Origin: Nitrosopumilaceae archaeon
Lineage (GTDB): Archaea > Thermoproteota > Nitrososphaeria > Nitrososphaerales > Nitrosopumilaceae
Length of the DNA stretch: 10,493 bases
NCBI GenBank assembly: GCA_050749225.1
Contig: JBOGQR010000051.1
Location: forward strand, 1 to 10,493
Direction: 5' to 3'
In this document: piece by piece, positions 1 through 10,493 of the stretch
Numbering within the stretch: the first letter of the stretch is position 1
Layout: the number at the start of each line of letters is the position of its first letter
The notes under the pieces: model-generated
The model's database searches: none
Told to the model about the DNA's origin: nothing
The model's input: only the letters and a program-made list of their open reading frames with translations
Translations under genes and position numbers: made by a program

Positions 1-849
1 GATCTACTAGTATCAAACAAGGCGACTGAAAAAATAGTAAAGAATTTTCTTGCCCTGTACAGGGAAGGCAAGGCAACTAACAGGTTTCAGAAAAAACGTT
101 CCAAGGACATCAGAATTGTAACTTATTACATCGCTCAATCTGTTCGAGATTTTTGTGGATATCATGGAATGATGTGGAAGCGTGGAGTGACTGGCGTTAT
201 GTCACAAAAAATCCTAAGCCATGGAAAATATGCTGACAAGAGATTAACTGATGAAGAGATGGAAAGAGCAGACCAGTTCATTAAATCAAAATGGGGTCTT
301 GATTCTGATGTGTATAGATGGTTCTGGATTGGGATAGAAAGCTGTGCGAGGTTTTCTGCTCTACATAACATGAGCCTTGAATATACAAAGCATGTTAGCA
401 AAAAGACTGGCAAGGTAACCTACATCATGACAGCATATGAGACCAAAACAAAACACATCAAGGGTGGCAAGTGGATAAAATACATTACGAGACCTGACAC
501 ACAAAAATCAATAGATCTTCTAAAGACAAGAGGTGGGACAAGAATCTATGAATCAAAAGAAGCTGATTTTCCTTTTACTCAAATGATTTCAAAAAGCATG
601 AAAGAAGTCTATTCGTTTTTGGGTAAAACAGAATATTTTGAAAACCATCCTACACATGCATTAAGACATATCGGGGCTCATTACTGGCTGGCAAGAAAAA
701 ACTACAACTATGGACTTGTTGCCTTGATTGGAGGATGGATTACGATTGATGAACTGAGGAAAAGTTATGGTGAAATGCCGCCTGAAAAAGTACTTGAGAT
801 AATAGAAGAAAATGATAACAGACTTGAGATTAGTCCACTTTTACATTAG
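1..849 (+). CDS. Tyrosine recombinase / phage-type integrase, 5'-truncated by the window edge
   Basis: Frame 1 has no stop from base 1 to the TAG at 847-849, so the ORF-track ATG at 169 is internal and the gene enters from the left. Catalytic-domain motifs read directly: 'IESCARFSAL' (box I Arg), 'HALRHIGAHYWL' (H-x-x-R), 'GGWITIDELRKSYGE' (W/H position plus catalytic Tyr). Confidence 0.8.
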   Translation, partial: DLLVSNKATEKIVKNFLALYREGKATNRFQKKRSKDIRIVTYYIAQSVRDFCGYHGMMWKRGVTGVMSQKILSHGKYADKRLTDEEMERADQFIKSKWGLDSDVYRWFWIGIESCARFSALHNMSLEYTKHVSKKTGKVTYIMTAYETKTKHIKGGKWIKYITRPDTQKSIDLLKTRGGTRIYESKEADFPFTQMISKSMKEVYSFLGKTEYFENHPTHALRHIGAHYWLARKNYNYGLVALIGGWITIDELRKSYGEMPPEKVLEIIEENDNRLEISPLLH

Positions 850-876
850 TTTGGATCCTATGGGGTCCAGCTACCT

Positions 877-904
877 CGTGGTCTTATATTAGACCTATTT
901 TCTT
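877..904 (+). terminator. Hairpin (ggtct-tatatt-agacc) followed by T-rich run tattttctt, just downstream of the integrase stop
   Basis: 5-bp stem 880-884/891-895 with a 6-nt loop, then a T-rich tract at 896-904. Archaeal termination commonly uses oligo-T. The stem-loop resembles the hairpins at 8433 and 10103. Confidence 0.25.
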
Positions 905-919
905 CGTAAACCAATATTT

Positions 920-972
920 TACATGATTTTTACGATCGTGATTCGCAATTTAACAGATACATGATTTCGATC
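920..972. repeat. Direct repeat 'tacatgattt(tta)cgatc' x2 in the integrase-proximal spacer
   Basis: 920-937 'tacatgattttTAcgatc' and 958-972 'tacatgatttcgatc' are identical except for a 3-nt insertion. The copies start 38 nt apart. Function unknown. Confidence 0.5.
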
Positions 973-1023
973 CATTTTAAGTTTGATGTTGTAAATCTAC
1001 ATGCAAATTAATCTCTCTATTTC

Positions 1024-4000
1024 TTATTTTATCATTCCATTTGCATACAGGTACTTGACAGCATTCACAAATTCCTGTTCTGTCATTTCATCATTTACAA
1101 CCCACTTGGTTGTCTTCATCATCCAAGATGGTATGTGATTAGCTTTAATTCCAAGTTTTGATAATAGTTCAGAATCTGAAATAGAAGTTGGAGTATAACC
1201 TCCCCATTCTTTTATTACAGTTATCAAATCTGTTTGGTTTGAAGCAGTGGATTGCGGTAGTATTGCAGGCTGTATTTGGATAACTGAGTTATTATCATTC
1301 ATATTTGATCCTACAACCTGCCACGCATTTGATATGTATGTATCCGCAGAATACAAGTCGGATCCCCATGTTCTAACTATGATATCAGATGTTGGCATTG
1401 GATTTGCAAATGTTATATCAACATCAAGCTCAAACTTGCCGTCACTTGTTTGTGTCGGATTGGCAGAGGCAGAACCAAAGAAGTTGTGCGGATCAACTAT
1501 TGACAGTTGCGAGTTTCTATCCCATGTTATCATAGTATCGCTGTCTCCGATGTTTCTTTTGTTCCCATACAGATCAGTGAAGAGTGTTACATGTTGAACA
1601 GATGACGGTCCACTGTCCCCATAAAGGAAAATTTTCAGAACAATCGACTTGCCTGTATGAATCACTTGTGTCTGTACTGGACTATTTTGATAACTGTCAA
1701 GATTAATGCCTGTTCCATTAATTACCAACGGATATCGGTTTGGTGCAAATCCTACTGTAAAGGAAGGTGCAAAGCCAGGTGTCTTGTCACCTTTACTTGT
1801 TGATGGTACAAACAAACCTCCCGGATCAGATATGATACCATTTGCCAGACCATCAGCATCTCCCAAGCCGCCATCTGTTATGCTTATCGTCATAGTATTG
1901 CCGCTTATTCCAGTAATTAGTGAAGAGAGGTTAGTCCAAGTTCCTGTCGAGAATTTCCAATATTGAGCATTTGAAGGAATTGTAGAAGGGAAGCTAAAAG
2001 TTATTGGTACTTTCTGTCCTATGACAAGACCTGTAATCTTCCAAGAAAACAGTCCGTATGGGAATTTTCCTGATGGAATATCTGAGGTTGCAAGGTTTGA
2101 GGTAGATATCGCACTAAGATCAGATATTGAATTTGGTGCAGAGATTCCAACAATGCCAGCATCATTTGATGCAGGTATCAACATTGGGGTTAGCACTGAT
2201 GATGATCCACCATTACTGCTACTAGGACCACTGTATACAATATTTGTATCCACAATAATTCTAATTACTTGAGTAAGTGATGGGTTTTCTTCCACGTATA
2301 CCTGTTCAAAGAGATGTCCTTCATTTGTTACCTCAAAGACAAGATTCCAGTTGTATGATGTAATATCACATGTTTTGTTAAAAGACACCCCCATAGATAC
2401 CCCACTTACAATAGTGTAATTGTATCCACTAACTTTTGATTCAAATTCAGATGAATTCTGGGCAAGCAGTATTGCTTTGGTCTGATTAAACAAAGATGAG
2501 AGTTGTCTGGTTTGCATTTCTAATTTATGCATACAATCTAAGAGGTCAAATGGAGTTGTGGAATTTACAGCGTTTGAGAAATATACTGTGGAATTGGTAT
2601 AATTTTTCAAGAAGAATGTGGAACCGGTGGAATTTGAGAACGATAATTTGGAATTGCTAAAGTTTGAAAGTGATAATGTAGAATTACTAAAGCCTGAAAA
2701 AGACAGAACCGCATTATCAAAATTTGAAAAAGACGGAGACGAATTGCTAAAACCAGAAAGAGACAGTAGTGAGTTACTAAAACTTGAATTTCCGACTATA
2801 AATGGCAACACAAGAGATGGAGAGAGTTGAATGGGATTATCAATAGATTTTATTATATAAATTTGAGCAATATATCCTCCGCTGGTAACAAGTGTCAATG
2901 ATTGTGCTGGATCAAGGGACTGGTGAGGTGTAAGGGTTCCTGAAATCCAAGAAGCATCTATCACATTCCCATTCTTGTCCAGAATATTAACAAGATATGT
3001 AAATGGCTGATTACTATTCTCACGATTTGTGATTTGGGCTGTTATTTGGATTTGTTGATTTGGATAGATTGATGTCAATGTGTTGCCAAGAGAATCTACC
3101 AATCTTGGATATCTAGAGTCCACAGTGCTTGGTGTAGAAGAATTTGTAGTCGTATTTGAAGTAGCATTATAGTTGAATGATAAATTGTTTTGTAGTGTTC
3201 CACCATATTCTACCATGATAGTATAATTTCCCGTTACTCTAAAAAGTGGGCCACCGGCTTTGATGACTGTAGAGAATGTACCATTACTTGTAACATTTGC
3301 TTGCACAATTTGAACAAAATTATGATTTGGATCAAGAATCAATAGTATTGCTGTTCCACCTTGGATAGGTGTATTCACAATACCAGAGAGAGAAACTGGC
3401 GTAATATTATAACTAATAGATCCTCCGCCCTCAACTACTATCGTTGTCGCAAGTGGTTGAGAAAGTGGCAATGGATTATCGATACTTTGTAAGACAAAGA
3501 TTTCAGCAGTGTATGTACCAGACGTATGAGGTGTCCATGATTGTGCTGGAGTGAGTGTCTGATTGGCAGTCAATGTACCAGTAATCCAAGACAGTGATAC
3601 TGTTACTCCATTTTGATCTTGGATTTGCACTAGATATGCAAATGGCTGATCCCTATTCTGATTGTTAGTCAAGTCAGCAGCGATTTGCATCTGCTGTCCT
3701 GCAATAACTGGACTTGTAATTGTATTACCAAACGAGTCAACGATTCTTGGGTCAGATGCCGATACTCTTTCAGGCGGAGGGACAATACCGACTAATGTTG
3801 TAGATGTCAATCTTAACTGATAAGCTGGTGTGTATGGAGCGGGCAGTGTTCTATCTTGGTATTCACCAGTGACTGTGTCACCTTCTGCTACGTGTAATCT
3901 GTTACCTGAAGACTGGAAGTTCGTTGTAAAGTACACTGTACCTTGGAAGATTCCAGTGTTTGATCCAGTTTCAGTCATGTTGAATTTGATACCGCCAGAA

Positions 4001-5370
4001 TCAGAGTCAGACCAAGTATTTGTGTAAAACCTGTCTATTGCATTTGGATTGAGGTTCATGTCTGGATCTACTATTTGTAATACTCCTTGACCGTTAGACG
4101 GATAGCTTGATTCTAACCAAGTTACATTACCGACATTCCAATGAATTGGTGCGAAAGCAACAACCGTTTGGTTTAGAGTTTGAAACGATACAGATATTCC
4201 ATCACTGTCTTGTGATGGAAGTAATCCATCATTTGGTCCAATTCCTGATGGTCCTGTACCTGTTGGCTCTGTACCTTGACCATCAATACCTCCTACACCC
4301 TTGATCAGCGGATTACCTGTTAGAGTGACATAACCGGTGAAGTTACCTGTATTGGGTCCTGTCTCTATTAACTTGTATTGTGATATGGTGTGACCTCTTG
4401 TCGATATTGTTATTTTGCTTGTTGTGGTGTTGCCAATTATATCGATTTTGGTTGGATCAAGATTTTGATCTGGTGCGATTACAGTTATGTTAACCCGGTT
4501 AGTCCACGTGTATGATGTTTTGTCTAGTTCAACTATATTTTGTATAGGCAGTACTTGGGCATTATTAATTACATAAGTTGTTGCATTAAGTCTTAATTGA
4601 TCAGCTTGTGCATGTAGTGCAGGTAACGTTCTGTCGGTGTATTCTCCAATAATCGTGTTATTTCCTGAGGATATATGCAATCTGTTACCTGATGAAGTAT
4701 CATTGGTAAAGTCGACCGTGCCTTGAAAGATTCCTGTATTTGATCCAGTTTCAGTCATCGGTATTAAGACACCTGCAAAATCAGAGTTTGACCAAACTGG
4801 AGTAAAGAACGAATTTGTAGCATTTGGATTGAGATGCATATCTGGATCGATTATCTGTAACACCTTACTGCTTGGTGTATGATCTGAAGGTAACCAAGTT
4901 ACCTGACCAACATTCCATCTGATCATTGCTAGTGAACCAGTTGCATTATGGTCTTGAGTTTGAAATAAAACCGATATACCATCACTATCTTCTGCTGGCA
5001 ATAATCCATCTGTTGGACCGATTCCAGATGGTCCAAGACCACTTGGATTAGTACCATTTCCATCAACACCGACAGGACCTTTTAGGGTTGGATCACCAGT
5101 AAGGGTAACATAACCAGTGAAGATTCCAGTATTTGGTCCTGTCTCCACTAACGCATAAGGTGAAATGGTATTACCTCGGTCAGATATTGTTATTTTGTTT
5201 GTGTCGTTATTGCCGATTGTTTCGATTTTGTTTGAATCAAGATTTTGATCTGGTGCGGTTACAGTAATTTTGACTATGTCAGTCCATGTGTATGGCGACT
5301 TGTCTAGCTCAACTATAGGTGTGATAGCTGCAGCATTATATGTTGAAAATGATGCGATACAGACCAACAC
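1024..5370 (-). CDS. Very large secreted cell-surface protein (adhesin / S-layer-like), multi-domain beta-sandwich repeats, probably heavily N-glycosylated
   Basis: Uninterrupted 1448-codon ORF. N-terminal hydrophobic signal '...IFILSLLAVLVCIASFSTYNAAA|ITP' (extends upstream of the GTG at 5370, see findings). Two 260-aa tandem modules carry recurrent 'ETG(P/S)NTG(I/N)F(T/Q)G' and 'DPD(M/Q)NL(N/D)P' motifs. Duplicated ~110-aa domain ('QPFAYLVQIQDQNGVTVSLSWITGTL' / 'QPFTYLVNILDKNGNVIDASWISGTL'). FSNS low-complexity tract. Domain ending 'TISITDGGLGDADGLANGIISDPGG'. C-terminal 'IPSWMMKTTKWVVNDEMTEQEFVNAVKYLYANGMIK'. Many N-x-S/T sequons throughout. Confidence 0.9.
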   Translation of the reverse strand: MLVCIASFSTYNAAAITPIVELDKSPYTWTDIVKITVTAPDQNLDSNKIETIGNNDTNKITISDRGNTISPYALVETGPNTGIFTGYVTLTGDPTLKGPVGVDGNGTNPSGLGPSGIGPTDGLLPAEDSDGISVLFQTQDHNATGSLAMIRWNVGQVTWLPSDHTPSSKVLQIIDPDMHLNPNATNSFFTPVWSNSDFAGVLIPMTETGSNTGIFQGTVDFTNDTSSGNRLHISSGNNTIIGEYTDRTLPALHAQADQLRLNATTYVINNAQVLPIQNIVELDKTSYTWTNRVNITVIAPDQNLDPTKIDIIGNTTTSKITISTRGHTISQYKLIETGPNTGNFTGYVTLTGNPLIKGVGGIDGQGTEPTGTGPSGIGPNDGLLPSQDSDGISVSFQTLNQTVVAFAPIHWNVGNVTWLESSYPSNGQGVLQIVDPDMNLNPNAIDRFYTNTWSDSDSGGIKFNMTETGSNTGIFQGTVYFTTNFQSSGNRLHVAEGDTVTGEYQDRTLPAPYTPAYQLRLTSTTLVGIVPPPERVSASDPRIVDSFGNTITSPVIAGQQMQIAADLTNNQNRDQPFAYLVQIQDQNGVTVSLSWITGTLTANQTLTPAQSWTPHTSGTYTAEIFVLQSIDNPLPLSQPLATTIVVEGGGSISYNITPVSLSGIVNTPIQGGTAILLILDPNHNFVQIVQANVTSNGTFSTVIKAGGPLFRVTGNYTIMVEYGGTLQNNLSFNYNATSNTTTNSSTPSTVDSRYPRLVDSLGNTLTSIYPNQQIQITAQITNRENSNQPFTYLVNILDKNGNVIDASWISGTLTPHQSLDPAQSLTLVTSGGYIAQIYIIKSIDNPIQLSPSLVLPFIVGNSSFSNSLLSLSGFSNSSPSFSNFDNAVLSFSGFSNSTLSLSNFSNSKLSFSNSTGSTFFLKNYTNSTVYFSNAVNSTTPFDLLDCMHKLEMQTRQLSSLFNQTKAILLAQNSSEFESKVSGYNYTIVSGVSMGVSFNKTCDITSYNWNLVFEVTNEGHLFEQVYVEENPSLTQVIRIIVDTNIVYSGPSSSNGGSSSVLTPMLIPASNDAGIVGISAPNSISDLSAISTSNLATSDIPSGKFPYGLFSWKITGLVIGQKVPITFSFPSTIPSNAQYWKFSTGTWTNLSSLITGISGNTMTISITDGGLGDADGLANGIISDPGGLFVPSTSKGDKTPGFAPSFTVGFAPNRYPLVINGTGINLDSYQNSPVQTQVIHTGKSIVLKIFLYGDSGPSSVQHVTLFTDLYGNKRNIGDSDTMITWDRNSQLSIVDPHNFFGSASANPTQTSDGKFELDVDITFANPMPTSDIIVRTWGSDLYSADTYISNAWQVVGSNMNDNNSVIQIQPAILPQSTASNQTDLITVIKEWGGYTPTSISDSELLSKLGIKANHIPSWMMKTTKWVVNDEMTEQEFVNAVKYLYANGMIK
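2548..2790 (-). repeat. Imperfect ~30-nt coding tandem repeat encoding an S/N/F-rich tract (FSNSxLSLSx units)
   Basis: aa 861-941: 'NSSFSNSLLSLSGFSNSSPSFSNFDNAVLSFSGFSNSTLSLSNFSNSKLSFSNSTGSTFFLKNYTNSTVYFSNAVNSTTPF'. Repeated DNA units such as 'gaattgctaaa' / 'gaattactaaa' / 'gagttactaaa'. Dense N-S-S/T sequons. Confidence 0.7.
3787..5325 (-). repeat. Tandem in-frame duplication, period exactly 780 nt (260 aa), two copies inside the large CDS
   Basis: Copy 1 is aa 16-275 (4546..5325) and copy 2 is aa 276-528 (3787..4545). The 'VELDK' Val codons lie at 5313 and 4533, exactly 780 nt apart. Long near-identical DNA stretches, e.g. 'tttgatccagtttcagtcat' in both 4739-4758 and 3959-3978, and 'caagattttgatctggtgcg' near 4458 and 5238. 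Confidence 0.85.
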
Positions 5371-5403
5371 AGCAAGTAATGAAAGAATGAAAATTTTGTT
5401 TAT

Positions 5404-5423
5404 GTTTTCAACCTCTATATAAT
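5404..5423 (-). promoter_or_regulatory. Candidate TATA-like box (minus-strand 'attatata') and SD-like GAGGT upstream of the large gene
   Basis: The minus strand reads '...ttaatattatatagaGAGGTtgaaaacATAaacaaaatt'. GAGGT (5415..5411) lies 7 nt upstream of an in-frame ATA (5403..5401). The A/T-rich box is at 5416..5423. No experimental support. Confidence 0.3.
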
Positions 5424-5616
5424 ATTAACAAGTTGTATAAAAGATAATAATTAAAAAAGTTAGATTCATTCATAATTTTAGAATCAATTTGTGTTAGACC
5501 CTCTTACAGGTTTGAACTCTATTCGTCTATAAATTAACAGCAAACGAGTTTATCGACAAAGAGTAAAAATGGTTTACCCCCTTTTACACACAAAGATATG
5601 CTGTTGTCGTAAAACC

Positions 5617-6618
5617 TTACTTAGAGAATTTATCAGAGGATCTATTGAGTTGTGGGAACCGGTCAACGGCTGTAGCAGATTCGCCTCCTCCAATTATGTT
5701 TCCCGTCTTTGAATCAACAAAATATGTAAAAGAAAATATTTTCCAATTTCCAGACGTAATCCAAACAAATTGTTTAATTTTTTCCGGTTGTAAATATTTT
5801 TGATTATAATGATTTATTACTATTGTTTGATTAAATTTGATAGCATTATGGTTTTCATCTAAAGTATAAAGCAGAAAATGTGGAATATTGTCTGTGGTTG
5901 TGAGATATCTTAAAAATCCCAGAATTGCTCTAGTATCATAATGGTTTGTATCATTTCTAAATTTAATTACCCCATCAGAAGCTTGCTCTTCGGATACGAA
6001 TTGGTTCATTGATAAATTCCAATTACGTTCTACAAGACGTTGTGCTGTTTCCTGACTTACACAAGCAGGAAATTCCTTCTCAGATTTTATTATAATGATA
6101 AAACTCTCTTTACATTGAATATCTTTAGCAGAAATTCCAGATTTGAATTGTTTTAATGGTAATGACATTGGTGGCTTTTCTACCGCAAGACATTCTTTTC
6201 CCTTCTCATAAGGGTCTGGGTGTACATCAAGTACCAATCCATATTCAATTTCAATTTCTTGAGTGTGACCCATCGGTACATCAAAGTGTAAAATTCTTCC
6301 ATTGTCAGTAAACTGTTCATAATAATTAGTTGGCGTCTCTCCATCCAAGAATACAACTGAATGATCTGGTTTACAATTAGAATCTGCAACATACCATACT
6401 TTCTTTGGTATGTTTAGAGTAATAGAGCCATCTTTGTCCATAGAAAAATTGACAATTATCACAGGCAAGTTACCTTCGATGTGAATCCTGTCAATAGTAC
6501 CTCCTTCTATTTGGTAAGTGATTTTTGGTTCAGAATTTTTAATATCGGCAAAAACACTTGGAGATAAAATAATTACAACTATTAGTGATATTATGATTAT
6601 ACAAAACAAGTAATTCAT
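5617..6618 (-). CDS. Secreted hypothetical protein (333 aa) with beta-sandwich-like N-domain and a two-Cys 'PLKQFKSG...C...PACV...ERNW' module
   Basis: ATG start at 6618. Signal peptide 'MNYLFCIIIISLIVVIILSPSVFA|DIKN'. The module 'LPLKQFKSGISAKDIQCKESFIIIIKSEKEFPACVSQETAQRLVERNW' is shared with the 6960..8399 product. The N-domain 'ITYQIEGGTIDRI...GSITLNIPKKV...VVFLDGE...GRILHFDVPMGHTQEIEIEYG' is paralogous to modules in the neighbouring genes. Confidence 0.85.
   Translation of the reverse strand: MNYLFCIIIISLIVVIILSPSVFADIKNSEPKITYQIEGGTIDRIHIEGNLPVIIVNFSMDKDGSITLNIPKKVWYVADSNCKPDHSVVFLDGETPTNYYEQFTDNGRILHFDVPMGHTQEIEIEYGLVLDVHPDPYEKGKECLAVEKPPMSLPLKQFKSGISAKDIQCKESFIIIIKSEKEFPACVSQETAQRLVERNWNLSMNQFVSEEQASDGVIKFRNDTNHYDTRAILGFLRYLTTTDNIPHFLLYTLDENHNAIKFNQTIVINHYNQKYLQPEKIKQFVWITSGNWKIFSFTYFVDSKTGNIIGGGESATAVDRFPQLNRSSDKFSK
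6107..6150. repeat. Perfect 44-nt inverted copy of 7470..7513 (inside the two-Cys module of two paralogues)
   Basis: The reverse complement of 6107..6150 is 'caattcaaatctggaatttctgctaaagatattcaatgtaaaga', which equals 7470..7513 exactly. Flanking codons are diverged. Confidence 0.9.
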
Positions 6619-6638
6619 ACGAGATTGTAATTTTGATC

Positions 6639-6645
6639 ATATTTA
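6639..6645 (-). promoter_or_regulatory. Candidate TATA box (minus-strand 'taaatat') for 5617..6618
   Basis: It starts 27 nt upstream of the ATG at 6618, which is consistent with a leaderless or near-leaderless archaeal transcript. Sequence-only call. Confidence 0.3.
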
Positions 6646-6698
6646 CGGATTCCAACAAATCATAACCTTCAGGTTCAGACCTGTAAGAATCCGTACTG

Positions 6699-6761
6699 CA
6701 ATTTATCAGTAATCTCTAATAGCAATGTTATTTCATAACAAACACGAAAAGACTACATCTT
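6699..6761. repeat. Left arm of a 63-nt inverted repeat covering the TATA-like box, a conserved ATG and the first ~12 codons of the + strand gene
   Basis: 'caatttatcagtaatctctaatagcaATGttatttcataacaaacacgaaaagactacatctt' against the reverse complement of 9916..9978: 57/63 identical, with a perfect 29-nt core (6703..6731 = rc 9946..9974). Weaker similarity continues upstream (ctgtaagaatcc 6681-6692 vs ctgtaggatcc, rc of 9989-9999). Confidence 0.9.
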
Positions 6762-6959
6762 TCAATAATTATAATTCTCAGTGGAATTCTTGTTATTACA
6801 AACAATCTGGCATTTGCCGATAATACGAATCAACACGTAATTATTGATGGAACTATTTCTCAAGAAGGCTGTAATGTCATAAATGGTACTATAACACAGG
6901 CAACTGACATACAAAACACAACAATCCAGTTATGTAATTATCATGACAAACACTTCAAA

Positions 6960-8399
6960 TTGTCTGCAACAACCGGTTGTATCTTAGTCGGTGTTGGGAA
7001 TACAAAAGATCCTGAAACAGGACACAAGTATGCATTTAATGTCATATGTGATGTACCAACTACATGTGGTCTAAAAAACTCATGGGGTGATCACAACATG
7101 GGTAATACGGATTATCTTGATGCAACATCAGTTAATGGAACTCATTTCATTATTACCACAAATTATGGATGGGGTGTGTGTGCATCAGAATCATACAATG
7201 AACAAGAAAAAAAAGCAACTATAATTGTAAACGGTTTGTGGGATAATGATACAGTTGTTAATGTACTAATTCCAAAAGTGCTTCTTGGAAATACATTGGT
7301 AACAGTGGATGAGAAGAAAATAACTCCTGATATCATCGATCATCACCCTTCTAATACCACTCTAGTTTGTCCATTGTGCTATTATGAGATGAATATGCAT
7401 CTGCCTTTTTCATCTGCATCTAAAAAAATTGAGATTGGAGCCCAATCCATTCCTGATACTCCGCTAAAGCAATTCAAATCTGGAATTTCTGCTAAAGATA
7501 TTCAATGTAAAGAAGGTCTTGTATTGATAACTAAAACATCAGACAATTTTCCAGCTTGTGTGAAAACACAAACAGCACAGAAGCTTGTTGAACGTGAATG
7601 GGGTTCTATGGTAATTCCCAATGGTTTATTCTATAATGGTACAGGAAGGTCTACTAAAGGAACAATGGTAGTGGATAACACAAACTACACTGTAAACTAT
7701 AGAATTACGAATGCTACGATTCTAAATGTTAAGGAGGATGTGCAAGATAAAGGTCTGATGGTCTCGATAAAGGCAGATGACATGGGGGTGTTAACAATAA
7801 CTATTCCAAGATTATTATTTAATTTTGATATTTCAGATGCACAATGGCAGAGTTGGCATATCCCTGGTCACTACTGGGCAACGAACGATGGCACACGCAA
7901 CGAACAATTCCAAGAGATTAACACTACCTCAACCGACAGAACTTTTTTTATCCACTTTTCAAAGGGAACTAAAGAAATGGAAATTTTTAGACCACTGCCG
8001 CTCATATGTTTGTCTGGTAATACTATGATTGACACCCCAAATGGTGCTACGAACATAAAGGAATTAAAAGTTGGAATGCGTGTGTGGACATTAGACGATC
8101 ATGGTTACAAACAGTCGGCAGTAATTTTGAAGACACAGAAAACCCAAGTACCTTCAATGCACACTATGGTTCACATTGTTTTAGTTGATGACAGAGAAGT
8201 ATTTGCATCCGCCAAACATCCAACAGCAGATGGCAGATTAGTAGAAGTATTGAAAATTGGAGATATTCTTGATAATACAAAAATTAAAACCATTGAACTT
8301 ATTTCGTACAATGAAAACTATACTTATGACATTTTGCCATCTGGTCCAACAGGATTCTATTGGGCTAATGGCATTCTAATTGGAAGCACCCTAAAGTAA
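6960..8399 (+). CDS. Secreted Cys-rich protein with two beta-sandwich-like modules, a two-Cys PLKQ...PACV module and a C-terminal Hint domain (coordinates use the first canonical start, TTG 6960; the true start is probably upstream)
   Basis: The frame is open from 6723. Between 6723 and 6960 it encodes a textbook signal peptide, 'NTKRLHLSIIIILSGILVITNNLAFA|DNTNQ', but has no in-frame ATG/GTG/TTG. The mature part contains 'TPLKQFKSGISAKDIQCKEGLVLITKTSDNFPACVKTQTAQKLVEREW', '...GVLTITIPRLLF...DRTFFIHFSKGTKEMEIF', then the Hint domain. TAA at 8397-8399. Confidence 0.85.
   Translation: MSATTGCILVGVGNTKDPETGHKYAFNVICDVPTTCGLKNSWGDHNMGNTDYLDATSVNGTHFIITTNYGWGVCASESYNEQEKKATIIVNGLWDNDTVVNVLIPKVLLGNTLVTVDEKKITPDIIDHHPSNTTLVCPLCYYEMNMHLPFSSASKKIEIGAQSIPDTPLKQFKSGISAKDIQCKEGLVLITKTSDNFPACVKTQTAQKLVEREWGSMVIPNGLFYNGTGRSTKGTMVVDNTNYTVNYRITNATILNVKEDVQDKGLMVSIKADDMGVLTITIPRLLFNFDISDAQWQSWHIPGHYWATNDGTRNEQFQEINTTSTDRTFFIHFSKGTKEMEIFRPLPLICLSGNTMIDTPNGATNIKELKVGMRVWTLDDHGYKQSAVILKTQKTQVPSMHTMVHIVLVDDREVFASAKHPTADGRLVEVLKIGDILDNTKIKTIELISYNENYTYDILPSGPTGFYWANGILIGSTLK
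7470..7513. repeat. Partner of the perfect 44-nt inverted repeat (6107..6150)
   Basis: Base-by-base comparison. Encodes 'QFKSGISAKDIQCK' in both genes. Confidence 0.9.
8007..8396 (+). other. Hint (Hedgehog/intein-like, BIL-type) autoprocessing domain, 130 aa, at the extreme C-terminus
   Basis: Block-A-like 'CLSGNTMIDTPNGATNIKELKVGMRVWTLD' with Cys1 at 8007-8009. Block-B-like 'FASAKHP' ((T/S)-x-x-H). C-terminal strands 'YTYDILPSGPTGFYWANGILIGSTLK' followed by the stop. No His-Asn and no +1 nucleophile or extein. Confidence 0.75.
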
Positions 8400-8432
8400 T
8401 AATGAAAATTATAATGAATTTGGAGAGAAGTG

Positions 8433-8457
8433 CGTAGTCTTGTATAGGACTACGAAG
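8433..8457. repeat. Conserved hairpin 'cgtagtct-tgtata-ggactacg-aag' between the convergent gene ends (possible bidirectional terminator element)
   Basis: 8-bp stem (7 Watson-Crick pairs plus one G.U) with a 6-nt loop. Near-identical element at 10103..10127. A related stem-loop lies at 877..895. Confidence 0.45.
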
Positions 8458-8493
8458 ATTCCTGTTATCCAGCTGACGGATCTATAGACCCAT

Positions 8494-8502
8494 AAATAAA
8501 AT
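8494..8502 (-). terminator. Oligo-T tract (minus-strand 'attttattt') just after the stop of 8518..9915
   Basis: T-rich run 16-24 nt downstream of the TAG (8520..8518) on the minus strand, resembling an archaeal oligo-T termination signal. Sequence-only call. Confidence 0.25.
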
Positions 8503-8517
8503 CAAACCATCAAATAT

Positions 8518-9915
8518 CTAACTAACATGAATTACATGACTAAATGTATTACCGCCATCTGTACTTATCCTTAGAAATATTCCATGAATATCTCCTCCAC
8601 TATCTCCTGCCAAATAGATCTTGTCACCTGACGATACTATCTGTAAATTTCTGATTCCAACATAATCTCCGTTGTCTTGATTTAGATCAATAGGAACACT
8701 GAAAGTTTGCCCGCCATCAATACTCGTTGTAAAAAATATTTGTTTATGAAAGACTGGTGTTGTTGAGCTCTGTTCCCAAATAGCATACAGTTCATTTTCA
8801 GATAATATTCCTACAGGAGAAAATGGAAGAGCCTCCTTAATGTATTGAGTAATATTGATTGTTTTATCAAAGGTGCTTCCACCATCAATGCTTTTTCTCA
8901 ACACAATTTGCTCACCATTGGAATCATCACTGTTCCACTTTACGTAAACGCCATTTTGTCCATATGCAAGAAGTTGAGAAAACCATGTGCTTGCAGTTCC
9001 ATTATTCAATTTTGTCATCTTATCAAAAGTGAGTCCTCCATCTATGCTTCTTGTAAAAAACAGATCATTTCTGGTCTTGTTAGCTCCTTCAACAAGAACA
9101 TACACTTTATTACCTGATGCTGCAATTGATGCGTCTGATAGATAGATGCTACCGGTCAAATTTAGTACGCTGCTAAAGGTTTGACCATTGTCTGAACTTT
9201 TCCTAAAAAGTACACCAGTATACATGCCTTGGCTGATTTCCTTGCCTAGTCCAAGCGTGTAAATATTTTTGCCAGAAATTGCAAGTTTTAGAAAATTCCG
9301 ATCAGAGTATGGCTCTCCATACAGGTCAACAGTTTTTCCAAACGAATTACCGTTATCAAAGCTTGACCTGAGGATAATGCCATTATTAATTGGATAACCG
9401 TTACTGTCTTTGTTTGCATTATACAATATAGCGTGCAAATCATTCTCATTGAGAAATATCGAGGTACCAGCTGAAATCCCATCACCATCCTTTAGTAGAG
9501 TGACATTGCCAAAGGTAATTCCGCCGTCAATACTTTTTCTGATAAAAGTGTGTCCACCTCCAAAATCATCCCATGTCAAGTATAATGTATTATTTTTTGC
9601 AACTATTGCTGGGTGATAGATAACATCATAACCACGAGTCAGATTAATTATTCTGTTAAAAGAGAATCCGTTATCAGTACTTGTTCTGAGCAGAACAGAA
9701 TTATTTTTAGATGTTGAATTTTCTTGTTGCCATAACACATACACATGGTTTCCAGACACTGCCACTTGAGTGATAAAAGCTGTCGTTGAAGGAGGCTTAG
9801 ATATCCCCCCAATAGGTAAATGTTCCTGTTGAAACGGCAATATTGGTTGTGCAGATTGTGAAAATACAATAAAAAATATTATCGTTAAAGCAACTCCAAT
9901 CGGAAGCGCGATCAA
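8518..9915 (-). CDS. Secreted or membrane-anchored BNR/Asp-box repeat beta-propeller protein (sialidase-fold-like, function unknown)
   Basis: Eight S-x-D-x-G-x-(T/S)-F Asp-boxes: STDNGFSF, SIDGGITF, SFDNGNSF, SSDNGQTF, SIDGGLTF, SIDGGSTF, SIDGGQTF, STDGGNTF. They are spaced ~45-60 aa apart, each preceded by a 'G(N/K)xVYVxW'-type strand. N-terminal hydrophobic segment 'IALPIGVALTIIFFIVFSQSA|QP'. The start shown is TTG 9915; the frame is open up to 9954. Confidence 0.9.
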   Translation of the reverse strand: MIALPIGVALTIIFFIVFSQSAQPILPFQQEHLPIGGISKPPSTTAFITQVAVSGNHVYVLWQQENSTSKNNSVLLRTSTDNGFSFNRIINLTRGYDVIYHPAIVAKNNTLYLTWDDFGGGHTFIRKSIDGGITFGNVTLLKDGDGISAGTSIFLNENDLHAILYNANKDSNGYPINNGIILRSSFDNGNSFGKTVDLYGEPYSDRNFLKLAISGKNIYTLGLGKEISQGMYTGVLFRKSSDNGQTFSSVLNLTGSIYLSDASIAASGNKVYVLVEGANKTRNDLFFTRSIDGGLTFDKMTKLNNGTASTWFSQLLAYGQNGVYVKWNSDDSNGEQIVLRKSIDGGSTFDKTINITQYIKEALPFSPVGILSENELYAIWEQSSTTPVFHKQIFFTTSIDGGQTFSVPIDLNQDNGDYVGIRNLQIVSSGDKIYLAGDSGGDIHGIFLRISTDGGNTFSHVIHVS

Positions 9916-9978
9916 AAGATGTAGAGTTTTCGTGTTTATTATGCGATAACATTGCTATTAGAGATTACTGATAATTTG
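9916..9978. repeat. Right arm of the 63-nt inverted repeat (5' region of the minus-strand BNR gene)
   Basis: The reverse complement reads 'caaattatcagtaatctctaatagcaATGttatcgcataataaacacgaaaactctacatctt'. Similarity to the left arm ends exactly where the two hydrophobic signal-peptide cores begin. Confidence 0.9.
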
Positions 9979-10102
9979 GTGTTATGCTGGATCCTACAGA
10001 ATCCATCCATCTTGATTAGCTTGACACCGTTGATGACTATCTTAATTTTAGTTCAATATCTTCCTAAATTCAACAATCCCACAGAAAGACTCTATGGTCT
10101 TA

Positions 10103-10127
10103 CGTAGTCTCTATACAGATTACGAAG
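10103..10127. repeat. Second copy of the conserved hairpin 'cgtagtct-ctatac-agattacg-aag'
   Basis: Same 8-nt left arm, same 6-nt loop length and the same 'tacgaag' 3' end as 8433..8457. The stem keeps pairing through a G.U-compatible change. An adjacent small hairpin 'agac-tctatg-gtct' lies at 10087..10100. Confidence 0.45.
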
Positions 10128-10244
10128 TGTTTTGTAATGTTTGAAAATACATTCAATCACTAAAGTTTGGTTCTAAAGATTCGAGTCTTGTAATCTTTGA
10201 CCAAATTAGGTTTACAAAACTAATTTGTTCTTCCCAAATCTTTT

Positions 10245-10251
10245 TTTATTA
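10245..10251 (+). promoter_or_regulatory. Candidate TATA box 'tttatta' for the right-edge gene
   Basis: It starts 24 nt upstream of the ATG at 10269 and is preceded by a T7 run. Sequence-only call. Confidence 0.3.
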
Positions 10252-10268
10252 AGAAAACAATTACTGTT

Positions 10269-10493
10269 ATGTACGAAAAAATTAGCCATTCTTTAATGAA
10301 GATGGTGTTCGGTATGGTTATTGCATTAATTCTTATTCTTAATCTAATGTACCCTGCAAAGGTTCTTGCAGATAATAACATGACAGAATGGAATGTACAA
10401 CATGTTATTGGTAAATTTCTAAATTCAAATCCAGCAAAACCAGATCAGATATTCAATTTCCAGTACAGAGTACTTAATGGCACACTTGAAACT
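10269..10493 (+). CDS. Secreted hypothetical protein, 3'-truncated by the window edge; paralogue of the 5617 and 6960 gene products
   Basis: ATG at 10269, with 75 codons open to the window end (absent from the ORF track because there is no stop). Signal peptide 'MYEKISHSLMKMVFGMVIALILILNLMYPAKVLA|DNN'. The mature N-terminus 'IFNFQYRVLNGTLET' matches the start of the module 'YTVNYRITNATILN' / 'ITYQIEGGTIDR' in the neighbours. Confidence 0.7.
   Translation, partial: MYEKISHSLMKMVFGMVIALILILNLMYPAKVLADNNMTEWNVQHVIGKFLNSNPAKPDQIFNFQYRVLNGTLET

Follow-up and report, generated by a model that had tools for sequence, protein, structure and literature searches.

Inverted 64-nt arms at two convergent genes of a Nitrosotalea-like archaeon as probable copies of a shared promoter and signal-peptide 5' module

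In the vsa/HvsR system of Mycoplasma pulmonis, in the shufflons with Rci and in the invertible promoters of Bacteroides, either expression takes place at a single site or the inverted repeats flank a promoter, and inversion reconnects promoter and gene. Conserved 5' ends are also known from families of paralogous surface proteins, such as those of the upstream homology box of Borrelia (erp/mlp loci) and the lipoprotein families of Mycoplasma. As for archaeal BRE/TATA promoters, in leaderless genes (group D of GeneMarkS-2, which includes Thaumarchaeota) the box lies about 22 to 26 nt upstream of the start codon; GeneMarkS-2 placed 11 of 11 Thaumarchaeota in the leaderless class, the distance between promoter box and gene start being about 26 nt (PMC6028130).

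The window considered here, 10,493 nt in length, is one whole contig of a Nitrosopumilaceae MAG that is Nitrosotalea-like. The original prediction had described positions 6699 to 6761 and 9916 to 9978 as inverted copies with a 29-nt perfect core, placed at the 5' ends of two unrelated, tail-to-tail genes, and had proposed an invertible expression switch, with a shared cis-regulatory and leader module as the simpler alternative. The repeat itself was confirmed: the two arms (Table 1) are inverted copies of 64 nt, 91% identical, and their perfect core, TTATCAGTAATCTCTAATAGCAATGTTAT, at 6703-6731 (+) and 9946-9974 (-), matches twice in the window, against 0.00 matches expected from 200 shuffles. 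In agreement with the prediction, the enclosed genes are tail to tail (stops at 8399 on the left and 8518 on the right), and their products, a WING-49 protein with a C-terminal Hint domain and a BNR/sialidase-type propeller, are unrelated. The similarity also ends as abruptly as had been claimed, since right after ...CTACATCTTT the alignment of the arms falls to background, where two different hydrophobic cores start.

Table 1. Coordinates of the features discussed in the text (positions in the window)
Feature	Position	Strand	Remarks
C-terminal 282 aa of a protein with HTH and tyrosine-recombinase fold	1..849	+	Assigned by fold comparison
Left arm, module copy 1	6699..6762	+	Promoter motif, spacer, start position and first ~6 signal-peptide codons of the WING-49/Hint gene
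Putative promoter motif ATTTATCAGTAATCTCTAATA, left arm	6701..6721	+	Family consensus ATTTRTMAGYAATCYCTAAAA; recurs lineage-wide
TATA-like CTCTAATAG box, left arm	6714-6722	+	
Shared ATG, taken as start in the original prediction	6725-6727 (+); mirror 9950-9952 (-)		Shifted by +1 relative to the long ORF
ACG, left copy	6744..6746	+	ATG, GTG or TTG at this position in paralogs; 22 nt past the promoter motif
WING-49 and C-terminal Hint-domain protein, predicted secreted	6744..8399	+	Predicted signal peptide 6744-6818 (TKRLHLSIIIILSGILVITNNLAFA)
REP-like palindrome CGTAGTC-N8-GACTACG	8433..8454	.	Between the convergent stop codons; outside the repeat
BNR/Asp-box (sialidase-family) propeller protein, predicted secreted	8518..9933	-	Signal peptide 9933-9850
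Right arm, module copy 2	9915..9978	-	Precedes the BNR/sialidase-like gene
ACG, right copy	9931..9933	-	Homologous position; first canonical in-frame start is TTG 9915, six codons on
Putative promoter motif AATTATCAGTAATCTCTAATA, right arm	9956..9976	-	Found by mismatch scan
REP-like palindrome, second copy	10103..10124	.	About 125 nt upstream of the right arm

We consider it very likely that the arms are paralogous copies of a promoter and signal-peptide 5' module, common in Nitrosotalea-like ammonia-oxidising archaea of soil. Such a module would comprise a conserved archaeal promoter motif, of which the CTCTAAAA portion is TATA-box-like, a spacer of 22 to 26 nt ending at the translation start, as expected of leaderless or near-leaderless mRNAs in Thaumarchaeota, and the beginning of the sequence coding for a signal peptide, (M)KTLHL(S/L)I, with conservation that extends to the nucleotides. 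Standing before many unrelated secreted or surface proteins, it would provide them with common transcriptional control and a common export signal. The pair in the window forms an inverted repeat because its two genes converge.

The promoter motif was searched for with a profile built from both window arms and from two further copies (L035 and L074), by which additional copies were found; scanning at up to 4 mismatches, at least 27 distinct thaumarchaeal copies could be recognized in MAGs and metagenomes besides that of the window. It is on these diverged copies, and not on the exact core, that the recurrence rests: the 20-mer CAGTAATCTCTAATAGCAAT of the core gave 0 matches each in the genome, metagenome and viral collections, being too strict a query even for the L019 copy, which comes from another genome and setting, agrees with the window core at 28/29 positions and differs from the query by one base. 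Multiple unlinked genes have the motif ahead of them, with constant spacing to the start codon (22 to 26 nt in 23 copies); it stands either before first genes or immediately past the stop of the preceding gene, and the 21 ORFs downstream of it include 8 unrelated protein families. The start codons coupled to the motif are preferentially non-ATG, with GTG in 11 copies and ACG in 4.

Like the BRE/TATA promoters of leaderless genes, the module has a TATA-like box, with a purine-rich AGCAAT before it, and a fixed distance between box and start; two TATA-like elements exist, ATTTATCA and CTCTAAWA, and either may be the one in use. Different from BRE plus TATA, however, the conserved block is much longer (21 nt), and its extra length suggests that a site for an operator or regulator is present in addition. 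The preference for non-ATG starts and the association with one particular signal-peptide sequence are further differences from promoters of this kind. Regarding RNA elements, the ATTTATCAG/CTGAAAAT complementarity, which could form a leader hairpin in the GTG subfamily, is not present in the window copies, and an Rfam scan of the window (E ≤ 1) found nothing in the arms, the lone match being a chance snoRNA-like one at 6088-6148. We infer that the motif is a promoter or an operator and that the module genes are co-regulated and have leaderless mRNAs.

The second half of each arm corresponds to the first codons of the conserved signal peptide, which about 25 thaumarchaeal genomes carry in a total of about 200 copies. 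The pattern AYGAAAANNCTACATCTTTYRAT detected 85 loci in species-representative genomes and 113 in metagenomes; about 75 of the 85 genome loci belong to about 25 Nitrosotalea/Thaumarchaeota genomes, with several loci per genome (at least 17 in REEA26), and a hydrophobic signal or TM segment follows the motif in all pattern-matched copies. The N-terminus MKTLHLSII, with the hydrophobic core next to it, is carried by numerous proteins of the lineage, paralogous as well as non-homologous, and the homolog P0007 begins MKTLHLSIIIIL. Furthermore, Leu4 is encoded by CTA in about 70% of the unbiased bystander copies versus a background usage of 16%, an excess which indicates that the start of the signal peptide is conserved at the nucleotide level beyond codon bias. 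Near-identical promoter/signal-peptide 5' ends on unrelated or divergent secreted proteins, many per genome, are what the module shares with the Borrelia erp/mlp and Mycoplasma lipoprotein families; different from these, it belongs to an archaeal lineage, has an archaeal promoter and gives no sign of plasmid location or antigenic variation. The recurrence of the module across the lineage, at fixed spacing and on unrelated genes, supports the simpler of the two explanations offered originally.

The likeness of the arms could also stem from a recent local event, either gene conversion or the movement of the 5' end of one gene onto the other, so that their identity would reflect recency and not function; we regard this as possible but less than probable. 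The 22-nt spacers of the window copies resemble each other (19/22) more than any other copy, with a shared subtype, GCAATGTTATyyCATAAyAAAC followed by ACG, to which there is otherwise only partial similarity in L035, and close orthologs of the BNR protein are lacking (best identity, 34%), so that its 5' end could have been acquired. However, the 29-nt perfect core is also the part conserved in other genomes, as in L019, and purifying selection thus explains its perfection, while all 6 mismatches between the arms sit in the more arm-specific half and none in the core, which argues against very recent copying. It follows from the likeness of the spacers that a local duplication or a transfer of the 5' module must also have occurred. 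A local event of this kind concerns the origin of the pair, and it complements the explanation by a shared module rather than replacing it.

As in the vsa/HvsR system, the shufflons and the invertible promoters of Bacteroides, the window contains an inverted pair of 5' ends with tyrosine recombinases nearby. A true inverted repeat with a perfect 29-nt core encloses both genes and two tyrosine recombinases are carried by the same contig, which are the elements in favor of a switch where a site-specific recombinase (e.g., one of the flanking tyrosine recombinases) acts on the arms, flips the 3.2-kb segment and changes the expressed gene. Different from those systems, each repeat in the window has its own promoter: since the whole promoter motif and the start region lie within each arm, inversion would exchange only the sequence upstream of -45, leaving an equivalent promoter on each gene, with no ON/OFF logic and no changed connection between promoter and gene. 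In addition, the arms do not have the architecture of a recombinase core site, i.e., short inverted binding arms around a spacer. The copies of the module elsewhere are direct and unlinked, at dozens of sites, and in 14/14 other loci with two copies of the coding motif (the signal-peptide start) both are on the same strand, so the inverted pair is not a conserved design, nor does inverted architecture recur at homologous loci. The orientation is the same in the window, in L001, whose sequence is identical to that of the window, and in the Logan contig L007, which spans the right arm, bearing in mind that assemblies report the majority orientation only, so that a minor fraction of inverted molecules may exist. 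No orthologous locus for comparison was found in public data, and P0003, a homolog of the N-terminal domain of the left protein, sits in a non-syntenic locus. Relatives carry this 5' module before numerous unlinked genes (27 motif copies and about 200 coding-motif copies), a finding that the original prediction had itself named among those that would speak against its proposal. Given these elements, together with the behavior of the left recombinase described below, the invertible switch is unsupported, and we deem it highly improbable.

The tyrosine recombinase that had been placed about 5.9 kb to the left of the repeat (ORF 1-849) was rightly recognized as regards its fold, even though no sequence match was obtained in Pfam, NCBIfam, PHROGs or PDB (phmmer). 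In its AlphaFold model (pLDDT 81), the top 23 Foldseek matches in PDB are all Flp, Cre or Tn1549 integrase; among 27 homologs, R117, K149, H219, W246 and Y256 are invariant and R222 is at least 90% conserved, and these six residues would fill the catalytic R-K-H-R-(H/W)-Y roles. The family counts more than 200 homologs across Nitrosopumilaceae, and the homologs 88% and 78% identical to ORF 1-849 adjoin wholly different cargo, represented by defence islands. The position of such close homologs beside unrelated defence islands points to the behavior of an island integrase and not of a local invertase, and ORF 1-849 is probably, judging from these genomic contexts, a genomic-island integrase with variable cargo, neither specific to this locus nor dedicated to the repeat. 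The second integrase, which is XerA-like, lies past the right end of the window (positions 41-1489 of L001), and BLASTP detected no similarity between the two recombinases. No tRNA gene that could serve as an att-type target was found when the full contig was scanned.

The original prediction had also assigned to each arm an ATG and about 12 codons, which proved wrong: the shared ATG is out of frame with both long ORFs, and each arm contains about 6 ORF codons. In fact, this ATG belongs to a semi-conserved spacer word, which reads GCAATG, GCATTG, GTAATG or ACACTG in other copies. The possibility that the ATG at 6725 is the true start, followed by a +1 frameshift or slippage, was rejected, given that the ATG is not conserved (other copies have GCATTG or ACACTG), that no A run is longer than 4 nt and that the ORFs in the ATG frame (32 and 50 codons) are unconserved. 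In the frame of the long ORFs, a TAG is found upstream at 6720 (left) and 9957 (right). The deposited starts of both genes, TTG 6960 on the left and TTG 9915 on the right, are truncated, and the left annotation drops 72 codons that are conserved at the protein level in the homologs P0002 and P0003. Since no in-frame ATG, GTG or TTG occurs in the left gene from the stop at 6720 until 6960, and therefore none before the signal peptide, this gene, as its frame stands, must either use a non-canonical start, the candidates being ACG and an ATA that precedes it in frame by three codons, or go untranslated.

The near-cognate codons ACG, AUA and AUU can serve in non-AUG initiation, and editing of ACG to AUG occurs in plant organelles. 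The window genes resemble cases of non-AUG or relocated initiation in that the ACG is found exactly at the ATG/GTG position of the homologs and the ORF is intact; to our knowledge, initiation of this type is without experimental support in Thaumarchaeota. The ACG subtype with no canonical start upstream comprises the two window copies and L035, from another MAG, while in two other ACG cases, L074 and L105, the gene is accounted for by an ATG or GTG that lies in frame four codons before the ACG. An enrichment of ACG as alternative start codon is not demonstrable, since the pattern permitted AYG only and the counts are thus biased, and L074 and L105 have canonical starts.

One or both genes might instead be start-codon pseudogenes (ATG to ACG), and the module copies decaying relics that are currently functionless. 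The lack, in the left gene, of a canonical in-frame start ahead of the signal peptide would fit with this, as would a decayed copy in L038, preceded by ATA and with early stops, and the strong AUG dependence of leaderless translation in haloarchaea (PMC4574771). Nevertheless, the two reading frames run uninterrupted for 551 and 471 codons in a genome with 36% GC, the ACG subtype is common to two diverged window copies and to an intact gene of 376 codons in L035, and homologs conserve, at the protein level, the 72 codons that precede the annotated TTG, so we regard decay as doubtful.

It is possible to hypothesize, although only tentatively, that a subset of secreted genes in Nitrosotalea-like archaea has a dedicated conserved promoter/operator, (near-)leaderless mRNAs and deliberately weak or non-canonical starts (mostly GTG, with ACG or AUA in the window genes and L035). 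If this is true, the module would represent a secretome cassette specific to the lineage, with low translation as part of its design, and the conserved 5' ends would also permit recombinational exchange of gene bodies.

For the biology of ammonia-oxidising archaea, the analysis removes a false lead, as the inverted repeat is no evidence of phase variation. The shared module can be used for listing the putatively co-regulated secretome of Nitrosotalea-like archaea and for correcting gene starts, both window genes being N-terminally truncated in the annotation and one of them deprived of its entire signal peptide. Moreover, the occurrence of GTG or ACG rather than ATG at this promoter bears on translation initiation on archaeal mRNAs with short leaders, and, if ACG or AUA initiates translation in the window genes, these would show that non-canonical initiation occurs naturally in Thaumarchaeota.

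The inverted repeat bracketing the two genes is real and not a chance occurrence: a repeat finder recovered two 64-nt arms with 91% complementarity, and their 29-nt core, TTATCAGTAATCTCTAATAGCAATGTTAT, matched exactly twice, once per strand, with none expected (200 shuffles). Alignment of both 5' regions confirmed that the similarity stops abruptly, identity collapsing directly after ...CTACATCTTT. The convergent orientation and the gene content were also as originally predicted, the left ORF encoding a WING-49 domain with a C-terminal Hint domain and the right ORF a BNR/sialidase-type propeller. The ATG shared by the arms, which had been taken as the in-arm start, is instead offset by +1 from the frame of either long ORF. 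In the ORF frame, both arms present a TAG, after which they read CAA TGT TAT (TTC/CGC) ATA (ACA/ATA) AAC ACG AAA ... and continue into the signal peptides.

Even though an exact 20-mer of the core found no match in genome, metagenome or viral collections, a profile built from both window arms and two similar ACG cases, and run on fetched loci, revealed many diverged copies of the upstream half. ATTTATCAGCAATCTCTAAAA with up to four mismatches occurs in 27 distinct thaumarchaeal copies, and the 21 ORFs following the motif fall into 8 unrelated families. The copy at L019, a locus of another Nitrosopumilaceae MAG, is CAATTTATCAGTAATCTCTAAAAGCAATG, identical to the window's perfect core at 28/29 positions, so that selection on the motif explains this core and recent conversion is unnecessary. 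In 23 copies the motif lies 22 to 26 nt upstream of a start codon; the 22-nt spacer goes with GTG (11 copies) or ACG (both window copies and locus L074) and the 23- to 26-nt spacers with ATG. In tandem arrays the motif abuts or overlaps the stop of the preceding gene, which ends in a PEFG-CTERM-like tail. Since GeneMarkS-2 assigned 11 of 11 Thaumarchaeota to its leaderless class, in which promoter box and gene start are about 26 nt apart (PMC6028130), we read CTCTAAAA as a putative TATA box and the mRNAs as probably leaderless or nearly so. Alternatively, the TATA box could be ATTTATCA, giving a leader of about 13 nt. A second lineage-wide predicted promoter class, GAAnnCTACGCCAnTTTTTTAAAC, occurs upstream of MKTLHL genes (L016, L027, L155, L151 and many other loci), where it precedes the ATG or TTG start of members of the same signal-peptide family by about 26 to 28 nt; the upstream flank of the window arms (GAATCCGTACTGCAATTTATCAG) resembles a diverged version of this class.

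As for the coding half, proteins homologous to the Hint protein begin with MKTLHLSIIIIL (P0007) and MKTPYYFIIVIV (P0003), and the P0007 gene (ATG AAA ACT CTA CAT CTT TCA ATA ATT ATA ATT CT) is almost identical in nucleotides to the window arms, its first codon being ATG and not the window's ACG. Scanning species-representative genomes and metagenomes with AYGAAAANNCTACATCTTTYRAT returned 85 and 113 loci, respectively; about 75 of the former came from some 25 Nitrosotalea/Thaumarchaeota genomes, frequently in several copies each, and about 10 were chance matches in unrelated bacteria. The start position reads ATG in 214 and ACG in 8 of 222 sites, the pattern admitting AYG only and hence giving no measure of ACG enrichment. 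A hydrophobic stretch follows these sites; thus, the last 20 nt or so of each arm represent a lineage-wide signal-peptide start. Its codon conservation exceeds what the amino acids need: the Leu4 codon is CTA in about 70% of unbiased bystander copies, against 16% background usage.

It follows that the arms are two copies of a common predicted promoter and signal-peptide module, the simpler of the two explanations first offered, and not an invertible expression switch. Each arm contains the whole predicted promoter motif together with the start region; exchanging the arms would therefore leave both genes with equivalent promoters. Furthermore, the 5' module recurs in relatives on many unlinked genes, an observation named beforehand as one that would speak against a switch. 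At all 14 other loci that hold two module copies, these share one strand; the inversion of the window pair follows solely from the convergence of its genes. The window, a complete 10,493-nt contig of a Nitrosopumilaceae MAG (P0155), contig L001 (13,440 nt, GCA_975323085.1), identical to it over the shared span, and Logan contig L007 (SRR27067716), matching with zero mismatches through the right arm and 160 nt past it, all present a single orientation (3/3 assemblies), with which a minority inverted form would be compatible.

The protein encoded at the window's left end had no sequence-profile match, and the proposed tyrosine recombinase was recognized by fold, the top 23 PDB matches of its AlphaFold model (pLDDT 81) being only Flp, Cre and Tn1549 integrase. 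It belongs to a widespread family, and its 88% and 78% homologs are located at the start of their contigs, ahead of methylases, DndB or a large DEAD-box helicase; given this differing cargo, it is probably an island integrase and not local to the inverted repeat. Members of this family (also L207 and L208; about 405 to 420 aa, widespread in Nitrosopumilaceae) are annotated solely as 'HTH domain protein', their Flp/Cre-like fold being missed by Pfam, NCBIfam and PHROGs. In relatives they occupy the edge of variable islands with defence genes, and contig breaks tend to fall immediately 5' of them.

The arm pair is best seen as a within-lineage duplication or transfer of the module. The arms agree at 19/22 positions of a spacer subtype, GCAATGTTATyyCATAAyAAAC + ACG, absent from all other module copies found; TTTCATAWCAAA(A)AC ACG is common to them and L035, which comes from a groundwater MAG. 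Weak similarity of both 5' regions continues for about 20 nt on the upstream side of the arms, resembling the ...GAATC...CA junction 5' of other copies. The BNR protein has no close ortholog (best match, 34% identity), and its gene may have acquired its 5' end by such duplication or transfer.

Locations of features in and around the window
Feature	Location	Remarks
Left arm	6699-6762 (+)	
Right arm	9915-9978 (-)	
Out-of-frame ATG	6725 / 9952	
In-frame TAG	6720 / 9957	
Left (Hint) gene	6744-8399 (+)	
Right (BNR) gene	8518-9933 (-)	
Deposited model P0001	6960-8399	479 aa
Deposited model P0035	8518-9915	465 aa
Tyrosine recombinase	1-849	
XerA-like integrase	L001 41-1489	second recombinase; past the window's right end
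Span shared with L001	21-10493	
Span shared with L007	7484-10137	L007 ends 14 nt past the REP-like copy at 10103-10124
REP-like palindrome	8433-8454; 10103-10124; L001 2280-2301 (outside window)	also L035 (3 sites), L075 (4), L067, L105, L123, L183, L193, L198
137-nt inverted repeat	6019-6155 (-); 7465-7601 (+)	75% identity
Compound palindrome	6644-6695	TACGGATTC...AACCTTCAGGTT...GAATCCGTA
Shorter palindrome	9986-10003	GGATTCTGTAGGATCC
Hint domain	7980-8399	from conserved Cys of ...CLSGNTMIDTPNG to ...GILIGSTLK
1448-aa secreted protein	1024-5370 (-)	choice-of-anchor U domain
780-nt direct repeats	3926-4468; 4706-5248	within the 1448-aa protein gene; about 74% identical
30-nt tandem repeats	2621-2788	Ser/Asn/Phe-rich region of the 1448-aa protein

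Other elements were noticed. The palindrome CTTCGTAGTC-yyTATAyr-GACTACGAAG (about 28 nt; 10-bp arms, 8-nt centre) is REP-like, its sites being intergenic between convergent, divergent and tandem genes alike, and its arms and 8-nt spacer resemble a tyrosine-recombinase core site. The 137-nt repeat was rejected as a DNA element; it reflects protein-domain paralogy, namely the WING-49 domain (PLKQFKSGISAKDIQCKE...PACV...TAQKLVER) that a divergent 333-aa gene has in common with the Hint gene. The compound palindrome, directly 5' of the left arm in a 125-nt divergent intergenic region, may bind a regulator; in the equivalent place by the right arm lies the shorter palindrome. Many secreted thaumarchaeal proteins that otherwise differ end in the same Hint domain (P0004-P0023, with 56-71% identity in this part), which suggests C-terminal autoprocessing or attachment chemistry. 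The 1448-aa protein is weakly similar to an anammox S-layer glycoprotein.

Regarding translation, we compared the five thaumarchaeal genes with ACG at the start position. Four codons upstream, L074 and L105 present an in-frame ATG ATG and GTG, respectively. The other three have no upstream canonical start and feature an in-frame ATA, ATA or ATC three codons 5' of ACG; a canonical codon follows six codons downstream in the right gene (TTG) and seven in L035 (ATG), and only past the signal peptide in the left gene (TTG 6960). The 72 codons before this TTG are conserved with P0002 and P0003, and the left gene either uses non-canonical initiation or is untranslated. Both deposited models are N-terminally truncated: since the true start region lacks ATG, GTG or TTG, their starts were placed too far downstream. 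The Hint model misses the 72 conserved codons, including the entire signal peptide, and the BNR model 6 codons, among them those of the charged n-region. Translation of leaderless mRNAs in haloarchaea depends strongly on AUG, GUG being 5-37 times weaker (PMC4574771); weak translation would thus be expected from a promoter class that goes with GTG or ACG. Full-text literature searches of limited extent returned no description of the module or its non-ATG starts, which appear to be undescribed and are, in our view, modestly interesting.

Follow-up and report, generated by a model that had tools for sequence, protein, structure and literature searches.

Where does translation begin in two secreted-protein genes whose only upstream ATG lies out of frame? 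The window, the whole 10,493-nt stretch of DNA analysed here, belongs to a thaumarchaeal contig of ~35% GC from a soil ammonia oxidiser and carries two convergent genes flanked by the arms of a 64-nt inverted repeat. Each arm has a single ATG (6725-6727 on the + strand, 9952-9950 on the - strand), which precedes the signal-peptide frame by 19 nt, or six codons plus one nucleotide. Stop codons shut this main frame: TAA 6717-6719 and then TAG 6720-6722 in the + gene, and TAG 9957-9955 in the - gene. A sequence-only reading had noted that the sole ATG of each arm is +1 out of frame, that a TAG upstream of it shuts the main frame, and that the + main frame holds no ATG, GTG or TTG before TTG 6960; all of this is borne out. 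We are confident that an ACG stands at the homologous start position, that the ATG is not the start and that no frameshift is involved. Since ACG occupies the family start position, both the frame without a start and the out-of-frame ATG are explained. The features used in the argument are listed here.

6699..6743, + strand: shared upstream module of the + gene, defined by the inverted repeat, its identical core and homologous modules in the related loci L013, L017, L006 and L046
6700-6709, + strand: box 1, AATTTATCAG, inside the upstream module, at -44..-35 from the ACG
6714-6722, + strand: box 2, CTCTAATAG, inside the upstream module, containing the in-frame TAA and TAG, at -30..-22 from the ACG
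6725..6823, + strand: ATG-frame ORF of 32 codons (TAA 6821-6823), most likely no gene, its ATG being absent in L013 and L017
6732-6737, + strand: TTCATA motif, inside the upstream module
6735..6737, + strand (9942 in the - arm): in-frame ATA at -9, from the reading of the frame a second candidate start or transcription start point
6744..6746, + strand: ACG, proposed near-cognate start of the + gene, aligned with the start codons of relatives
6744..6818, + strand: predicted Sec-type signal peptide (T/M)KRLHLSIIIILSGILVITNNLAFA with cleavage before DN, from inspection and homology
6744..8399, + strand: uninterrupted reading frame of 551 codons plus stop for a secreted protein that has a Hint domain at its C-terminus, from translation and domain match
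6960..6962, + strand: TTG, the first canonical in-frame start, codon 73 from the ACG, used by gene callers
8518..9933, - strand: intact ORF of 471 codons plus stop, secreted BNR/sialidase-like repeat protein, from translation and domain match
9797..9952, - strand: ATG-frame ORF of 51 codons, from the ORF listing
9913..9915, - strand: TTG, codon 7 and first canonical in-frame start, a possible fallback start giving MIALPIGVALTIIFFIVFSQSA
9931..9933, - strand: ACG at the family start position of the - gene, aligned with the start codons of relatives
9934..9978, - strand: shared upstream module of the - gene (second repeat arm), defined by the inverted repeat and its core

The start codon is the sole lesion in both genes, and their ORFs are stop-free at ~35% GC. 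Inspection and alignment to exported relatives reveal the features of a Sec signal in both products, KR-LHLSIIIILSGILVIT-NNLAFA with cleavage before DN in the + protein and K-TLHLLIALPIGVALTIIFFIVF-SQSA with cleavage before QP in the - protein. The + signal peptide matches MKTPYYFIIVIVSAGIIITNNLVFA, likewise followed by DN, of P0003. The homologues of both proteins are exported and come from Thaumarchaeota of soil and fresh water, and many of these homologues begin MKTLHLSIII; relatives of the - gene such as P0041 start MKTLHLSIML, and the closest relatives of this BNR gene are at most 33% identical.

The 5' end of the family is conserved at the nucleotide level as ATG/GTG/TTG-AAA-ACT-CTA-CAT-CTT (MKTLHL...). 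Where L002-L005 read ATGAAAACTCTACATCTTTCAATAATTATAATTCT, the window reads ACGAAAAGACTACATCTTTCAATAATTATAATTCT, and the ACG aligns with the ATG of L002, L007, L008 and L009, the GTG of L006 and L046 and the TTG of L052. The tally of ~20 family 5' ends, which takes in all but those retrieved through the ACG search, has ATG at the homologous codon in ~15, GTG in two (L006, L046) and TTG in three (L052 twice, P0004). P0020, examined as another case of a missing start, has TTG at the family position.

We scanned the genome and metagenome collections for exact matches to ACGAAAACTCTACATCTT and found that the homologous codon is ACG in three further contigs, derived from other samples: L013 (a groundwater MAG), L017 (a Nitrosotalea MAG) and L024 (a soil metagenome contig). 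Their contig names suggest that all three are short-read assemblies. The ORFs that follow the ACG have 376 codons in L013, 197 in L017 and >148 in L024; all are open and of the exported-protein type. The other matches to ACGAAAACTCTACATCTT, outside Thaumarchaeota, were set aside as chance hits with short ORFs, and a scan of viral contigs with ATG/ACG 18-mers returned chance matches only. With three relevant matches in the genome and metagenome collections, ACG is as rare at this position as a mildly deleterious allele would be. In four of the five ACG-type genes, an in-frame canonical start is found no more than 8 codons from the ACG (ATG at -4 in L017, GTG at -4 in L024, ATG at codon 8 in L013, TTG at codon 7 in the - gene), and therefore the + gene is the sole ACG-type gene that strictly requires a non-canonical start. 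To judge from the aligned sequences, the ACG might descend from a CAC-GTG ancestor that lost 2 nt, instead of from ATG.

The similarity extends upstream of the coding sequence. In L013 and L017 the upstream sequence matches that of the window with equal spacing, in the order box 1, box 2, ~20 nt and ACG. Box 1 reads AATTTATTAG in L013 and CATTTATCAG in L017, and box 2 reads TCTAAAGATAAA and CCCTAAAAG, respectively; box 1 is the stronger A/T box and lies 14 nt further upstream than box 2. Equally distant modules precede xKTLHL genes in L013, L017, L006 and L046. The box-1 motif A[AT]TT[AG]T[CTA]AG[CT]AA occurs seven times in ~150 kb of thaumarchaeal loci, and six of the seven occurrences lie 42-48 nt upstream of xKTLHL/xKTLQL genes. 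The start-position codon of these six genes is ACG in four, GTG in two and ATG in none, while ATG-type family members have unrelated promoters or are internal genes in tandem arrays. Because ACG-type modules share the proximal blocks AGCAWTG and TTTCATAWCAAA, which GTG-type modules lack, the comparison suggests that the ACG state was inherited across genomes and did not arise repeatedly.

A 19-nt promoter core had no exact match in the genome contig collection, which does not include the source genome. The core was also considered as a relic of an upstream gene, as its in-frame translation is FISNL followed by two stops and the L017 copy overlaps the genuine end of a PEF-CTERM gene. This idea was rejected: the window, L013, L006 and L046 have no upstream ORF, so that a DNA-level promoter element is the simpler reading.

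The arms of the inverted repeat (6699-6762 and 9915-9978) are 91% complementary, differ at 6 of 64 positions and lie 3152 nt apart. They share an identical 29-nt core, TTATCAGTAATCTCTAATAGCAATGTTAT, found in two copies against none expected from 200 shuffles. We read the inverted repeat as a duplicated 5' module, comprising the promoter and the first six codons, with one copy in front of each of two distinct gene bodies, and not as a site built for recombinational switching.

The window is the reverse of the MAG contig GCA_975323085.1 CDICRC010000152.1 (13,440 nt), which runs 2.9 kb further, and every overlapping base is equal in the two records, which may be one assembly. The same contig carries, ~2 kb past the right arm and the window, a gene for a tyrosine recombinase of the Phage_integrase family. 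It also has a third gene for a secreted protein in which no canonical start precedes the signal peptide. In this third gene ATA takes the place where one could look for an ATG, within the sequence AACATAAAC; the alignment of its 5' end with the closest relative, L051, is too diverged to place the start. Scans of the contig for Rfam families and for tRNAs gave no match.

The sequence-only reading had offered programmed +1 frameshifting, from a leaderless ATG at 6725/9952 into the signal-peptide frame, and silent cassettes that need rearrangement. The frameshift could draw on an ATG that is present in both arms ~20-25 nt downstream of an AATTTAT box, and on TTT_C at 6731-6734 of the + copy, which could allow a +1 slip of tRNA-Phe. 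However, this sole slip site is TCG_C in the - copy, exactly where the arms differ, and the zero frame, open until 6821, offers neither a stop nor a rare codon as a stimulus. The 5' RNA folds are unremarkable, near shuffled controls with z scores of -0.65 to -1.9. The ATG itself is not conserved in the homologous modules: its position reads AAGG in L013 and TTG in L017, which has in-frame ATGs of its own elsewhere. As the ACG at the family start position fully accounts for the frame offset, frameshifting is extremely improbable. The promoter geometry adds little to the case for the ATG, with the AATTTAT box at -25..-19 compared with -27..-21 at the clean gene 5617..6618. The length given earlier for the + ATG frame, 32 codons, is right, while the ~48 codons given for the - ATG frame become 51; the two ATG-frame peptides are unrelated beyond codon 13. 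The five substitutions in the shared part read as described in both frames (one synonymous change plus F>S, K>N and T>S in the ATG frame; F>R, T>I and R>T in the main frame), with the caveat, for the weak preference for the ATG frame drawn from them, that the stretch upstream of 6744 is probably noncoding. We take the ATG to be a non-conserved triplet inside the promoter/initiation region and not a start. Rearrangement fares no better: the arms are equal in length and frame, so their recombination yields no in-frame ATG. A related possibility is that the arms are integrase sites and that flipping of the 3.2-kb segment switches the expressed gene, as the 64-nt inverted repeats around two convergent genes and the tyrosine recombinase gene on the contig might suggest. 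Yet the arms coincide exactly with a promoter and N-terminal module that is single in other genomes, and both carry the same promoter elements, ACG and frame, so that inversion would change nothing. Both records show the same orientation of the segment (n=2 records), and such a switch is highly improbable.

The remaining explanations concern the ACG itself. A sequencing or assembly error, with a true T at 6745 and 9932 that would give ATG, is suggested by the fact that both sites are one transition from CATG, by a per-kb density of CATG sites that is lower, and of CACG sites that is higher, in this contig than in related ones, and by the ATA of the third gene. An error would nevertheless have to produce the same base in both arms and in two records identical over 10.5 kb, on a contig where 42 CATG sites remain intact and an ORF of 1448 codons is unbroken. 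This identity, together with the homologous ACG in three contigs from other samples, makes an error very unlikely. Use of the nearest downstream canonical start, TTG 9915 in the - gene and TTG 6960 in the + gene, agrees with the public annotation, which calls both ORFs in this way, and TTG 9915 is only six codons past the ACG and leaves a hydrophobic N-terminus, MIALPIGVALTIIFFIVFSQSA. The - gene would lose the positively charged n-region (K), however, and a start at TTG 6960 would cost the + gene its signal peptide as well as 47 conserved residues of the mature protein. The stretch lost aligns along its full length with P0002 and P0003. Its dN/dS (codons 2-72), which reflects mostly ancient history, is 0.16 against L009 and 0.26 against L008, compared with 0.27 and 0.14, respectively, for codons 73-250. 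These low values, a sign of purifying selection, indicate that translation took in the signal peptide and the 47 mature residues that follow it for nearly all of the gene's history. On this comparative evidence TTG 6960 does not appear to be the true start of the + gene, and downstream initiation in general is unlikely.

A recent loss of the start codon is the main rival and is to be taken seriously, although we consider it rather doubtful. An ATG or GTG would have been destroyed, by T>C or by a 2-nt deletion in CACGTG, and the change spread by gene conversion, leaving recent silent pseudogenes in a variable island beside an integrase. The rarity of ACG at this position in public data, the 72 codons without a canonical start in the + gene, the close tyrosine recombinase and the third secreted-protein gene that likewise lacks a canonical start are all consistent with such a loss, and the identical 29-nt core suggests recent conversion between the arms. 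Against it, both ORFs are wholly intact in an AT-rich genome, and intact ORFs also follow the much more diverged ACG-type modules of L013 and L017. The arms, moreover, have diverged at 6 of 64 positions and kept the ACG. When we simulated genes left untranslated since the divergence of the arms (0.047 substitutions per site per lineage), both ORFs stayed stop-free in ~0.6% of trials, a joint survival of ~0.006. The simulation argues with moderate force against long-term inactivity; it rests on six differences and would be voided by a recent short conversion tract.

We then propose a model in which the ACG belongs to a start module used for near-cognate initiation on leaderless or short-leader mRNA. 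The 5' module, promoter plus six codons, is that of a large thaumarchaeal family of exported proteins. The mRNAs would be leaderless or carry a leader of ~9 nt. Initiator Met-tRNA would begin translation on a near-cognate codon, the ACG or else the in-frame ATA at -9, and would yield, with low efficiency, a product that carries a normal Sec signal peptide. So weak a start may throttle the expression of these secreted proteins. Taken as a whole, with the non-AUG initiation included, we consider this model about evenly balanced between right and wrong. The codon at the start position of the relatives is one base from AUG, and the + gene has no canonical in-frame start from TAG 6720 to TTG 6960. 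The AUG, GUG or UUG with which a leaderless mRNA would begin is absent; ACG stands at the family start position, with ATA in frame at -9. It is tempting to speculate further that in Nitrosotalea-like Thaumarchaeota the ACG, or a 5'-terminal AUA, is a genuine start kept by selection on leaderless mRNAs and tied to a promoter module that always has a weak start (ACG or GTG) and keeps the levels of some exported proteins low or conditional. Genes of this kind would form the first natural family in archaea to be initiated at ACG. We offer this extension tentatively, as less likely than not.

Where exactly would translation start? The in-frame codon at -9 is ATA in both arms, ATC in L013 and ATG in L017. 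The ATG-type locus L007 has TTCATA at the same position, followed by an in-frame TAA, so that in L007 it counts as a motif of the DNA rather than a start. Relative to the ACG, box 2 spans -30..-22, and the equivalent box of GTG-type relatives starts at ~-32 from the GTG; this spacing favours a leaderless mRNA that would begin with the ACG. Judged by box 1, which lies at -33 relative to the in-frame ATA, the 5' end would fall around -9..-15 from the ACG. A PWM for TATA, self-trained with 67 upstream regions, drifted without a sharp peak at any position, and the sequence before the ACG contains no Shine-Dalgarno-like element. Non-AUG leaderless initiation had been among the proposals of the sequence-only reading, and we retain the idea; its own candidates, ATA 6735 and 9942, move to second place behind ACG 6744 and 9933, which it had not named.

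Published work bears on non-AUG initiation here in several ways. All 11 Thaumarchaeota analysed in one survey were leaderless-prevalent, with a promoter box ~26 nt from the start (PMC6028130), and in Haloferax volcanii ~30% of newly mapped initiation sites are at near-cognate codons (PMC7261190). Archaeal start selection employs the eukaryote-like factors aIF1, aIF1A and aIF2, and the established archaeal start codons are AUG, GUG and UUG only (PMC7531240). Bacterial leaderless mRNAs are stricter for AUG than leadered ones (PMC8459731).

If ACG or AUA truly starts translation here, the accepted archaeal start set (AUG, GUG, UUG) grows. Leaderless initiation in a TACK archaeon would then tolerate near-cognate codons, like eukaryotic scanning, which would bear on the evolution of eukaryote-like start selection. 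If the genes are dead, a rapidly evolving family has here undergone an ordinary loss of the start codon. In both cases the out-of-frame ATG is accounted for without a recoding mechanism. Gene callers truncate both proteins, the + gene losing its signal peptide and 47 mature residues, and secretome predictions for ammonia-oxidising archaea therefore miss such genes. The remaining lead is an ACG-type 5' module conserved across genomes before intact secreted-protein genes.

The locus can be compared with several known systems. It shares inverted repeats and a nearby recombinase with shufflons and invertase switches, but both arms hold the promoter, the ACG and the frame, and expression would be unchanged by inversion. 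An upstream ATG that is +1 out of frame before a long startless ORF recalls the programmed +1 frameshifting of prfB, antizyme and Ty1; unlike those cases, the locus lacks a conserved shift site, a stop or rare codon that would stimulate shifting, and a conserved ATG. In plant organelles, C-to-U RNA editing turns ACG into an AUG start, and a genomic ACG at a conserved start position before an intact conserved ORF is likewise seen here. The likeness is an analogy only, as we know of no mRNA editing system in archaea. The A/T-rich box CTCTAATAG at -30..-22 and the lack of a Shine-Dalgarno-like sequence are what a leaderless archaeal mRNA would show, whereas the 5' codon would not be AUG, GUG or UUG and the stronger box AATTTATCAG predicts another 5' end. 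Non-AUG starts are known from eukaryotes, in the ACG of AAV VP2 and Sendai C', and from bacteria, in the AUU of infC; to our knowledge, ACG is not established as the start codon of any annotated archaeal gene. As in near-cognate initiation, a codon one base off AUG stands at the start position of relatives with an intact ORF after it. The mRNA here is, in contrast, probably leaderless or almost so, a context thought to be especially AUG-selective (PMC8459731). Together, these comparisons suggest that in its working the locus would most resemble near-cognate initiation.

The public gene calls misplace starts in the family of exported thaumarchaeal proteins (L008 107-125; L052 2941-3001). The called start of P0002, a homolog on locus L008, lies 18 nt downstream of the actual ATG-AAA-ATC-CTA start, and that of P0020, on locus L052, lies 60 nt downstream of TTG-AAA-ACT-TTG-CAT-CTT, with loss of the signal peptide. 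The opening 18-35 nt are near-identical across different family genes and genera. The family forms tandem arrays (L013 5236; L017 430/2829; L048 5057/5773/11428; L052 948/4260/5316), inside which the genes have an ATG start immediately past, or overlapping, the stop of the preceding gene. Members headed by a promoter of their own, by comparison, often have a weaker start (GTG, TTG or ACG).

At several loci, the core of the shared 5′ module can be read as coding, giving a peptide tail followed by a stop. In the window, 6702-6722 reads TTT ATC AGT AAT CTC TAA (FISNL*), and the corresponding tails are FISNI* in L013, which carries an ACG-type family gene, and FVSNQ* in L006, which carries a GTG-type gene. 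In L017 (1560-1700), the module core is the genuine 3′ end of the preceding PEF-CTERM protein gene (..YRIKSISFISKP*). Judging from these sequences, the 5′ module may be derived from a junction of tandem family genes.

A further gene of the window shows an apparent signal peptide with no canonical start ahead of it:

1024..5370, minus strand: S-layer-like gene, 1448 aa, start region 5367-5409

Its in-frame 5′ reading is TAA..ATA(5403) AAC AAA ATT TTC ATT CTT TCA TTA CTT GCT GTG(5370), translated as *YYIEVENINKIFILSLLA-V-LVCIASFSTYNAAA, and the earliest canonical start, GTG (5370), falls within the hydrophobic core. The missing-start anomaly therefore affects three of the six complete genes of the contig, all three of them secreted; in a control scan of ~100 kb of related contigs, the ACG gene of L013 was the sole convincing case. 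Since a AAAATTTT box is located at -27..-20 relative to this GTG, a short signal peptide begun at the GTG is a possible alternative reading of the S-layer-like gene.

Two features concern the right-hand part of the contig, which is covered beyond the window by locus L001:

Contig end, within L001 1-2560, past the right end of the window: tyrosine recombinase (Phage_integrase), 482 aa
10103-10127, minus strand: small palindrome CTTCGTA(A/G)TC..TATAG..GACTACG(C/T)AAG, upstream of the minus-strand sialidase-like gene

The recombinase is followed by ~1 kb of non-coding DNA, which is abundant in AGCT, GCTAGC and CAGCT motifs and in which a 44-nt unit (ATTCAC...AGCTTAGTTAAC) occurs three times. Two further copies of the palindrome (CTTCGTA...TACG(C/T)AAG) are present in non-coding DNA past the window (L001 2000-2020 and 2277-2301), and in L013 the palindrome likewise precedes the ACG-type gene, at about 6450-6480, where its fold has z = -3.05. 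The window may be part of an integrated element; a search of the contig for tRNA and Rfam matches found none.

Two further features lie in the coding regions:

6019-6155 (in the minus-strand gene 5617..6618) and 7465-7601 (in the plus-strand Hint gene): inverted repeat, 137 nt, 75% complementary
7990-8399, plus strand: C-terminal Hint domain of the plus-strand protein, CLSGNTMIDTPNG ... ILIGSTLK*

The two genes with the inverted repeat encode the same domain (SPLKQFKSGI..C..G..L..K......ACV...TA.KL.ERGW), which is seen again in many family members of otherwise differing architecture. The Hint domain forms the very end of the plus-strand protein, with no residues beyond it. Because the Hint C-terminal modules share 60-71% identity between proteins whose N-terminal parts are unrelated, sequence comparison suggests that this is an autoprocessing module shuffled between thaumarchaeal exported proteins.

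Follow-up and report, generated by a model that had tools for sequence, protein, structure and literature searches.

Several described systems come close to the protein that we report here. In Hedgehog proteins the Hint domain brings about cholesteroylation, and BIL domains of the B type are known to cleave at their N-terminal end (PMC7765530). BIL2 of the Tetrahymena BUBL protein moves its N-terminal flank onto a lysine (PMC8616854), and in the Pab MoaA intein a disulfide between Cys-3 and Cys1 forms a native redox trap (PMC3922620). In predatory bacteria, C-type BIL domains are described as associated with the PPS-1 domain, in the passage of PMC9185962 that cites Dori-Bachash 2009. Secreted proteins of bacteria (Myxococcus, Stigmatella, Photorhabdus and others) that carry a Hint-like domain at the C-terminal end were noted by Bürglin in 2008, and also by Dassa & Pietrokovski (PMC2362128). 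We found no publication that connects Hint domains with Thaumarchaeota or CPR bacteria. Here, we analyze a stretch of 10,493 nucleotides from an ammonia-oxidising archaeon of the Nitrosopumilaceae (contig JBOGQR010000051.1), hereafter the window, which carries a gene for a protein that ends in a Hint domain. Our preferred reading, to which we give a probability of roughly 0.62, is that this is a modular all-beta protein of surface type whose terminal Hint domain is a cleavage-only autoprocessing domain.

The open reading frame at 6960..8399 on the + strand, where all features of the gene lie, is real. Its annotated product has 479 residues and a TTG start, and already bears the NCBI label 'Hint domain-containing protein'. 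The last 130 codons (8007-8396) read CLSGNTMIDTPNG...SAKHPTADGR...TYDILPSGPTGFYWANGILIGSTLK, and we confirm the proposal of an earlier sequence-only reading that they form a Hint domain. Pfam agrees with that proposal in part, through matches of the window protein to Hint_2 (PF13403; E=1e-5, 26.3-27.4 bits against a gathering score of 28.4) and Vint (E=5e-4) that both stay below the gathering score and are limited to block A, at about model positions 1-45 of 147 for Hint_2. Some relatives exceed the Hint_2 gathering score, likewise on block A only. The intein model TIGR01445 (intein_Nterm) matches at 2e-3, and the Pfam Hint family PF01079 has no match in the window protein and weak ones in 5 of 64 relatives (best E=4e-5). 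A phmmer search against the PDB retrieved the intein fragment CatC (4e-5, residues 32-124), and the profile of the family discussed below matches CatC, the gp41-1 intein, the BIL domain 2lwy and Hedgehog 1at0/6tyy. The AF2 model of the domain has a pLDDT of 95.4, and its superposition, which the sequence-only reading had suggested as a check, bore the proposal out: Foldseek matched mini-inteins, BIL domains and Hedgehog-C with a probability of 1.00 and TM scores of 0.70-0.79, the E-values being 2e-8 to 1e-5 for the gp41-1, DnaB and DnaE inteins, BIL2 (6y75), BIL (2lwy) and Hedgehog-C (1at0). The terminal 130 residues are therefore established as a genuine Hedgehog/intein-type domain of the HINT superfamily, and the resemblance is far above chance.

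The residues that inteins use for the first step of their reaction are present in the window protein and conserved throughout its family, as counted over 208 aligned sequences (206 for Cys1). Cys1 (TGT, 8007..8009), the predicted nucleophile of an N-S acyl shift, is found in 206 of 206 members, aligns to position 1-2 of Hint_2 and TIGR01445, and opens a block A that reads C-L-S-G-N-T-M-I from 8007. Together with the preceding codon it forms the Ile349-Cys350 junction (ata tgt, 8004-8009). Block B, a TxxH-type S-A-K-H-P-T at 8208..8225 (S-A-K-H at 8208-8219), aligns with SEEHlfPT of the gp41-1 intein and is conserved at Ser (207/208), His (208/208), Pro (207/208) and Thr (192/208). Block F, T-Y-D at 8322..8330 with its Asp at 8328-8330, aligns with YLYDL of CatC; its Thr and Asp are invariant (208/208 each) and its Tyr is kept in 200 of 208. 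Cys1 at the Ile|Cys bond, the block-B S-A-K-H and the terminal strands had all been identified correctly in the sequence-only reading. The N-terminal thioester chemistry without splicing that it anticipated fits the conservation of Cys1, the block-B His and the block-F Asp, a pattern suited to cutting at the front end by a domain that has lost its splicing residues.

At its other end, the domain departs from inteins. The alignment with CatC sets the intein ending ...NGIVVHN against ...NGILIGS, so that His-Asn becomes Gly-Ser, and in the family alignment the window protein ends in G-S-T-L-K (8382..8396) where inteins have ...H-N/+1. Thr, Gly and Ser take the place of the whole intein C-terminal set of block-F His, penultimate His and terminal Asn, with Thr at the block-F His position in 203 of 208 family sequences. 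Three consecutive in-frame stops, TAA TAA TGA, follow at 8397..8405, as expected from the earlier observation that the frame stops at the domain end, and the next gene (8518..9915) is a convergent BNR-repeat gene on the opposite strand; no C-extein or toxin module is therefore encoded downstream. Splicing cannot follow, since the C-terminal residues are replaced and the C-extein is missing. The claim that the splicing residues are absent thus holds for His-Asn and for the C-extein, but not literally for a +1 Ser or Thr, because Thr occupies the +1-equivalent position of T-L-K-stop. This Thr, and the fact that mini-inteins are the best matches in sequence and structure, could be taken to indicate a canonical splicing intein. 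Blocks A, B and F/G do align residue by residue with mini-inteins, including the atypically split Cat and gp41-1, which are the closest relatives by both sequence and fold. However, the window domain has no C-extein, His-Asn or block-F His, which makes splicing impossible, and it is not inserted in a conserved housekeeping protein, its N-terminal partners being variable across the family. The sequence itself already refutes this reading. As an aside on the setting, the window resembles a surface-protein gene island and has integrase-like genes close by.

Judged by profile similarity, the window protein is one member of a large, uncharacterised family of archaea and bacteria. Our profile search retrieved more than 1000 clusters (at 50% identity) with a terminal Hint domain ending in xSTL(K/R), from Nitrososphaeria, including the cultured Ca. 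Nitrosotalea devanaterra, as well as from DPANN archaea, CPR bacteria and Chloroflexota. The window protein (P0121) matches the family profile at E=6.5e-59 and contains the family motifs HPTADGR and TYDILP. Among 143 cluster representatives, 121 end 1-5 residues past xSTL, and the terminal S-T-L is itself nearly invariant (Ser 206/208, Thr 205/208, Leu 201/208), the residue ahead of it being Gly in 140 of 208 and otherwise Lys, Ala or Asp. The N-terminal parts vary, and a crude hydrophobicity count found a signal peptide, TM anchor or lipobox in 109 of 131; thaumarchaeal members have a cleavable signal peptide and no other anchor, CPR, DPANN and Chloroflexota members have N-terminal TM or lipid anchors, and some relatives, such as P0005, lack a signal peptide. 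An all-against-all BLAST of the open reading frames in 84 loci found no conserved partner gene, only the Hint gene itself and antisense frames, and the unit is therefore self-contained. These data also bear on the idea that the protein is the remnant of a polymorphic toxin or of a BIL-type variable protein whose C-terminal toxin or variable module has since been lost. PT-HINT and BIL domains do occur in variable secreted proteins (PMC7765530), and the apparent surface-protein island with integrase-like genes nearby would suit such an origin. Against this, stopping right after xSTL(K/R) is normal for the family (121/143) and no truncation, C-terminal cleavage residues are missing across the family, and the window protein has no match to PT-HINT (PF07591). 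Moreover, PT-HINT polymorphic toxins have a toxin module past the Hint domain and an adjacent immunity gene, whereas the window has only three stops and a convergent gene, with no toxin/immunity pair. We regard a toxin remnant as very improbable.

Among the described systems, the Hedgehog/Hog C-terminal domain (1AT0, TM 0.75) shares with the window protein a secreted N-terminal cargo, a Hint domain near the C-terminus, the use (here predicted) of the N-terminal thioester step only, and the combination of Cys1, block-B T/SxxH and Asp without His-Asn. It differs in that the window Hint domain lacks a sterol- or adduct-recognition region after it, that the host is a prokaryote, and that similarity to PF01079 is negligible. 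B-type BIL/Hint_2 domains are likewise found in variable secreted prokaryotic proteins, have intein N-terminal motifs without a C-terminal His-Asn, and give the best Pfam match of the window protein, albeit on block A only and under the gathering score. In contrast to them, the C-terminal two-thirds of the window domain are nearer to mini-inteins (CatC, gp41-1), and the present family has the domain strictly at the terminus, with an xSTL(K/R) end and a C-P-I-C1 junction that are peculiar to it. A-type BIL domains have a conserved C-terminal His-Asn (PMC7765530), where the window has Gly-Ser. Tetrahymena BUBL BIL2 (6Y75/6TMM) is among the best structural matches (TM 0.77-0.79, at 17-18% identity) and provides a precedent for a Hint thioester that conjugates an N-terminal flanking domain to an amine (PMC8616854), but it has a C-terminal Asn (the crystallised form is the mutant N143A) and a downstream ubiquitin-like domain, and is eukaryotic and cytoplasmic. 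The group described by Bürglin shares a signal peptide, a conserved Cys-bearing upstream region and a C-terminal Hint-like domain, but has a block A of the type ...SCMAEGTQV... and no archaeal members reported there (PMC2362128). We rejected identity with that group, given that the motifs differ and that YDIL and HPTADG are absent from its supplementary alignments (PMC2362128).

We propose that the protein, laid out in the order signal peptide, module A, WING-49, module B and Hint, would be exported and folded, and that the Ile349-Cys350 bond (8004-8009) would then be converted into a thioester by an N-S acyl shift, aided by the block-B Ser/His and the block-F Asp. Attack by an external nucleophile would resolve the thioester, detach the 130-residue Hint domain and leave an ectodomain of ~396 residues with a new C-terminus. 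If the domain is active, we lean slightly towards simple hydrolysis or thiolysis, serving maturation or release, over transfer to a specific acceptor. In the family at large, the junction follows a C(-3)-P(-2)-I(-1) consensus, with Cys at -3 in 125 of 136 and Pro at -2 in 195 of 208 sequences, and in most members a disulfide between Cys-3 and Cys1 (C-P-I-C1) is the probable gate of the reaction. The window junction, F-R-P-L-P-L-I at positions -7 to -1 (7986..8006), has neither Cys-3 nor Pro-2, and its Leu at -2 is unique; the window copy would be ungated because Cys-3 is missing, and both departures could impair the acyl shift. A plain self-cleavage model does not account for the near-invariant C-terminal S-T-L. 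Additionally, Hint identities of 50-65% between archaea and bacteria hint at a further constraint on the domain, such as an acceptor or a partner.

We next turn to the parts of the protein that precede the Hint domain. A signal-peptide-like segment, KRLHLSIIIILSGILVITNNLAFA, lies at 6747..6818 with a predicted cleavage before DNT, and aligns with the N-terminal signal peptides of the relatives P0124, P0128, P0129 and P0135. Module A (6819..7460), an all-beta ectodomain, is 39-64% identical to P0122-P0131 and is followed by a WING-49 domain, PLKQFKSGISAKDIQCKEG...ACVKTQTAQKLVEREWG, at 7461..7604 (NCBIfam NF058652, 83 bits, E=1e-23). Module B (7605..7985), which is beta-rich and ends in ...FSKGTKEMEIF, weakly resembles P0132 and P0144 in their C-terminal modules. 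The AF2 model of the cargo is all-beta with a pLDDT of 73; Foldseek matches to it were uninformative (TM <= 0.18), and a Pfam search of the cargo returned no match. In P0125-P0131, module A runs directly into tails of the form ...IEIGAxSIPEFPxAIPVLLI..VFYR.., which match PEFG-CTERM/PEF-CTERM at E-values of 6e-5 to 0.03, under the cut-off. The sequence-only reading had held that the module in front of the Hint domain is normally followed by an anchor; this applies to the relatives of module A, with their PEFG/PEF-CTERM-like ends, but not to the ...KEMEIF module, for which a dedicated search yielded no homologues and hence nothing on what follows it. The window protein itself has no TIGR04296/TIGR03024 match and lacks the tripartite C-terminal signal of PEFG motif, TM helix and basic tail. 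PEFG-CTERM/PEF-CTERM signals thus share the C-terminal position in module-A paralogues, but they are short tripartite peptides that depend on a separate processing enzyme, and the functional equivalence of the Hint domain with such a signal is purely hypothetical.

The Hint domain could act as a 'single-turnover sortase', an envelope nucleophile (a lipid head group, a glycan or an S-layer protein amine) attacking the thioester and tethering the C-terminus of the ectodomain, in place of the PEFG-CTERM/archaeosortase route of the paralogues. The paralogues do carry PEFG/PEF-CTERM-like ends where the window protein runs into the Hint domain, and thaumarchaeal members, with their cleavable signal peptide, have no other anchor. 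Both well-studied Hint domains that put the N-junction thioester to a use other than extein ligation perform a transfer, with cholesterol as the acceptor for Hedgehog and lysine for BUBL BIL2 (PMC7765530, PMC8616854), and HPTADGR, LPSGxTG and STL-COOH, for which the acyl shift has no known need, suggest together with the cross-domain identity a conserved recognition target. On the other hand, there is no sterol- or adduct-recognition region past the Hint domain and no conserved partner gene in the 84 loci, the envelopes of the family hosts (S-layer archaea, CPR bacteria, Chloroflexota) are unrelated, CPR, DPANN and Chloroflexota members are already anchored at their N-terminus by TM or lipid, and the comparison with anchors covers module A and not the Hint-adjacent module B. 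An anchoring or transfer role is therefore hypothetical, and we think it doubtful, though it is the rival that we take most seriously. A bolder form of the idea extends to the whole family: the xSTL(K/R) Hint domain may be a self-contained, enzyme-free device by which prokaryotes with a single membrane (ammonia-oxidising archaea, DPANN, CPR, Chloroflexota) ligate proteins, transferring the C-terminus of a secreted ectodomain to a nucleophile of the envelope or a target. In most members the transfer would be under the control of a native Cys(-3)-Cys1 disulfide, or would pass via Cys(-3) as a reactive thiolactone warhead. We regard this as speculative and rather unlikely.

The preferred reading of a cleavage-only autoprocessing protein also has to accommodate the start of the gene. 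The signal-peptide segment lies outside the annotated 479-residue frame, upstream of its TTG, and starting at this TTG would give a truncated cytoplasmic protein. Homologues begin MKTLHLSII..., and the window frame reads T-K-R-L-H-L-S-I-I at the same place; a DNA alignment with the paralogue locus L011 sets ACG (6744..6746) opposite the ATG. Frame translation found no in-frame ATG, GTG or TTG between the stop at 6720 and 6960, and thus no alternative canonical start ahead of the conserved module A. The description of the protein as secreted is consequently qualified by the position of the signal peptide upstream of the annotated TTG and the lack of a canonical start; with ACG in place of the ancestral ATG, it is uncertain whether the window protein itself is secreted. 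It is possible, then, that the window copy is a recent pseudogene that has lost its start, or that its Hint domain serves as a folded binding or structural module without cleavage. The junction without Cys-3 and Pro-2 would agree with this, as would the existence of decayed copies elsewhere, such as L002, a remnant lacking block A. However, the frame is still open over 550 codons at 36% GC, all family-invariant residues are intact in the window copy, the ACG could stem from an error of assembly or consensus in the MAG, and the invariance of a catalytic triad-like set across about 200 sequences speaks for catalysis in the family as a whole. We therefore judge a non-functional or non-catalytic copy to be improbable.

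If the chemistry is as predicted, the Hedgehog design, a secreted cargo that a terminal Hint domain matures, would have an abundant representative among prokaryotes, archaea included. The family would then bear on the origin of Hedgehog-type autoprocessing as well as on enzyme-free maturation or attachment of surface proteins in the minimal envelopes of ammonia oxidisers, DPANN archaea and CPR bacteria. A ligation device, if real, would be a prokaryotic counterpart to the lipidation of Hedgehog and would offer another route than anchoring by sortase/archaeosortase, and the natural C-P-I-C junction would represent a widespread native form of the engineered intein 'redox trap'. Protein engineering, too, could profit from a compact, cleavage-only Hint domain of 130 residues that is active outside the cell, for example in the production of C-terminal thioesters. 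These predictions are directly testable because Ca. Nitrosotalea devanaterra, which is cultured and has a closed genome, encodes an orthologous architecture at 3089-4393 of locus L030 (LN890280.1).

A few further observations concern the sequences themselves. The WING-49 segment of the window gene and the WING-49 of the divergent neighbour gene form a 137-nt inverted repeat at 75% identity. Many relatives are exactly 107 residues long, their start falling about 24 positions inside the domain, and the C-fragment of an atypically split intein is the best PDB match; we nevertheless rejected a split-Hint reading and regard the 107-mers as gene-call or assembly artefacts, because they are 45-82% identical to one another and several equal full-length C-termini (P0055 = P0021, P0029 ≈ P0004). 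The 79-residue form at L005 stems from frameshifts in a long-read assembly, and, of the 'MC...' proteins with a one-residue N-extein, the one checked (P0102) proved to be a gene-call artefact. At L008, the frame extends further upstream, across a Ser/Thr-rich linker and up to a TM anchor.

The C-terminal 130 residues of the 479-aa protein encoded by the listed ORF at 6960..8399 (+) form, as judged from a modelled fold and from motifs, a Hint-superfamily domain. The sequence-only reading had placed such a domain at the protein end and proposed profile searches and structural superposition, and all lines of evidence agree with that placement. Pfam Hint_2 matches at E=1e-5 (26.3 bits, below the gathering score of 28.4 bits, with only block A aligned), alongside Pfam Vint (5e-4) and TIGR01445 intein_Nterm (2e-3); 62/64 members of A1, our family alignment, match Hint_2, each time over block A alone. 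The A1 profile matched only Hint-superfamily structures in the PDB: the intein C-fragment CatC (1.6e-6), the gp41-1 intein (3e-6), the Clostridium BIL domain 2lwy (2e-3) and Hedgehog 6tyy/1at0 (4e-3 to 9e-3). An AlphaFold2 model of the domain, built with A1, has a pLDDT of 95.4 and matches inteins, Tetrahymena BIL2, Clostridium BIL and Hedgehog-C in the PDB with a Foldseek probability of 1.00 and TM of 0.70-0.79.

The DNA reads ATA TGT at 8004-8009, which confirms the Ile-Cys junction proposed there, and the final 130 codons encode CLSGNTMIDTPNG...ASAKHPTADGR...TYDILPSGPTGFYWANGILIGSTLK, followed by TAA TAA TGA. Because the next gene (8518..9915) is convergent, nothing is encoded downstream of the Hint domain, and the claim that the ORF stops at the domain end holds. 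The claimed loss of His-Asn is borne out by a phmmer match in the PDB to 6dsl_B, the C-fragment of a consensus atypical split intein (E=4e-5, residues 32-124), which sets ...YTYDILPSGPTGFYWANGIL of the window protein opposite ...YLYDLLNVGEDNLYYTNGIV of the intein; I-G-S, which comes next, thus occupies the position of the intein V-H-N. With both His-Asn and a C-extein absent, a true intein is effectively excluded, and so is a toxin remnant, with no toxin present and no match to PT-HINT. The domain further differs from A-type BILs in lacking His-Asn, from Hog in lacking an adduct-recognition region and a PF01079 match, and from Hint_2, read strictly, in its sub-threshold match to block A only.

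Searching with the 130-aa query returned 140 relatives, every one ending ...TYDILPxGxTGxYWANGILxGSTL(K). Across 208 family sequences aligned to the family HMM, Cys1 is kept in 206/206, the block-B Ser and His in 207/208 and 208/208, and the block-F Thr-Tyr-Asp in 208, 200 and 208. Inteins use the block-F His, the penultimate His and the terminal Asn for Asn cyclisation; the family has, respectively, Thr (203/208), a variable residue (G/K/A/D) and Ser (206/208). After this Ser come Thr (205), Leu (201) and mostly Lys/Arg before the stop codon, and 121/143 cluster representatives end 1-5 residues past xSTL. Such a pattern is expected for a Hint domain that would perform the N-terminal acyl shift and be unable to splice or to cleave C-terminally. 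By architecture and retained chemistry, the window domain probably works like Hedgehog-C and B-type BILs, which follow the same logic of an N-terminal step without splicing (definitions in PMC7765530). The near-invariant C-terminal S-T-L has no obvious role and is not accounted for by the acyl-shift model.

In the account we consider best supported, with a probability of about 0.6, the precursor would be exported and then fold, an N-S acyl shift at Ile-Cys1 would be promoted by the block-B Ser/His and the block-F Asp, an external nucleophile (water/thiol or a specific acceptor) would resolve the thioester, and the Hint domain would be shed, leaving the ectodomain with a new C-terminus. Transfer of the ectodomain to a specific acceptor nucleophile has precedents in Hedgehog and in BUBL BIL2 (PMC8616854), where the N-junction thioester serves other than extein ligation, and is favoured by the unusually high conservation of the Hint surface and by PEFG-type anchors in place of Hint in paralogues; we nevertheless regard it as rather unlikely, given that no adduct-recognition region follows the Hint domain, that there is no partner gene, that an N-terminal anchor is already present in many of the bacterial proteins and that host envelopes differ greatly among family members. 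Relatives with only module A, the first beta-rich part of the cargo, end in ...IEIGAxSIPEFPxAIPVLLI..VFYR.. tails that match PEFG-CTERM/PEF-CTERM short of the cut-off, at E 6e-5 to 0.03; for this module, this supports the anchor signal that the sequence-only reading expected in related proteins.

The residues preceding Cys1 are nearly as conserved as the Hint domain, although the remaining N-terminal region varies; the consensus is C(-3)-P(-2)-I(-1), with Cys-3 in 125/136, Pro-2 in 195/208 and Ile-1 in 184/208. Cys-3 and Cys1 make up a native CxxC. According to PMC3922620, which cites Callahan 2011, experiments have established that a disulfide between Cys-3 and Cys1 acts as a 'redox trap' preventing N-terminal cleavage; the MoaA intein of P. 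abyssi has it natively. Because the trap is established elsewhere, we may reasonably infer a CxxC redox gate native to the family. Within the family the window gene is somewhat atypical. With P-L-I at the junction, its product would lack such a gate, or might react less efficiently.

That the window gene is a pseudogene or a non-catalytic copy we think improbable. The frame is open from 6723, and 6747-6818 encodes KRLHLSIIIILSGILVITNNLAFA, with predicted cleavage before the following DNT; KRLHLSIIIILSGILVITNNLAFA lines up with the signal peptides of homologues beginning MKTLHLSII.... At the DNA level, ACG at 6744-6746 stands opposite the relatives' ATG. In this frame no canonical start comes before the annotated TTG (6960), and starting there would cost the protein its signal peptide along with 47 residues from the beginning of the conserved module A. 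An ATG at 6726 is out of frame. To explain the ACG we consider a wrong base in the MAG, use of a non-canonical start and a recent inactivation. Decay of long standing is disfavoured by the 550-codon frame, still intact at 36% GC, and by the invariant residues, which are all preserved. Module A (6819-7460) is followed by a WING-49 domain (NF058652, E=1e-23) and module B (7605-7985). The cargo has zero Pfam matches, and its all-beta AlphaFold2 model (pLDDT 73) yielded no informative fold match. A 137-nt inverted repeat, 75% identical (6019-6155 versus 7465-7601), has as its arms the WING-49 segments of the Hint gene and of a divergent 333-aa neighbour (5617..6618), which have an identical PLKQFKSGISAKDIQCKE stretch in common.

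The uniqueness claimed for this arrangement was overstated: an exhaustive profile search covering 1.84 billion cluster representatives found 1015 proteins passing E ≤ 1e-30 and 1598 passing E ≤ 1e-10, the top matches being 146-862 aa long (median 351) with Hint at the very end of the protein. Scanning a single genome for each species gave 241 loci, the best 80 of which belong to Nitrososphaeria (24), CPR/Patescibacteria (23), Chloroflexota (13), DPANN (5), MAGs labelled Gammaproteobacteria (5), unclassified bacteria (3), Bathyarchaeota (2), other archaea (2), Actinobacteria (2) and Bacteroidota (1). Several of the 'Gammaproteobacteria' MAGs carry CPR-style MNQKGF... N-termini and are possibly mis-binned. 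The window domain shares 49-65% identity with its counterparts at loci L012-L091 (Nitrososphaeria, DPANN, CPR, Chloroflexota; for the most part soil and groundwater MAGs), those of bacteria included, which suggests repeated horizontal transfer of the Hint module between domains, strong constraint, or both. The cultured Ca. Nitrosotalea devanaterra, with a closed genome, has a 434-aa member ordered as signal peptide, beta domain, WING-49, small domain and ...CPLC|LSENT...GILVESTLK. A 2008 paper (PMC2362128) pointed out secreted proteins of bacteria that end in Hint-like domains, with motifs that differ from those of the present family. In NCBI the window protein already goes by the name 'Hint domain-containing protein', and within the searchable literature we found no paper tying Hint domains to Thaumarchaeota or CPR. 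What emerges is a very widespread Hint subfamily, uncharacterised and strictly terminal, whose signature reads C-P-I-C1 ... HPTADGR ... TYDILP ... xSTL(K/R)-COOH; as a whole it is a good target, open to direct testing.

Family N-terminal regions are variable and mostly extracytoplasmic, with cleavable signal peptides in Thaumarchaeota, TM anchors of the MNQKGF... type in CPR and lipoboxes in Chloroflexota. The minimal architecture, at 5575-6420 of locus L008, is a TM anchor, a Ser/Thr-rich linker and Hint, with no other domain. The 'MC...' start of P0102 is a gene-call artefact, the L008 frame running upstream through a Ser/Thr-rich tract of ~90 aa to the TM anchor; a spurious antisense ORF is called across this repeat. 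No conserved neighbouring gene was found across 84 loci. Two syntenic thaumarchaeal loci (L002, 5960-6324; L006, 6001-6504) carry a short Hint protein, represented by the 167-aa P0005 without signal peptide, adjoining radical-SAM/glycosyltransferase genes and a 433-aa gene that is ferric-reductase-like in L002 and has no Pfam match on record in L006. L002 also holds a decayed 107-aa Hint remnant with block A deleted; together with P0005, it indicates that family members do decay and are not all obviously secreted. Frameshifts in L005, a long-read metagenome contig (1062-3636, 5236-6240), split many genes, among them Prenyltransf, FBPase_glpX and the Hint gene, a warning that short 'truncated' family entries in databases are often assembly artefacts.

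The window's contig looks like a surface-protein gene island. At the window's left end (169-849), an ORF lying partly outside the window has no significant Pfam match, and its C-terminus, ...HALRHIGAHYW...LIGGW...Y, is one we take to resemble tyrosine recombinases; a Pfam Phage_integrase gene lies just outside the window in L001 (L001 regions 2-829, 11952-13400). A giant secreted protein of 1448 aa (1024-5370, -) contains two long internal duplications, weak DUF1425/Ig-like matches and a low-complexity SFSNS/LSFSN repeat region, and the convergent gene (8518-9915, -) encodes a 465-aa protein with an N-terminal anchor and BNR/Asp-box repeats of the sialidase-like beta-propeller type (BNR_2 E=2e-9).
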